From the sequence record NC_041972.1: a stretch of DNA of 64,000 nt; one strand, written 5' to 3'. Shown here piece after piece: positions 1 through 64,000 of this stretch; within the stretch, counting starts at the first letter, position 1, and each line of letters starts with the position of its first letter. A program made the translations under genes and the position numbers. Below the pieces are notes generated by a model. It saw only the letters and a program-made list of their open reading frames with translations. It had not been told where the DNA came from and made no database searches.

Positions 1-3000
1 CGGCTGCCAGGGTGGGGAAACGGTTAGGCCAGAGCTTCATCAGAGTCTCTGCTTTATAACGCAGGTTCTCTTCGAGCTTGCTAAAGCCTCCGGACTCCAG
101 GTGGGTCTGGGCCAAGAGCATGGCGAGTTCTTGTTTATCCGTAATGCCGGACTTCATGGCTTCACGAATCAAGATACGCGCACCCTCTTCAGCACCTGGA
201 CCTAACTTAATCGGCCCAACCTTCCCGGTGTTGTCAATCCCCCCACCTGCACCTGCCGCACCACCTGCCGCACCGCCACCATAGGCTGTCTCGATACGTC
301 CCGTTTCCGGGTTGTATGTTGTTACCTGACGCTGAGAGGTATAGACTTGACCGGTGCTCGTCTTCACTTGGTTGTTCACCATGTTACCGGACGAGTCCTT
401 ACGCCAATCTTTCTCAGTAGTGCCATCGGCCCGTTGTTGCACACCGCCTTTTACCGCTTCGGCAGAATACTGCGCTTGTTTGACTTGTGCCTTCAGGTTA
501 TTCAGGTGGTTTTGAACAACAGAGGCATCGTCATTAAGTTCACCGGTTGACCACGGCGAGGTCTTAATGGTCCAAACAGAGATCGCATTCACGCCATCGC
601 TGTATTTGGCATTGGTCATCGCTGTCGCTGCAGCGAACTTCAACTCCGGTGGCATCTTCGGCACAGCAAGCGTCGGTCGGCTGTCTCCAGTCTGGGTATA
701 GACCGTGCTGGCAAACGCTAAGTACGCCGGTAAGAAGCGACGAGTAAACCACGGCTCCCATGACTTGTAAGACCACTGGTTGGATGGACTCAAACCAAAG
801 CTTGCAGCAACAACCCGGTAGATGTCTGAGGCTTTACCGTCAAACGTCGCACCGTTATCTGCAAACTTGATCTTGTTCGCCATCACCAGTTCCAACTGCA
901 GGAGTGTCGACACACGATCAACATCCAACGTTGGCAGGCCATACACTTTCATCCGCAGCGCAGTGAGGTCATCCATCGCCTGACCGGCTTTAGGTAGCAA
1001 GCCACCTAAGAGATCCCCGGCACTGACCACAGTACGATCACCGGTAAACCACGACGACTCTTTATGACCAACCGTTTTCAGCTCAGGGATATCGCCATTT
1101 GGGTTAATGGCTTTGACCATGTCACTGCTGAGTTCACGACTGGAGGCAACCTTATCCATCCCGGTTGCAAAGACCGACGCTGATTTCCCTGTGGTCATCT
1201 TCTGAGCTTTGTTGCGCAGACGATCCAGCACATCTTTTACCAGCGCTTCGGTCTGTTTGCGATCGGTTGCATTCAGATCCGGGAAGATACGGCCGGTAAA
1301 CATGTACGGGTGATCAGATGACTCATCGAACTGCTGTGCACGTTTGGCGATCTCGTACTTCGCCGCTTCATCCGTCGACTTATCCAGATCCATGAAGGCC
1401 TGGCTTGGCAGGACTTGTTTCGCCACGGCTTTGTGGGTCAGGTAAACCGGCTTGAAGCGATGCAGGAACCAACCCGCGAATTGCTCCACTTGATCACGGT
1501 CATTCGGGTCATCAACAAACAATGAACCGAGTTGTGCGATTGGGGCTTTCGGGTCGAGTGAGGCATAGCCATCATCGGTGGTTTTGACATACGGCTCTAA
1601 CGCTGCTTCCAACTTCAGGATGGCCGAGACATGACTGGAGTCATTATCCGGAACACCATACTGACGCAGACGCATCTGCTGCAGTAAACCCGGGTCATTA
1701 AACCAGGTGTATAAAGAACGACCGATAGCACCGCCCCCTAATGCACCAATGGCCCCGCCCGCAATAGCACCGATGGCTGTACCGACAACTGGTACGACTG
1801 AACCGATAGCCGCACCCATCGCCGCACCACCCAGGATACCGCCAACACCGGAGCCAGCGGCTTCTGCCACACCTGCGTTGTCACCTGACTTGTACGAATC
1901 CCACGCTTCCAGTGCTGAGACCCCGGCTGTGACAATCCCGCCACCTTTAACCAATAGTTTCAGGTTACCGGCAACACCACGGCCCAGCATACCGCCTGTA
2001 CGACCAACGATACCTCGGCCGAGACCACGGACACCACGGGCAGCTTTGCCGGCTAAACGACGGATCAATCCACCACGTGGACGAGGACCGCCGCCTCCGC
2101 CAGCACCACCGCGGTTACGACGACCACCCCGACGCCTGCGACGCCTGCGACCGCCATCCTCTTCACCACCGTCATCATCATCACCGAGCGCATCGCTGAG
2201 TTCATCCATGACACCTTTGCCGCCGGAGATAACACTACCGATCCCTTTGACAATATCGCCGATCCAACCCAGTCCTAAGAACTTGGCCAGCCCACCGAGG
2301 ATACCGAACTCCTTGATACCGGAGACCAGACCAGTAACGGAGGAGAACAACCCTGCCACCAATCCAAACAGTGTAGTCGGTTTCTCCTTGTCTTTAGCAT
2401 GGTCATCAGAGTCATGTGCGTGTTGGGCTTCTTCACGTTCTTTCTTCTGTTGAGCACGGCGACGAATCAGATCAGCAACCGAGTTATTACGTACACCATC
2501 ATGATCCGGGTCACTGGCATCTTCCCGTTTCTTATCACGCAACATCCGCCATAAGCCACGAGTCGCTTTGAAGCCTAATACTGCCGGCATGACAGTAGTC
2601 CACTTCGCAACGGTCAAGACAGGGCTGTTAATATTCGGTAAGCTTTTGAAGACTTTACGAATCAACCCAGATGACTTGCCTTGGTTACTCATCCGACCCG
2701 ACAGTTTACGCAACCAACCCTGACGCTCATTCACCGAATCCTTCATAATGTCAGGATCACCGGTCACTTGCGCAATGGTGGCATCTTTGGTCGCTGTTAC
2801 GCTATCACGCACAGAAGCCAGGACACCGATGGTTTCACGCAGCAAGGCATTGTTATCAAGTTGGGCCTGTACAATCGCTGCCGTCTCTGATGCACTGCCT
2901 GTATCCGGGGCAGTAATCCCTTCAGAAGGTAAGCGAGTGCGTGAAGCCCGATCCGCCGTACCGTCATTGAACACACCAGATGAGCGTACGACTTCTGCTT

Positions 3001-5677
3001 CCTGAGCAATCTCTGAAGCCGCCTCTTCTACAGCTTGACGACCAAAGCGACGTTGCAGTTCGGTGGTGGCATTACGCAACGCTTCCTTGCCACCGGATGC
3101 AGCATTCAACAGCGCTTGTTTCACCGCACTGGTGTCCGGACGGACTGAGCTGATCTTGCCAAACAAGTTACTGGCACTCTCACCCATGTTACGCAATGAA
3201 TCACCCAGACCGCCACTACCGCCTGCAGCGCCTGCCGCACCCGCACCACCAAAGCCGTTTACTCGATCGCGCAGACTTTGGCCAAGACTGTTATCCAAAC
3301 GACGAGCAATACGATTAACAGCAGCCTCCCCATATCGCGCACGAAGCTGCTGAAGCACCACTTGATAATATTCCGGACTGTTAGCTCGGGCTTGGGAAAG
3401 TTGTGCACGGACCTCCTCCTCTTGTTCACGGGTGAGTCGACCCCGCAGGTTACCCAGACTGTCTGTTACGCCACGACGCAGGTTATCCAGCGTCTCACGC
3501 CCCATCTCGCCGAGTTCTGCTCCAGGGTTAACATTACTGCCCCGTTCATTGGAATCTTCCCCTTCACGATCAGGACGATAGTTCGGGTTAGCAATGAACT
3601 TCTGCATCATCTCCCAGTACATCTCGTGATTAAAGACATCCTGGCCATTAACCCGTTTGATGACACCCATGTCTTTGAGCTGTGCCCGACTACCACTGTT
3701 GGCCATGGTATTCAGTGACTGCTCGACATTCGGCATATACTGCGACTGGGCCTGCATAACGTTAGACAGGTTGTTACGCATCTGTGCCAGTTCGGGTGCA
3801 TCGCCAATCTGATAATCACCAAAGGCTTTGGCCCGCCCGGTTGCTTCCCGAGTGTCGAAACGTTTGTGCAAGAACTCATTGATCTCCTGCACGGCTTCTT
3901 TATTGGCATTACCCCAACCACTGGACTTCAAGTAGGTGTTGACGTTGAAGCCATCACCCGCTTCAGCATCCCGGGCAAAACGCATCGCTAATGCCACACG
4001 GGCATTGGGTGAGAGTTCCTGATCGGGGTCGAGGGTTTCCACCATGGTGTTGAAGGAACCTGCGGCCGAGGAGAACTCATTGCGATTAAAGATCGACGAA
4101 CGCAGATCGACGTTCGCCCGTTTCTTGGAAGTGAAGCCACCCTGGATGTGGTTGAAGTGCACTTCCGACACCGACCCGACATCTGCTTCCAGTTTATTGG
4201 CAATCGCCGTTTGCTGGGCCAGTTGTTTAGTCAGTAAGCCTGGAATCACTTCCACCAATGAACGCCGTGACATCTGATCCCAAACAGCCGGTTCAGTCAG
4301 GTCTTTCACGCCAGGGTTGTGCAACCGAGTACGGTTACCCATGGAGGCCGGCAATTGAAAGAGGGCGTTATTCAGGAAGGGGTTGACGACGCGCTTTTGT
4401 AACCGCGTGTGCCATTTATTCCCCTCGGCATTCGGATCGAAGTTCTCATCAAACGACTGACGGTTACGTAACCAACCATTGATCAGACCCGGTGCCGCAT
4501 TTGAGTAATAGCTTAAGTCATGACCCATGCGGTTCAGACCCGGGTTACGCGACAGTGCAGGACGGGCTAAAGAGGAAAGCATCATCGGCAACATACCGAC
4601 CAGTCCTTGACCCGCCATCTGTCCGTAGTCACGGGCGCCAAGCGAACGCCCCATCATGCGGGCCTGTTGTGCACCCATCATGGCAGCACGGGCGGCAGCA
4701 ATGCCGCCCGAAGCGCGGTGGTTCATATCCTGGCTACGCTGATCCACCATGTTAAAGACATTGTCAAACAGACGGTTACCAAATTGCGAGACCGTACCAC
4801 CTAACCCACCCAGTGCACGTTTACGAATCAACTCACGGGCCGAGGCAGAATGACTCATCTTTTCGAAGTCAGTTAAGCCGGTATTTTTCACCAGACTTGA
4901 CATGGCGTCCAGACTGCGTTTGTAGAAACGTTCTTGCATCTTGCCAATTGACAACTGCAGTTTATACGAACGGTACTGGAGCTCTAATGACTTGCGCTGG
5001 TAGTTGGCAGTGAACTGCTCATTAAAGCCAACGGTACGGGCTGTGAGGCGATGGATGCCTTGCATGAAGGCCAGACTGTCTGCAGAGACGCTCGCTTGTC
5101 TGGTGGCGACTGCGGCGGTCTGTGCCATGCTCTCTTTATGCAGGGCCACAGCCAGCTGACTCGACTGCAGCGTAGCCTGCTGCATCATGGTGACGTAGTC
5201 ATCGTTCTCGTTACCGGTTGAGCCGTCGTCCAGACCGGGATCGGCAGGTTTGGTGCTGGAGACCGAATAATCGATGTCTTTATTCTCAGCCCAGACTTCA
5301 ATTTGCTTTAAGACCTTCTCCGGCAATTTCCCACCGTACATCGATAATGCATCGAGGGTTAGGTCTTTGATGTCATTGACAGAGTTACGGGTATTACTTT
5401 TAACTTTATCGTATAGGTCATCTTTGAATCTTGCTGCGCGATCTTTTGCATCAAACGCAGGCGAAAACGATGCGGGTAACAAAGAGCGAATGATACGCTG
5501 AGGAGTGCCTTTAGTGAACACTTCCTCTTTGGCACCAGTCCAAAGGCCTGCGGCGAACTCACGAATCGCCCCGCCTTTACCCTTCTTCTTCGTACTTGCA
5601 TCGTCACCGAAATCGAAGTCAAAGTCCAGGTCAAGGTCACCCAGATCTTCGTACTCGACTTTGACATTCTCGGCCAT
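1..5677 (-). CDS. Giant tail tape-measure-like virion protein with GH19-like muralytic domain (phiKZ gp181 position); C-terminus runs off the window
   Basis: ATG at 5677 with AAGGTG SD; starts MAENVKVEYEDLGDLDLDFDFDFGDD. The minus frame has no stops where I translated it by hand (2-290, 1680-2290, 5560-5677). It is absent from the ORF track, presumably because no stop falls in the window. Contains a Gly-rich hydrophobic segment and, near the edge, AMLLAQTHLESGGFSKLEENLRY (GH19-like). Divergent from the vRNAP genes, as in phiKZ-like phages. Confidence 0.85.
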   Translation of the reverse strand, partial: MAENVKVEYEDLGDLDLDFDFDFGDDASTKKKGKGGAIREFAAGLWTGAKEEVFTKGTPQRIIRSLLPASFSPAFDAKDRAARFKDDLYDKVKSNTRNSVNDIKDLTLDALSMYGGKLPEKVLKQIEVWAENKDIDYSVSSTKPADPGLDDGSTGNENDDYVTMMQQATLQSSQLAVALHKESMAQTAAVATRQASVSADSLAFMQGIHRLTARTVGFNEQFTANYQRKSLELQYRSYKLQLSIGKMQERFYKRSLDAMSSLVKNTGLTDFEKMSHSASARELIRKRALGGLGGTVSQFGNRLFDNVFNMVDQRSQDMNHRASGGIAAARAAMMGAQQARMMGRSLGARDYGQMAGQGLVGMLPMMLSSLARPALSRNPGLNRMGHDLSYYSNAAPGLINGWLRNRQSFDENFDPNAEGNKWHTRLQKRVVNPFLNNALFQLPASMGNRTRLHNPGVKDLTEPAVWDQMSRRSLVEVIPGLLTKQLAQQTAIANKLEADVGSVSEVHFNHIQGGFTSKKRANVDLRSSIFNRNEFSSAAGSFNTMVETLDPDQELSPNARVALAMRFARDAEAGDGFNVNTYLKSSGWGNANKEAVQEINEFLHKRFDTREATGRAKAFGDYQIGDAPELAQMRNNLSNVMQAQSQYMPNVEQSLNTMANSGSRAQLKDMGVIKRVNGQDVFNHEMYWEMMQKFIANPNYRPDREGEDSNERGSNVNPGAELGEMGRETLDNLRRGVTDSLGNLRGRLTREQEEEVRAQLSQARANSPEYYQVVLQQLRARYGEAAVNRIARRLDNSLGQSLRDRVNGFGGAGAAGAAGGSGGLGDSLRNMGESASNLFGKISSVRPDTSAVKQALLNAASGGKEALRNATTELQRRFGRQAVEEAASEIAQEAEVVRSSGVFNDGTADRASRTRLPSEGITAPDTGSASETAAIVQAQLDNNALLRETIGVLASVRDSVTATKDATIAQVTGDPDIMKDSVNERQGWLRKLSGRMSNQGKSSGLIRKVFKSLPNINSPVLTVAKWTTVMPAVLGFKATRGLWRMLRDKKREDASDPDHDGVRNNSVADLIRRRAQQKKEREEAQHAHDSDDHAKDKEKPTTLFGLVAGLFSSVTGLVSGIKEFGILGGLAKFLGLGWIGDIVKGIGSVISGGKGVMDELSDALGDDDDGGEEDGGRRRRRRRGGRRNRGGAGGGGGPRPRGGLIRRLAGKAARGVRGLGRGIVGRTGGMLGRGVAGNLKLLVKGGGIVTAGVSALEAWDSYKSGDNAGVAEAAGSGVGGILGGAAMGAAIGSVVPVVGTAIGAIAGGAIGALGGGAIGRSLYTWFNDPGLLQQMRLRQYGVPDNDSSHVSAILKLEAALEPYVKTTDDGYASLDPKAPIAQLGSLFVDDPNDRDQVEQFAGWFLHRFKPVYLTHKAVAKQVLPSQAFMDLDKSTDEAAKYEIAKRAQQFDESSDHPYMFTGRIFPDLNATDRKQTEALVKDVLDRLRNKAQKMTTGKSASVFATGMDKVASSRELSSDMVKAINPNGDIPELKTVGHKESSWFTGDRTVVSAGDLLGGLLPKAGQAMDDLTALRMKVYGLPTLDVDRVSTLLQLELVMANKIKFADNGATFDGKASDIYRVVAASFGLSPSNQWSYKSWEPWFTRRFLPAYLAFASTVYTQTGDSRPTLAVPKMPPELKFAAATAMTNAKYSDGVNAISVWTIKTSPWSTGELNDDASVVQNHLNNLKAQVKQAQYSAEAVKGGVQQRADGTTEKDWRKDSSGNMVNNQVKTSTGQVYTSQRQVTTYNPETGRIETAYGGGAAGGAAGAGGGIDNTGKVGPIKLGPGAEEGARILIREAMKSGITDKQELAMLLAQTHLESGGFSKLEENLRYKAETLMKLWPNRFPTLAA

Positions 5678-5719
5678 GTTAACACCTTTATCAAGTTGCT
5701 GCTAAAAGGATCACTCATC

Positions 5720-7336
5720 ATGCGGTCAGCATTACTACCTTTTAACATTAAGATTACTGACTCCAAGCAGATCCCCTGGAGAATGATGCGACCCGTTACG
5801 TCGCTCGATATTTACGACGGCCTAACCACTGAGCTGAACGATAACGGTCTGTACTCAATTCCCATTTTTGGACGCGTTGGATCGGAAGAACGTGATGAGC
5901 GATTTAGCTACATCCACATCAAGTGCGCCGTGTTCCATCCTGATATCTTCCGGGCACTGACTGCATTAAAGCAGATGTACGCAGGGATTCTCTCCGGTAA
6001 CGTGTACGCGACATGGAGCGAGGAAGAGAAGGACTTCATAAAATCTACCCCGCTTGATGGCGACACCGGTTTTTCCTTCTTTGTTAAACATTGGAAAAGC
6101 ATAGAATTTAAGCAGACTGGCTCGCCGGCCCGTAGCGACAAGATCGCCCTGGTCGAGAAGTTCAAGGATGTGGCCCTCTATCGTAACATCCTGGTCTCAC
6201 CAGCAGGTATCCGTGAAATCCAGATTGATGAGCGCGGGCGCACCATCGAGAACGAAGTCAACTCCCTGTACCGTAAGTTATTGTCAGCCGCGAACACCAT
6301 CACTGATGATCCTTCTGCCGCCGATACCTCACTGTATGACTCGGTGCGTTGGTCATTACAGAACCGCTTCAATGAGATCTACAAAAGTTACGCGGACATG
6401 CTGGAAGGTAAACGCGGGATCTTACAACAGAAGTGGGGTCGTCGTCGTATCTTCAACGGCACCCGAAACGTCATCACGGCCGCCCCTATCGGCACAGCCA
6501 CCCTCGGTGCGTTAAACTCCCCGCACATGAACGACACCCAGATCGGTCTGCATGAGCTGGCTCGTGGCGCATTGCCATTGACCATCCATGGTTTATTGAA
6601 TGGTTGGCTGAAGCATGTCTTTAATGACGGGGCGCGGATTCAGGTCATCAACCCGAAGACCCTGAAACAGGAGTCGGTGGAAGTCGACATCCCGACCGTC
6701 ACCAAGTGGACGACCCAGGAAGGCCTGGAGAAGCTTATCGCGGGCTTTAAAGATGTGACGTTGCGTAACAAGCCGATCACCATCCAAGGCCGCTACATCG
6801 GTCTGGTGTACGCTGACAACGATCATTTCCGGGTGTTCGGGGATATCGATGAATTACCTGCTTCGTTTAATCGCGAGCTGGTTCATCCGATGACCTACAC
6901 CGAGTTACTGTACCTGTGTTTGTACCAACGCTGGAACACTCTTTATATGCTGGTTACTCGTTACCCCATTACGGGTATGGGGTCGGTATATCAGACCAAA
7001 GCGTTTGTGCGCACAACCATCAAATCCAGCGTGAAGATCGAACTCGATGCCGAATGGAAACCCATTCCTGGCGCGTACGCTACCGCCTTCCCGATTCACG
7101 ATCGCTTTGCTGAGTTCATGGATTCGCTTTCAGTTCACCCCAGCCGCCTTGGCTTGCTCGGTGGTGACTACGACGGCGACACCATGTCAGCAACCATCCT
7201 GCTCGGTGACGATGTCCTGCGGGAATGTGCGATGTTGCTCTCACGGCGTGAATCGTACATTACCGGCCGCGGTGAGTTCTTGATCGATGTCACCAATGAA
7301 ACCTTGGACTTTACCCTCAAGGCGCTGACTTCTTAA
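5720..7336 (+). CDS. Virion RNA polymerase beta' subunit (catalytic fragment, phiKZ gp180-like)
   Basis: C-terminal LGGDYDGDTM (DxDGD Mg-binding motif), GRRRIFNGTRNVIT and N-terminal GLYSIPIFG beta'-like motifs. ATG at 5720 follows an AAGGA SD; the track starts at TTG 5696. Confidence 0.93.
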   Translation: MRSALLPFNIKITDSKQIPWRMMRPVTSLDIYDGLTTELNDNGLYSIPIFGRVGSEERDERFSYIHIKCAVFHPDIFRALTALKQMYAGILSGNVYATWSEEEKDFIKSTPLDGDTGFSFFVKHWKSIEFKQTGSPARSDKIALVEKFKDVALYRNILVSPAGIREIQIDERGRTIENEVNSLYRKLLSAANTITDDPSAADTSLYDSVRWSLQNRFNEIYKSYADMLEGKRGILQQKWGRRRIFNGTRNVITAAPIGTATLGALNSPHMNDTQIGLHELARGALPLTIHGLLNGWLKHVFNDGARIQVINPKTLKQESVEVDIPTVTKWTTQEGLEKLIAGFKDVTLRNKPITIQGRYIGLVYADNDHFRVFGDIDELPASFNRELVHPMTYTELLYLCLYQRWNTLYMLVTRYPITGMGSVYQTKAFVRTTIKSSVKIELDAEWKPIPGAYATAFPIHDRFAEFMDSLSVHPSRLGLLGGDYDGDTMSATILLGDDVLRECAMLLSRRESYITGRGEFLIDVTNETLDFTLKALTS

Positions 7337-7347
7337 TAAGGTGTCCC

Positions 7348-10300
7348 ATGATTCTTTATAATGCTTTCTTCCGTCGAACTGTAGTGCGCAAGAAAGAACA
7401 GATCTTTGGCCCGCGGTTCTTGCAACTGTCACAGTTTGAATTACCCCGTGGGTCATTGCTTCATTATATCCCAACGGATCTGACTGAACAGGGGATTGAG
7501 AACAACGACCTGTTGATCAACCGTTACAGTGATGACATCTATATCGACCACGTACCACAGATCCAAACGCCGTTGGGTAACCCGCAGCGTAAACCGATCT
7601 CCCTGATGCCTGCGATCAAGCGTTATCACAACACCCACCGTCGCTTTAAACTGGTGCGTAACATCAACTCTGTGATCCGCAACAAGCTGTACATGATCGT
7701 GGAGAACTACGCCATTGCTCAGCATCAGTTGGTGTATCGCCCGGCTATGTATTCCAACTACTACCGTTGGTACAACATGCAGTACACGGTGATGCACAAC
7801 ATGACCCGTCTGCAAGGTGAGTCAGATCGCAACCAGTTTGTCTATCTGCCGATTCCTGCTTCGCTGCCGCAGTTGGCCCAGCTGAAGATCTACGAAGAGC
7901 GTCTGTCCGCAGGTTTGGATAAAGTCAGTAATGGCACCGGGCTTGAGAACTTCGATGACCTCAGTGCCGAAGCGCGTATTGGTTACGCCATGGAAGCCAT
8001 GCTGGAATACCAGGACACGGCTGACCTGAGTCAACCAATGGCCCGTGACCAGGCGATGGCTTTCCAGACCCTGGTGATGAACGCCACCAATGACACGGTG
8101 AACCTGGCACAACGTATTCCCGGTTACTACAACGGCGATGCAGGCTCGGTGCTACGGGTTGGGATGGAAGCGTTGGGTGCGTATGCCTCAAAGGTGATGA
8201 ACTTCACCCCACAGCTGTCCATGGCGGTGATGAACCGTTTACGTACGCCGGCGGATTACTGGTTCATTCACTTCTGGATGTGGCTCGGTAATCAACGTGA
8301 AGCCTCGCTGTTCAGTATGCTTGACCACGACAAGCTCGATAAGATCCACTTAGTGCTGGGTAACGTTGGTGCATACTCAGTCATCCGTTTGGATATTCTC
8401 GATCAGTGGCGTACTGAGATCTTAAGCAAGACCTCAAACCCTGAAACCGCGGTGCAGAACTTCCGTAAGCATATCCTGAAGTTCTTGACCCGTCTGTTTG
8501 ATGTGAAGAACGGTAACGAACTGGTTATTGAACATCTTGATGATGGAGCGGATGCACATGAGGTCGGTGAAGAAGGCCAGGAGATTGCGCCGGAGCAGGG
8601 CAGTGTGGTTCCGCCAACAGCAGATACCGGACTATTCGGTACTGAGCTTCCAACCCTGGACGACCCCGCCCCTGTCGTTGCGTCTAGCACTAAGAAGGGA
8701 ACAAGTAAAGGAAAAGACATTGGTTCTGCTCTGAACGACGAAGAGCCGATCGATGCCGTGGACCTCTACGAAACCCGCACCTTAGCCGATGACATCGACG
8801 ACGATGAGTTTAACCACGACACCGAAAGCCGTCGGGGTGAAGCAGCAGCGTATACCGACACGAGCACTAATCCGGAAGACGGGGTGTTGCTCTACCTGGA
8901 ACGCCTGAGCGATGCCGGAGTGTTAACGGTTGCGGAATACAAACGTTTCCAGCAATTGGCCGTGGCGTATAAGAACATCCCGAACCCCGTGGGTGAAGGG
9001 ACGTTAGCCGACCTGATGATTATCGACCCGTCAAAGGTCACTGATCTCGGTGGTCTCGATGCCCCGGACTCAATCAGTATTATCGATAAGGGCTTACTCA
9101 AATCCTCCACCAAGGACTTTGATAAGAACTACATCAAGAACCTGATGGAAGCGGATATCCTCAATGCGGTGTTGTCGATTCAGAACTCCGGTGTGGCGAT
9201 CATCGATTACCAGCGGGAAGAGAAGAAAGACGCCCGCAACAGCTACGTGGTTTACAGCGTGCAGGTGCAGCCGGTTGGCGGTAAAGTCACCACCCTGCGT
9301 TTTCGTGTCCCGAAGCTGAACGAAGATGGCACCTCGGTGGTCAATGGCGTGAAATCCCGTCTGCGTAAACAACGTGTGGATATTCCGATTCGTAAAGTCT
9401 CTGCCAGCAAAGTCTCATTAACCAGTTACTACGGTAAACTGTTTATGGAGCGCTCTGAACTGTCGGTACACAACTACAGCGAATGGTTATCACGGCGTAT
9501 CAAAGCGCTGGCGATTGCGGATACCCCAGAGATCACCCGTCTGGTACTGGGTCGCTCCTTTGATCCGAAGGTACGCGTCCCTCACCTGTATGCGATTCTG
9601 GCCTCGCAGTTCAAAGGTTTCCAGTATCTCGATTACACCTTCAACTTTAACCGCCGGGAAATGGTGGCGGTGTTTGGCGAAGAGGTGATTGAGAAATACG
9701 CTGAGAACCGTTTCGTGGTCTGTGGCATGATCGAAGACAGTCCGCTGTTGATGGATGATAACGGCACGCTGTATCAAGCCAACAACGACGTGTTGTCAAA
9801 CCTGGGTGATTTCGAAACCTTAATTGGTCTGGATGTTTCCAAGGCGCCAATCGAAACTGTGGTGTTAGGCGTATTCCGTCAGAAGGTACCGATTGGAGTT
9901 ATCCTCGCGTACTACTACGGTCTGGGTGCGATGATTGAGCAGTTCAATCTGCAGGTGCGTACGGCTAACCGGGGTGAGCGTTATCAACTGACCAAAGATG
10001 AACGGGCGATCTTGTTCAACGATGAAGTGCTGATCTTTAACCGTACCGATCGTTTGGGTGCGATGTTACTGAACGGCTTTAACTCGTATGCCAAAGAAGT
10101 CAGTCGCTTCTCGCGGTATGACTTTGACCGTAAGTCGGTTTACCTGAATGTGCTCTCTTCTGCGGGTATGGGTGTGCGGTGGTTACGTGAGTTCGATCTG
10201 ATGCGTGAGATGTACATCGATCCGATCACGCGTGAAGAACTGCTGAAGATGAATGCGCCGGTGAAGTTTGATCTGCTGCTGGTTCATGGCACGAAGATGC

Positions 10301-11931
10301 TGCTGAATGATCAACACATTCGTGAGACCTCATTCCGTGAGCAACGTGTGCGTGGTGCCGAGCGTATCTCGGGTGCTATCTATCTGGAACTCGTGCGTTC
10401 AATGCGTATCCAGAAAGCGCGTGCTACGTCATCGAAGGTGGGCTTGGAATTACACCCGGATGCAGTCTGGTTTGATTTGATGCAGGATACCTCCGCGATT
10501 CCGGTCGAAGAGTGTAACCCGATTCACAACATCAAAGACATGGAAGTGATCACGTATGGCGGAAGCGGTGGACGTACCTCACGTTCCATGACCAAGCCGA
10601 CACGTGAATACATCAAAGACAACATGGGGATGATCTCTGAAGCTTCGGTCGATAACGCCGATGTAGGGTATACCGCGTACATGTCGATGGATCCGTTGAT
10701 GACCGACCTGCGAGGGAACACCCAAGCAGCGACCGATGACACCAGTCCGACGCATATCGTGTCAACCTCTGCATTGTTAGCGCCTGCAGCTGACCGTGAT
10801 TCACCGAACCGTACCAACTTCATTTCGATTCAGCACTCCCAGGCAATGTATGCGGACGGGTATCAAACCACCCCGTATCGTACTGGCGCTGAGCGTATGA
10901 TTGCACACCGTGCCTCTAAGCTGTTTGCCTATGCAGCGGAAGAAGATGGCGTGATTACCGAGATCTCTGCGAAGCACTTAATGGCGCAGTACAAAGATCG
11001 TCGGGTTGGGGTCGAGCTCGGGATTCGTTACGGGAATGCTTCTGGTACCACGTATGTGCATCCGATCATCACCGACATGGCGGTAGGGCAGGCATTTAAG
11101 AAAGGTGACATTCTGTGTTGGAACCGAAATTACTTCGAACGTGATTTCATGGAACCGATGCAGTGCTCTTGGAAGGCAGGGGCGATGGTGCGGGTTGCAT
11201 TAATGGAAGAAGAGTTTACCTTTGAAGACTCCTCGGTCATTTCGCAAACCACTGCCAAACGTCTTGGAACCCGGACGGCGAAGCCAATTGCTATTACAGT
11301 TGACTTCACTCAAGAGGTGCGTAACTTACTCCCGGTCGGCACGCAAGTAGACCCGGAAACTATTTTATGTACCCTGGAAGATCCAGTCACGGCGAACCTT
11401 GGGCAGTTTGATGACGAGTCATTCGACAGTTTACGAATCCTTGCCAACAAAAACCCGAAAGCCAAAGTTACCGGTGAGATCGCAAGGATCGAAGTAACGT
11501 ATCGCGGCAGTGTCGATGACATGTCCGAATCGTTAGGGTTGATCGCGAACCGCTCTGACCGTGAACGCACTAAACTCAATCGTCAGCTGGGTAACAATGA
11601 AGCGAACACCGGTGAGTCATTGACACCGATTCGTGTTCAAGGGACCCCACTGGAAGCCAACCAGGCGATCATCGAAGTTTACGTCATTACCCCAATGCCG
11701 ACACTGTCAGGCGATAAAGGGGTGTTTGCTAACCAGATGAAATCCACCTTCGGGTCGATCATGCCAGATGGTATCACGACCGCCTCCGGCAAACGCCTGG
11801 ATGCGAAGTTTAGTAACAAGAGTATTGCCAACCGTATGGTAACCTCTCCTTACGTGATGGGCACCACCAACGTCCTTCTTGACACCATTACCCGTAAAGC
11901 CTGTGCGATGTACAAACGTCTCAAAGGTTAA
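7348..11931 (+). CDS. Virion RNA polymerase beta subunit (phiKZ gp178-like), 1527 aa
   Basis: beta-like motifs (ITYGGSGG, RTNFISIQHSQ, FTFEDS, GDKGVFANQMKST); position next to the beta' fragment. Confidence 0.92.
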   Translation: MILYNAFFRRTVVRKKEQIFGPRFLQLSQFELPRGSLLHYIPTDLTEQGIENNDLLINRYSDDIYIDHVPQIQTPLGNPQRKPISLMPAIKRYHNTHRRFKLVRNINSVIRNKLYMIVENYAIAQHQLVYRPAMYSNYYRWYNMQYTVMHNMTRLQGESDRNQFVYLPIPASLPQLAQLKIYEERLSAGLDKVSNGTGLENFDDLSAEARIGYAMEAMLEYQDTADLSQPMARDQAMAFQTLVMNATNDTVNLAQRIPGYYNGDAGSVLRVGMEALGAYASKVMNFTPQLSMAVMNRLRTPADYWFIHFWMWLGNQREASLFSMLDHDKLDKIHLVLGNVGAYSVIRLDILDQWRTEILSKTSNPETAVQNFRKHILKFLTRLFDVKNGNELVIEHLDDGADAHEVGEEGQEIAPEQGSVVPPTADTGLFGTELPTLDDPAPVVASSTKKGTSKGKDIGSALNDEEPIDAVDLYETRTLADDIDDDEFNHDTESRRGEAAAYTDTSTNPEDGVLLYLERLSDAGVLTVAEYKRFQQLAVAYKNIPNPVGEGTLADLMIIDPSKVTDLGGLDAPDSISIIDKGLLKSSTKDFDKNYIKNLMEADILNAVLSIQNSGVAIIDYQREEKKDARNSYVVYSVQVQPVGGKVTTLRFRVPKLNEDGTSVVNGVKSRLRKQRVDIPIRKVSASKVSLTSYYGKLFMERSELSVHNYSEWLSRRIKALAIADTPEITRLVLGRSFDPKVRVPHLYAILASQFKGFQYLDYTFNFNRREMVAVFGEEVIEKYAENRFVVCGMIEDSPLLMDDNGTLYQANNDVLSNLGDFETLIGLDVSKAPIETVVLGVFRQKVPIGVILAYYYGLGAMIEQFNLQVRTANRGERYQLTKDERAILFNDEVLIFNRTDRLGAMLLNGFNSYAKEVSRFSRYDFDRKSVYLNVLSSAGMGVRWLREFDLMREMYIDPITREELLKMNAPVKFDLLLVHGTKMLLNDQHIRETSFREQRVRGAERISGAIYLELVRSMRIQKARATSSKVGLELHPDAVWFDLMQDTSAIPVEECNPIHNIKDMEVITYGGSGGRTSRSMTKPTREYIKDNMGMISEASVDNADVGYTAYMSMDPLMTDLRGNTQAATDDTSPTHIVSTSALLAPAADRDSPNRTNFISIQHSQAMYADGYQTTPYRTGAERMIAHRASKLFAYAAEEDGVITEISAKHLMAQYKDRRVGVELGIRYGNASGTTYVHPIITDMAVGQAFKKGDILCWNRNYFERDFMEPMQCSWKAGAMVRVALMEEEFTFEDSSVISQTTAKRLGTRTAKPIAITVDFTQEVRNLLPVGTQVDPETILCTLEDPVTANLGQFDDESFDSLRILANKNPKAKVTGEIARIEVTYRGSVDDMSESLGLIANRSDRERTKLNRQLGNNEANTGESLTPIRVQGTPLEANQAIIEVYVITPMPTLSGDKGVFANQMKSTFGSIMPDGITTASGKRLDAKFSNKSIANRMVTSPYVMGTTNVLLDTITRKACAMYKRLKG

Positions 11932-11952
11932 CGGCGCAACTGCAAGGTGATA

Positions 11953-12669
11953 ATGATGAACAAAGACATTTTAGAAGTCCAGCAGATGTTAATCGGCGGT
12001 GGCTTCAATGTCGGGAAAGCAGGTGCAGACGGTCTCTATGGCCCGAGTACTCGTGAAGCCCTTCGTCAGTGTATTGCCAAAGCAACCACCGGTGGGGCCG
12101 CAAGCCCCACCACTCCTATCGTTAGCACTGGCGATAGTTATGACCTGGCCTGGAGTGCAAAAGTCACTCCAGAGTTTTGTCGTAAGGTTGAGCACATGGC
12201 ACAAGCACTGCTACTGCCCGCTGATGGCGCCAACAACTTCATGGCCTGCATGGCTTTTGAAACCGGCGAAACCTTCAGCCCCAGTATTCAAAACGGCGCC
12301 GGTGCACCTTACTATGGTTTGATTCAGTTTGGTGCCGATGCAGCTATCGATTTGAAAACCACCACTGATGCACTGCGTAAGATGTCGGCGTTTGATCAGC
12401 TGGATTACGTGTACGAGTTCTTCCGTCCGTATGCTGGCAAACTCAAAACGCTGAGCGACATCTATATGCGTATTCTTTGGCCACGTGCCGTTGGGCAGCC
12501 AGAGTCGTATGAGCTGTGGAACAAAGTCAGTCGCCCTACCACCTATCTTCAAAACCGCGGTTTGGACATCGACAAAAATGGTTCGATAACCAAAGCCGAG
12601 GCTGCGCAGATGGTGACGGCAAAATTAACGCGTGGCATGCAACCACAATTCCGTCGCAAGTTAACATAA
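11953..12669 (+). CDS. Modular endolysin: N-terminal peptidoglycan-binding domain plus lysozyme/transglycosylase-like domain
   Basis: N-terminal EVQQML...ADGLYGPSTREAL (PG-binding signature). Catalytic part FMACMAFETGETF...YYGLIQFG...DQLDYV. Start may be 11956. Confidence 0.85.
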   Translation: MMNKDILEVQQMLIGGGFNVGKAGADGLYGPSTREALRQCIAKATTGGAASPTTPIVSTGDSYDLAWSAKVTPEFCRKVEHMAQALLLPADGANNFMACMAFETGETFSPSIQNGAGAPYYGLIQFGADAAIDLKTTTDALRKMSAFDQLDYVYEFFRPYAGKLKTLSDIYMRILWPRAVGQPESYELWNKVSRPTTYLQNRGLDIDKNGSITKAEAAQMVTAKLTRGMQPQFRRKLT

Positions 12670-12693
12670 GTTTTTATCAGTAAGGAGAGGTGT

Positions 12694-12894
12694 ATGTCAC
12701 AGGTTAGCCTGTATGATAACGCAAACGTCGTCGCGAACATCATCAGTGTCACTGCTGCAGTGCATGAAGCTGTCGCCGGCAATGAGATCGCTGCATTGAG
12801 TTCGCCAAAAGACCCGGGTGCGTTAAGCTACCTGATCGCTGCGAAGCTGCAAGCGCGCATGGCTTCAATGATTGCCAACGGAGCCAATAAATGA
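12694..12894 (+). CDS. Small hypothetical protein, 66 aa
   Basis: Strong AAGGAGAGG SD; ATGA overlap with the next gene. Confidence 0.75.
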   Translation: MSQVSLYDNANVVANIISVTAAVHEAVAGNEIAALSSPKDPGALSYLIAAKLQARMASMIANGANK

Positions 12895-14429
12895 TCAGAA
12901 AAAATGAAGCTGCTGCCGGTGTAGAACTGGCACAGTTACTCACCCGTTCTGGTGTGAGTTTAGTTGCCCAGGACAACCTGCCACTGGGCGCCCTGCGTCT
13001 GGCCACGGAAGTGGTTACACCTGTTAGCGATGATGATGTCGAAGCCACACTGGTAAATCGCACGAAAGCGGTGATGCTGGGCGGGGTAGAAGAAGATGGG
13101 TCACCGCGCATGATTCCGTCTGAACACGGTTATGCCAAAAGTCGTCTGGTTGATGCGATGGCTGCCGGTGTGAAAGCGGTGATCAGTGCGGCTCGTACTA
13201 CGGTCATTCCGTTGATCCGCAGTTCACACGATGCGGTGGACAAATATGTCGCTGAGAAAACTGACCCGCTGGCGATGATGCCGGACCTGGCAGTTTACAA
13301 CTACGACGCGGTGTGGGATTCGCAGATCGTCGATGGTGTGGTTACGCACTACGCACAGGTAGCGCTGGTTGGCATGCCGATCGTTAGCCTGCCCGATCTG
13401 AGCGATGAGCAATTGGCTGAGCTGGTCTCTTCTGGTTCATCTGAGCTGCGTGACTTTGTTCAGCGTCTGACTGCGTCTAAGCCGGATCTGGTACGGGCGA
13501 TCTATCAGGTGTGGTTCCAGGGTGCAGCGGTGTCTGATTCGGATGACTTCAGTTATCTGAGCCGCTCACTGACGGTGACTGCGGATGCACGTGCGTTGGC
13601 GATTACCGGTAATGATCCACTGGATGTGCGTCGTTCGTACGAACCTATCGTGCTGGCGTATCTGATGGCTGACAACCTGTACAACAACCCGGTTGCGGGT
13701 TCAGGTCTGGGTGCTGATCGCTATGCCATGGTGACGTCTGCCTTCCGGGCGCACTTTGCCAAATGCATGGAGCGGATCTATCGCGTGCGTTCCGGTAACC
13801 TTGATCGTAAGATCCTGGTGATTAGCATGCCGGTGGTTGACTCTTGGCGTTCTTATGCGCTGACCGGTGAACGTCTGCTGATCAATGGCGATGTGTATAA
13901 ATGGTACCTCGAAGCCGGTGGGTCGGTGGAAGCGCTGGTTGGGAACTGCTATACGGAGCGTTCTATTAATGCCCGTACTATCCTCGATGCCAAAGACCGT
14001 CTCGAAGCGGAGTTTGCGCGTATTGGTAGCATGGCCAAATCCATTGCGGTCACTAACCTGCACACGCTGACCATCCAGGGTATTTTGAACGTGGTGGAAA
14101 ACCATGTGGTCAACGAGATCGATATCGAAGCGTGGGATAAGATGTACAGTAAGTACAACTACACCACGACCAAGAACGATGCGATCACGGATGTGCGTCA
14201 TTACTTATCTTCTATTCAGAACGTTTCGACGTATGAAGCAGTGGATAACGTCCTGACCTATATCTTCGCCTCGATGATCTACGGTCCGCTGGAAACTGCA
14301 CCGTTCATGCTGGCCATGGCAACGTACCCTGATCAGACGCTGTCGCCACGTGAGATTGCGGCCCATGTTGAAATTGACATGGTGCTCGACAACCTGCTGA
14401 ACATGACGTACTACCGCGGCCTGCGTTGA
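12891..14429 (+). CDS. Putative virion (head) protein, 512 aa
   Basis: Long ORF with phage-like codon use in the vRNAP-protease structural block; function inferred from synteny only. Confidence 0.6.
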   Translation: MIRKNEAAAGVELAQLLTRSGVSLVAQDNLPLGALRLATEVVTPVSDDDVEATLVNRTKAVMLGGVEEDGSPRMIPSEHGYAKSRLVDAMAAGVKAVISAARTTVIPLIRSSHDAVDKYVAEKTDPLAMMPDLAVYNYDAVWDSQIVDGVVTHYAQVALVGMPIVSLPDLSDEQLAELVSSGSSELRDFVQRLTASKPDLVRAIYQVWFQGAAVSDSDDFSYLSRSLTVTADARALAITGNDPLDVRRSYEPIVLAYLMADNLYNNPVAGSGLGADRYAMVTSAFRAHFAKCMERIYRVRSGNLDRKILVISMPVVDSWRSYALTGERLLINGDVYKWYLEAGGSVEALVGNCYTERSINARTILDAKDRLEAEFARIGSMAKSIAVTNLHTLTIQGILNVVENHVVNEIDIEAWDKMYSKYNYTTTKNDAITDVRHYLSSIQNVSTYEAVDNVLTYIFASMIYGPLETAPFMLAMATYPDQTLSPREIAAHVEIDMVLDNLLNMTYYRGLR

Positions 14430-14449
14430 TCTAACAACTGGAAGAAAAC

Positions 14450-15175
14450 ATGGACCTGTCTAAATTAACACGCAATAAAGACAAGGTCCGTGCCAACCTT
14501 GTAAAGCTTGACGACAACTCAGTAGTTGCAAAAGGGGGATGTAAGATTTACATCCCTGGTCGTTATGTCAACAAAGGGCTGGCAGGGATCGGCGACACGA
14601 TCTGGACGGTGGGGATCTTTACCATCGTGACTGACTCGGGCTTTTATTGTACTGCGCTGGGACCAGCAACCATTACACTGGACCCGACTGATATTCGTCA
14701 AGTGAAAGTAGATGGTAATCCGTACTACGAGTTCTCTTTTGAACCCGGAGCGACGGTGATCCAATCTACCATCGTTGGTAAAAACGATCGTCTGATCGGT
14801 CCGTTGTTTAATGAGTTCCTGATTAACGGGAATGTGCCTTACGGGTTTAATCTGCTGGACCTGATCAAGTTGTTCAAGTTATCACAAAAGTACTGTGGGT
14901 TTACCATGGGTACGAACAACCAGATCTTCGAAGCGATCGTGAACATCGTGGCACGTGATAGCAAAGACCTGAACAAGCTGTATCGCTATACGGTGAACTC
15001 GCTGGATGAGATCTACACCAATCCGCCAACCATTATTGGGCTGCGCAATGCGGCGAAGACCTCAACCAATACCGTGGCGAAACTGGTGGGGAGTTATTTT
15101 GCTGACGGTCTGGTCTCTGCCTTGATCAACCCGTCTGATCGTGTTGAAGGCGTAGAAGAGATTCTGAGGAAATAA
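14450..15175 (+). CDS. Virion RNA polymerase beta' C-terminal subunit (phiKZ gp176-like)
   Basis: C-terminal IIGLRNAAKTSTNTVAKLVGSYFADGLVSALINPSDRVEGVEE resembles the beta' region-H pattern (GITKASL...SF...L..AA...D.L.G); synteny upstream of the protease. Confidence 0.7.
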   Translation: MDLSKLTRNKDKVRANLVKLDDNSVVAKGGCKIYIPGRYVNKGLAGIGDTIWTVGIFTIVTDSGFYCTALGPATITLDPTDIRQVKVDGNPYYEFSFEPGATVIQSTIVGKNDRLIGPLFNEFLINGNVPYGFNLLDLIKLFKLSQKYCGFTMGTNNQIFEAIVNIVARDSKDLNKLYRYTVNSLDEIYTNPPTIIGLRNAAKTSTNTVAKLVGSYFADGLVSALINPSDRVEGVEEILRK

Positions 15176-15177
15176 CT

Positions 15178-15879
15178 GTGGACAACACTACGGCGATTAG
15201 CATCAATAACTTTTTGGACTTGTTCCCGAACACCATCCGCAACAATGTGGAGATCTTACAAGCCCCGGAAGGCGGTGAGGTGGTTTTCCATATTAGCACT
15301 AACCCGAAGATCAAGTTGTTTGAACCTCGGGTCTCTCGCCGTACCATGAATAAAGAAGACCGTAGTGTTCCTCGTATTTCTGCTGCTGCCACGTTAAATG
15401 GCTGCCTGTCTGGATACGCTGCGGCGATCTATGATTGGGAAGGGGTGTCTGCAGGGTGGGTCGGTGGCTGGAAGATTTACGCACTGACGTATGACATTGC
15501 ACTAAAACCAAATAAAAAGATTCTGGCGGATGCAGAGAGCACAGAAGAGATTTGGCTTGTCGGCTACGATAAAGAACACCGGGCTTATCCCGCTGTCCCG
15601 ATGGGTGAGGTCTTTTTTGTTTCGGTTGCTCGTCAAACTACCGGTGATAAGAACCGACCGCGCAAGACGGCAGTCGTGGCTTATCTGCGGGTTGGTGAAG
15701 GTTACACTTTGCCGTTGAACAAAACTACGTTATTACGCTCGGGCTTTTACCAGATCACGTATAACGATTATTACCAGGCGATGGATGTACGTAATCCTCA
15801 GGACATAATCGTTAAGCCGATCTCAGCTGCCGTTTACGGTGAGTATAAAAAACTCGATGCCGGGCTACTGAGCTTCTAA
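15178..15879 (+). CDS. Hypothetical protein, possible ADP-ribosyltransferase-like fold
   Basis: 233 aa ORF. Motifs FHIS...FEPR, PRISAAATL and STEEIW resemble ART-fold strand motifs (inference). Confidence 0.5.
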   Translation: MDNTTAISINNFLDLFPNTIRNNVEILQAPEGGEVVFHISTNPKIKLFEPRVSRRTMNKEDRSVPRISAAATLNGCLSGYAAAIYDWEGVSAGWVGGWKIYALTYDIALKPNKKILADAESTEEIWLVGYDKEHRAYPAVPMGEVFFVSVARQTTGDKNRPRKTAVVAYLRVGEGYTLPLNKTTLLRSGFYQITYNDYYQAMDVRNPQDIIVKPISAAVYGEYKKLDAGLLSF

Positions 15880-15900
15880 TCTTTACTTCTCGGTGAAATC

Positions 15901-16689
15901 ATGCCAGCGAATATTTCTTTTACTTGCCAGACCCTGCGTGGCACAAATAAAGCAGGCCTGTTGAAGCCGGATGAGAATGGGTATTACACTGTTCTTCTGG
16001 GTGGGTTCAACTTACGTAACGAGATGGGGAACTTCTATCCATTCAACAAATACCTGGAAGAGATCTTTAAAGCCAGCTCGACCTTTATGCGTCGTGTTGA
16101 GCGCGGTCACCTGCGCGGTGAGATGGATCACCCCCAACCGTGGAAGGGAATGACGGAGCGGGAATGGTTCAGTCGTCTGCGTAAGATCGACATGGGGAAT
16201 GTTTCACACCACATCCGTCGCGTGACCCTGGACTTCCAGAACTACCGGAGTCAGCATGGCGAAACGATGGTGGCGGTGCTGGGTGAAGTCAAACCAGGTG
16301 GCGGCCCAATCGGTGATCGTTTAAAAGCCTCGCTCGATAACCCGGATGAAGACACCTGCTTCTCCATCCGTACCCTGACCCTGGACCAACCAATGGTGAC
16401 GGGCGCCTGGCGTAAGGATGTCTATGAACTGGTCACCTGGGACTGGGTGCCTGAGCCGGGTGTGCGTAATGCCACCAAGTATCACTCCCCGGGTCTGGAG
16501 TCATTCCAGGAATACCCAATCAGTGCACAGACGGTTCAGGATGTTCTGGCGACCGGTAATAATGGTGCAATGGGTTACGGGCTGGAATCCGGCGGTAGCG
16601 ACATGGCAGGCCTGAACAACCTGATGAAAGACTATGCAGCCGCACCGGGTCAGAAAATCCTGACACGTAAAGCGCATCTGCGTTGGTAA
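15901..16689 (+). CDS. Prohead (head maturation) serine protease, phiKZ gp175-like
   Basis: GEMDHP (His), FSIR (Ser) and TWDWVPEPG motifs; C-terminal tail with two GLE-S putative autocleavage sites. Confidence 0.9.
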   Translation: MPANISFTCQTLRGTNKAGLLKPDENGYYTVLLGGFNLRNEMGNFYPFNKYLEEIFKASSTFMRRVERGHLRGEMDHPQPWKGMTEREWFSRLRKIDMGNVSHHIRRVTLDFQNYRSQHGETMVAVLGEVKPGGGPIGDRLKASLDNPDEDTCFSIRTLTLDQPMVTGAWRKDVYELVTWDWVPEPGVRNATKYHSPGLESFQEYPISAQTVQDVLATGNNGAMGYGLESGGSDMAGLNNLMKDYAAAPGQKILTRKAHLRW

Positions 16690-16693
16690 TCTG

Positions 16694-16723
16694 AAGAGGG
16701 GGCTTCGGCCTCCTCTTATGCCG
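16694..16723 (+). terminator. Hairpin with UUCG loop followed by ATGCCG
   Basis: AAGAGGGGGC-TTCG-GCCTCCTCTT directly after the protease stop. Confidence 0.75.
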
Positions 16724-16786
16724 TCTGTAAAATTTAACGGGGACTGCCCTTAGTATGTACAAAAACCCAACAGGTAGGAAACCGTC

Positions 16787-17290
16787 ATGATTGACCTTCC
16801 CCACGTGCTGGCAAAGTCGATCTTTGCTATGCATGATCTGGCGCGCTTCGTTGAACGCTATCAGAGAGCCCACAGCGCCATTGTAACGACGTATAGCAAT
16901 GCAACCATGGCTTTGGATGTCTCTGAGAAGAAAAGCCGTGACAACGTGTTAGCGGCGCTTTTAAAGGATATCAACATTATCCTTATTGGCAACCCCGATA
17001 CACAACCTTGGCCGTTGGTCGATATGAACCCGTATCACATCGGTCTGGCGTTCCGTCATGAGATGTTGAACCTCATGATGCAGGATGACATCGGCATGGA
17101 GCAGCTTAACCTGTTCATTAACAAAGTGTACTTCCCTGCGTTGGTGTTAAAAGACCTGCAGACCATTTTGTTAACGCAAGGTAAATGCCCGCTGTATGAC
17201 AAAGCGGTGGTGGATGCGATGGCGGGCTTAGCGCACCAAGCGGCGTGCTTGCGAACCAACAACGCCTTAGAGGTACCGAAAGATGCCTGA
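16787..17290 (+). CDS. Hypothetical protein, 167 aa
   Basis: ORF with AGGA SD. Confidence 0.75.
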   Translation: MIDLPHVLAKSIFAMHDLARFVERYQRAHSAIVTTYSNATMALDVSEKKSRDNVLAALLKDINIILIGNPDTQPWPLVDMNPYHIGLAFRHEMLNLMMQDDIGMEQLNLFINKVYFPALVLKDLQTILLTQGKCPLYDKAVVDAMAGLAHQAACLRTNNALEVPKDA

Positions 17291-17456
17291 GCAGGATTTA
17301 GCTTTACTGGTGAAAATGATCGCTGCAGGATACCAGAGACAGATTGAGGCGGAACGCTTCAATGGCATGAGTCCAAAAACCCTGCACTTAAAAGCACTGC
17401 GTCAAGCTGCGGATGAGATGATCAACCCCGGGGTGATGGATTCAAAAAAATCATAG
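17283..17456 (+). CDS. Small hypothetical protein, 57 aa (below track cutoff)
   Basis: Hand-translated MPEQDLALLVKMIAAGYQRQIEAERF...; GAGGT SD; overlaps the end of the upstream gene. Confidence 0.6.
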   Translation: MPEQDLALLVKMIAAGYQRQIEAERFNGMSPKTLHLKALRQAADEMINPGVMDSKKS

Positions 17457-17458
17457 CC

Positions 17459-17467
17459 CTATATTAC
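17459..17467 (+). promoter_or_regulatory. Early-promoter-like motif CTATATTAC
   Basis: Matches the TATATTAC early promoter core known from phiKZ. Its context is nearly identical to the copy at 59200 (TTCAAAAAAAT.A.A...CTATATTAC..ATGTG). Confidence 0.7.
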
Positions 17468-17542
17468 CCATGTGCTTTATACACTAAGTGTAAACACTAT
17501 CGATAGCCATACACAAATTAACCCGTAAAAGGAAACTGTCAC

Positions 17543-17989
17543 ATGAGCAAGACCACTACTGAAGTCAACGCAGCTACCCGTACTCTGGCCGACTCACTGA
17601 AAGCAGCAATGACCGGCGGCGAGAAAGGTAACTATGCAACGACTGAAACCTGGTATGCAGAAAACCTGCCAGAAGGTCTGACCATCGAACAGCGTCAGAA
17701 ATTCCAGGAGCATGACACCACTGTGCTGGCAGCCGCCGCATTGGCACTCGGTGAAGTGAGCGTTCCTGCAATGAAAGAAAACGGTGACATCACCGAAGCG
17801 ACTGTTGCAGTTAATGTCGGTCATGACCGTATCACCGCATCGGTGCTGCGCGATTACACCAACGGCAAAGAACAGTATCACGGTCACGTGATTGCGGCGT
17901 ATGAAGTTAACAGCGCCGGCGCGAACAGTGGCCAGCTGGGTATTGCACTGAGCACCGTGCGTTCTCTGGCCGACGAACTGCTGGGTTAA
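17543..17989 (+). CDS. Hypothetical protein, 148 aa
   Basis: AAGGA SD; strongly biased codons; downstream of a promoter motif. Confidence 0.85.
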   Translation: MSKTTTEVNAATRTLADSLKAAMTGGEKGNYATTETWYAENLPEGLTIEQRQKFQEHDTTVLAAAALALGEVSVPAMKENGDITEATVAVNVGHDRITASVLRDYTNGKEQYHGHVIAAYEVNSAGANSGQLGIALSTVRSLADELLG

Positions 17990-18241
17990 TCACTAACCCA
18001 AACTGTAACCATGGGAAGCCTAGACACCTTCCCATGTTAAACATCCCTGGCTGCAATACTGCAGTCATTCACTTATAAGTGCGAAGTCAACTTAAGCACC
18101 CATAAGCGAACCGAAGCATTCGAAAAATAGACAAAGTAATCAAAGGTATGGTCCGGAAACCGTGCCTTTCTTTACTGTGTTTAATCCCAAATACAGTACG
18201 CCCTGCATTCAGAAAGAATGCCAAATGAAAAGGACAGTACC

Positions 18242-19426
18242 ATGAAAATTGAATACACCATCGACCCAATCGTTTCGCCAATTAACGAACAACGCATCCT
18301 GGCGAATCGTTTCACTATCGACACCCCCGATCTCAGCATCACCGGATTCATCTCATCACTCGATGTGCTGATCAAACCGATCGGTCCTGATGCGCGCCCG
18401 CATGACACCTACGACCGTCATCTTGCCTACGAGATTTCTGTTGTAATGAAAGATCTTGAGAAACGCTATCCGGCACGTCCAGATGGTTCATTTCGCTTGA
18501 ACGTAAGTGTGGGTGACTTCCCAGAGAAAGAAGCGGATGGTTATACTCGCCGCTGGTTGCCTATCATCGGCCTGGAAGCTGAATCAGAAATCGACGCAAT
18601 GCGTTTAGTTATCCGCGCACTCTTCGGTGAATTATTGCGCCCCCACGACTACTCACATACAGTGGTCAATAAAAAATACCTGCATGTCTGTGAGCAACTC
18701 ATGGATCTGGGTTTGGTAAACATCCCTAACGGCGATTATAAAAGCCCACTGGTGATGACGCGTGTTCATGATGGTGAGGTCAGTGTTGATCGTGCATGGC
18801 GTGTGGTAAATAACAAGCTGGCGTTAAAGCGCACCATACTGACACGTCAGATTGATGCTAACACTCGCCAGACCCGGATGTTTACCCCGGCTGAACATCA
18901 GTTCTTTGAACTGGATGGAAGCTTGCCGTTTAATCCAACGCAGAATCGCGGTCATGGGTTCTTTCAACCATGCCACAATTCAGGGTTGAGTCAGGACTCC
19001 TGGATGCGTCAACAAGCTGCTATGCAGATGAACGCCATGGGGTCGGTTGCTCAATACGGATTGAATGCCATGAATTATCAGCAACCGTCAATGCAACACG
19101 GAGTGCCAGCATATCACAATCGTTCGTTGGTTGAAAGTGATCTGGGTCCACGTAACGAAGATACACCGATCCGTGGTAAGGTGAAGTATATCGAAGTAGC
19201 ACCTGTTTTGATCACCGAAGATAGCGCATCAATTGTCAACGATGGTAGCCATAACGCATATGGCGTGTATCGTCGTGAAGAACTCGGTGGGGGTAACCTT
19301 GCCGTGCATATCGGTGACTTCCTGGACGGTGGGCTCGCTGTAGCGTACGCAACCAAAATGGGTAAGTTCTTCAATGTTGATGTCGAAGACTATGTTAGTC
19401 CTGCGCCTGCAGAATATAACAAGTAA
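18242..19426 (+). CDS. Hypothetical protein, about 394 aa, with a Q/M/N-rich patch
   Basis: Long ORF; AAGGA SD before ATG 18242. Confidence 0.8.
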   Translation: MKIEYTIDPIVSPINEQRILANRFTIDTPDLSITGFISSLDVLIKPIGPDARPHDTYDRHLAYEISVVMKDLEKRYPARPDGSFRLNVSVGDFPEKEADGYTRRWLPIIGLEAESEIDAMRLVIRALFGELLRPHDYSHTVVNKKYLHVCEQLMDLGLVNIPNGDYKSPLVMTRVHDGEVSVDRAWRVVNNKLALKRTILTRQIDANTRQTRMFTPAEHQFFELDGSLPFNPTQNRGHGFFQPCHNSGLSQDSWMRQQAAMQMNAMGSVAQYGLNAMNYQQPSMQHGVPAYHNRSLVESDLGPRNEDTPIRGKVKYIEVAPVLITEDSASIVNDGSHNAYGVYRREELGGGNLAVHIGDFLDGGLAVAYATKMGKFFNVDVEDYVSPAPAEYNK

Positions 19427-19451
19427 TTAGTTTCCTGATAACAATAATAAC

Positions 19452-19523
19452 GGCCCGGGGTAACACTTGGGCCGAGCTGTCTTTTTCCGCCATGGGGGGT
19501 TTCTGTTCCCCCTCTTTTTTTTT
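19452..19523 (+). terminator. Tandem hairpins with T-tracts
   Basis: GGCCCGGG-GTAACA-CTTGGGCC, then GGGGGG...CCCCCTC followed by a long T run. Confidence 0.65.
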
Positions 19524-19624
19524 ATCCTAATTCACAAAGAGGTAGCCGGCAATGACCGGTTGCCCTTTCATACCACTCTTTTTTTTATTAAGATTACACA
19601 CAGCATCCTCAATAGGTGACCATC

Positions 19625-20020
19625 ATGAATGTTTGGACTATCCAGATCGCTCGATGGAAACTGGCTAAAGAGCGTAACATTGCTTTTCTTGATACCACTG
19701 TTAAATCTGCAAAAGAGTATGCCTTTCTGGCCCCGACCTGGAAGATGGTCATGGAGCATAAACAAGGCAGTCTCTCTGATACAGGTTACACGCAACTTTA
19801 CTATGAGTTGTTACGTGCTCGCTATCGTGAGAACCGACAACCTTTTTTAAAGCTGTTTCATGACTTTGCTGACCAGGATATTGCCGTGGCGTGCTTTTGC
19901 ACTCCCGGTCATTTTTGTCACCGTCATTTGCTTGTAGATATTCTACGCGCTATAGCCGTTAGTGAACATATACCGTTTTGCTACAAAGGTGAACTTACTT
20001 TAGGAGAACACGTCACATGA
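19625..20020 (+). CDS. DUF488/YeaO-like protein
   Basis: LAPTWKMV...YTQLYYELL...VACFCTPGHFCHRHLL pattern typical of the DUF488 family. Confidence 0.7.
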   Translation: MNVWTIQIARWKLAKERNIAFLDTTVKSAKEYAFLAPTWKMVMEHKQGSLSDTGYTQLYYELLRARYRENRQPFLKLFHDFADQDIAVACFCTPGHFCHRHLLVDILRAIAVSEHIPFCYKGELTLGEHVT

Positions 20021-20403
20021 GCGACATCAATCAGGCGTACACACGACTACAGGGATCAACGGACTTACCCACGGGTGAATTGATTAACCCACCGAAAGGG
20101 TGCCCGGGGATTACCGCACAGGTCGTCTTACGTCTGTTTCACAAAGTCAACGGATTGATCATTTACACGGAAGAGGTTCCAATCACTGTATTGAACATGC
20201 GGTGTTGTGAGATCTCAATGTACATGTTTATGAACCCGGTACTGGAGCATACTGCCGCTCCGTTAACACCCAGTCTTTATATGGTTGGTAATAACGTGTT
20301 CTTAGACGTGGAAGTGCAGCTTGATCGTATGGCCCTTTCCTCCGGGGATGTCGGTCGTTATTGTCAGGCGATGTTTTACCAGCAGTCCCTCAAGAGTAAC
20401 TGA
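20017..20403 (+). CDS. Hypothetical protein, 128 aa
   Basis: GGAG SD; ATGA overlap. Confidence 0.75.
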   Translation: MSDINQAYTRLQGSTDLPTGELINPPKGCPGITAQVVLRLFHKVNGLIIYTEEVPITVLNMRCCEISMYMFMNPVLEHTAAPLTPSLYMVGNNVFLDVEVQLDRMALSSGDVGRYCQAMFYQQSLKSN

Positions 20404-20467
20404 ATTCAAATAAATTCAGGACTATATCACTTACGTGAGTAATAATAAGATAAAAAGGTTTTGAGCT

Positions 20468-20908
20468 ATGAGTGTAGCAGGTTCTATCTTAGCCTGGATC
20501 AATAATCAAATTGATCGGTTTGCCGACAGTCAGGAAGCCCAAGTCTGGACCGCCATTATTGTGCTGTTCTTTCTGTGCTTGCTTGTTAGTGAATTGCGCA
20601 CTGTGCGACAAACCGAAAAGTTTGAAAATGGCTTACGTTTATTAATTGGGAAATACAATCTTTATTCACCAGAGGATGTCGAATCACTTAATCAACGCGG
20701 TTATGATTTGTTTGAGCTGTATGTTGAAAGCTTGACAGAATGTAACATCCCGGTCTATGACCGTGAGCGAGAAGAAGAGGAGTTTATGAAAGGCTTCTTC
20801 CACGGTTATGTGATCGGAAGACGTGTTATGGCCAAAGTGCATCCTGACCCAAGAGTTGTGGAGTGCTTTGAGAAAAAGTTTTACAAGTATCTCGGCGATA
20901 TTCGTTAA
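20468..20908 (+). CDS. Putative membrane protein, 146 aa
   Basis: One hydrophobic helix (VWTAIIVLFFLCLLVSEL); preceded by a CTATATCAC promoter-like motif at 20422. Confidence 0.7.
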   Translation: MSVAGSILAWINNQIDRFADSQEAQVWTAIIVLFFLCLLVSELRTVRQTEKFENGLRLLIGKYNLYSPEDVESLNQRGYDLFELYVESLTECNIPVYDREREEEEFMKGFFHGYVIGRRVMAKVHPDPRVVECFEKKFYKYLGDIR

Positions 20909-20910
20909 AC

Positions 20911-20970
20911 CGGCATAAAGGCTAGCATTCCCCAACGGGAATGCTAGCCTGCTTATGCTGCTTTTTTTTT
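20911..20970. terminator. Bidirectional terminator between convergent genes
   Basis: 14-bp perfect stem AGGCTAGCATTCCC/GGGAATGCTAGCCT flanked by CGGCATAA and TTATGCTG, plus a T10 run. Confidence 0.85.
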
Positions 20971-21845
20971 TATCGAGTCGGGGTGACTTGATTGTTACGG
21001 GCGTCTTCAACATCCTGCGCGTAACCGGCCTTGATAGCCTGGACGTCAGCAGTGATCTGCTTCATGCGATCTGGCAGGTCCTGCGTGTACGGGTTGGCAT
21101 TCAGAGGCGCGGTGTCTTTCAGGATCTTCGCAGCCAAGTTGTCCACAGCAAGGTTCATGATGAACGTGCCGGTAAACTCGATGCTGTGTACCCAGTCCGC
21201 TGCGCCTTGTGATTTATCAAAGCGAGACTCACGGGTACCTGAAGATTTCGGACGCATGTTCACGCCGAGGTAGGCGTTGATCACTTCCAGGCCCGTTGGG
21301 TCAGATTCCACATACAGACAGATCATGGAGATCATGTCCGGCAGCAGATCTGTCGGTGGGTTTGGATAAGTCATGATCAGTGGACGCTTAACATCAGGGT
21401 CCATGATGAACAGACGAATCCACCACTCGAACAACGTACCGTGCGGGAAGCCGTACTTTTCACCGATCTCATGTACTGGGACCGGCTGCTGTTGGGTGAC
21501 GTTACCTGGGTCGTGCTGTTCAGCACCGGCACCGCCGGCAGGCTGAGTGAAGTCATCAACAGTCAGTGCACGCTGGAAGCCCGTAATGGTACGGGTGTGT
21601 TTTTCCATCACTGTCTTGATGTGACCGTGCCACAATTCAGGGTGATCCAGGTAACGAATAGCACCTGGCGTTTCGAGAACGAAACAGCGCAGTTGCTGCT
21701 GGCGGAAGCCGGCGTTATCAACGTAACGTGCGAGGTTGGCGTTGAAGCCAAAGTAACCGCCCGTGAGGGCGTTTACCATGGTTGCGTTCGTGAACGCTGC
21801 CGGACCGACGCCAGACTGGGCGACGCTATCAGTAAAACGTGGCAT
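20970..21845 (-). CDS. Tail tube protein (phiKZ gp30-like)
   Basis: 291 aa ORF immediately downstream of the sheath gene; synteny of phiKZ-like phages. Confidence 0.8.
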   Translation of the reverse strand: MPRFTDSVAQSGVGPAAFTNATMVNALTGGYFGFNANLARYVDNAGFRQQQLRCFVLETPGAIRYLDHPELWHGHIKTVMEKHTRTITGFQRALTVDDFTQPAGGAGAEQHDPGNVTQQQPVPVHEIGEKYGFPHGTLFEWWIRLFIMDPDVKRPLIMTYPNPPTDLLPDMISMICLYVESDPTGLEVINAYLGVNMRPKSSGTRESRFDKSQGAADWVHSIEFTGTFIMNLAVDNLAAKILKDTAPLNANPYTQDLPDRMKQITADVQAIKAGYAQDVEDARNNQVTPTR

Positions 21846-21846
21846 A

Positions 21847-23934
21847 TTACACTAAGTCCTCTTGGTTACGTGAGACGACCGTGAAGCTGCCGATGTACAT
21901 GCCTTTATTGAAGGCAGCACTTACCTCACAGGAGTAGCGAACACGGCTGTTCTGGTCAGCGATGGTCCGGAACGAGTTCACGCTAATAACTACGCGGTTG
22001 TCGTAACGGTCTTTCGTCAGGTTTTCCAGAATGCGGTTGAGTTCAGACAACGTCTGTGCGGTGGTGCGACGGGTATCGGTACCGAGCATGCGATAAGCGA
22101 TCTGACACTGCTTCTCGATGTCCACACAAATGGTCAGCGCGATTTCATCACGCAGCACAGAGGATTCGGTATCGTACACGGTCTGCACATGCGGAACGTA
22201 CGCCTGACGACGGTTGTACGTCTGTGCGTAGTTCAGACCCAGGCCCCACTCGGTATTGCGTACTTCGTTTGGTTCCCAAAGCGCGTCCATGTTTTTCATG
22301 AGCTGCACTTTGTTGTTTTCTGCTGCATCATACGCGAACGCATTCTTCAGCACACCATCACCGCTACCCGCATACCGTGCACGCTTGTAGGCGTGGTCGA
22401 GCAGATGCGGATAGAAGTCATCGCTGTCTTCAGACGCCAGTTGACCTGACTGCATGAAGAACACCGCACGGCAGGTTGAGGTACCGTACAGAGATGACTC
22501 TGGGAACAGCATGGCGTAAGAACGCAACGATGCGGCCATGGAACGTTGCTCCAGGCTTGACAGACGGCTACCGCCAGCGATGTAGGTACCCACGTAGACG
22601 GTGATGTCTTTGCGTTTACCCAACAGGCTGATCAGTGACTTCTTGGTTTCCAGGCTATAGCCCGCATCCCAGTAAGCCGATACCGGATAACGTGCGTCAT
22701 CCAGCATTTCAATCCCTTCCAGGTCGCCGTAGTTATCGAACTGCTGTTTACACAGCGCGTCGTATACGGACGTTGGGGTGATCGCTTTGCCATTGGCATC
22801 AACACCAGACAGCTTACCGTCAGTGCCGCCTTCTGCGTAGTAGATCGCGGTGTCATTGAGGTTCACACCGCCATCTGCTGTACCTTGCAGACGGAACGCG
22901 TAGTACGGTTGCCCGTAGAAGTCTACGCCGCCAATCAGGTTGATCTGATGTGCTGCATTGGTGCCTTCAGCCAAACCGGGGTTCAGCGGTTGCTCCAGTG
23001 CATAGATCTGATTCAGAACCTGGTCGAGGTTGTCATGATAGACAAACAGGTTGTCCATCGGGCCTGGCATCGGGGTGGTGCCATCATCGCCGCTGTTTGC
23101 GTAATCTTTAATACGCAGCTGCAGACCGTACTTGGTGTCAGTTGAGGTATCAACCACATCGCGACGGAAAGCAAAGTTGATCGCAGAAGCACGATCCTGG
23201 GTCAGCTTCACCACGGCAGTAGACTGCGCGTTCGGACGCTCGTAGAAACGCAGGCGATAGAGCTGGCTCAGCTGGTCAACAGCAACATTGACATTCAGCG
23301 GATCAGAACTCTTCGCGCTAGGTGCCCACAGCGACACGCCGACGTTGTTACCGAAAGCCCCTGGTGATGGCACTTCCAGATCGAGGAGGGGATAGAAGTC
23401 AGACTGAGTGCCGCTACCGGACATCAGCTGGCCTTTCTTCTTCTCACCGGCACCGATTGCTCGGGTTACATCACGGTTGATCACCAGACGACCCAACATG
23501 CCGTTGGTGGTGGTGTCAGCTTCGACGTAAGCGCCATTTTCATCTTTGACAGCATTGCCGTCTTCATCGCGCTCGTAATCTTTGATGACGTCCGCTACCA
23601 GCTCAATCCCCAGAGTGAACATAGCAGGCTTAACGGCATCCGCTGGGACCACACGCTGAACGATCAGGGTGTTTGCTGCCTGTGCAAAGATGTTCGCAAA
23701 GGCAGAGCCCATGGTGAAGAACTTTGACAGGTGGTTAAAAGTTGCAGAACCATACAGGGTGGTCAGTAACGTCGGGTCGATTAACTGCGGGTCAAGCGAA
23801 CCACGCTCTGCCAATAAGTAGACATGCGGAAGGTGCTGGGGATACACCTCGGGCACGGCTACCGGTGCCAGTACGGACTCGTCCCGAATACCATTCAGGA
23901 TGAACCGCGGTGCACCGTTGGAGATATTTGACAT
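21847..23934 (-). CDS. Tail sheath protein (phiKZ gp29-like)
   Basis: About 695 aa starting MSNISNGAPRFILNGIRDES, with PQHLPHVYL and YWDAGYSLETK motifs; AAGGAG SD before ATG 23934. Confidence 0.88.
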   Translation of the reverse strand: MSNISNGAPRFILNGIRDESVLAPVAVPEVYPQHLPHVYLLAERGSLDPQLIDPTLLTTLYGSATFNHLSKFFTMGSAFANIFAQAANTLIVQRVVPADAVKPAMFTLGIELVADVIKDYERDEDGNAVKDENGAYVEADTTTNGMLGRLVINRDVTRAIGAGEKKKGQLMSGSGTQSDFYPLLDLEVPSPGAFGNNVGVSLWAPSAKSSDPLNVNVAVDQLSQLYRLRFYERPNAQSTAVVKLTQDRASAINFAFRRDVVDTSTDTKYGLQLRIKDYANSGDDGTTPMPGPMDNLFVYHDNLDQVLNQIYALEQPLNPGLAEGTNAAHQINLIGGVDFYGQPYYAFRLQGTADGGVNLNDTAIYYAEGGTDGKLSGVDANGKAITPTSVYDALCKQQFDNYGDLEGIEMLDDARYPVSAYWDAGYSLETKKSLISLLGKRKDITVYVGTYIAGGSRLSSLEQRSMAASLRSYAMLFPESSLYGTSTCRAVFFMQSGQLASEDSDDFYPHLLDHAYKRARYAGSGDGVLKNAFAYDAAENNKVQLMKNMDALWEPNEVRNTEWGLGLNYAQTYNRRQAYVPHVQTVYDTESSVLRDEIALTICVDIEKQCQIAYRMLGTDTRRTTAQTLSELNRILENLTKDRYDNRVVISVNSFRTIADQNSRVRYSCEVSAAFNKGMYIGSFTVVSRNQEDLV

Positions 23935-24136
23935 TTCTGTCTCCTTCACTATCGATAGTTGTTTGTTTGTCACTTGGGTGAAACTTAAGCTTGCCTTAAT
24001 TAAGGGCTACCACATACGTCCTGATTACCCGGGAGTAGAAAGTAAATGGTATGGTTCACTATTAGCTTTAACCCTAGCAGTGCCATAGAATAAAGTGTTA
24101 TTCTTAACATATTTGCCTATAGAGGGTTTTCTCCTT

Positions 24137-25099
24137 ATGTTTAAGTCCCCTTATGATACCACCACGGCACGCTGGACGCCGGGTCTGGAAGGTATCCGAA
24201 AAGAATTGCGGGTAGCAAAAATCGAACGACGTTTAACATCCGCATCCACGCCGCTTCCAGTGAGTGACCCTCTAGGCGCCTCTCCTTCTCCTAGCGATAA
24301 GCTGTGGTATGTCGTGTCAGGTGTGCCTGGAAACGAACGCATTCCACCGTTTATGCATCCACTGGAATTTACCGATACGTTGGGTCGCACCAACATGGCC
24401 ATTGATTTGCGCTCCGCTATCGGCATGGCGCCGGACGGTCGTACTCTGGTTGTGCGTAACCGCAATGGTCAACTCGATGCTGAACAACTGATCATCCGTC
24501 TGAAGGCAACCGCCTACTGGATGTTGGAAAGCAGTGGTCCTCGTGACCTGATGAACTTAAGTGGTGTCCCGATGCGTATCTTTGCGCGCTGGATCACTGA
24601 GAACATCTCCCGTCGGGTTGGTCTGGATTACGATGCGGTTCCCCGTTATCTGGTTTACGCCTCCTGGTACTACTTCTGCCTGTTCTTTAATAAAGAGCAG
24701 ATGAGCGATGACCTGCGCCTGATTGCCATCAACAAGATCGCCACTCAAGGCGGGTTGCGTCGTGACATCGTGGCAGACGTATTGCAGGATGTCGGTTACG
24801 TCGGCAGCATCAGTGAGTTCTGTGAAACGGCACAAGCGGTCGTTGGTGCAGATCAGCTCAGCCTGGTTGATGTGAAGACGTTGATCACCTTGGCCGGTAA
24901 TGCCTGGTTTGGTCAGAATGCCAAAGAAGGTGGTGGGGTTGCCCTCGAGTATCCACCGCTGTTCCTGTCCATGCTCTACGGGGCGATGGGGAACAAGGCG
25001 TATCGCAACACCGCCATCGGCACCATTGCCGATCGCAAAGATTACCAACGAGACGGCGCCGTGTTCACGCGAGCCTTCGTAGGAACGATTAACGATTAA
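24137..25099 (+). CDS. Virion structural protein (phiKZ gp28 position)
   Basis: Synteny between sheath and terminase; ATG at 24137. Confidence 0.65.
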   Translation: MFKSPYDTTTARWTPGLEGIRKELRVAKIERRLTSASTPLPVSDPLGASPSPSDKLWYVVSGVPGNERIPPFMHPLEFTDTLGRTNMAIDLRSAIGMAPDGRTLVVRNRNGQLDAEQLIIRLKATAYWMLESSGPRDLMNLSGVPMRIFARWITENISRRVGLDYDAVPRYLVYASWYYFCLFFNKEQMSDDLRLIAINKIATQGGLRRDIVADVLQDVGYVGSISEFCETAQAVVGADQLSLVDVKTLITLAGNAWFGQNAKEGGGVALEYPPLFLSMLYGAMGNKAYRNTAIGTIADRKDYQRDGAVFTRAFVGTIND

Positions 25100-25110
25100 G
25101 CGGGGTGTGT

Positions 25111-27663
25111 ATGACAAGTCCGTTAGTGGAAAATGCGATTGAATACGCATGGGCTAACCCACAAGCGGATAGACAACACGTTCTACGACTGGCAAGGGTG
25201 TCACGTGATGTCGGGGCTATGAACCACACCAGGGTCATGCGCATCGACATTCCCTTGCCAACACGAGAAGAAGTCTATCACGTTTTTCAGATCGGACAGA
25301 ACCACCCTTGGGAGTGGAACTTTGGTGAGCGCTACGTCACCCCGATCCCTTTTGAAACTTGGGTTCCGTTAACCGAGTTGAACGAAAAGCAGTTACTGGT
25401 CAGTAACGTTTACATGGACAACGGCGTACAATTTCCGAATGCGGGCGTCTATGTACGCTTGCGCTATGATCATAACATCATTGTCGCAATCAAACCATTC
25501 GCAAATATGACCGTCCCGCGTAACGTGCAAGTCTACCTCCGGGTGTACTCTAATGCCTACCTGGAAGATGCGGTATTGGGTGATGATGCGATCCAAAACT
25601 TTGGTGGTGTCATGACCGATGCGACTAAAGTCCTCGATTGGCAGAACCGCTATCTGGCCTTAAAGCAGGCGCCGGGCTTAGCACAGGCTTTTGTTAATGG
25701 GGTGCTGGTTGACGATTTCCCACCGGGCAGTTACCGGGCGCGTGATTGGGTCGATGTGCGTTACGACGCTACCGTGCGTAAAGTGGTGGACCTCAACATC
25801 AGTGACTTGCCTTCTTTTATGTCGACGCAGGACAAGAAGCGTAAGTACATTGTGCATCCGCCGCGCGGCAGTGATGACTTCGATGTAATCTACCATGATG
25901 ACATTGACTTCTGGTTAATCGGCCCAGACGGCAAAGGGATCTACTTCCACCGTAACTTACCTGATGCGGTTCGTATGCTGACCCATCGTGATTATGCGCT
26001 GACCGTTGCCTATGTCTCAAATGCCATTGTCAATTTCCCGGCCTGGGAAGATGTCTCAAAACTGAAGCTGCGGGCGGTAATGCGTCGGGGTGGTCGTGAG
26101 AATACATTGGTGCATGAAGCCCATCGTTTACGGGAAATGTACAAGTTACCCGACTCGGTGATCCTGCAAGCCTTCCAGGGTATCGATTCTACGCTCCCAG
26201 AGTGGTCTGCAGACGGTTTAGAGCAATCTTGGTACAATGTACTGCTTGGAACGCCTTATCCCTTCCTGGGCATTCCTGTGGTGCGTGACGCCTATGGTTA
26301 CAATGCCATGACCAAAGTGATGGCAACCACCCCCATGGCAACCGCGACAACTGGTCTGGGTCAGGTCGCTACCCTGGCGCCGTCTTTACGGGAGAACGCC
26401 ACGGTCTACGAGTATGACAAGGACGGGTTATACCTCGGCAGTCAATACTGGTCAGCCGGTGCGCGTTACATTGCCAAGCATGCCAACTGTGCGTTGATCG
26501 AACCGCGCAGTGGGAAAGCCAGCAAGTCCTTAAGTTATGTACTGGGTAATGACATGGTGCCGTTGAAGAAAGCTTACGGCTATCGGTTATACCAAGCGCA
26601 TTGGACGGGCGGTGTGGTGGATGAAACCACCTGGGTTGATGTGACCGATGATGCCACGATCGCGAAGGTGGACAATGGGGTGGTGAGTTGGTTGCATAAC
26701 CCGGTCCGACGTGTGGGGTTGGTGTTGTTCAATGACATCTTCCTGGGGTATGACTTCACCCTGAACTACGCCGACAAGTCGTTGTCCTTTGCAGTGACCC
26801 ATACATGGCCAACCGGCGGATTACTCTCACCCTTCCCGTTGGGGCAGATTGAACTGATCATGAATCAGCGCTCGCTGATCCCTGGGTTGGATTACTTCGG
26901 TAAGTTCCCGCGCTTTGTGGTGGTGAACAAAGAGTACATCAATCAGGACGGTGCACAGAACTTTACCTTGCGCTGTACCGGTTATCCTCAGAAAGACCTG
27001 ACGCCACAGCCGGTAAACGAAGGTGGCTGGATGATCTTTAATCAGATCTCGGCCAACGACGTCTATAACCTGCGTGATGACCGAACGGTGCGGTGTATTC
27101 TGCGCGGGCGGGTAGTACCTAAAGAGACGTTGGTGTTTACTGAAGACCTGATGGCACGTGCGGTACCAGCCGCCAGTAATGGCGATCCGTATCACATCAG
27201 CAACGTCATGGCGTCTGTGCGGGAAGTCAACGACTACGAGACCTATCCGTTGCGGGATGCCTCGGTGGATCTGGATAAGCGTCTGTCAGCTTATTTGACC
27301 GCACATCGCCCACAACCGGATCTGGGTAACCCGGCGCCGATCGCTGACAAGTATGTCCTGTACTCGCCGTTCTTGTGCAAGCTTATCAATGACATCCGTT
27401 TGAAGGTACTGGTTATTGGCAACGGCTGGCAATCTGATCAGAACCTGGACAAGATCATCACACCGTATAAATGGTGGTTAGATTTTGACCCGGCGATCAA
27501 AGATGAGATGGACTGGACGTATATTGAAGTGCATCCGCATAACGAGGTGAATCCGATTGCGGTCACGGCAGTTGAGTACGCCTTCCTGAACCGGGTCATT
27601 GCACTGTATCTGAGTAGCCGTGTTCAGTTGTCTGGACATCTGACGATTAAGCAGGATACCTAA
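25111..27663 (+). CDS. Virion structural protein (phiKZ gp27 position), 850 aa
   Basis: Long ORF; synteny in the sheath-terminase block. Confidence 0.7.
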   Translation: MTSPLVENAIEYAWANPQADRQHVLRLARVSRDVGAMNHTRVMRIDIPLPTREEVYHVFQIGQNHPWEWNFGERYVTPIPFETWVPLTELNEKQLLVSNVYMDNGVQFPNAGVYVRLRYDHNIIVAIKPFANMTVPRNVQVYLRVYSNAYLEDAVLGDDAIQNFGGVMTDATKVLDWQNRYLALKQAPGLAQAFVNGVLVDDFPPGSYRARDWVDVRYDATVRKVVDLNISDLPSFMSTQDKKRKYIVHPPRGSDDFDVIYHDDIDFWLIGPDGKGIYFHRNLPDAVRMLTHRDYALTVAYVSNAIVNFPAWEDVSKLKLRAVMRRGGRENTLVHEAHRLREMYKLPDSVILQAFQGIDSTLPEWSADGLEQSWYNVLLGTPYPFLGIPVVRDAYGYNAMTKVMATTPMATATTGLGQVATLAPSLRENATVYEYDKDGLYLGSQYWSAGARYIAKHANCALIEPRSGKASKSLSYVLGNDMVPLKKAYGYRLYQAHWTGGVVDETTWVDVTDDATIAKVDNGVVSWLHNPVRRVGLVLFNDIFLGYDFTLNYADKSLSFAVTHTWPTGGLLSPFPLGQIELIMNQRSLIPGLDYFGKFPRFVVVNKEYINQDGAQNFTLRCTGYPQKDLTPQPVNEGGWMIFNQISANDVYNLRDDRTVRCILRGRVVPKETLVFTEDLMARAVPAASNGDPYHISNVMASVREVNDYETYPLRDASVDLDKRLSAYLTAHRPQPDLGNPAPIADKYVLYSPFLCKLINDIRLKVLVIGNGWQSDQNLDKIITPYKWWLDFDPAIKDEMDWTYIEVHPHNEVNPIAVTAVEYAFLNRVIALYLSSRVQLSGHLTIKQDT

Positions 27664-27665
27664 TA

Positions 27666-29384
27666 ATGAATGATTTATCAAAGCTGTTTTCTAACTCACC
27701 GGTCAGTGCGGTCGTCACAGCACCGACGGTGCGGACTGAAGCGGATAAGTGGGCGGTCTGGAATCGGGATGTGATCTACGTCCCGGGTGTCCCGGTTACT
27801 GCCACCAAGAACTACATTGTACCAAAGCCCGATGATTTGATCTGGGACAAAGCACAAGGTTGGTTCTACGTGTCGCACGTTGACCTGGAAGGTGACCTGA
27901 CTTCTACCCTCGAGCCATGGTCGCCAGCGATGACAGAAGGCGGTGACACGGATGACTTGGTGGTGCTGGGTAATATCTCCCGACTGACCTCTGAGTTCAT
28001 CATCTGCGCCATTGACTATTCACAGATGCCACCGACCATGATCGTGGATGACCGTATCCAGATTAATGGGTCGAAAGCCAAGTACGCGAAAGTGTTCCTG
28101 GGAACCGACATCGGGAAAGCGGGTCAGGTTGTCAGTTGCATGTATGACAGCTCCGGTAACGTGGTCAGTGAGAATATCCCGTTGGAGCTGATGGCACTGC
28201 CGGGGATGATCAACAAAACCATTCGTCGGCCTGCAGTGGCGAACTGCACGACCACGATCCCCGATGGCGAACTGCTCTCCTTGGTGGTGTACGATGATCA
28301 AGGGGGTTGGATTCCACCGGTGTACCGTATGGTAGCGCAGAACTCTGCGTTTGTGCGTCAGGCTGAATCGGGTCAGAAGTACGTCAAGGGTATTCAGTTA
28401 CTCTCGCCGTTTGCTTCGAGCAGCAACCCATCGCTGTTAGAGATCCCGGTAAACGTCAATGGTCTGGCGTCGGTCGAGATGCGTGGTCGGGTCTGGTACA
28501 GCGACAACACCTACAAAGATCTGTCGGTCGACGGAACCAAGATGGTGTTGAACGGTGCGCGGGAATACATCCCAACCATCGTGGGTCAACGGGCGAATGT
28601 AACCCTGACCTATTTCCTCTCCAATGATGAAGCAGCAATCTCTGCCAACCCGGGTGAGATCACCCATGTGGACGAGACCTACGACATCACCACCGTGGAT
28701 GCGGTTGGGGCTTACTCACCGAAGCTGTACGGTTATCCGGTCTGGGACAATGCAACCAGCACCTATCGTTTGACCTGGTGGTTGTACAACCTCGATCGTC
28801 AGATTGCGTATGAAGTCACCAACAAAGTGGATCTGGCGGTGAACAGCCCAGCCTTTGATCCGGCATTGTATGGGACGGTGCAGCATCTGAAAGCCGCCGT
28901 GACCTTGTCACAGGTCGACAGTCGCTTTAAAGCCTATCGTCATGTACAGGCGATCGACATCACCCTGTATCAAGCCGCAACGCTGAATGGTACGGCGTGG
29001 ACGGTTGGGTTTGATCCCGGTCAAACGCCACAGTTCGGTCCAGGTCTGAAAGCCACCATCAAATCGATGGCTGCCAACAATCGCCGGATGCGGATTGATG
29101 CCGGTATTGCGACATACGCCGACTGGTTAGATCAGCTGTACTACAACATCCGACCGCTGCGTGCTGTAAACTCAGAGACCAAAGCCCCTGAGCCTACGCA
29201 CTTTATTCTCTACATTGATGACACCCATGAATACCGCTTCCCGATTGCCAACTGGAACCAAGACCTTCCGGTCGACGTGAACGTGGACAACGGCCAGTCT
29301 GTATTCGTGAAGTGGATCAAAGCGGACTCAGGTAACACTGAACTGCAACTGGGTATCTCTTCCCTGGTAGCGAAGACAGCTTAA
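27666..29384 (+). CDS. Virion structural protein (phiKZ gp26 position), 572 aa
   Basis: Long beta-rich ORF; synteny. Confidence 0.7.
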   Translation: MNDLSKLFSNSPVSAVVTAPTVRTEADKWAVWNRDVIYVPGVPVTATKNYIVPKPDDLIWDKAQGWFYVSHVDLEGDLTSTLEPWSPAMTEGGDTDDLVVLGNISRLTSEFIICAIDYSQMPPTMIVDDRIQINGSKAKYAKVFLGTDIGKAGQVVSCMYDSSGNVVSENIPLELMALPGMINKTIRRPAVANCTTTIPDGELLSLVVYDDQGGWIPPVYRMVAQNSAFVRQAESGQKYVKGIQLLSPFASSSNPSLLEIPVNVNGLASVEMRGRVWYSDNTYKDLSVDGTKMVLNGAREYIPTIVGQRANVTLTYFLSNDEAAISANPGEITHVDETYDITTVDAVGAYSPKLYGYPVWDNATSTYRLTWWLYNLDRQIAYEVTNKVDLAVNSPAFDPALYGTVQHLKAAVTLSQVDSRFKAYRHVQAIDITLYQAATLNGTAWTVGFDPGQTPQFGPGLKATIKSMAANNRRMRIDAGIATYADWLDQLYYNIRPLRAVNSETKAPEPTHFILYIDDTHEYRFPIANWNQDLPVDVNVDNGQSVFVKWIKADSGNTELQLGISSLVAKTA

Positions 29385-29450
29385 CTGTAACACATCAGGC
29401 CGGTGGGGGTAACCTCACTGGTCTGGTTTCACTTATGCGGAATGCTAACG

Positions 29451-31646
29451 ATGATCCTCTATGCGAACGATTGGATTAAATACCAAACCCAACCGCATGT
29501 GCATTATGAAACCCGTAACGATTCCTTTCGTCAGATGGCATCCAAGTATCATGAGATGGGTGTTAAGAACTGTCTGTTCCATCTGTCGTTGTTCAACCGC
29601 ACATTGATCGGGGTAGATCCACACAGCCCGAACTTAACGCCTGAACAGAAAGCGGCTATCGCGATCGAGTGCACGCAGAACTTTTGGTATTTTATCCGTG
29701 AGGTTATACGCATACCCGTAAAAGGGGTAGAAGGCGGTATCAGTTATATCGCCAACCGCGGTAACCTTGCGCTCTCCTGGCTCTACCTGTGTCACATCGA
29801 CACCTTCTTAATTCAGCCACGTCAGACCGGTAAGTCGGTCTCGACGGACTGTGTGATGTTGTGGTTGATCTATTTCGGTTCTTTGAAGAACACCTACTCG
29901 CTGATCACCAAAGGCGACTTGCGTGCAGAGAACATCAAGCGTATCAAAAGCATGCGTGACATGCTGCCGCCGTATCTGATTGTACGGGACAAGAAAGACC
30001 CGGATAACTCAGAGTGGATCGGGTATGCCAAACTCGGGAACGTTTACAAAGCGGCGATTGCCCAGGGTAACGAGACCGCAGCCAACAACCTCGGTCGTGG
30101 TATTACCACCGCCACCATCCACATCGATGAAGGCCCGTTCCTTTCGTTTATCGACATCACGGTTCCGGCGGCACTGAACGCCACAACCAACGCCCGTCGT
30201 TACGCTGAAATGAACGGTACACCTCACGGCAACATCTTTACTACAACGGCCGGTCGACGCGACTCCCGTGAAGGTAAATACTTCTACGGCATTCTGCAGA
30301 AAGCGGCCACCTGGTCAGAGATCTACCTGGACTGTGTTGACTTTAATGAACTGTCTGAGCTCATCATGAGTAACAGCGGGTCGGCAGCACCGGCAGTGAA
30401 CATCACCATGTCACACCGACAGCTGGGATACACTGACGAATGGTTGCGTAAAGTTATTGCCCAGAACCAGAACACCAAAGACTCCGCGGAACGTGACTAT
30501 CTGAACCGTTGGACGTCAGGTAACTTGACTTCGCCTTTATCCATCGCACTCAACGAAAAGGTTACGGCCTCGATGCGTGAAGTGGTATGGGAGGAGATCA
30601 CCCGTCAGAAGTTCATTATCCGTTGGTATATTTCCAAGCGTGATGTGGAGGCGAACAAAACGCTGACGCACTATGTCATTGGGATGGATACCTCCGATGC
30701 CACCACCACCGGCGATGGGATCACTGTGGTGATTCGTGATATCCGCGATATGGGTGTGGTCGGTGTCATGAACTTTCGTAACACTAACCTGGTTCCGGTA
30801 TCCCAGATGGTGGCTGAACTGTTGATCACGCATGTCAACTCCACCTTGGTTATCGAACGTAACCGTGCACAAGGTCTGATCGATCACCTGTTGATCGAAC
30901 TGCCGAAACGGGGCATTGATCCCTTCAAGCGTATCTACAACACGCTGGTCAATGACCAAACAGTGCGCCGGGCTGAGTTCATGGAACTTACCCAAACCAA
31001 TCTCGGTCAGCGTACACAAGAGTTCTACGATTCCAAACGTACCTGCTTTGGTTTCTGGACAGGGGCACAAACCCGTTCGTTACTGTACGGTACGGTTCTG
31101 CAAGAGTCCGCTAAACAAACCGGTTACCTGGTGCGTGATGCCGAACTCATCAGTCAGATCACCGGCCTGGTTGCGAAGAACTCGCGTGTCGATCATAAGT
31201 CAAACTCCCACGATGACCTCGTGATTGCCTGGCTTCTGACCTACTGGTTTATCACCGAAGCCCGACACCATGATTTCTACGGTATCAACACCGGACAAGT
31301 CATGTCGGTTAAAGAGCGTACCCAAACCTTCAGTCCGCAAGAAGAGGCGTGGTTGGATCAACAGGAACGCTATCGTGAAGAGTTGGCCGAAATTATGGAA
31401 CAACTCAAATCAACCTCAAACCCAATGCTACTTGCTCGTCTTGAGAAGAAACTTGTGTTTGTGAAATCGAAGATCGTCGCCACCGACGAAGCTGCCGTGA
31501 CGGTCGATCAGTTATTGCAAGAAGCGAAAGAAGCGCGTGCACTGAAGGCGCGTACTGAACGTGTCAATAATTCACCGCTCCGTCGCAACATGGGTTACCG
31601 GCCACCAAGTGCGCGTCGTGCGTACGCTGGCGCTGGATTCTTCTAA
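29451..31646 (+). CDS. terL: Terminase large subunit
   Basis: Walker A QPRQTGKS, Walker B IHIDEG, nuclease IGMDTS and HDDLVIA motifs. Start could be 29442. Confidence 0.95.
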   Translation: MILYANDWIKYQTQPHVHYETRNDSFRQMASKYHEMGVKNCLFHLSLFNRTLIGVDPHSPNLTPEQKAAIAIECTQNFWYFIREVIRIPVKGVEGGISYIANRGNLALSWLYLCHIDTFLIQPRQTGKSVSTDCVMLWLIYFGSLKNTYSLITKGDLRAENIKRIKSMRDMLPPYLIVRDKKDPDNSEWIGYAKLGNVYKAAIAQGNETAANNLGRGITTATIHIDEGPFLSFIDITVPAALNATTNARRYAEMNGTPHGNIFTTTAGRRDSREGKYFYGILQKAATWSEIYLDCVDFNELSELIMSNSGSAAPAVNITMSHRQLGYTDEWLRKVIAQNQNTKDSAERDYLNRWTSGNLTSPLSIALNEKVTASMREVVWEEITRQKFIIRWYISKRDVEANKTLTHYVIGMDTSDATTTGDGITVVIRDIRDMGVVGVMNFRNTNLVPVSQMVAELLITHVNSTLVIERNRAQGLIDHLLIELPKRGIDPFKRIYNTLVNDQTVRRAEFMELTQTNLGQRTQEFYDSKRTCFGFWTGAQTRSLLYGTVLQESAKQTGYLVRDAELISQITGLVAKNSRVDHKSNSHDDLVIAWLLTYWFITEARHHDFYGINTGQVMSVKERTQTFSPQEEAWLDQQERYREELAEIMEQLKSTSNPMLLARLEKKLVFVKSKIVATDEAAVTVDQLLQEAKEARALKARTERVNNSPLRRNMGYRPPSARRAYAGAGFF

Positions 31647-31690
31647 CCCGCTTGTACATTGTGACATAGTTCACTAACTATATAAGGGCT

Positions 31691-32023
31691 ATGTCACAAT
31701 CCAATCGCGAGGTAATCATGGTGGACCCGAAAGAGCTAGAAGTCCTGATGGGTTTAATCCGGCAATTAGAGCACTCGCCTTTGCCGCAGAACCCATCCAA
31801 CATTTTGCAAGAAGGGATGTCCGAACTGGGCGATCGAATCATTAATAAGATCCGTCGTCACGTTACCGGTCCTTATGGTTATACCAATGCAGATTTTGTC
31901 AGTGTAATGCAGGCACACGGTTACAGTGTGTTGCCGCTACTGCAAGATCTGGTTTGCCCGACTTTATATGGACTACCCACCACCAAAGGGATGATTCAGG
32001 TTAAGCCGATGCATATGCACTAA
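31691..32023 (+). CDS. Hypothetical protein, 110 aa
   Basis: ORF with AAGGG SD. Confidence 0.7.
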   Translation: MSQSNREVIMVDPKELEVLMGLIRQLEHSPLPQNPSNILQEGMSELGDRIINKIRRHVTGPYGYTNADFVSVMQAHGYSVLPLLQDLVCPTLYGLPTTKGMIQVKPMHMH

Positions 32024-32036
32024 CCTGAACTTGATC

Positions 32037-32074
32037 AGCATAAGGAGAGGGCGTTTGCCCTCTCCTCTATGCCG
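32037..32074. terminator. Bidirectional terminator
   Basis: AGGAGAGGGC-GTTT-GCCCTCTCCT flanked by CAGCATA and CTATGCCG, between convergent genes. Confidence 0.8.
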
Positions 32075-32100
32075 ATTAAAAATCGAGTCGTGCTGATCAG

Positions 32101-32541
32101 TTACTCTGCCGGTGCCGGCTGAGGGGCTGGATCATTTGGTGCATCTACAGGCGGTTCGCCGGCAGGCTGTGGTTGTGGATCTGGTTTAGGATCAGAACCC
32201 GGAACCGTAGGCGGTGGATTACTTTCAGTACCCGCGCCCAGCTCACCTTCTTCGTGTGCTTCTTCTTTTGCCTGCAGCAGCTGCAAACCTTCAATACCGT
32301 TGGAGAGTTTGGCAATCAAGGTATCAATACCTTCCATACCGGAACCAACTGTAAAGATGTCAGGGTACTTGGCAGCCATGCCAGATTGAATCAGGTTACC
32401 GGTAGGGTAATCCATAGACTCTAAGCCGGCATTGACGAAGCCTGTCTTGTATTGACACAGCGCATCCAGGTCGGCCTTGAGTTCTTCAATCCCTGCACCG
32501 ATATCAATCGGCTTACCCGACTTGGTCGTTAGGATAGTCAT
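32101..32541 (-). CDS. Head-protein paralog consisting mostly of propeptide, with Pro-rich tail
   Basis: N-terminal 80 aa align with the neighbouring ORF; contains GIE, GLE, GME, GIE and GTE motifs. Confidence 0.75.
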   Translation of the reverse strand: MTILTTKSGKPIDIGAGIEELKADLDALCQYKTGFVNAGLESMDYPTGNLIQSGMAAKYPDIFTVGSGMEGIDTLIAKLSNGIEGLQLLQAKEEAHEEGELGAGTESNPPPTVPGSDPKPDPQPQPAGEPPVDAPNDPAPQPAPAE

Positions 32542-32603
32542 GTTTAAACCTCTCTATTATAAAAAAGGAGGGCCAAAGCCCACCACATATATATTAGCCA
32601 CTT

Positions 32604-33569
32604 TTACTTAATAGAGGCTAAGATAACTGCTTCGAGTGCTTTTGCAACCGAGAGCAGGTTCTTAGCTGCTTCTTCTGCAATGTCCGATACCGGGAACGTC
32701 AACATTTCCCAGTGAGTGCGGTCGTACAGCGCGTCTGACAGATCTTCACTGACGATACCATCATAGTCGCCGATATCACTCAGACCACAGTTGATGCGCA
32801 GATCTTCAGCAACCTCTTCCATCTGGTTGCCATGGTCAAACAGATCGAGAATCAGCAGACCGGCTTTCGTTAAGTTTTCTTTGCTTAGCGCAAAGATCTT
32901 ATCGTTGTCGCCTTCCAGCTTATACGTTGGGAGTGTGCGGTTGATTGACTTACCCGGCCTTTCAGGCAGGGCTTTGACCAGGTCAGCTTTCACCGCAGAC
33001 GCTGTTTCTTCAGTGGCGCTTTTGGCTTTGGCAATGAAAGGTTTAACTTTCGCCCAGTAATCCTTGGTTTCTTTTGCGCTGGCATTGACCGCGTCTTTGT
33101 TGAACTTAACGAGATCATTGATCTTTGCAACAATCTCATCGTAGTCTTTCGCGCCGCCGATCAGTTTAACAATAGGGGCGATAGACACACTGCCTTTGGC
33201 GCCGGTTTGTGCTTCTGCCCATTTTGGGTCAGCGTAGGTTTTCTTCACCTCGTTGATCACCGCCATGGTTTGCTTTTCAATAACCGGCTTGGCTTTGCCG
33301 CGCGCTAGCTTCTTCAGACCAGCAATGCCTTTTTTCAGGCTTTCGATCAAACTACCGATACCTTCAATACCGCTGCCAAGCTGAAAGGCCTGTGGGTATT
33401 TAGCCGCCATACCAGACTGGATCAGCAATCCGGTTGGGTTATCCATCGACTCCATACCCGCATTAACAAAACCATGACGGTATTGCTCTAACATCTTGAC
33501 ATCTGCCTGCAGTTCTTCCATGCCGGCGCGCAGAAGATGAAGTTTAATAAATGAATCAGTAATAAGCAT
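32604..33569 (-). CDS. Internal head protein (processed-propeptide paralog family)
   Basis: N-terminal AGMEE, AGMES and SGIEG putative maturation sites; 321 aa. Confidence 0.7.
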   Translation of the reverse strand: MLITDSFIKLHLLRAGMEELQADVKMLEQYRHGFVNAGMESMDNPTGLLIQSGMAAKYPQAFQLGSGIEGIGSLIESLKKGIAGLKKLARGKAKPVIEKQTMAVINEVKKTYADPKWAEAQTGAKGSVSIAPIVKLIGGAKDYDEIVAKINDLVKFNKDAVNASAKETKDYWAKVKPFIAKAKSATEETASAVKADLVKALPERPGKSINRTLPTYKLEGDNDKIFALSKENLTKAGLLILDLFDHGNQMEEVAEDLRINCGLSDIGDYDGIVSEDLSDALYDRTHWEMLTFPVSDIAEEAAKNLLSVAKALEAVILASIK

Positions 33570-33578
33570 GATTAACCT

Positions 33579-34928
33579 TTACGAAGTATAATGTTGCATG
33601 GAGAGCGCACGGATAATAACATACAGGAACACCCCAACGCGCACCGTGGCGATTGTTGCAGGGGCTTTAATGCCAGTGGCGATCTTCACCAGTTCATCTC
33701 CTGCTTCACGCATCTTCAGTACCGATGCATTGGAGGTTCGACTGGAGCGATAGGCACCGCGCATTTTGGACACCACATCCGGGAAGTCATTCAGACGCAG
33801 GTTCTTCTGGCTGATGTACTCAAACAGATGCTGGATGGTTTCTGACAGCAGCTCGTCAATTACCCCGTCTTTATCATAGCGGTAGTTCTGCGAGATAAAC
33901 TTCAGGGTATCCGAGAGCGGTTTCTCGGGGATCGTGTTGTTGGAGCGCACCACCATCTCCAGGAGCTCAGGACGATACCAGTCTGACTCAACCCCGACGA
34001 TGTTCTTGATGTAGCGCACATACTTGGTGACGGTCTTCTCGACATCACGGATATGTTTGACCCCATCGAGTTCGACGGTGTTCTTGCCTTCTACCACTAA
34101 CGCTTCTTTGAGCTTCACGGTGTGAAAGACGTTGTTGATTGAGTTGACCACATCGCGCAGACGGTCCTGCACATCCCCCACCATATATACCACGGCTTTA
34201 TCATCTACCATGCGCACATAGGTTTCGTAGTGAATACCGGTTCCTTTGGTGATGATGGATTTCGAACGGGCATCGATCAGTGCACCCCAGGAGCCGTAGA
34301 CCTTTAAGTCAAACTTCTTCGAGAGTTGCTTATAGGTTTCCATGGCCACGGACTTGTTAGCCGGGTAGGGGTAATCGTGGTTCAGAATAGATGACAGGTT
34401 TTTGTAGTGGAAGATGCGCACCACATTCATCTTCGACTCTTCGATCTCAGCAGGCGATAACCCAACCGCCTCGTTGTGCAGGATGTGTAACAGGTACGGC
34501 ATGCACTGGTTAAACATGTCACCGGTGACGTGGAACTTCGGGTTGACGAATTGGGTGCCGTGAACATCGGCAGTCAGATCCACTTCATCACAATCCATGA
34601 TCGTATCAAACCACTCGTTACGATCTGACACGGTAAACTTGATCGGGTAGACCCCAATCAGGTTCGAACCAAAGAAGTCGATATGGTCCTGATTCTTGGT
34701 ACGAAACCGACTGGCGTATTTGGCCAGGTTCAGGGCTAAGGCTTTATCGGCAACGAGCGTGGGGCAGTTCTTTTTGAATGCCTCTTTGATCGTCATGCCA
34801 TTACCGGGACCAAATCCTAAGGCTTCCAAGCCTGCGGCTACATGAGCATAGCCCCGACTGTAATCGATTTCATCCTGGATCAGCCGGTTGTCAAACGGGA
34901 AGAACCCGGTCAAGAGGCTAGCTAACAT
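33579..34928 (-). CDS. Putative virion head protein, 449 aa
   Basis: AAGLEA putative cleavage site at about aa 32-36; co-oriented with the head paralogs. Confidence 0.6.
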   Translation of the reverse strand: MLASLLTGFFPFDNRLIQDEIDYSRGYAHVAAGLEALGFGPGNGMTIKEAFKKNCPTLVADKALALNLAKYASRFRTKNQDHIDFFGSNLIGVYPIKFTVSDRNEWFDTIMDCDEVDLTADVHGTQFVNPKFHVTGDMFNQCMPYLLHILHNEAVGLSPAEIEESKMNVVRIFHYKNLSSILNHDYPYPANKSVAMETYKQLSKKFDLKVYGSWGALIDARSKSIITKGTGIHYETYVRMVDDKAVVYMVGDVQDRLRDVVNSINNVFHTVKLKEALVVEGKNTVELDGVKHIRDVEKTVTKYVRYIKNIVGVESDWYRPELLEMVVRSNNTIPEKPLSDTLKFISQNYRYDKDGVIDELLSETIQHLFEYISQKNLRLNDFPDVVSKMRGAYRSSRTSNASVLKMREAGDELVKIATGIKAPATIATVRVGVFLYVIIRALSMQHYTS

Positions 34929-34961
34929 AATGGTTCCTTAATATTGAAGATATTGTCAAAC

Positions 34962-34970
34962 CTATATTAT
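34962..34970 (+). promoter_or_regulatory. Early-promoter-like motif CTATATTAT
   Basis: Variant of the recurring motif, upstream of an accessory operon. Confidence 0.55.
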
Positions 34971-35008
34971 CCATCTGGTAGAACATTAACTAATCAAGGA
35001 CATTGGTC

Positions 35009-35866
35009 ATGAAAGTATTAACCTTAAGTGAATTCGCTGAATTCCTGAACACCACATCGGGCACCGAGCAGCTGCAGTTTGCTGTCATTCCCGGACAAGT
35101 CATGACGGGTGATAACAACATCACCATCTTTGCCAAACGTGAACAGGGGGTGAACTACCTGCTCGAACACACTTACAGCAAACCGGTAAATGTGGTTGAG
35201 ATCACCGACCCGAGAGTCAGTGCAGTTATTACCGCAGCTTGTCAGGATGACGAGGCGGATTGTGTACTGGCGTTCAACATGAAGTTCGACAGTATTGCTG
35301 AACTCATCCCGGCGCATGAACTGTCAGTAAAAGAATCGATCAGCGTGTTCGCCAGTAAGTTAGTTGAGAAGCTGGCGGTAACAACCCCGGTGGTTTGCTG
35401 TGCAATTGACACCACCACACTCGTGCCACGTAATGGGCTCGACTTGGTGCTCAGTGCGGCACACTGCATAAACCTCTCATTGATCGCGTATCAGTGGGAG
35501 GGGGAAACCGTCGTTGTCATTGGAAAAGGCTTTAAGGAAGAAGTGGTACTGGACCTGGTGCGTTTTGATGCCGAGAAGCGTCATGCGTTCTTCTCCGGGA
35601 TCGTGGCAGGGAAGCCCATCTATCAGCGCGTGGTCATCGATGAAGTGATGTTCAAAGGTGACCGGGCTTTCTTGAAGTGGGTCTCGTGCAATAACGTCGA
35701 TGCCAGTAAAGGCGGGTCATTGTGGTGGGTGCGTCACATGGGTGTCTCGTTACATGACGAGAGCAACAGCCTGACCTTGAAGAACCCGCACATCTCGATC
35801 CGCGGTCAGCTCGACAAAATCCCTGACGAATACGACTTCGTCAATAACCGTAACGTCATTCTTTAA
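35009..35866 (+). CDS. Hypothetical protein, 285 aa
   Basis: AAGGA SD; shares an NV.EITDPR motif with 36382..37641. Confidence 0.8.
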   Translation: MKVLTLSEFAEFLNTTSGTEQLQFAVIPGQVMTGDNNITIFAKREQGVNYLLEHTYSKPVNVVEITDPRVSAVITAACQDDEADCVLAFNMKFDSIAELIPAHELSVKESISVFASKLVEKLAVTTPVVCCAIDTTTLVPRNGLDLVLSAAHCINLSLIAYQWEGETVVVIGKGFKEEVVLDLVRFDAEKRHAFFSGIVAGKPIYQRVVIDEVMFKGDRAFLKWVSCNNVDASKGGSLWWVRHMGVSLHDESNSLTLKNPHISIRGQLDKIPDEYDFVNNRNVIL

Positions 35867-35875
35867 GAGGCAGTC

Positions 35876-36349
35876 ATGATTCCAACAAAAGCGCGTTTTG
35901 TAAAAGACATCACTGCGGTGCTCGAACACCACCAGGTCGAAGACACCACTGTGCGGGTCTTTGAAACACAAGCCGGTAAGCCTTTTCACGTGGCGATTGA
36001 AGCGGGTGTCTCGGGTGAGATCACGGACTATTTGGTGATCAACAACAACTACGCCAAAGAGATGGTTGTTGCCTGGTTGCGTAACACCTCGGTCAATGTC
36101 TGGCCATACAGCGAAATGGACTATTCGCAGGAAGGGGTCGTCAAAGCGATTATCAAAGTAGATGATCCAAGCTTTGGTGATCAGGATTACAAAGTCGCCC
36201 ATTATGTCCGTGCGGCTCTGCGCTCCGCCATCAAACATGGCGATAACGTCTGGTTGTCTACCCGAGCTGGCGCACTGCCAAGTGCCGGTACTGCATCGGG
36301 TACTATCGGGGCATCTGGCCCGGTCAGTCAAACCCGCGCTCCACTGTAA
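35876..36349 (+). CDS. Hypothetical protein, 157 aa
   Basis: GAGG SD. Confidence 0.8.
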   Translation: MIPTKARFVKDITAVLEHHQVEDTTVRVFETQAGKPFHVAIEAGVSGEITDYLVINNNYAKEMVVAWLRNTSVNVWPYSEMDYSQEGVVKAIIKVDDPSFGDQDYKVAHYVRAALRSAIKHGDNVWLSTRAGALPSAGTASGTIGASGPVSQTRAPL

Positions 36350-36381
36350 GTTCACCCATTAACCTTTAGTAAGGATTTATC

Positions 36382-37641
36382 ATGCAACAGTCAACTTCCC
36401 TCGGCGCTCTGCTGGACCACGCTTACCGTATGGGTGATATTCACCTGATCATTCGTGTGGGCGAACTCGCCACCACTGTCGTTATCCCACACCGTAAAGC
36501 ACGTCACGCCTGTATCGCGTTGCTGGAGTTCTTTGACCGCAATAAGGTACTGGTTCAGCGGGTGCTGGATCGCAGCGGGAATACCATCGACATCACGCTG
36601 GATGATTTCCAACATGAAGCCACCATCCCGGGTTATGATCGCGAGCACTACCTGAAGACCCTGACGCGTCGGGTGGAAGCCTTGGCTGCACCGGATGATG
36701 TTACTGAGCAGACAAACCAAAACGCAGGCATCTATAACCCACATGCTGGGTTTGAGAAAGCCGCGGCGAATGTTGCGCAGTTACTTACGTCAGAGCGGCG
36801 TTATGCGTTTGTCGATCACATCGGATCTGTGGTGGGTGACGGCATGGTCCTGGTGCGTCGTAGTGATCTGCCAAGTAATGTCCAGAACGTAACAGAAATC
36901 ACCGATCCACGCTGGCTCAGTATGTTGGTGGTGAACGAAGCTACTTTCGAGCGTCTACCGGCAGGGCGTGAAGTCTACGCCTATGCACAGGCGACACGGC
37001 TGGGTGATTTGATCAATCTGCTGGGTGAAGAAGGTTTCGCCATCGACGGGATCAGTTATCCGTGGGTGCATATCGTACGCAAAACGGATGTGGTGCGCGA
37101 TGCACGTTCAGTGGAGTGGGGTCAGGTTGCGGATGAACTGACTAACGCTGAAGGGCCAGTGGATATTCGGCAGGCATTAGGCTCTGGTTCATTGAACCCG
37201 TTCCTTCATGAGGATGGGAGTGTGCGCGGGTTACTGTTCTCCGGTCGGCCACAGGGTTACCCAGAGCAACCAGCAACACCTACTGAACCAGTCGTGACCA
37301 AGCTGGTCGAACACGGTATGACCCGTCAGTACGGGTCCGTGACTCCACCACGGACGGTAACCACCTCACCATTGGGTACACCGGCGAGTGTATCGAGTGA
37401 AGCGAAGTGGGCAGCAGCCATTGCTGCAGTAGTGGCAGAGGGTTATGAGTTCCGGGGTAGTAAGGAAGACATCAATCCTGAGTTGTTCAAGGTTGCCTCA
37501 ACGATGAGCTACTGGGCAGGATGCCAGGGTGGTGATACTCTCCAGAAACGAGATGAGGTTGTCTCTACACCGGAGCTGATGATGCTGCTGGCAGGTAAGC
37601 CTTCTGGCAGTACTGTTGATCACGAAGAGAATGACGAATAA
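36382..37641 (+). CDS. Hypothetical protein, 419 aa
   Basis: AAGGA SD. Confidence 0.8.
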   Translation: MQQSTSLGALLDHAYRMGDIHLIIRVGELATTVVIPHRKARHACIALLEFFDRNKVLVQRVLDRSGNTIDITLDDFQHEATIPGYDREHYLKTLTRRVEALAAPDDVTEQTNQNAGIYNPHAGFEKAAANVAQLLTSERRYAFVDHIGSVVGDGMVLVRRSDLPSNVQNVTEITDPRWLSMLVVNEATFERLPAGREVYAYAQATRLGDLINLLGEEGFAIDGISYPWVHIVRKTDVVRDARSVEWGQVADELTNAEGPVDIRQALGSGSLNPFLHEDGSVRGLLFSGRPQGYPEQPATPTEPVVTKLVEHGMTRQYGSVTPPRTVTTSPLGTPASVSSEAKWAAAIAAVVAEGYEFRGSKEDINPELFKVASTMSYWAGCQGGDTLQKRDEVVSTPELMMLLAGKPSGSTVDHEENDE

Positions 37642-37650
37642 GTAAAGCTA

Positions 37651-37690
37651 GGCAGGAGGGGGTAACCTCTCCTGCTCTTTATGCTTTTTT
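37651..37690 (+). terminator. Hairpin (GTAA loop) + TTTATGC + T-tract
   Basis: GGCAGGAGGGG-GTAA-CCTCTCCTGCT then CTTTATGCTTTTTT. Confidence 0.75.
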
Positions 37691-38155
37691 AATTTTTGTC
37701 AAATATAGTATTATGCAATTCTAGTAATTAACGACACGGTAAAGTATACTTATAAGGAGAACAGGCCAGCAATGGGGGAAACCTTTAAGGATGGGGGCTT
37801 ATGCTGATATATATTACAGACAGTATTAACAGTGATATATTGAGTATATCAGCATACCAGTAAGTAGCCTTATAGCTGTCAATAATCATTATCTATTATA
37901 ACCCAGAGAGAACACCCTCTTAGAACAAAGATATAATAGATAATCATTAACCTGTAATCGGATAAAAAAACCGCGAAATTGAAACCGGGAGGCTGAAGCC
38001 TCCCTTTATGCCTGTTTAGTGTATTCTAGTAATTCATGACTAGAGTGGCTAACAGTATGAAAGTATTTAAATCTTTCACCCGAGCTAAGGGTAACGTAGA
38101 GGTTTAGATATATGCTGATTAAATTTTAATTAAGATTAAGAGAAGGATCGTTATC

Positions 38156-38581
38156 ATGACAGATCTCAACAAAGACAACCTCATGAAACCCGGGGATGTG
38201 AAAGCCTTGTTTGCCAATAACGAGCATGTCAATCTCCCAACGTTAATCAGTGAAGTCCGTGGACTGTTTACCCTGTTGTGCAATGAACCCGAGAATGCTC
38301 GCTTCTTGTGGTTTCCAGATCATGCTTCAGTGCTCTCCTGGGTGGGGCAATTCAGTGTACAGTTGAAAGTCTATTTCAGCGGTGAGATTGAAGTGAGCAT
38401 CAATACCGAGCTGGGGGCGTCAGTGATTGGCCAGGAACGGGCGAATGCGTTGGTGTTTGTTGATCGTATCTTACCCCTTACGGGTTACTACGCCAACATC
38501 ACCCATTGGCCTGCAAAAGAGGGGCACGGTGAGATCATCCTGATCCAGTACTTACTGAAGGCGCCGTCCGCTGACGTGTAG
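38156..38581 (+). CDS. Hypothetical protein, 141 aa
   Basis: AAGGA SD. Confidence 0.8.
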   Translation: MTDLNKDNLMKPGDVKALFANNEHVNLPTLISEVRGLFTLLCNEPENARFLWFPDHASVLSWVGQFSVQLKVYFSGEIEVSINTELGASVIGQERANALVFVDRILPLTGYYANITHWPAKEGHGEIILIQYLLKAPSADV

Positions 38582-38595
38582 GGTTATAACTATGG

Positions 38596-38991
38596 GTGAT
38601 TCCGTCCTTGAGTCACACCACTCAACCTGCACACGGCCGAGACATACGCACTATGATAACACAACCCAATGTCAGATTAACCCCCGAGGACACGCAATAC
38701 CGAATCTACCTGGCAAATGACTTAGGTCTGGATTCCAGCCCAATGCTCCATCTGGAGTGGGAAAAAGGACGTAATGAGTATTTAATTGGAGACCTCATCC
38801 TGGCTCGCCAAGGTGATCATTTTCTCCTGTCGATCAAAAGCTGTCGTCGTAAAACTGTCATCGCTTCTGCCAAAGTTTTAGATAACGGCTCAGTGGGCAT
38901 TTATCTAAACCAGTGCTTTAGCAACATGGCCAACAAAGCAGAATTGGTGTTGAGTTTACGCGATGCTGTGACGCGATACCTCTACTGTTAG
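38596..38991 (+). CDS. Hypothetical protein (start 38596 or 38653)
   Basis: ORF filling the gap in a plus-strand operon. Confidence 0.7.
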   Translation: MIPSLSHTTQPAHGRDIRTMITQPNVRLTPEDTQYRIYLANDLGLDSSPMLHLEWEKGRNEYLIGDLILARQGDHFLLSIKSCRRKTVIASAKVLDNGSVGIYLNQCFSNMANKAELVLSLRDAVTRYLYC

Positions 38992-39146
38992 TCGTCGTAT
39001 ATCTTATGAAATAGACTCCTTCGCCCGCCTCCTTCTTCCTGAGGGTCGTGGGTTGAAGGGTCTATGCCGATCGATATGTAATCTAATAAATTTTGTATCT
39101 ATATTACGAATAGGTAATTGTTGGCCAACAACATGACAGCATTTTT

Positions 39147-39725
39147 ATGACTGTCTTATTAACCCCCGGAGTTGCTTCTATGATGAACGAAGATTTTGTC
39201 GGTACTGGTACGTATTACAAGACCGCTGTTGAACAACCAGCTGTACCGACCGTGCCAGTCAGTGATGCACAGATCGTCGAGTCAAGCACCAAGTTTGAAG
39301 CATGGTTAGCCTCCGTGGGTTGGCCGGCATGCAAACGCCCGCGCAGTTACCCGGCTGTGGTGACCTTCTATAAAGGGAAGGCATCCACCTTTACTGCCAT
39401 TGAGATCAATACCCGCACCCGCTACTACCTGGCGATCCAGCGCATGGCGGCAAACTATGCACACCTGGTCAAAGCCGAGCCGAACAAACGTCACCGGATC
39501 ATCTTGCGGGGTTCATTATTGACCAACCGTCTGGATGGTAATGTCGCGGTGGTGCTGGCTGATCAAGATGTCACTGACCTGGTCGTGGGTATCGCCTACA
39601 AAAAGGTCAGTGTCGTGTTTAATCCACAATCGTTTATCAACGCCGTAGAGGATATCGATAACAGCTTTCGCAATCAAAACAAATGGAGCTGGTCGATTGG
39701 CCTGGAGATTGTGACATCCCGTTAG
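39147..39725 (+). CDS. Hypothetical protein, 192 aa
   Basis: Downstream of a CTATATTAC motif at 39099. Confidence 0.75.
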   Translation: MTVLLTPGVASMMNEDFVGTGTYYKTAVEQPAVPTVPVSDAQIVESSTKFEAWLASVGWPACKRPRSYPAVVTFYKGKASTFTAIEINTRTRYYLAIQRMAANYAHLVKAEPNKRHRIILRGSLLTNRLDGNVAVVLADQDVTDLVVGIAYKKVSVVFNPQSFINAVEDIDNSFRNQNKWSWSIGLEIVTSR

Positions 39726-39737
39726 TAGGAATTGGTC

Positions 39738-40139
39738 ATGGAACATTTAACTTTTGCTGATCTCACTGCTGATCAGTTTACTGCTTTACTTCAGACCGTT
39801 ACACACCGTGTAACCATTCATTGTCCCGATAAATGGCTCTGGGTTGATTCATCTGCAAAGCAACCGCAACTTGTGGTTTCTACGCGCTTTTCAGATAAAC
39901 GCAATCCTTCGGGCTGGGCACCCTACCTTACGCGACTCAATCTTCCTTCAGATGTCGAGGTGACATCAGTGTCTGTCCTTTGGATAGAGAAGGCAGATTG
40001 GTTCTTGTATGAAGTAACTGGGGTTGATGCGCAGGGGAGCTTGTGCCATCAGTTTATCAAAGCTACAGTGCAAGGGGAAAAGAAATACAAGACCCACGCA
40101 CTGTGTCTCTATCGGGATCGTCTCACATTACAGGAGTAA
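39738..40139 (+). CDS. Hypothetical protein, 133 aa
   Basis: AGGA SD before ATG 39738. Confidence 0.75.
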   Translation: MEHLTFADLTADQFTALLQTVTHRVTIHCPDKWLWVDSSAKQPQLVVSTRFSDKRNPSGWAPYLTRLNLPSDVEVTSVSVLWIEKADWFLYEVTGVDAQGSLCHQFIKATVQGEKKYKTHALCLYRDRLTLQE

Positions 40140-40144
40140 ACCTC

Positions 40145-40417
40145 ATGAAACTAACTTTATGCCAGGCCAACGGGTATTCATTGATTCACCCGGCGTACCA
40201 CAGCCACACCCCGAAGAACAACGTCGTGTTGGCGGAGGGGAAGTTATCCTTTAAAGACAACCGCTGTTTCCTCGGCACCAAAGAGATCGGCCATGTGTTG
40301 GCGAATGGCAATGTACAGCTGAACACCGATGTGGTGCTACCTACCCTCGGCTTTGTCACCGGGTTGCGTAACCAGATCCGCTTCCTGCACAAAACCATTG
40401 CCCGTCAGCTTCATTAA
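40145..40417 (+). CDS. Hypothetical protein, 90 aa
   Basis: CAGGAG SD before ATG 40145; the track extends it upstream into the previous gene. Confidence 0.75.
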   Translation: MKLTLCQANGYSLIHPAYHSHTPKNNVVLAEGKLSFKDNRCFLGTKEIGHVLANGNVQLNTDVVLPTLGFVTGLRNQIRFLHKTIARQLH

Positions 40418-40626
40418 GGTCACAGGGGGTAGTCCAACTACCCCCTCGCCTTTATGCTCTCTTTTTTTTGTATTTAATTACACAAGAGAGCATCGTATGT
40501 AGGTCAGTCGTGACCACCAATAGTGACAACAACTAAATTAAGTTCACCAGTACTCTTGGCGGGGGATGTGTCAGTAACGGTACGCACCCCCGTTCCTTTT
40601 TTATACCGCACCCAAATTCCCGAACA

Positions 40627-40728
40627 GGTTGAGTAGATCACCCAGGTCACGTTGTCCTAGCAGCGTACTTACGGCGCCCGTCGTATCAGACACCCCCTGC
40701 GTCTAAGTTTGACCCGATCTGCTCGACC
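40627..40728 (+). ncRNA. Putative structured ncRNA or 5' leader (multibranch)
   Basis: 13-bp closing helix GGTTGAGTAGATC/GATCTGCTCGACC (2 GU), inner GGTCA/TGACC helix and three hairpins; intergenic. Confidence 0.5.
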
Positions 40729-40761
40729 TTCCTTATCTACCACTACCCTAAGGAACCTGCT

Positions 40762-41082
40762 GTGAGCGATGATATCAAAGTAACCAAACAACTGACCGTG
40801 TCCGCCCCTGAGCACGGCATCAAGGTACAGATCGACGCCCTGGCATTAAAAGACGATGAGCACGCTGATCCTGAGCAGTACCGGATCATCTCAACCGCGA
40901 TCGCTGAAACTGGTGGTGAGCCGTTGACGGAAGGTGAGTTCAATGATTTCCGTCGCTATGACGAAGAAGGTCGTCTGCTGTTCTCCTTCTTCCCGGCCAG
41001 TGGCATCCTTGAGATTGCCCACGGCTACGACAACGAAATCAACCTGACGGTGGTTGTTACTCTGCGTGAAGTCGCTGCGTAA
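40762..41082 (+). CDS. Hypothetical protein, 106 aa
   Basis: AAGGA SD, GTG start. Confidence 0.8.
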   Translation: MSDDIKVTKQLTVSAPEHGIKVQIDALALKDDEHADPEQYRIISTAIAETGGEPLTEGEFNDFRRYDEEGRLLFSFFPASGILEIAHGYDNEINLTVVVTLREVAA

Positions 41083-41193
41083 TGCCTTGCTCAGGTTTAG
41101 GGGTGCGGCGTAACAGCCGCACTATCTCCGTACGGGAGAAACGACGCCGTACTGCGCTCTATCGTGCCTTAGCTAAAGCTAGAGAGGTGTGCG

Positions 41194-41433
41194 GTGGAGC
41201 GAACTGAACTTATGGCCGGCGGGGAATACACCCACTATAAAGGCGGTTGCTACAAGGTTGTTGGGTTTACGAACCTGCATGCAAAAGACAACCCGCAGTT
41301 TATCCCGCAAGTGGTGTATCACTCGATCAGTCCGAACGACCCCAATAACTGGTACTCGCGTCCACTGAGTGAGTTCCTGGAAAAGTTCAGGCCAATTACG
41401 CCTGAAGATGTGAAGGCCGACATCGGTCTTTAA
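41194..41433 (+). CDS. DUF1653-family protein
   Basis: YTHYKGG.Y.V...VVY...WYSRPLSEF signature. Confidence 0.8.
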   Translation: MERTELMAGGEYTHYKGGCYKVVGFTNLHAKDNPQFIPQVVYHSISPNDPNNWYSRPLSEFLEKFRPITPEDVKADIGL

Positions 41434-41508
41434 GCACGACCCGGCTTACGAGCCACGGTGTTACGACACCACCTTTAACTACTACTCTTAACTACTAAGG
41501 AATGACTA

Positions 41509-42648
41509 ATGTCCATGATCGTGAAAATCACCTCGGGTGAAGATAAAGCTGACAACAATGTGAGCAAAGGGTTTGAACTGATCCCAGTAGCGGCCGGTAT
41601 GCGCACTGCCTTTGAGCGCGATGAACAATCCCGCGCCTGGTTTAAGTTGTTCAATACGGATGCAGAAGGTATTGAACAGCAACTGCTCACCCGTCAGGTA
41701 CTGGGTAACGTCTATGTGATGGAAGCCGGTAAGACTATCGCCAGTTTCTCCTCGGCCGATATCAGTGATATCCGGACGTCAGCAGAAGGCACAGTGTTCT
41801 TGAGCAGCCCTGCCAACGGTATCAGTAACCAACCTTATACCGAGCCCGATATCTCAGAGCTCAACATATTGGGGTATAATGACCGCCTGCACGACTATAC
41901 CGAGCTGCCTTTCATCACCTCAGAAGAAGTGAATAATGCCCGGGTGTTTAAGTTTCACGCCAACCCAGAGCCAGAAGTCTGGTATGTCAATGCCGACAAA
42001 AAGTGGCAGCTGCATGAGCAGGCAACACTCAACCATCGTCAGTCTTGCGCAGTAGCCAGTGAGCGCGTAGATGTCGAGGAGTTTGCCAAGGAGCTCGCCC
42101 TGGCCGTATTTGACAGTACCGATGTTTCAGCCAGCAATGATAACATGATGTTTATCAAAACGTTGGCGGCGACGGTGATGACTGCGCACGAGAAGAACGT
42201 CACTGACTACATGGGCCTGGAATTGTTGTCAATCATTCGAGTGCCATTCTCGCGTATCAAATACCTGGAAGAGTATCTGCGTGTGTGCAAGTATCCGGTA
42301 CTGTGTAAGTTCGCCACTGAAGGCACACGTATCGTGAGTTACCATGTGCGAGTGTATGAGCCGATCAATAACATCCTGTCTGGCACCGAGCTGCTGCTCC
42401 AACGCCTCAAAGGCGAACAGAAAGGCCTGGTAAAGAACCTGGTTGATAAGATCGTTAAGTACTACCGTGCGGATTGCACTGTCGTACCGGTCGAGCCCAA
42501 CCTGGTTTTTGATTCACTCGAGGATCGGGCGCTGATCGATGAGTTCAGACGGTTGCTTAAAATCCAGCTGGACTTCATCATGAACGATGACGGTCACTGC
42601 CATACCGCAGTGATCAGTTATCCGAGCATCATCCGTATGGGTGAGTAG
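41509..42648 (+). CDS. Hypothetical protein, 379 aa
   Basis: AAGGA SD; long ORF. Confidence 0.85.
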   Translation: MSMIVKITSGEDKADNNVSKGFELIPVAAGMRTAFERDEQSRAWFKLFNTDAEGIEQQLLTRQVLGNVYVMEAGKTIASFSSADISDIRTSAEGTVFLSSPANGISNQPYTEPDISELNILGYNDRLHDYTELPFITSEEVNNARVFKFHANPEPEVWYVNADKKWQLHEQATLNHRQSCAVASERVDVEEFAKELALAVFDSTDVSASNDNMMFIKTLAATVMTAHEKNVTDYMGLELLSIIRVPFSRIKYLEEYLRVCKYPVLCKFATEGTRIVSYHVRVYEPINNILSGTELLLQRLKGEQKGLVKNLVDKIVKYYRADCTVVPVEPNLVFDSLEDRALIDEFRRLLKIQLDFIMNDDGHCHTAVISYPSIIRMGE

Positions 42649-42767
42649 CAGGTATTTGTAAATAAATACTAGATATCTGCTATTACTATGTAAACTACGA
42701 CGCTCCGAAAATCCCCCAAGATAAAGGAGTCATAACCTCTCCGTTATGCGCCTCGTAGTTTTCTTTT

Positions 42768-42844
42768 GAGACAGGCAAGGACGTCGACTGGGTTCAGCTG
42801 ATACTGTAAAGTGTTGCTGTGTGTGCCCGGTCCCTTGCCGTCTC
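42768..42844 (+). ncRNA. Rod-like GU-rich hairpin, putative ncRNA
   Basis: Nested helices GAGAC/GTCTC, GGCAAGG/CCTTGCC, GACTGGGT/GCCCGGTC, CAGC/GCTG and GATACT/AGTGTT with a GTAA loop. Confidence 0.45.
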
Positions 42845-43001
42845 CTTTTTCTCGATTTGTGCGATTCTCTTCCAGGCTGTTCTTACCTGATCTCGTGTCA
42901 GGAAACAGATCGAAGACAGACATGCGAATCAACTTTGGTAGTGCCTACTATATACACACTTAGCTGTAAATTTTACTCAAAAGCAATATTAAGGATGACC
43001 C

Positions 43002-43169
43002 ATGGACAAGCAGAGAGAAGATTCTATCGTTGAGATGATGACACTCGCTCAGCGATTAAATAACTTAGTCGTTGGAATGCAAGTCCGCAAAGCCCAGTTA
43101 ACGTCAGGTTCCGCCAAAGTCGTCGCTGATGCAATCAGCAAAGCGAATGTGAAACCTGAGGATCACTGA
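43002..43169 (+). CDS. Small hypothetical protein, 55 aa (below track cutoff)
   Basis: Hand-translated MDKQREDSIVEMMTLAQRLNNLVVGMQ...; AAGGA SD. Confidence 0.55.
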   Translation: MDKQREDSIVEMMTLAQRLNNLVVGMQVRKAQLTSGSAKVVADAISKANVKPEDH

Positions 43170-43557
43170 GGTAGCCGTAAACGTAGTGGGTATGGTGGGG
43201 ATCAATGATAGCCCTGCTCGGTGAGTTTGTTAATCCCCGCCGTATCGCTTCGTAGAACACAGGGTCACTCATGACGTGGGGAGTGGCATAAACACCTGGG
43301 GTAGAAGTCCCAACTACATCCAAAATTCAATGACGCCTGTCACAGCCGCTTAAGCGCGCAGAAGATGACTTGTGTGCTCTGTGGCGATACTCGGACTTGC
43401 CAGCCTGTGGGGGCGGAGTAAAGTCTGGGTATTAGCCCGCTGCCATGTTACCACGTGAAAGTCGTGGGGGCGTCACCCTATTAGATCGATCGCTGACAGT
43501 ACGTGTTTATACTTACTTGCTTCTCTGGTTACGCTAACCTATCGTGAGGAGATAAAC

Positions 43558-43854
43558 ATGAATCTGTATATAGTCAAACGTGATGATAGAGCTGTGGATT
43601 TCGAACAGTGTGCGGGGATGGTGGTTGCTGCGTCGTCTGAGGATGAAGCTTTGCGATTGCACCCGATGGTTCTTGACTCTAGCCACCCAGACAATGCTGA
43701 GCGGCACCTGGCTGAATCGGCGGAGAACTTCGAGGATGGTACGTTGTACGGCTGGCCTAGCCAGGACCGTTTTCACGAACTGACCATCACCTTGATCGGA
43801 ACCACACACCTGACTATTCCGCAAGTTCTGTTACTCGACTATAAAGGCGGTTGA
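43558..43854 (+). CDS. Hypothetical protein, 98 aa
   Basis: GAGGAG SD. Confidence 0.8.
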   Translation: MNLYIVKRDDRAVDFEQCAGMVVAASSEDEALRLHPMVLDSSHPDNAERHLAESAENFEDGTLYGWPSQDRFHELTITLIGTTHLTIPQVLLLDYKGG

Positions 43855-43973
43855 TCTAAGTCCGGGGTAACACCCGGACACCCTATTCTGTTTTTCAGTA
43901 CATCACTGGAAGATACTATCGAGAGCAGCCACTCCGATACTCTAACTTATAAAGTTTAAAAAGGATAATAACG

Positions 43974-44627
43974 ATGTCAACCGAAATGACCATTTCTCGT
44001 GCACTGGCTACAGTGAAGTCTTTGAATGTCCGCATCAAAGATATCTCTAAAAAGCAGGTGCTGATTCTGCCAACCGCCGGTACTGGCGACATGCAATCGG
44101 TGATCAACAACAGCATCACTGTTACCGATGCTGAAGCCGCCATCCAGAATAACTGGAATGCGCTGAACGACATGATCAAAGTGCGTAACGATATTCGTGC
44201 GAAGATCATCCTGTCGAACGCCACAACCAAAGTGACCATCGCCGGTAAAGAATACACCATTGTTGAGGCATTGGACTTCCGCAACTCCCTGGTCGAAAAG
44301 AAAGACACGGTTGAGTGCCTGAAGCGCAACTACGACTCCACAATGAAAGTTCACCGCCAGCAGGGCGACATCTACGAAAAGCGTTTAAGCGATGTGCGCT
44401 CCGAAGCCCTGGCCTCCGGCAAGAAGTTTGATGAAGCCAGCTTGAAGACCTTCACCGATCCAATCGATGTGAAGATGAAACCAGGCCTGATCGATCCTCT
44501 GGGTATCTCAGCAGTTATTGAGAAGCTGGACAAAGAGATCGCTGACTTCGAACTTAACGCCGACTACGCGTTGTCCGAATCTAACGCAACGACCAAGATC
44601 ACTGTTGAACTTGGTAACATTGCTTAA
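43974..44627 (+). CDS. Alpha-helical/coiled-coil protein, 217 aa, adjacent to a structured ncRNA
   Basis: AAGGA SD; biased codons; helical heptads; internal repeat SNATTK(V/I)T at two positions. The layout recalls DIP1984-like helical proteins (unverified). Confidence 0.85.
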   Translation: MSTEMTISRALATVKSLNVRIKDISKKQVLILPTAGTGDMQSVINNSITVTDAEAAIQNNWNALNDMIKVRNDIRAKIILSNATTKVTIAGKEYTIVEALDFRNSLVEKKDTVECLKRNYDSTMKVHRQQGDIYEKRLSDVRSEALASGKKFDEASLKTFTDPIDVKMKPGLIDPLGISAVIEKLDKEIADFELNADYALSESNATTKITVELGNIA

Positions 44628-44723
44628 CCCGTATTAAAAGGCTTGTCTTCGTTTGACGAAAGATCAAACACCGCCTTCCTATTTGGCCGGATGGAAGTAA
44701 AATAACCGGCCAGCCATTATACA

Positions 44724-44789
44724 TCTGTAGGTCGCAGGTTCGATTCCTGTCGGGGTGAAACCCGTAGCTCAGTCGGTTAGAGCAGCAGA
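44724..44789 (+). ncRNA. Circularly permuted tRNA-like element (not a decoding tRNA)
   Basis: TCTGT-AGGTC-GCAGG-TTCGATT-CCTGT-CGGG-GTGAAA-CCCG-TA-GCTC-AGTCGGTTA-GAGC-A-GCAGA: anticodon stem 3' strand, variable loop, T arm, capped acceptor, D arm, anticodon stem 5' strand. Confidence 0.85.
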
Positions 44790-44862
44790 ACAACCGCTTA
44801 TGCTAAAAGCAATGATCTTTGGGATCATCAATGGTGTACTGTGAGCACCTTGAAATCACAGG

Positions 44863-44930
44863 TCTAAAGCTTAAAGCTATAACGTATAATGACTAAAGCT
44901 CTAAAGGTTTAAACTTATAACGTTAAAAAG
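44863..44930 (+). repeat. Degenerate 7-8-nt tandem repeats (TAAAG/TATAAC-type)
   Basis: TCTAAAG CTTAAAG CTATAAC GTATAAT GACTAAAG CTCTAAAG GTTTAAAC TTATAAC GTTAAAAAG. Confidence 0.75.
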
Positions 44931-45101
44931 ATCTACACTCCCTGATGACTGTGTTCGTCGGGCTATAACGCTAAAACCTTTTAAACAAATCCTGGGTATT
45001 CCTCCGCTGTGAGGATGGGTAATGTGGAGTGTGGTCTGCCACGTATCGCCGCCAGGCTGTCTTGCGGAGACAAGTCTTTCCCTTTTGCAATAGGTGACCT
45101 A

Positions 45102-45272
45102 ATGACAGGCACTGCATCAATGATCATTGAGCAACCACAACCGGAATTCAATATCCCGTTGAGGTCGCCTTATCCTACCCTTCATGACGTAAGGTTTTCT
45201 ATGTTCCCTGTTATGGGTGAACCTGAGAACGAAGGGTTCGAACAAGATTCAGAAACTGACGCATTACATTGA
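45102..45272 (+). CDS. Small hypothetical protein, 56 aa
   Basis: AGGTG SD before ATG 45102; the track's longer version overlaps the ncRNA. Confidence 0.5.
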   Translation: MTGTASMIIEQPQPEFNIPLRSPYPTLHDVRFSMFPVMGEPENEGFEQDSETDALH

Positions 45273-45313
45273 GGAGATTCAATCGCGCAGGTTCTTAACC
45301 GACTAAAGCCAGG

Positions 45314-45541
45314 GTGACTTGTGTTATCTTGGTAAAAGGTGAACGCGTCGTTACAGCGCATACGACTGAATGGGCCGATCCCCCCTTCGGAGTAATATTA
45401 GCCCAGATCCATTGCACACCAATAAGTCAATGGCTAGCCAGACACACAAAAAACTATTATGCTTCGACAGATGGTAGGTGCCTGATTACTACAATTCGAT
45501 TCGATACCTCAACTAAAAGGCGGACACAAGGGCCGTTATGA
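45314..45541 (+). CDS. Possible small hypothetical protein, 75 aa
   Basis: GTG start with weak SD; otherwise unsupported. Confidence 0.3.
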   Translation: MTCVILVKGERVVTAHTTEWADPPFGVILAQIHCTPISQWLARHTKNYYASTDGRCLITTIRFDTSTKRRTQGPL

Positions 45542-45878
45542 GTGAAGCACCAGGAAACTATACCTTGGTAAGGCCCCAGGCTTTTTATCCTTACCAAGGT
45601 TCTCTTTCTTTTACTACCTGATAATGGGTGGATGCCTTAGTCACCTTTCTTTCACAGAGGCAACAACCTAAGGCGTCTGCCCGCCCTATAACCCGAGTCG
45701 TCTAGCGACAAGACACCGTCAGACCCATTTGGTAACAGCCTAACTTACCTGTTACCCAACCTATGACGGAAACAGGTGGTTCAACTCCACCTCTTGGGTC
45801 TTAGGTATTGGCTTAGGCAAACTCCGTCGCGGCTTTACCCTCAATAGGCTGCGTTGCGTAAGTCAGTACCGTGCTGTG

Positions 45879-46033
45879 CGTCGTACTCCCTGATGAGGCG
45901 CCCGACGTTAAAAGGCACGAAACGGGGACAGAGGATACTCCATCGGTGATTGCAATCAACCACGCTGGGGTTTATACAGGCACTTGAGAGACACGCTGGT
46001 TTCTCGTTGCCTGTCCCTTTGTCCCGTCGGAGT
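45879..46033 (+). ncRNA. Type I hammerhead ribozyme
   Basis: CUGAUGA (45890-45896), stem II G...C, GAAA (45919-45922), stem III ACGGG(G)ACAGAGG/CCUUUGUCCCGU, cleavage triplet GUC (46026-46028), stem I ACUCC/GGAGU. Confidence 0.8.
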
Positions 46034-46435
46034 CCCTTGCGTTCCTGGAGGGATGACACCGCGTTAAGACTGATCCCCTTAACGAAGTTGCAATAGCCGG
46101 GGGTGATTCTTGCAAAGGTTACTCACAGCAGACTGCCTCCGCCAATTGCGGATGGCTTAGGCCCTCAGTCCGTCAGGAAGTTGTCGTTGAATAAGTGACA
46201 GCTGGACTAGGGTTGCATTATAACCCGGCAAGTGTGCAGCCTGTTTTTTCTTCATGTGTACCTGAACCGGTTCAGGAGCCTACAGATGAGGGAACGACGG
46301 GAAGCATATTGCTACCGATCATTTGCTGTGTGACCGGGCCAAGGATGGCATATACCGGAACCAGTAACCGTATTCAGCGCAGGTGCGCTTTCTCTTCCTT
46401 ATCTTGTGGTTAAACCGCGCCTGTCTGGATCATAT

Positions 46436-46466
46436 GTGCCGGGGTCACACCTGGCGCTTATGCCGT
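46436..46466 (+). terminator. Hairpin + TTATGCCG
   Basis: GTGCCGGG-GTCACA-CCTGGCGC then TTATGCCGTC; closes the RNA island. Confidence 0.65.
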
Positions 46467-46540
46467 CTGAGTTGTATCCTTTTTTACTCCTACATTACGA
46501 AGCTGATATACCCATCAATTCAATTTAAAGGAGTTTAGTT

Positions 46541-46963
46541 ATGAAGAACGTTACTATTGCTATTGGTCGTAATCCGCTGTCCAACCAGAAATGGATTCTG
46601 GATCAGATCGTGAGTCTGGTGAAGTCCGGTAAGTCCGACATCTTCATCGTCAATACCGACTCACGGGTTTCCACTGCGGTACTCAATGCCTTGAAAGAGT
46701 ATACGAAGGATGATGCGGAATACACTCGCTTGGTTGCTGAGAACGGTGTCATGTTCCACACAACCGAGACCGAAGACCTGCAAACGCTGGATGATGCTAA
46801 GATGAACAGCCGGTCGGCGATTCTGGCCAACATGCTGTTCAGCCTGCCATTGGTCAAACAGTGTCGTGATCTGGCGCGTCATCACGTCCCGGTCTTTGTG
46901 AGTGCCACACCTGCCATGTCTGGTAAGGTGCCGGCTTCCGCCCATACCAAGTTCCTCGATTAA
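46541..46963 (+). CDS. Hypothetical protein, 140 aa
   Basis: AAGGAG SD; CTACATTAC motif at 46490. Confidence 0.85.
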   Translation: MKNVTIAIGRNPLSNQKWILDQIVSLVKSGKSDIFIVNTDSRVSTAVLNALKEYTKDDAEYTRLVAENGVMFHTTETEDLQTLDDAKMNSRSAILANMLFSLPLVKQCRDLARHHVPVFVSATPAMSGKVPASAHTKFLD

Positions 46964-46972
46964 GGATAGCCC

Positions 46973-47434
46973 ATGGTAAATCACCTGTGGGGTCAGTTGT
47001 CGGAGCGTGCAATTCGCGCTGCTGCTACTGACCTACGGTTGAAGCCTGTAGAGAGCCTGCCCATGTGTTGGGCAGAGCTCCTCTCCATCGGGATCACCAA
47101 ACCCCTTGGACGCTTTGACGTTCTTACCCATATTGGCCGTCGTCCTGAGCTTCACTATTTAACTGTGTTAGCAGAGGAAGGTGTCCGTTTCATCGATGTG
47201 TTAGCGGAAGATACTGATGCCCGTCACGCACATCGCGCTCGAGCAAACGCAGTCTGCTATTATGACAAAGATCAGAAGCCGCAACTGTGTTGGTTATACC
47301 TCTCCCGTGGTGAGTTAACGGAGGGGAATTTTAGTCGTGCTGTGCGTGAAGGTATTCATCGTGTCGCTGGGAAGTTCCCGGAGGACACCAACACTCACTT
47401 CTGTGATCTATCGGGATTGACCCATGCTAAGTAA
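46973..47434 (+). CDS. Hypothetical protein, 153 aa
   Basis: AAGGA SD. Confidence 0.8.
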   Translation: MVNHLWGQLSERAIRAAATDLRLKPVESLPMCWAELLSIGITKPLGRFDVLTHIGRRPELHYLTVLAEEGVRFIDVLAEDTDARHAHRARANAVCYYDKDQKPQLCWLYLSRGELTEGNFSRAVREGIHRVAGKFPEDTNTHFCDLSGLTHAK

Positions 47435-47549
47435 AAAGATTATGACTGAACTGCGCCGTCGGATTAATAAAGGCAATAAGCCTCAGCAGTCAGGTCGTTT
47501 GACCCATGTTCTTGTAGACAGCAAGTCTACAGGCTTTAAACCACAATAA
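47424..47549 (+). CDS. Possible small basic protein, 41 aa
   Basis: Hand-translated MLSKKIMTELRRRINKGNKPQQSGRL...; fills the gap between two genes. Confidence 0.4.
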   Translation: MLSKKIMTELRRRINKGNKPQQSGRLTHVLVDSKSTGFKPQ

Positions 47550-47566
47550 CGTTTCTCGGTGTCCTC

Positions 47567-48112
47567 ATGACTCAAACACAAAGTTATTCCGTTAATGCCT
47601 TTGACGAAATCGTCATCACCGCTACCCGTCACGCGTCCAACCATATTCACTACCAATTCGCAACCCCTGGGGAAAAATCGGTAGTGATCCATGCGTTTGA
47701 CTCAACCACAGAGCTGACCACCCAGGAGGCCTTTAAACGGGCTTATGCCGAACTGGCACACTGGGTAGGGGTTAAGGCCGGTTATGATCACCTGCAGCGT
47801 AACGATGCCATTCCGTTGCTGATTTCGGTGGCCCGTGATCTGTTTGTTGAGAACATCTTCAAAGACATGAAAGATCTCAGCGGCGAGTTCTTGCACAATG
47901 GCGTGTCTGTCAACTGGAAACGCACGTTGATGATGGATGTGTTACTGACCAGTTTTGAAACCCAGGTAAGTGACCATATCAGCGAAGATGGTTTGGGTGT
48001 TCGGACGTATTCCAAGATCGAGCTGCGCACCCACTCGAAAGAAGACAACCTGTCACCAAGCCTGCAGTACGCGGAATACGCGGGGGTATTTGATCGTGGT
48101 CCAACTCTCTAA
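47567..48112 (+). CDS. Hypothetical protein, 181 aa
   Basis: ORF in a plus-strand operon. Confidence 0.75.
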   Translation: MTQTQSYSVNAFDEIVITATRHASNHIHYQFATPGEKSVVIHAFDSTTELTTQEAFKRAYAELAHWVGVKAGYDHLQRNDAIPLLISVARDLFVENIFKDMKDLSGEFLHNGVSVNWKRTLMMDVLLTSFETQVSDHISEDGLGVRTYSKIELRTHSKEDNLSPSLQYAEYAGVFDRGPTL

Positions 48113-48668
48113 CTTCGCCCATCCTGTTAACGCGGTTAATACGCAGCAACAGTTCGAGCTGTTTACGATCACTACCCTGCAGTTGCATGGCGGGAGTGTT
48201 TTCCATCGGGTGACATTGCCTTTGGATGGACACCCTACCGAGATCGCATTGTTTGCCCAGCCCACGAAGATGTCACATGTCGATGTGTTGCGCACGGTGC
48301 ACGATCTGGTGTTTCTGTGGATTCCGCCGGTGACTGATCCGCGGGGGTTAATCATGGGTCATCGTGATTATATCCTCAATCTCTGTAAAGAGACCTTGCG
48401 GGTTGTTGCAGGCGTGGGTAGCTGGCCAGTCCCGGCGTTTAATAAACAGGATGTCACGGATAACGGTGTGCTTCATTTGTTGCGCTACTATGATCCGATA
48501 ATGGATCGTATCATCACTCAGGTGGTTGGTACACCGCCAATGGATCTGGATGATCGGGATATGCGCCAGGATAAGCAAGGGGCAGGGCTTGTCGCCTTCT
48601 CACCCTCTTGGCTTGACCCAGGGCCTTTCACGGCACAGGATCACAACTACGGCGTTGCGGATGCATAA
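48096..48668 (+). CDS. Hypothetical protein, about 190 aa
   Basis: GTG 48096 after a GGGGGT SD; the track start of 47970 overlaps the previous gene heavily. Confidence 0.7.
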   Translation: MVQLSNFAHPVNAVNTQQQFELFTITTLQLHGGSVFHRVTLPLDGHPTEIALFAQPTKMSHVDVLRTVHDLVFLWIPPVTDPRGLIMGHRDYILNLCKETLRVVAGVGSWPVPAFNKQDVTDNGVLHLLRYYDPIMDRIITQVVGTPPMDLDDRDMRQDKQGAGLVAFSPSWLDPGPFTAQDHNYGVADA

Positions 48669-48670
48669 AA

Positions 48671-48720
48671 CGGCATAAGAGGAGGAGCAAATGCTCCTCC
48701 TCTGTTTATGCTCTTTTTTT
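48671..48720. terminator. Bidirectional terminator
   Basis: AGAGGAGGAGCA/TGCTCCTCCTCT stem flanked by CGGCATAA and TTTATGCTC, plus a T-tract; convergent genes. Confidence 0.85.
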
Positions 48721-48721
48721 G

Positions 48722-49573
48722 TTATCGTTTGGGGACACTCATCCGAATCGAGCGGTGCTTACGGAGTTTGTCTGACCACGCCGCTGTCTTCTTCCATCGG
48801 GTTTCCAGGAAGTCGGTGTAGTTGTCCACCGCATCAGCATAGCTTTCAATGGTGTCTTTAAACGCTCCGAGTTCCACGCCACCCACTAACGCCCCTTGGT
48901 CAACAGGAATACGCAGACGTTGATAGATGTAGGCTTTCACCGCATAGTTCACCAACTGTGAGAACCGAGTGTAAGCCCGGACCGGGATGTTGGTCATCTC
49001 TGAGTCGTTTGAGACAATGCAACGCAGGGTCAACATGTTCGTGATCATTTGGGTTTCATAGATCGCTACCATGTTCTGACCAATCAAGGCTACGTTGGTC
49101 ATCTGAATCTCAGGAGCCGGGGAGTAAGACTGCAGCATCTGCTGCATGCCCTGGGTGATCGCCCCGTTACTGCACCCCATGTTCATTCCGCCGGTATACC
49201 CGCCAATCCCTGCGCCACCGGGTACGCCAAATAACGCATCGGGGTAACCGTACATCAAGGAGAGAATCGAGGTGATCACTCGCCCGCCGGTTAACGACTT
49301 CGGTACCCGAAAGACCGTGGTGAAGTTATCGGGTTGAACATACTCCACATCCCGTAAGGGTATGATGACTTCTACCCCACCCACGACGTCACAATCACGA
49401 CGCACTTTGGCATCGATCACTTTCGTACGGATGGCTTCATTAAGTGAAGTGTTGAGAACCTGACGAACGCCAGTGTGGTAGTAAGCAACATCATTGGTCA
49501 TGAACGCTGCTCTTAACAAACTGGGATCAAAGTTCCACATCACGTCATTAATGGCATGATCTATCGCGCTCAT
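48722..49573 (-). CDS. Hypothetical protein, possibly virion-associated, 283 aa
   Basis: Long ORF divergent from phuZ; GGTG SD. Confidence 0.7.
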   Translation of the reverse strand: MSAIDHAINDVMWNFDPSLLRAAFMTNDVAYYHTGVRQVLNTSLNEAIRTKVIDAKVRRDCDVVGGVEVIIPLRDVEYVQPDNFTTVFRVPKSLTGGRVITSILSLMYGYPDALFGVPGGAGIGGYTGGMNMGCSNGAITQGMQQMLQSYSPAPEIQMTNVALIGQNMVAIYETQMITNMLTLRCIVSNDSEMTNIPVRAYTRFSQLVNYAVKAYIYQRLRIPVDQGALVGGVELGAFKDTIESYADAVDNYTDFLETRWKKTAAWSDKLRKHRSIRMSVPKR

Positions 49574-49661
49574 AATCGCACCTTTGTTACATTCTACATG
49601 GATGTATGTATATATGTTGAAAAACTGATCTCATAGAATTTAACCAACGGAGCAATATCAC

Positions 49662-50636
49662 ATGTCAAAACGTTTAACCCGCATCTACGCTTGTGGCGGT
49701 GCTGCCATCAACATCACCGCGGCGCAGAAGGACCAGCACGATCAACTGGGCTTCTCTGACCTCAGCGTATCACGTATCGATACTTCGGATAAGAACATCA
49801 AACCAGGCATGTCACCGAACAGCGTCTACATCCTGGAAAACGCAGACGGTTCTGGTAAAGAGCGTAAGCACAACTACAAAGCGATCGTGGCCTCACTCGA
49901 ACAGATCCTGGCGATGCACAAACCGGGCGATTACAACATCGTCATGATGTCAGCCTCAGGCGGTTCTGGTTCGGTCATCGGTCCGGTAATCATTGGCGAA
50001 CTGCTGAAGCGTAAGATCCCAGTGGTTGCGCTGGTTGTGGGTACCATCGGTTCTGAAACTGAAACGCAGAACTCCATCAATACCCTGAAGTCCCTGGCCG
50101 GTGTCTCTGAAGCTCAGAAAGCCCCACTGGTGATGTCATACTTCCCGGTGAACCAGCACTTCGATCAGCGTGAAGTGGACAAGCAAGTCCTGACCACCAT
50201 GACGCTGTTGCTCAACCTGTTCGACTCGAAGAACATCGAAATCGATTACAAAGATATCGTGAACTTCCTGAACTACACCAACATCCGTAACACCCGCCCT
50301 GGCCTGGTTGGCCTCGAAACGTACAACGACGACGAACTGCAGACCATCGCTGGTACCTCGCCGTTGTCCATGGCGTCAGTGTTCAAAGATGATAACCGTC
50401 CGTTCCTGCCGGTTACCCCGGACTACCATGCCACCGGTACCCGTGACCAGGACATGAAAGATGAGCGTATGCAGTTCAATGCGCACTATGTCATTACCTC
50501 GGCGCCGGTTAAAATGGCGTTTGAAGATCTGAACAAACGTATGAAGCAGATCACTGATCAGCAACATACTCGCGGCCAGAACTTCAACCTGCTGGGTGAT
50601 GGCGACCAGGGTGACGATAACGGGATGTTCCTGTAA
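49662..50636 (+). CDS. phuZ: Phage tubulin PhuZ
   Basis: IYACGGAAINI (T1 loop), SGGSGSVIG (tubulin signature), acidic C-terminal DDNGMFL tail. Confidence 0.95.
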   Translation: MSKRLTRIYACGGAAINITAAQKDQHDQLGFSDLSVSRIDTSDKNIKPGMSPNSVYILENADGSGKERKHNYKAIVASLEQILAMHKPGDYNIVMMSASGGSGSVIGPVIIGELLKRKIPVVALVVGTIGSETETQNSINTLKSLAGVSEAQKAPLVMSYFPVNQHFDQREVDKQVLTTMTLLLNLFDSKNIEIDYKDIVNFLNYTNIRNTRPGLVGLETYNDDELQTIAGTSPLSMASVFKDDNRPFLPVTPDYHATGTRDQDMKDERMQFNAHYVITSAPVKMAFEDLNKRMKQITDQQHTRGQNFNLLGDGDQGDDNGMFL

Positions 50637-50782
50637 TCCACTGAGCCTCTCTATTATATGTAACCGCTGCTGCAACACTCCTCTGTCTGGGTTTTCTGTA
50701 TTCCTTTTACCAGAGATGAGTGAAGCGTTACATTTCTTCCGTGACCATGGCTGCTAGCGGGAGAGGCTGTTTAAAGAGCGAA

Positions 50783-50818
50783 TCCCCTCCACCAAAACGG
50801 TGGAGGGGTTATGCCGTC
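50783..50818 (+). terminator. Hairpin + TTATGCCG
   Basis: CCCCTCCACC-AAAAC-GGTGGAGGGG then TTATGCCGTC. Confidence 0.7.
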
Positions 50819-50938
50819 AAAAATAATTCAAACCTACATTATAATCACGAGCAGTACCAATTACTTTCGTACATTAACGTACTATTATTTAGGGCATAGC
50901 CCTTTTATAGTTGGATGTATGACTAGGAGCTTAACACC

Positions 50939-52228
50939 GTGAACTACAGCACAGACAATTTTATTATCGACGTTGGTCAGTATATTCCAACCATCATGTT
51001 TCGCGCACCGTACCTGAACGGTAAGCCATTAACCCACGAACAAACGTATTGTATTTTCGCTGCCATCCACGATGAAATCTTTAATGAGACATTCCCGTGG
51101 GCCCACATTAACAACAGTTTAGAAACCGCCTTATCAACGGTGTATGCAGACTACCCTTTATTTACTCTTGGTGAACCACGCTATTGGCGTTTTGGAAATA
51201 ACGGCTATGAGATCTATCGCCCAACCCAAAATGGCTTTAATTACATGGATGCTCCGCATGGACGTTTACCGCAGAACCCACCACGTGGTTCGATCTTTAA
51301 GATTGCCGGCGGACGGGTCTATGCAGAGTGGTTAAGCGCGTTTGTCACGAACACCTTGTTTGGTATTCGTAACCGACTCCACGACGAACTGCTCCGTTTC
51401 GTCGGTACGGCTGCGGATTACGAATGGCACTTTGAGTATGTGTCAAACGGAATTTTCTATACCAAAGTTTCTAAGAACCCATTAGTTACCCAACCAGTGC
51501 ATGTCAAGCTCCAGGCGCTGACTGAAGCTGAGCAGATACAACAGGCGATTTCAGATCTTCCAGATGTTCGTCAACCAACCGTAGGGAATGCGGTGGCGGT
51601 GAATCTGGATATTCGTGCACACAGCAGTCTCGAACGTATCCCTGAAGTTTGTGGTTATCTGCAACAGCTGATCATGCATGCGCAACAACATCATGCACCA
51701 CTTGAAGTGAAGGTGATCTATCACAGCAAAACCTACTACGATAAAGTGGTCAGCTTTGCGCGTGGGTTTATTGAACAATATCAATTGCCAGTGAAACTCG
51801 CCTTCAAAGAGCAATGGGTGGATTTGCAACAAGCTCACCCAATCTCCCTGGGCGCTGTATCGGTATCTTCTGACATCCCTAGCATTAAAGATATAGAGCG
51901 TGACCACGATCGTCTGCGTGAAATCCGTACCCAGCTGATTCGTAATAACGCCCTCAGTCCCTGGTTGACACAAGAACTGTTGGCAATTGCACCAGGCTTG
52001 TTTAGTAAGAAGATCTCCGATGAAGAGATGTTCACCGCCATGATGACAACGGACTGGGGAGTAAACAACAAAGGCCGGCGGGTAGATGCCACTCGACTGA
52101 ACCCGATGGTGATTGGGGCAGTAATCTCCATTGATCGTCAGTTAGAAGGGGAAGCATTGCCACAGGTTACCCAGCCACAACACCAACTTCACGTGTTACA
52201 TGAGATCAACTGGAATAATGTGCGATGA
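50939..52228 (+). CDS. Hypothetical protein, 429 aa
   Basis: AGGAG SD; CTACATTAT motif at 50834. Confidence 0.85.
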   Translation: MNYSTDNFIIDVGQYIPTIMFRAPYLNGKPLTHEQTYCIFAAIHDEIFNETFPWAHINNSLETALSTVYADYPLFTLGEPRYWRFGNNGYEIYRPTQNGFNYMDAPHGRLPQNPPRGSIFKIAGGRVYAEWLSAFVTNTLFGIRNRLHDELLRFVGTAADYEWHFEYVSNGIFYTKVSKNPLVTQPVHVKLQALTEAEQIQQAISDLPDVRQPTVGNAVAVNLDIRAHSSLERIPEVCGYLQQLIMHAQQHHAPLEVKVIYHSKTYYDKVVSFARGFIEQYQLPVKLAFKEQWVDLQQAHPISLGAVSVSSDIPSIKDIERDHDRLREIRTQLIRNNALSPWLTQELLAIAPGLFSKKISDEEMFTAMMTTDWGVNNKGRRVDATRLNPMVIGAVISIDRQLEGEALPQVTQPQHQLHVLHEINWNNVR

Positions 52229-52581
52229 ATGCCAATGTGCTTCTGATCGATCTTAAACCGATAGTCTATCAGTGGTTCACACCAGAACAAGCCAATGACA
52301 GTGACTTGCACATGGCAATAGATGATCTGGCCACCTGGGCAACCAGCACGGCGGTGGAACAGGAATGCGACACCGACCTGATTGGCCCGACCTTCTTCCT
52401 GGTCAACTCAGGTTGGCAGCATGACCAATTGCAAGCCATGATCGATACAATGGCCAAAGTAGTAAGAACGATCTACCTGACCCAGTCCACTCCCGAATGG
52501 CGTAGCGCCGGGGTGAAACGTATTCAGGTAGATCAATTCTATCTGATGACCGTTAAGCTGGGGATTGATCCATATGTCTGA
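52225..52581 (+). CDS. Hypothetical protein, 118 aa (paralog array)
   Basis: ATGA overlap; N-terminus MNANVLLIDLKP. Confidence 0.75.
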   Translation: MNANVLLIDLKPIVYQWFTPEQANDSDLHMAIDDLATWATSTAVEQECDTDLIGPTFFLVNSGWQHDQLQAMIDTMAKVVRTIYLTQSTPEWRSAGVKRIQVDQFYLMTVKLGIDPYV

Positions 52582-52936
52582 AGTCCTGTCCCGAACCAAA
52601 GCCATCGTCCCGTGCGGTGAGCTGCTCGGGTCTTTGAAACGCCACCCTGGCGTGGGTGATGAAGCAGCCCATGCTTTTATCACCGCCGGGGCGGTACATT
52701 TATTCCACGACCGTTATGTTGATCCCATCCTCAGTGTAGATGACCTGGCGTTAATTGGGGAGACCCGGGCCAGCGTCTTGACCGGTTTAGCGTACGAGTG
52801 GTTGCATGATCAGTTCACGATCATTCACAACGACATCAAACGACACGTCAAGCACTTTGACGAGTTGCGTGCCGACGACTACAGCTGGGAGGGGGATTGC
52901 ATACATCTTGACTTGTCGCTTTACGATGAGGACTAA
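52574..52936 (+). CDS. Hypothetical protein, 120 aa
   Basis: GGGGA SD; overlaps the upstream stop. Confidence 0.75.
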   Translation: MSEVLSRTKAIVPCGELLGSLKRHPGVGDEAAHAFITAGAVHLFHDRYVDPILSVDDLALIGETRASVLTGLAYEWLHDQFTIIHNDIKRHVKHFDELRADDYSWEGDCIHLDLSLYDED

Positions 52937-52939
52937 CCT

Positions 52940-53524
52940 ATGCAGCAGCAGGAACTTACAGTACACCCGTTTTCACCCGCTTTTATTCCCCAGCCTATAC
53001 ACACACCGTTTATAGTGGATATGCCAGACTTAATATCATGGCTGAAGACGCCAGTCAAGGGAGATCCTAATGACCCTGACCGGATTGATACCACCAGTAT
53101 CTATGTTCCACCGGAGGTTGAAATGAAACCCGTCGCTATCATCGATTTGTTCGGTTTATCCTGGACAAACCACGGCGGGTTACTAACCATGTTCTCGCAG
53201 GTAAACCTGTTTGATCTGTTTGTCGAAGTGATCCACAAATCCCTGGGTCAGCCATCTTACAACCTGTATCTGTTGAACGAATGGATTGAGGCGATGATGG
53301 GTGTGGGCGATTACTTCGATCCTGAGACCAACCTCCCACAACCGTCAATGGAAGAAGTCATGGTGATGCAGGATGCATTGATGCGGATGTTCTGTGACTT
53401 CGTGGTTAACAACCAGAGCTTTATCATGAAAGTGCTTCAGCCGCTGTTGGTGAACCAGGCTGTGGATACGATCAGTCTGCAGCAATTAAAAGCAGGTGGC
53501 AGTATTGTCGTTAATTTAGGGTGA
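52940..53524 (+). CDS. Hypothetical protein, 194 aa
   Basis: GAGGA SD. Confidence 0.8.
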   Translation: MQQQELTVHPFSPAFIPQPIHTPFIVDMPDLISWLKTPVKGDPNDPDRIDTTSIYVPPEVEMKPVAIIDLFGLSWTNHGGLLTMFSQVNLFDLFVEVIHKSLGQPSYNLYLLNEWIEAMMGVGDYFDPETNLPQPSMEEVMVMQDALMRMFCDFVVNNQSFIMKVLQPLLVNQAVDTISLQQLKAGGSIVVNLG

Positions 53525-53532
53525 GGTAAGAA

Positions 53533-53916
53533 ATGAATACGCTTGTCGTATTAGACCTGAAACCCAGTTGGGTATATCTTCGGGCGTGTTATGACCGCAG
53601 TACGGCTAATACCCTGATGATTCCCTTCGACCGTTTTCTGGAGATTGTCTTAGAAGCGTACACGGCCGAGTTAAATAAACCGGGGAGTTCGGATGTGATC
53701 TTGGAAGCCCTGGTTGACTTTGGCGAGCTCCAACCGATGATCGACCAATCGGATATGGTGAAGCGCGAGATCTGTATGGCATCCAATGTCATCGACGAGC
53801 AGCTGACCTATGCGATGGCTGGCTATTTTGGCGTGGAGTATTTAGGCGGGGTATCACAGATGCGGATTACCCCACATCGAACCTTAGAAGTGTATTACGG
53901 TAAGGAGGTCACATGA
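53533..53916 (+). CDS. Hypothetical protein, 127 aa (paralog array)
   Basis: GAGGT SD; N-terminus MNTLVVLDLKP. Confidence 0.8.
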   Translation: MNTLVVLDLKPSWVYLRACYDRSTANTLMIPFDRFLEIVLEAYTAELNKPGSSDVILEALVDFGELQPMIDQSDMVKREICMASNVIDEQLTYAMAGYFGVEYLGGVSQMRITPHRTLEVYYGKEVT

Positions 53917-54341
53917 GCATTACCCGCGTGTCGTTGATCTTCAATATCATGCCGGATGCCGAAAAGCGAATGTATGAAGGTGTGCGAAAAACACTGACGG
54001 ATGTGGGTGAGGTTGACCGCAACACCCTTGTCTATCTGGCACTGAATGAATTAACCCTGGGGCGTACCATCGCACACACCCCAACAATGTCTATGGCGGC
54101 GAAGATCCCGGTGATCTTTCCCCAGCACTCATACACCGCGCATGAAGCCATCAAGCAAGCCGTTATGGTTGTTGCCTCTGAACTGTACAAGGAGTTCTTT
54201 ACCATTCTGGAAGGCGCGCACATGAGTTACCCCGCTGTGCTGTCACAAGCCGGCATCAGTGGGTGTTCGGTGAGCACCATCTTTGACAGTCATGAGGAGC
54301 CACGGCCATGCAACTGGCAGTACTCGAGTTCACCCCAATAA
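53913..54341 (+). CDS. Hypothetical protein, 142 aa
   Basis: AAGGAGG SD; ATGA overlap. Confidence 0.8.
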   Translation: MSITRVSLIFNIMPDAEKRMYEGVRKTLTDVGEVDRNTLVYLALNELTLGRTIAHTPTMSMAAKIPVIFPQHSYTAHEAIKQAVMVVASELYKEFFTILEGAHMSYPAVLSQAGISGCSVSTIFDSHEEPRPCNWQYSSSPQ

Positions 54342-54889
54342 TGCAAGACATCCAGACCACCTTGACCACGATGAGCAACATGGTTGTTAATCATGTGCAA
54401 ATCACTCAAGCGGTCTGCGCTGGGTTTCCCGTGAAAGCCAGTTCAGCCAGTGAGCTGGATGTGTTGATCAGCAATACCCCAGGTTATCTCAGTCAACAGG
54501 ATATCGAGAAGGTGCACCTGTGTGGTGAGCTGATCTTTGATTTCCTGGTTCAGCAACTGCAACCCTATGCAGTGCCTCGGTTGTTGCGTTACGGTTGTCC
54601 TGGCTTTTTCCAAACTCAAGGTTATGTCCTGATGTCGCAATATCACGACGACGCCTTCTTCAAAGAGTTTGTGAACATCCAGGCGAACATCACAACCCAG
54701 CAACTCCCAATCAGGAAACTGATGACATTGGAACAGGTGGTTGAAAGCAGTGAGATGCGGATAGCCGAGCTCAATGCAATGCAGCTTAGCGGGGATAACA
54801 GCGTTGAAGTACATCGGCAAATTGCCAGACATCAAAACTATCTCGATCGGTGCTCCGGTGAGATGGCGAAGATAAGAATAAAACAATAA
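54308..54889 (+). CDS. Hypothetical protein, 193 aa
   Basis: GAGGAG SD. Confidence 0.75.
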   Translation: MQLAVLEFTPIMQDIQTTLTTMSNMVVNHVQITQAVCAGFPVKASSASELDVLISNTPGYLSQQDIEKVHLCGELIFDFLVQQLQPYAVPRLLRYGCPGFFQTQGYVLMSQYHDDAFFKEFVNIQANITTQQLPIRKLMTLEQVVESSEMRIAELNAMQLSGDNSVEVHRQIARHQNYLDRCSGEMAKIRIKQ

Positions 54890-54908
54890 CAGCAAAGAAG
54901 GTTTGCAC

Positions 54909-55211
54909 ATGGTTATCATCGACCGCAATCCAGAGTTTGAACATATCGTGGATGCCATCAAGCACCTGATAGACCCGGACGCGCCTGATGGTGCGTCTGT
55001 TAAAGGCATTAACGATGTCATCGTTGACCTTCTCCACCACTACCACATGCGGTCGAACATTGTTGATATGGACCCGGACATTGCAGCATTGCATGAGCCA
55101 TTTTATGTGGCACTTAACAATCTCTTAATCCGGTATGGTTTTCAAGAAGACCAGATCATCAATTTCATCATCAGTGATAAGCATGCAAACTTTGTGCTCA
55201 TCACAACGTAA
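54909..55211 (+). CDS. Hypothetical protein, 100 aa
   Basis: AAGG SD before ATG 54909. Confidence 0.75.
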   Translation: MVIIDRNPEFEHIVDAIKHLIDPDAPDGASVKGINDVIVDLLHHYHMRSNIVDMDPDIAALHEPFYVALNNLLIRYGFQEDQIINFIISDKHANFVLITT

Positions 55212-55228
55212 CACTTGGGAGTGTGCAC

Positions 55229-55648
55229 GTGTCAAAAAGCTATGCAGATCTCGTCAAGGGCGCGATCGTCGACTTTAATGTGGTGGCGCCAGATATCCTG
55301 GGCGAAGGGTTTACCTCATGTACGGTCAATGGTCGCTTTGATGCCGATACCGCTAACCTGCTTGGGTTGGATGTCCAGGCGAAACACCAGAACCTGTACC
55401 CGCTGGTGAAGCCCCAAGGCATCCCGGATAATCCTGATAGCTACGACTTTATCAAGGTAACCAAAACCAGTGGCGCGCAAGCGATCCTGTGGCTACCCTG
55501 GATTGTCGAATCGACGATCGCCCCGGTCTCTCGTAACAAGATCAATGTGGTGATTGAAGACGTGGGATCAAAAGACATCGCTGTGGTTAAAGCCGCACTG
55601 GAGTCTAACGGTTATCTGAATGCAGTGGTTACCCTGATTGACAATTAA
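55229..55648 (+). CDS. Hypothetical protein, 139 aa
   Basis: GGGAG SD before GTG 55229; last gene before a terminator and the DNA polymerase. Confidence 0.8.
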   Translation: MSKSYADLVKGAIVDFNVVAPDILGEGFTSCTVNGRFDADTANLLGLDVQAKHQNLYPLVKPQGIPDNPDSYDFIKVTKTSGAQAILWLPWIVESTIAPVSRNKINVVIEDVGSKDIAVVKAALESNGYLNAVVTLIDN

Positions 55649-55772
55649 TAATAAACGCCTGTGGGTTTCCACAGGCTTTATGACCCACTTCTTTTTTTTT
55701 GTTATCAACTATTTCCTTACATGGATCGTCTAATCATTTAGAGAGTTAAGCCAGCGCTAAGGATATCCTGCC

Positions 55773-57884
55773 ATGGATTTATTCATTAACCACCCGAGTG
55801 AGTATAAACGCGATTACCGTATTTATCATCACTACGTTGAAGGAAAGGCACTTGCCATTTCCAAGATCACCGGCCGTCCGCTTGATGAAGCACGTGAGTA
55901 CGTTACCCGTGTTACCGGCGAGACCGGGAAGTTTGCGTTACAAGATCCGCGGGTTAAAATCCTGGTGCGGAACAAAGTGGGCGACCGTGAACTAAAGTAC
56001 ACCACCTTTAATAAGTTTCTGAAGGCCGTAGAAGACCGTGGTGCGATTTTATCACCGAGCCTGACTGCTTACCTACATCCGAAAGAGAAGGTCTCACAAT
56101 ACGCTGTATCGACTGATAAGAACATCAAAGCGCGTAAAGTGATTAAGCATGAGATGTTCATCGCCGAACAACGCGGTGACATGGTGACCAAGAACGTAAA
56201 AGAGATCATGCAGACTGGGCGTAAGCTCACCAACAACGGAATGTCCGGCGGGTTTTGTACCGCATCGACACCGTTCTTCTGCCGATCAGCCCACAGCTCA
56301 CTGACCTCCTGCTGTCGTAGTGCTACCAGTTCCACCAATGCCTTCAACGAGAAGTTCTTGGCCGGGAACCGCCACTACTACAGTCCCGAGATTACCATTG
56401 AGTCGATTACTACGCTGATCCGCTTCAGCGACCTGGAGAAAATCCAGGCGGTCATGACCGAGTTTAATCTGCAAGCACCAACCGTCACACAGACCATGGC
56501 CTGTATCTATCGCAGTACCCGGCGCTATTGGTCTGACAAGTACTTCATGGGGGTGATCTTAAAACTCATTGAAGGGTTGACGGATGTTGAGCGTGCGGCG
56601 TTCATGTTTGTCTCCGATCTCTATCACCTGCGTGAAGTCAACCCGGACTTTGTGCGCAAGTTCTTAATCGATCTGGCAGAGCGCAGTGAAGACCAGTTGG
56701 CTGACGATGTGAAGATGAAGGATGGGGATTGCCGTATCCTGGCGACCATGAAGTGTGCGGACGATATCGCGCGTATCGGGACAAAGAACCTGGAGCACAG
56801 CGAAGAGTTCAAAGCACGCCTGAAAGCGAACTATGTATTGAGTGAACGCAACATCACGCAATATGAATCGTTCATCCGCGCCTTCTTTGTTACCAAGAAC
56901 ACCCCGACCAGCATTGCCATGATGCCGCACCATGTGCGTGAAGTGGTATTGGCATCCGATACCGACTCCTCAATCTTTACCGAGCAGATCTGGATTGACT
57001 GGATTCAGCCAGACTACTCCAAACGCCAAGAACGTATCCAGGTAAACGCCGCAGTAACTTTCCTGATCTCGCAGCAGGTCGTGCATTTACTGGCAATCGT
57101 TTCCGGTAACATCGGGGTAGCGGACGAACATCTGTTCCGTCTGGCAATGAAGAACGAATACTACTTCGAAACGTTTGTGTTGACCAACATGGGTAAACAC
57201 TACTTTGCGACCCAGGCTGCCCGTGAAGGGAACTTCTTCCCGAAACCCAAGCTTGAGCTCAAGGGTGTGCACTTACGCAACTCTAACGTACCGAAAGAGA
57301 TTCGAGACCGCGGTAACAAACTGATCAACGACATCCTGGATAAGTCCAACGTCAATGAGCAGTTCTCGGTGGTAGATCTGTTAAACCAGGTTGGGGATAT
57401 AGAGCGCTTCATCATCAACTCCATTACCAAAGGCGAAACGATCTTCTTAACCAAAGCCACGATCAAGGATAAGGGGTCTTACGCTAAACCGTACAGCTCA
57501 AACTACTACCACTACTGTATGTGGCAGGAAGTCTTTGCTGAGAAATATGGTCAAGCACCGCCATTGCAATACATTGGTCTGAAAGCGAAGTTGGGCCTGA
57601 GCTCACAAACCGCCGTGAACGATTGGCTGGACAGCTTAGACGACCAAGCCCTGGCTGAGCGTATGCGTAAGTTCTTAGTGAAGTACGGCAAGAAGTCGAT
57701 CACCCAGGTGGTCATGCCGGCAGATATCGTGATGAACATGGGTGTGCCACCTGAGATCATTGCCGGTATCGATCTGCGTAACCTGATCATGGAGAACCTG
57801 TCCATGGTGTATTCGTGTCTTGAATCGCTAGGCCTTTATTACGTAAACGACAACGCAACCAAACTGGTATCTGACGAACATTAA
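55773..57884 (+). CDS. DNA polymerase, family B, polymerase-domain subunit (phiKZ gp50-like)
   Basis: Motif C SDTDS, motif B KLTNNGMSG, KHYFA...KLELKG; position two genes upstream of chimallin. Confidence 0.9.
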   Translation: MDLFINHPSEYKRDYRIYHHYVEGKALAISKITGRPLDEAREYVTRVTGETGKFALQDPRVKILVRNKVGDRELKYTTFNKFLKAVEDRGAILSPSLTAYLHPKEKVSQYAVSTDKNIKARKVIKHEMFIAEQRGDMVTKNVKEIMQTGRKLTNNGMSGGFCTASTPFFCRSAHSSLTSCCRSATSSTNAFNEKFLAGNRHYYSPEITIESITTLIRFSDLEKIQAVMTEFNLQAPTVTQTMACIYRSTRRYWSDKYFMGVILKLIEGLTDVERAAFMFVSDLYHLREVNPDFVRKFLIDLAERSEDQLADDVKMKDGDCRILATMKCADDIARIGTKNLEHSEEFKARLKANYVLSERNITQYESFIRAFFVTKNTPTSIAMMPHHVREVVLASDTDSSIFTEQIWIDWIQPDYSKRQERIQVNAAVTFLISQQVVHLLAIVSGNIGVADEHLFRLAMKNEYYFETFVLTNMGKHYFATQAAREGNFFPKPKLELKGVHLRNSNVPKEIRDRGNKLINDILDKSNVNEQFSVVDLLNQVGDIERFIINSITKGETIFLTKATIKDKGSYAKPYSSNYYHYCMWQEVFAEKYGQAPPLQYIGLKAKLGLSSQTAVNDWLDSLDDQALAERMRKFLVKYGKKSITQVVMPADIVMNMGVPPEIIAGIDLRNLIMENLSMVYSCLESLGLYYVNDNATKLVSDEH

Positions 57885-57890
57885 TCTCCG

Positions 57891-57950
57891 TCGGCATAAA
57901 GGCCTCTTAGCGGGATAACCCCCGCTAAGAGCGCCCTTTTATTTATGTGT
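57891..57950. terminator. Bidirectional terminator
   Basis: CTCTTAGCGGG-ATAAC-CCCGCTAAGAG, with CGGCATAA on the left and TTTATGTG on the right; convergent genes. Confidence 0.8.
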
Positions 57951-59055
57951 CTTTGCCGGTGATCATATTCTGGATATGGGTCAGCTCGTAATCGATGGTG
58001 TTCTTGACCTTGCTGGTTAAACCACTCAGATAGAAGGTGTTGTCTGACCGGATGCGTTGAATCGCGTGCAAGATGGTGTTGAAGTTCGCACCCTCTTTTC
58101 GCCGTTTAAACGACACCTCCAGCTCCACCAGGAAATCGATCACCCAGGTGCGGGCGATGATCCACGCCCAACGGTTCTGTCGCATCTCCATGTCAATCGG
58201 TAACCGGATCGCATCGTACCCGTTTCGCCAGACAGTAGGGATATGCAGTAACACCGCTTCAAAGAACCGCTGACTGCGTTGGAGCTCCACCACAGTTCTA
58301 ACAATCACCTGATCGGTGATGGCCAGTTCATCGTTGAGCCAGAAGCTTTGTCTGACATTGCGGGTTTCCCGTAAGTCATTATCATAGCGACCGATAAAGC
58401 GATTGAAGATGGCGATGTCATTGTGGGACTTGAGCAGATTGGGGATCGGGTACTTGGTGACGAACAGATAGGGCGCGGGTGCTGTTGCGCCATCTTTGGT
58501 TTGCTCACGCAACCACATCAAGTACTGCAGTGCTAATAAAGGAATGTTGATACTGAGTACCGCGATCCCTGAGCCGCCTAAGTCATGCTTCTTACAGAGC
58601 AAACCGTAGTAGGTGACATTATAAGGGTGGCGATGGACTTTGATCGGTTCCGCATCTTGCCAGTTATACAGCATCTCCGGTTTAAACGGTTCAGAGTTGG
58701 TGATGATGATCTCATCTACCGAGTCGTCGTAGAACTGAGAGCGCACGATGGCACCGAAGCGTGTGGCACTGGTTAAGTTGAATTTATTACCATAGCGGTA
58801 ATCCACGGCCCGTAGGTCATCGTAGTACTTTCGTACATTATCGAGAGATAATTGTGTAAGACTGCCGCCTGGTAGTGGTAACTCCTTTATGAGCTTCACC
58901 ACCAGATGGTTATTCAATATGGAATTCTCGTTTGACCGCCAATGGTTAAGCGCACGTTCCATATTGCGATGGGAAATATCGACAAGTCTTTTGTGCAGCG
59001 GCGTCAACATGCTACCGTAATTGGTAGTGACGTCAGAGGCAAATAGGTTAAGCAT
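57943..59055 (-). CDS. Conserved hypothetical protein between DNA polymerase and chimallin, 370 aa
   Basis: Long minus-strand ORF; synteny typical of Chimalliviridae. Confidence 0.75.
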   Translation of the reverse strand: MLNLFASDVTTNYGSMLTPLHKRLVDISHRNMERALNHWRSNENSILNNHLVVKLIKELPLPGGSLTQLSLDNVRKYYDDLRAVDYRYGNKFNLTSATRFGAIVRSQFYDDSVDEIIITNSEPFKPEMLYNWQDAEPIKVHRHPYNVTYYGLLCKKHDLGGSGIAVLSINIPLLALQYLMWLREQTKDGATAPAPYLFVTKYPIPNLLKSHNDIAIFNRFIGRYDNDLRETRNVRQSFWLNDELAITDQVIVRTVVELQRSQRFFEAVLLHIPTVWRNGYDAIRLPIDMEMRQNRWAWIIARTWVIDFLVELEVSFKRRKEGANFNTILHAIQRIRSDNTFYLSGLTSKVKNTIDYELTHIQNMITGKDT

Positions 59056-59199
59056 ACGACCTCTATTGACTATATGTAAAAGTGTACATGGCTCGAGTAT
59101 ATATTATGTAAGAGGTCACACTCTTGACTCCCTGTTCACGCAGGGGGTCGAACTGAGGGTAATGCTGCCTCAAAAGGTAAATTCAAAAAAATTACAAGT

Positions 59200-59208
59200 C
59201 TATATTAC
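59200..59208 (+). promoter_or_regulatory. Early-promoter-like motif CTATATTAC upstream of chmA
   Basis: Near-identical context to the 17459 copy. Confidence 0.75.
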
Positions 59209-59277
59209 GTATGTGTATAGAGTAATCTATGCAACATTAGCTAATGTAAACTTGCAAGTAAATTAAAAGGAATCGGT

Positions 59278-61413
59278 ATGAAAACTCCTGAAGGCGAAAA
59301 CAAGGCACAGGGTCAGCAGCCATCTGACCAGCAGCAGCCTAACAATTCGGCAATGGGTGATGCGCTACTACAAGCGCAACAGAGGCAGAGTCAGCAGCCA
59401 CAGCAGCAGCAAACTCCGCCTCAACAAGCGCCGCAGTCAGCACCTCAACCAGTGCAAGCAGCAACCCAGCAACAGCAACACACCCCACAATTTCATCAGA
59501 CTGCAGGTAACAGCACCGTGAACAACACAACTAACAACACCAACACCGAACAACAGCAGCCGCGTCAGTCACGCATTTACGGCATGAACGAACGCCGTTC
59601 TCGTATCTTCGACGCGACCGCGTTTGGTGAAAACTTTAAGATCGCGCTGGAAGCGACCAAAGAAGTGCTGGAAGGCTATGAAGATAAAGGTTTCAACAAA
59701 TCTTTCTTCCTGGTTCCCGTTGCTGATGCAACCCTGCACTGCAATGGCCTGGCGTATGCGTCTGTGTTCAACTTCGGCGGCAGCACCAAAGCAATCGTCT
59801 ATACCCTGATGCTGGAAAACACCGGCTCGCCACTGAAACCACAGCGCGGTAACGATCCACTGACGGGCGAACCGTTTGAGATCCCACGCATGACCGGTTC
59901 TCAGTACGACAACACCTACTGGGCTCGTGTAGCACAGCTGGTCGCGCACCGTGTTGGTAACAACGCAGAAGTGCTGGATGCTGGCGCCTGTGTGGTGCAC
60001 GCTGAGATGAAGTGGGACGACAAGTCTGCGATCAAACAGCTGCTGAACAACGCAGAAAACGCCACCATGGCGTATGCGAACAGCCTGTCTGGTTACCGTA
60101 TCGAACCACCATTCAACATCGCGCAGGAAGTGGACCCGAACATCGACCGCATCACCGCGGGCTTTAACTTCAATCCACAGCCGCTGTTCACTGTTGATGG
60201 TCAGCCGATCCGTAACGACGTCGAAGTGAAACTGTCTGCTTACGCAGAAGGCGCAGGCCAGGTTCAGACCACCGAAGCCATCACCACCGTGAACGGCTAT
60301 GTTGAGCTGATCGCTGCACCGCAGCAGCAGATGGGTTATCAGCAGCAGATGATGATGGGTATGAACCCGCAGCAGGCGATGCAGTTCTACCGTCGCTTCT
60401 ACCCGCAGTTCACCATCACTTCAACTGGTACCGGTATCTCTAACGCACAGGGTCCTGAGTTCCAGCTGCTGGCGCTGTTCGCTGCTTCACTGATTGGTGA
60501 AAACAGCAACTGGCACCATGCGTTTGCGCCGAAGATGGTAAACGGTGTCGATATCAACGATATCGGTGCGATCAACTACGAACTGAAAATGGGTCTGGAA
60601 AGCCCAGATGACCGTCCGAAGAAGATCATCACCAAAGACCACAGCTTCACCACGCAGGCTCTGCATCAGCTGCTGTACACCGCATGCCACGAATCCATGT
60701 CAATCGCGATCGACATCGAAGAGACCGGCACGCGTACCTGGGTTAACTCCATGCTGCTTCTGGCTGGCGGTCAACCAAACGGTAATGCTGCAGCACTGAG
60801 CCCACAGGGTCAGCAGGCGCACAAAGCGATCATCCAGGCGGCGAACAACCTGACCAACGGTGAGTTCAGCAAACACTTCACCGATCAGAACCAGCTGATT
60901 GCTGTACGTGACGGTACCCGTATTCAGGGTGGTTTCTACGTCTCTAAAGACAACCATCAGAAAATGGATATCCGTAACGTCGACCTGCTGGCGGTTCTGA
61001 ACTTCGTCGGTGAAACTGATCCGCGTATCGTGGAAGAGTGGAAAATCATCACCAGCTCTACTTCTGGTATGTCTACTCCGAAACGTGTCGCGCTGCGTCA
61101 GCAGAAACTGCAGCAGCTGCTGGGTGAGTCTTTCGTCCTGAAAGCTTACTACGAGCGTGTAGTGATCAACTGGGCATTCATGGATGCTCTGCGTAAAGCA
61201 ATCACTGCAGCAGGCCTGATCGTGCGTCCGGAAAACACCAACATGCAGTACAACGTACAGAGCTACGGCACGCCAATGGCGCAGCTGTACGGCATGCCTA
61301 CCAACATCGGCAGCTCACTGCAGCAGGGCGCTTACGCAACCGACAACCAAGGTCGCGTAGTGAACATGGCAGCGTTCCGTACTGGTGGTGCATTCGGTAC
61401 GTTCAACGGCTAA
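59278..61413 (+). CDS. chmA: Chimallin, major phage nucleus shell protein
   Basis: 711 aa; position between DNA polymerase and nvRNAP beta'; highly biased codons; early promoter upstream; Q-rich N-terminus. Confidence 0.88.
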   Translation: MKTPEGENKAQGQQPSDQQQPNNSAMGDALLQAQQRQSQQPQQQQTPPQQAPQSAPQPVQAATQQQQHTPQFHQTAGNSTVNNTTNNTNTEQQQPRQSRIYGMNERRSRIFDATAFGENFKIALEATKEVLEGYEDKGFNKSFFLVPVADATLHCNGLAYASVFNFGGSTKAIVYTLMLENTGSPLKPQRGNDPLTGEPFEIPRMTGSQYDNTYWARVAQLVAHRVGNNAEVLDAGACVVHAEMKWDDKSAIKQLLNNAENATMAYANSLSGYRIEPPFNIAQEVDPNIDRITAGFNFNPQPLFTVDGQPIRNDVEVKLSAYAEGAGQVQTTEAITTVNGYVELIAAPQQQMGYQQQMMMGMNPQQAMQFYRRFYPQFTITSTGTGISNAQGPEFQLLALFAASLIGENSNWHHAFAPKMVNGVDINDIGAINYELKMGLESPDDRPKKIITKDHSFTTQALHQLLYTACHESMSIAIDIEETGTRTWVNSMLLLAGGQPNGNAAALSPQGQQAHKAIIQAANNLTNGEFSKHFTDQNQLIAVRDGTRIQGGFYVSKDNHQKMDIRNVDLLAVLNFVGETDPRIVEEWKIITSSTSGMSTPKRVALRQQKLQQLLGESFVLKAYYERVVINWAFMDALRKAITAAGLIVRPENTNMQYNVQSYGTPMAQLYGMPTNIGSSLQQGAYATDNQGRVVNMAAFRTGGAFGTFNG

Positions 61414-61444
61414 TCCGGCGTTGTAAGCAAGCAGTAACATGAAC

Positions 61445-61480
61445 GGGTAGGCGGGAAACCGCCTACCTTGTTTATGCCCA
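61445..61480 (+). terminator. Hairpin (GAAA loop) + TTTATGCC
   Basis: GGTAGGCGG-GAAA-CCGCCTACC then TTGTTTATGCCC. Confidence 0.75.
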
Positions 61481-61518
61481 CTTTATTTTTTAGTAGTACG
61501 TAAAAAGGAAAACCGGTA

Positions 61519-63006
61519 ATGATGCATGAAATGCAAGCAGCGCAACCGGCACTCGTGCAAGAAGGTGGTTTGACGGCTGTTGTGGGAAACCATGACCAAC
61601 ACTTCTTCATGTTGTCGCGTCCACCCATCATTGCTAACGACTATGACCTCTCGATCGAAGCTGACCGACAAGCCCTGAATAACCACCTGCGGGTGAGTTA
61701 TGATACGGACATGTTCAGTGTCAAGCCGAAGTGTCAGTGTGGCCATACCAGCGGCGGTGATAAAGTTGGAAAGCTGTGTGTAAAGTGCGGCACGAAGGTC
61801 ACTACCGTAACCGAAGAAGAGATTGAGTCTCAGCTCTGGTTACGCAAGCCTGAAGGTGTAAAGGGCTTCATTAACCCACAGTTATGGTTATTGTTCTTTG
61901 AACCGTTTAATGTCAAAGGGTTCAATCCAATGGAGTGGTTTGCAGACCGTTCCTATACTCCAGCCAAGGGGGGTATGGATTACAAGAACAAAGATGTGTA
62001 CAAAGTCTGTGCGGACATGGGTATCGAACGAGGCATAAACTCCTTGTACGATAACTTTGACGCTATCGTAACAAACCTACTTAACTCTCCGGTCGTGCGT
62101 GATCAGGTCACGTCACAAGAAGTGCTGCGTCAACGTTCTGATTTGTTTATTAAATACCGTGATCGTTTCTTCTGTGAACACTTACCGATGCCATCCAAGC
62201 TGATGTTTGTGGTGGAATCCAATGCAACCGGTCGCTATGCTGCTCCTGAGATGAAACTGGCTCTGGATGCAGCGTTAACCGTCTGTTCAGCAAAACGCCA
62301 ACTGCATACGGTGCGGGATGTACGCTTTAATGAAAGCATTGCGATTAAAGTGGTCCGTCAGATCTCGAAGTTCTATGCGACACATGACAGTGACAACTTT
62401 GCGGGTAAGTTAGGGTTACTGCGTAAGAACATTGCTGGAGCAAAACATCCGTGGACCGGTCGTTGTGTGATTACCTCGCACACGGGCGACCATGACATGG
62501 ATGAAGTGATCCTACCACGTTGTTTGGCGATCCCGATGTTGAAATACCACATCATCAACAAACTGCGTCGTCGGAACTACACCCCAACACAATGCCTCAA
62601 ACTGATCCAGGCGGGTATTAAGCAAACCATCCCAGTGATCGATGAGGTGTTAGATGAACTCCTCGCAGAAAGCCCTACAGCGTCGATACGGGTATATGTG
62701 CAACGAAACCCAACCCTGCGTTGGTTATCGAACCGCCGGTTCCATTGCCGAACCATCAACCGCGATCCAAATGACATCAGTATCCGTATCAGTACCTTAT
62801 CTATCAAATCCTCGAATGCGGACTTTGATGGTGATGAACTGAACGTGATGTTACAGCTGGATAACGTCTCAGCGAACTATGCGGAAGCGTTTGGTTCACA
62901 CAACTGTGTGCTGGACATGAACACCCCGCTGAAGATCTCTGGTGACGTGGGTCTGCCGGGTACGTTGATCTCGACCATGAACCGTTGGATGTACAGTAAC
63001 GACTAA
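61519..63006 (+). CDS. Non-virion RNA polymerase beta' subunit (phiKZ gp55-like)
   Basis: Zn-finger CQCG...C..C, catalytic NADFDGD, GLLRKNIAG...TGRCVI; no intron visible. Confidence 0.95.
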   Translation: MMHEMQAAQPALVQEGGLTAVVGNHDQHFFMLSRPPIIANDYDLSIEADRQALNNHLRVSYDTDMFSVKPKCQCGHTSGGDKVGKLCVKCGTKVTTVTEEEIESQLWLRKPEGVKGFINPQLWLLFFEPFNVKGFNPMEWFADRSYTPAKGGMDYKNKDVYKVCADMGIERGINSLYDNFDAIVTNLLNSPVVRDQVTSQEVLRQRSDLFIKYRDRFFCEHLPMPSKLMFVVESNATGRYAAPEMKLALDAALTVCSAKRQLHTVRDVRFNESIAIKVVRQISKFYATHDSDNFAGKLGLLRKNIAGAKHPWTGRCVITSHTGDHDMDEVILPRCLAIPMLKYHIINKLRRRNYTPTQCLKLIQAGIKQTIPVIDEVLDELLAESPTASIRVYVQRNPTLRWLSNRRFHCRTINRDPNDISIRISTLSIKSSNADFDGDELNVMLQLDNVSANYAEAFGSHNCVLDMNTPLKISGDVGLPGTLISTMNRWMYSND

Positions 63007-63057
63007 ACTTATGGCCAGGGGTAATTCCCTGGCCTTATTACCGACGGGATATTTTTT

Positions 63058-63705
63058 ATGGATAATTTGCTTGAAAGGGGACGGTTTCTTCTTGAGAAAA
63101 CTGCAGCCGCCATGAACCCTTATCCTTACACGATCATTTTCGTCACCACTCCAATGGATTGGGATGCTGTGGTCACCGCCATGCATGCTAATGATCCTGC
63201 AGCAAACATCATTCAACATAAAGGACAGTTCACGACCCGGCGCGATTACCAATATGTCATTTATCGAGATGAACATTGGTATATCGCTGGTGCGAACATG
63301 AGAAGTCTGCCTTACAACCATTACCATACCGGTGCGATGCTCGGTATCGCCATGGATCTGGGGCATGAGATCATTATCGATATCAGCAACCGCATCGGGA
63401 ATGATGCGACTGCGGCTCCGGCAATAACGGCGATCATGCACGATTGGTTTATGGTTAACTGGCGCGAAGCTGTGTGCGTGACCCATGAGAACTACCTGGC
63501 GTTTATTCCGGACGATGATTACTTGTACTTGAGTAACAACAAAAAGATACTCGGACAGGTGATTCGTGCACAAGAACAACTGGGGTCACCCCTGGCATTG
63601 ACGTCGGCGTTACAGCGTGAGTGTCAACGCCTGATGAACACCCAGGTGGTGATCGCACCGACAGGCTGGAACGCCACTACCTACTACAGCGGAGGTGAGG
63701 TATGA
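63058..63705 (+). CDS. Hypothetical protein, 215 aa
   Basis: GGGA SD; paralogous to the next ORF. Confidence 0.8.
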   Translation: MDNLLERGRFLLEKTAAAMNPYPYTIIFVTTPMDWDAVVTAMHANDPAANIIQHKGQFTTRRDYQYVIYRDEHWYIAGANMRSLPYNHYHTGAMLGIAMDLGHEIIIDISNRIGNDATAAPAITAIMHDWFMVNWREAVCVTHENYLAFIPDDDYLYLSNNKKILGQVIRAQEQLGSPLALTSALQRECQRLMNTQVVIAPTGWNATTYYSGGEV

Positions 63706-64000
63706 CGTTCGCTGAAGCTGAACAGTATATTTACAGTCTCAGTCAAGACGGCGGGGTCTATAAACAAGAGTTCATCTTTGTGTTTGATCCCGAGTCGTGG
63801 GATAAGGTGAACAGGGCGTTGGATATCCTGGACAATAACCGCGGGATCTGGGGAAAGAACGTTGGGCAGTTCACAACCGCCGGTATGACGACCTACGGAC
63901 CGGTGTCGGGAAGACTTAAAGGGTATGTTGTTATTGCTGTCCATTTCATGGGTGAACGTAAACTGTTCAATCCAGGGTATCTGCAACATGTGTTGAATAC
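63702..64000 (+). CDS. Hypothetical protein, partial (runs off the window)
   Basis: GAGGT SD; ATGA overlap; hand-translated MTFAEAEQYIYSLSQDGGVYKQEFIFVFDPESWDKV... with no stop to the end. Confidence 0.75.
   Translation, partial: MTFAEAEQYIYSLSQDGGVYKQEFIFVFDPESWDKVNRALDILDNNRGIWGKNVGQFTTAGMTTYGPVSGRLKGYVVIAVHFMGERKLFNPGYLQHVLN

Follow-up and report, generated by a model that had tools for sequence, protein, structure and literature searches.

A probable type I hammerhead ribozyme of an uncatalogued subfamily within a structured non-coding RNA of the jumbo phage Deimos-Minion

The window, that is, the whole stretch of DNA analysed here, comprises 64,000 nucleotides of record NC_041972.1, and its coordinates are those of the record minus 124000. 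It corresponds, at 100% identity, to Erwinia phage vB_EamM_Deimos-Minion, an Agricanvirus jumbo phage with a genome of 273 kb. Since the window encodes PhuZ, chimallin and a divergent family B DNA polymerase, Deimos-Minion is taken to be a nucleus-forming jumbo phage. A candidate hammerhead ribozyme sits in an unannotated gap of 1.27 kb between gp208 (45009-45272) and gp209 (46541-46963), and every neighbouring gene, from gp204 through gp213, is on the + strand. There are 15 further near-identical Agricanvirus phage records (99.1-100% identity to a 2-kb query). The 156-nt hammerhead element is 100% identical in 16 of 16 Agricanvirus records, while the surrounding 2 kb ranges from 99.1 to 100%, and it is annotated in none of the GenBank records checked. 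The parts of the ribozyme and two of the genes mentioned are the following:

45879-45883 (+), 5′ strand of the pseudoknot, CGUCG, which pairs with loop II at 45903-45907
45885-45889 (+), 5′ strand of stem I, ACUCC, which pairs with 46029-46033
45890-45896 (+), core residues C3 to A9, CUGAUGA, invariant except for N7
45897-45918 (+), stem II (G-C, G.A, bulged C, GCC/GGC) with the 11-nt loop II CGACGUUAAAA
45903-45907 (+), CGACG of loop II, 3′ strand of the pseudoknot
45919-45922 (+), core residues G12 A13 A14 A15.1 (GAAA), invariant in every copy
45923-45934 (+), 5′ strand of stem III, which pairs with 46016-46026 and leaves G45924 bulged
45936-45972 (+), hairpin IIIa of the stem III insert, with the conserved sequence CAUCGGYGAUUGMAWAUCAACCACGAUG
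45976-46014 (+), hairpin IIIb, with helices 45976-82/46008-14 and 45985-92/45999-46006 and a variable sequence
46016-46028 (+), 3′ strand of stem III, U16.1 (46027) and C17 (46028), with the predicted scissile bond at 46028/46029
46029-46033 (+), 3′ strand of stem I, GGAGU, which would be the 5′-OH end of the 3′ product
49662-50636, PhuZ tubulin
59278-61413, chimallin

An earlier note on this DNA, made from its letters, had described a type I hammerhead with a large stem III insert and a pseudoknot, and a direct reading of the sequence finds every element that it listed in the place that it gave. The core nucleotides are all present, namely CTGATGA at 45890-45896, GAAA at 45919-45922, the pair G45897-C45918 and GTC at 46026-46028. 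Thus, the sequence contains C3 U4 G5 A6 N7 G8 A9, G12 A13 A14, the pair A15.1-U16.1 and an H17 that is not G. Stem II is as imperfect as had been said: a mismatch (G45898.A45917) and a bulge (C45899) come ahead of GCC/GGC. It is closed by an 11-nt loop, stem III is closed by an 81-nt insert and stem I is open, which is the arrangement of type I. The insert (45935-46015) forms two hairpins of its own, in agreement with the earlier description and with comparative support. Stems I and III both pair, as claimed, but the best register of stem III differs slightly from the one first drawn. In Deimos-Minion and in Erwinia phage AH06, this register consists of A45922-U46027, C45923-G46026, a bulged G45924 and 10 bp between 45925-45934 and 46016-46025; its pair probability in Deimos-Minion is 0.83. 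A sixth pseudoknot pair, G45878.U45908, is possible. In nested folding, where the pseudoknot is outside the calculation, the active fold has −52.1 kcal/mol versus −55.7 kcal/mol for the minimum free energy (MFE) structure, a gap of 3.6, and stems I and II reach modest pair probabilities.

A second CTCCCTGATGA is found at 44938-44948 (+). It has no GAAA and no matching stems, it was not found in AH06 or in the metagenomic contig L008, and it is probably there by chance.

Since the motif is short, it could be argued that the match at 45879-46033 also arose by chance, or that its conservation is due to a protein gene, as a minus-strand ORF of 72 aa (45841-46059) overlaps it and hypothetical proteins are annotated nearby in AH06 and Simmy50. 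The frequency of such matches was estimated with a descriptor that requires CUGANGA, GAAA, UH and a minimum of 4 bp in each of stems I and III, applied to both strands of the 64-kb window. Exactly one match is obtained, at the site described above, while 300 dinucleotide shuffles give 0.037 matches per window, or 0.003 when 5 bp are required in both stems. An expectation of 0.003-0.04 matches per window, together with 15 homologous copies that carry compensatory changes, argues against chance. A protein gene is opposed by the stop-free stretches, which differ in frame and position among five relatives, by the indels among these relatives, which are not multiples of three, and by AH06_220, which maps 3′ of the ribozyme and not across the hammerhead. 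Both explanations are thus scarcely credible.

The Infernal hammerhead models, a check proposed in the earlier note, do not recover the site: no Rfam hammerhead matches in the window, either at the gathering score or at E ≤ 10. In effect, no family member that was searched reaches an Rfam gathering score for a hammerhead, and the relatives give only sub-threshold matches. The best of these are to the RAGATH-1 hammerhead (RF03152), with 12.4 bits in a relative versus a gathering score of 56.3, and to Hammerhead_3 (RF00008), with 30.5 bits for the copy of Salmonella phage SA002 and 28.4 for that of Erwinia phage pEa37 versus a gathering score of 48.5. Because the Hammerhead_3 model has another topology and the ribozyme here is type I, its matches lend no support to a type III assignment. 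Rfam probably misses the element because of its long loop II, its bulge and the insert in stem III. A covariance model was also built from three compact copies, all of them from other contigs and with the apex of stem III trimmed. It gives a single match in the window, at 45879, with 40.3 bits and an E-value of about 1e-10, and it recovers all family members within the loci searched. At the Deimos-Minion site, this model mis-threads the 3′ strands owing to the 81-nt insert. As it is unable to bridge the insert, it tests membership in the family at the level of sequence and not the long-range stems.

The same hammerhead occurs in 15 distinct sequences, which comprise three jumbo-phage lineages and six compact copies from viral or metagenome contigs. 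Over the region, Erwinia phage AH06 shows 82% identity and keeps every core block. In three metagenomic jumbo-phage contigs (L008-L010), the ribozyme is at the same place and the gp209 homologues have 73-75% amino acid identity. It is also carried by more distant phages, namely Salmonella phage vB_SalM_SA002 and Erwinia phage pEa_SNUABM_37/48, in which gp209 is about 41-43% identical. In this SA002 group, the ribozyme has a 6-bp pseudoknot (AAGUCG/CGACUU), a clean 5-bp stem II, an insert of 57 nt and an 11-bp stem III with one mismatch. Pattern scans of IMG/VR and metagenomes yielded the compact copies, which have no insert (L003, L014, L016, L027, L028 and L029), and pattern scans also gave two more SA002-like copies (L026 and L030). 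One pattern scan of genome contigs found no further copy, and IMG/VR gave no additional relatives of gp209. A pattern match in a Tepidisphaeraceae MAG is a chance match and is rejected by the compact-copy covariance model.

The catalytic core never changes across the 15 sequences. Variation at N7 is limited to U, A and C (A in L008) and at H17 to C, U and A (U in L009 and L010), with G never seen at H17, while the pairs A15.1-U16.1 and G10.1-C11.1 are invariant. Stem I measures 5 bp in Deimos-Minion. Its length is 4-5 bp among the five Agricanvirus-like sequences but falls to 2-4 bp in L026 and the SA002 group; in the compact copies its sequence is unrelated and AU-rich, yet it still pairs. 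The base of stem III in L008-L010 is a run of 9-13 bp without mismatch, which covaries. At position 10.2-11.2, the G.A appears only in the Deimos group, whereas the other Agricanvirus-like and the compact copies tabulated have U-A. For these comparisons across the family, the pair tables were made by explicit parsing; MAFFT is unable to align compact with inserted copies.

The pairing of loop II with the 5′ flank, which the earlier note had predicted, is borne out by this comparison. It amounts to five of five or six of six base pairs in every copy checked, and four of its six positions change on both sides with the pairing kept. For instance, the pseudoknot is CGUCU/AGACG in AH06 and CGUCG/CGACG in Deimos-Minion, so that one position shows three types of pair: G-C, U-A in AH06 and C-G in L003. 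Other exchanges are U-A to C-G in L014, and C-G to A-U and G.U to A-U in the SA002 group. In the five Agricanvirus-like jumbo-phage sequences, 94% of the cells of a table of 40 pairs, pseudoknot included, are paired, versus 33-51% when the partners are slid, and double changes are seen in 7 of the 40 pairs (4 pairs in stem III). Hairpin IIIa has 14 pairs, with 93% of cells paired and 2 double-change pairs, and a counterpart of hairpin IIIb can be drawn in L008 and L009 when read by eye. Thus, a three-helix junction with its core-adjacent pairs (1.1-2.1, 10.1-11.1 and 15.1-16.1) and with covariation is present. The type I topology is likewise borne out by the comparative evidence, and the relatives support the predicted cleavage after C46028.

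The catalytic core is ordinary, and what is new here is the unusual periphery and context. Stem II is weak in the Deimos group, where the G.A mismatch stands beside a bulge. For this reason, it might be thought that the element is a hammerhead-shaped relic that has lost cleavage in the Deimos group and is kept as a structural module of a larger RNA. The G.A at 10.2-11.2, where the tabulated copies have U-A, the bulged C and the failure of Rfam to match even at E ≤ 10 would all fit such a relic. By contrast, nothing is missing from the core, the cleavage-site triplet or the pseudoknot, all of which are 100% conserved in 16 records. Across lineages, the rules of hammerheads are obeyed exactly, with N7 free and H17 never G, which a scaffold would not need. 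Furthermore, in natural hammerheads stem II is often as short as 2 bp (PMC3088659). Loss of activity is thus unlikely. It is considered with a probability of roughly 0.8, on the strength of sequence comparison, that 45879-46033 (+) encodes a functional type I hammerhead of an uncatalogued phage-borne subfamily; the residual doubt about full activity in Deimos-Minion comes mainly from the G.A at 10.2-11.2 in the Deimos group. The short stem I, the sub-threshold Rfam scores throughout the family and the 3.6 kcal/mol by which the active fold trails the MFE in nested folding also count against it.

It had also been suggested that cleavage may be switchable, on account of a second TGTCCC. This sequence is indeed present, at 46012-46017, and an RNA switch could be imagined in which GGGGACAG (45924-31) pairs with the second CTGTCCC (46011-17) and traps an inactive fold, so that cleavage would be regulated. 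In the Deimos group a complementarity of 7 bp is present, and AH06 has G/C-rich repeats that would likewise permit slipped pairings. Nevertheless, neither AH06 nor L008-L010 nor the SA002 group has the second TGTCCC, which is thus restricted to the Deimos group. Constraining the fold to the alternative pairing gives −48.6 versus −55.7 kcal/mol for the MFE, which is 7 kcal/mol worse, and the probability of this pairing in the Deimos ensemble is about zero. In addition, 46016-17 are needed for the active stem III. The family has no conserved, mutually exclusive alternative pairing of the kind expected for a riboswitch-like element, and the suggestion is not supported. A switch is very unlikely, and cleavage is most likely constitutive.

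The ribozyme is embedded in a larger RNA, structured and conserved, that runs over about 790 nt between 45692 and about 46475 (+). Among the five Agricanvirus-like sequences, this region shows block-wise conservation, non-triplet indels and no shared ORF. Its other parts are the following:

45692-45798 (+), tRNA-like cloverleaf, predicted by RNAalifold unprompted
45692-97/45793-98 (+), acceptor stem of the cloverleaf
45700-03/45711-14 (+), D arm of the cloverleaf
45716-21/45764-69 plus 45731-38/45749-56 (+), long ‘anticodon’ arm of the cloverleaf, with a conserved AACUUAC loop motif
45774-79/45787-92 (+), T arm of the cloverleaf, with loop UUCAACU
45808-45867 (+), hairpin H2, between cloverleaf and hammerhead, with the conserved apical loop CUUYACCCUCA
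46034-46475 (+), structured 3′ domain, with 151 predicted pairs, 22 of them with double changes
46431-46462 (+), conserved terminal hairpin at the end of the 3′ domain

The cloverleaf is common to all three jumbo-phage lineages. Pairing is 100% in its acceptor, D, T and basal ‘anticodon’ helices, where 5 pairs show double changes, and in SA002 and pEa37 the acceptor stem has 2 compensatory pairs; in SA002, the cloverleaf is then followed by ACCA. Neither the Rfam tRNA model nor ARAGORN with its default settings gives a match at the cloverleaf, and ARAGORN calls it only at relaxed (intron) settings, with inconsistent anticodons. It lacks the hallmarks of a tRNA, that is, a 7-nt anticodon loop with U33 and a purine at 37 and recognition by tRNA finders. 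Because the anticodon arm is about 56 nt long, with a 10-nt loop, and the structure is found only at relaxed settings, it is regarded as tRNA-like and not as a true tRNA. The apical helix of H2 (45827-36/45845-54) contains 4 pairs with double changes, and the region of the terminal hairpin also matches SA002, with compensating differences when read from the sequence. Rfam finds no match to another ribozyme class, a group I or II intron, GOLLD, ROOL or tmRNA in the RNA region. A coding reading of the region was discarded, as there is no conserved ORF and the frames are inconsistent among relatives.

Some further observations were made in and around this RNA. The H2 apical loop YACCCUC (45838-45846) is complementary to GRGGGUG (46099-46105) in four of five relatives, and the only changes are compatible with wobble pairing; such a contact with the 3′ domain, should it be real, could hold both cleavage products together. 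The new 5′ end GGAGU (46029-33) could pair with 46106-10, with one compensatory change. Upstream, about 250 nt (45300-45545, +) resemble AH06 in the Deimos group and overlap a 75-aa GTG ORF; the counterpart in AH06 is upstream of an extra gene, AH06_219 (L002 3970-4488). This gene, directly upstream of the RNA in AH06, encodes a protein of 172 aa (phrog_2586) in which there is a P-loop-like GKT motif. An AH06_219-like coding sequence also ends just 5′ of the RNA in L004 and L008-L010, and in its place the cultured Deimos-group phages have a terminator-like hairpin (45564-45600). Finally, a YrlA-like (Y RNA-like) permuted tRNA-like module is located at 44726-44789 (+), between gp207 and gp208. 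Its match to RF02553 has 44.5 bits and an E-value of 2e-8 in a 1.2-kb search, which is below the gathering score of 69 and covers model positions 23-87 only; AH06 (37.3 bits) and L008 (43.6 bits) give sub-threshold Rfam YrlA matches as well. A scan of 19 proteins from the window and one from AH06 revealed no Ro60 or RtcB gene.

Directly after the terminal hairpin, there is a further element upstream of gp209:

46483-46498 (+), phiKZ/EL-type promoter-like motif TTTACTCCTACATTAC, upstream of gp209 (46541-46963)

This motif is invariant in five relatives and, as a 16-mer, unique in the window. The 8-mer TAYATTAC fits the phiKZ/EL promoter type, for which the consensus is that of Table 2 in PMC7058600. 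It has 6 matches in the window versus 2.2 expected: TACATTAC at 46491 (+) and TATATTAC at 17460, 37810, 39100 and 59201 (+), all five with A/T-rich upstream sequence, and a sixth match, at 7256, without it. It was also observed that ACUCCU (46486-91) can pair with the Shine-Dalgarno (SD) AGGAGU of gp209 (46529-34), both being invariant in five relatives. As this anti-SD overlaps the promoter motif, it is possibly present only in read-through transcripts.

In view of these neighbours, the ribozyme could mainly serve gene expression: a cut in a read-through transcript would give the gp209-gp213 mRNA a 5′-OH end, or would alter the accessibility of the gp209 ribosome-binding site. The shared + strand from gp204 to gp213 and the invariance of the anti-SD/SD pairing are consistent with this, and two compact copies (L003 and L016) lie 240-400 nt 5′ of a gene. 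Phage hammerheads are thought to process polycistronic RNAs (PMC3088659). By contrast, the hairpin (46431-62) and the promoter motif (46483-98) intervene, and gp209 is probably started independently. The RNA of SA002 is separated from the gp209 homologue by three other genes. Moreover, about 445 nt of covarying structure after the cut is beyond the needs of a leader. Since the hairpin and the promoter intervene and the gene order of SA002 differs, a role in the gp209 operon is the weaker alternative, conceivable but doubtful.

A link with tRNA genes or tRNA-like structures is recurrent in this subfamily, as three of the compact copies sit 3′ of tRNA genes. One of them, in L003 (12443-12506, −), adjoins tRNA-Arg(tct); another, in L027 (856-925, +), adjoins tRNA-Leu(taa); and the third, in L029 (8863-8927, +), follows tRNA-Met. 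L029 has a cluster of nine tRNAs. The distances past the tRNA-Arg, tRNA-Leu and tRNA-Met genes are 0, 0 and 16 nt, respectively. The literature searched gave no report of hammerheads in jumbo phages or beside phage tRNAs.

For the processing of the RNA itself, the following mechanism may be proposed. The RNA of about 790 nt would probably be co-transcribed with the upstream genes. The first five bases of loop II would pair with five bases located one nucleotide upstream of stem I, and this pseudoknot would keep stems I and II parallel, which is a known route to fast cleavage. Co-transcriptional transesterification after C46028 would then leave a 2′,3′-cyclic phosphate on C46028 and a 5′-OH on G46029. 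The 5′ piece, of about 337 nt, would contain the cloverleaf, H2 and the ribozyme and end in the 2′,3′-cyclic phosphate, whereas the 3′ piece, structured and of about 445 nt, would start with the 5′-OH. At the cloverleaf, the 5′ end may be set by RNase P. Both tailing and 3′ exonucleases are stopped by a cyclic phosphate, and RNase E, which is stimulated by a 5′-monophosphate, is poorly activated by a 5′-OH; judging from this end chemistry, both products may therefore be relatively protected. Processing of this RNA island by the ribozyme, as the earlier note had it, is thus plausible.

It is worth considering what the element would mean if active. The hammerhead recurs beside tRNA genes or tRNA-like structures in unrelated phages and, in the chimallin-encoding jumbo phages, is part of the RNA of about 790 nt. 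Ribozyme processing linked to tRNAs, so far a matter of HDV-like theta ribozymes, would extend to the hammerhead class and to enterobacterial phages. The cut at 46028/46029 would be a precise handle for mapping or perturbing a candidate non-coding RNA of large size, in phages whose transcription is kept apart from the host cytoplasm. In addition, the copies would provide seed sequences for a covariance model able to find hammerheads that current libraries miss. More tentatively, the cloverleaf, the hammerhead and the 3′ domain of 445 nt, perhaps with the YrlA-like RNA, may represent a new class of phage RNA, large and structured, whose typical carriers are the nucleus-forming jumbo phages of enterobacteria. 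Its tRNA-associated hammerhead would give host-RNase-independent processing, as in theta ribozymes but with the cut on the far side of the ribozyme. Through their 2′,3′-cyclic phosphate and 5′-OH ends, the RNAs could gain protection, the two halves could stay associated, or the products could enter RtcB/Ro-type repair of RNA or tRNA mimicry during infection. This broader proposal is speculative and cannot be given more than limited credence.

The closest known systems are the type I pseudoknot hammerheads described by Perreault et al. in 2011 (PMC3088659), which have the same core, the same junction of three helices and the same cut after H17. A pseudoknot that joins stem I to stem II is well established as an activating contact, and hammerheads occur commonly in the transcripts of phages (PMC3088659). 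The setting, intergenic in phages or prophages, and the activating contact, made by Watson-Crick pairs rather than between loops, are likewise shared. Unlike these hammerheads, that of Deimos-Minion pairs loop II with the single-stranded 5′ flank, at one nucleotide's distance from a very short stem I; its loop II is the characteristic CGACNUUAAAN; the jumbo-phage copies have a conserved, branched stem III insert of 57-85 nt; and all of the Rfam hammerhead models remain below threshold. Mimicry of tRNA within a non-coding RNA is also found in the YrlA Y RNAs (PMC4201824), and the YrlA-like module lies 1.1 kb upstream. Nevertheless, the cloverleaf on the hammerhead side has a normal tRNA topology, an elongated anticodon arm and no match to the YrlA model.

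Theta ribozymes, which are minimal HDV-like ribozymes, are also self-cleaving and are located beside tRNA genes in Caudoviricetes, and a ribozyme-based, RNase-independent processing of transcripts has been proposed for them in an article that does not mention hammerheads (PMC10879173). Theta ribozymes have been described from gut phages of Bacteroidota and Bacillota (PMC10879173), whereas the copies of the present family come from enterobacterial jumbo phages and environmental contigs. The hammerhead subfamily resembles them in lying just 3′ of tRNA or tRNA-like genes but belongs to a different fold and family. The cut made by HDV-like ribozymes falls at their own 5′ edge, beside the tRNA, whereas that of a type I hammerhead falls on its 3′ side. 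Consequently, the whole ribozyme would stay on the tRNA or tRNA-like piece.
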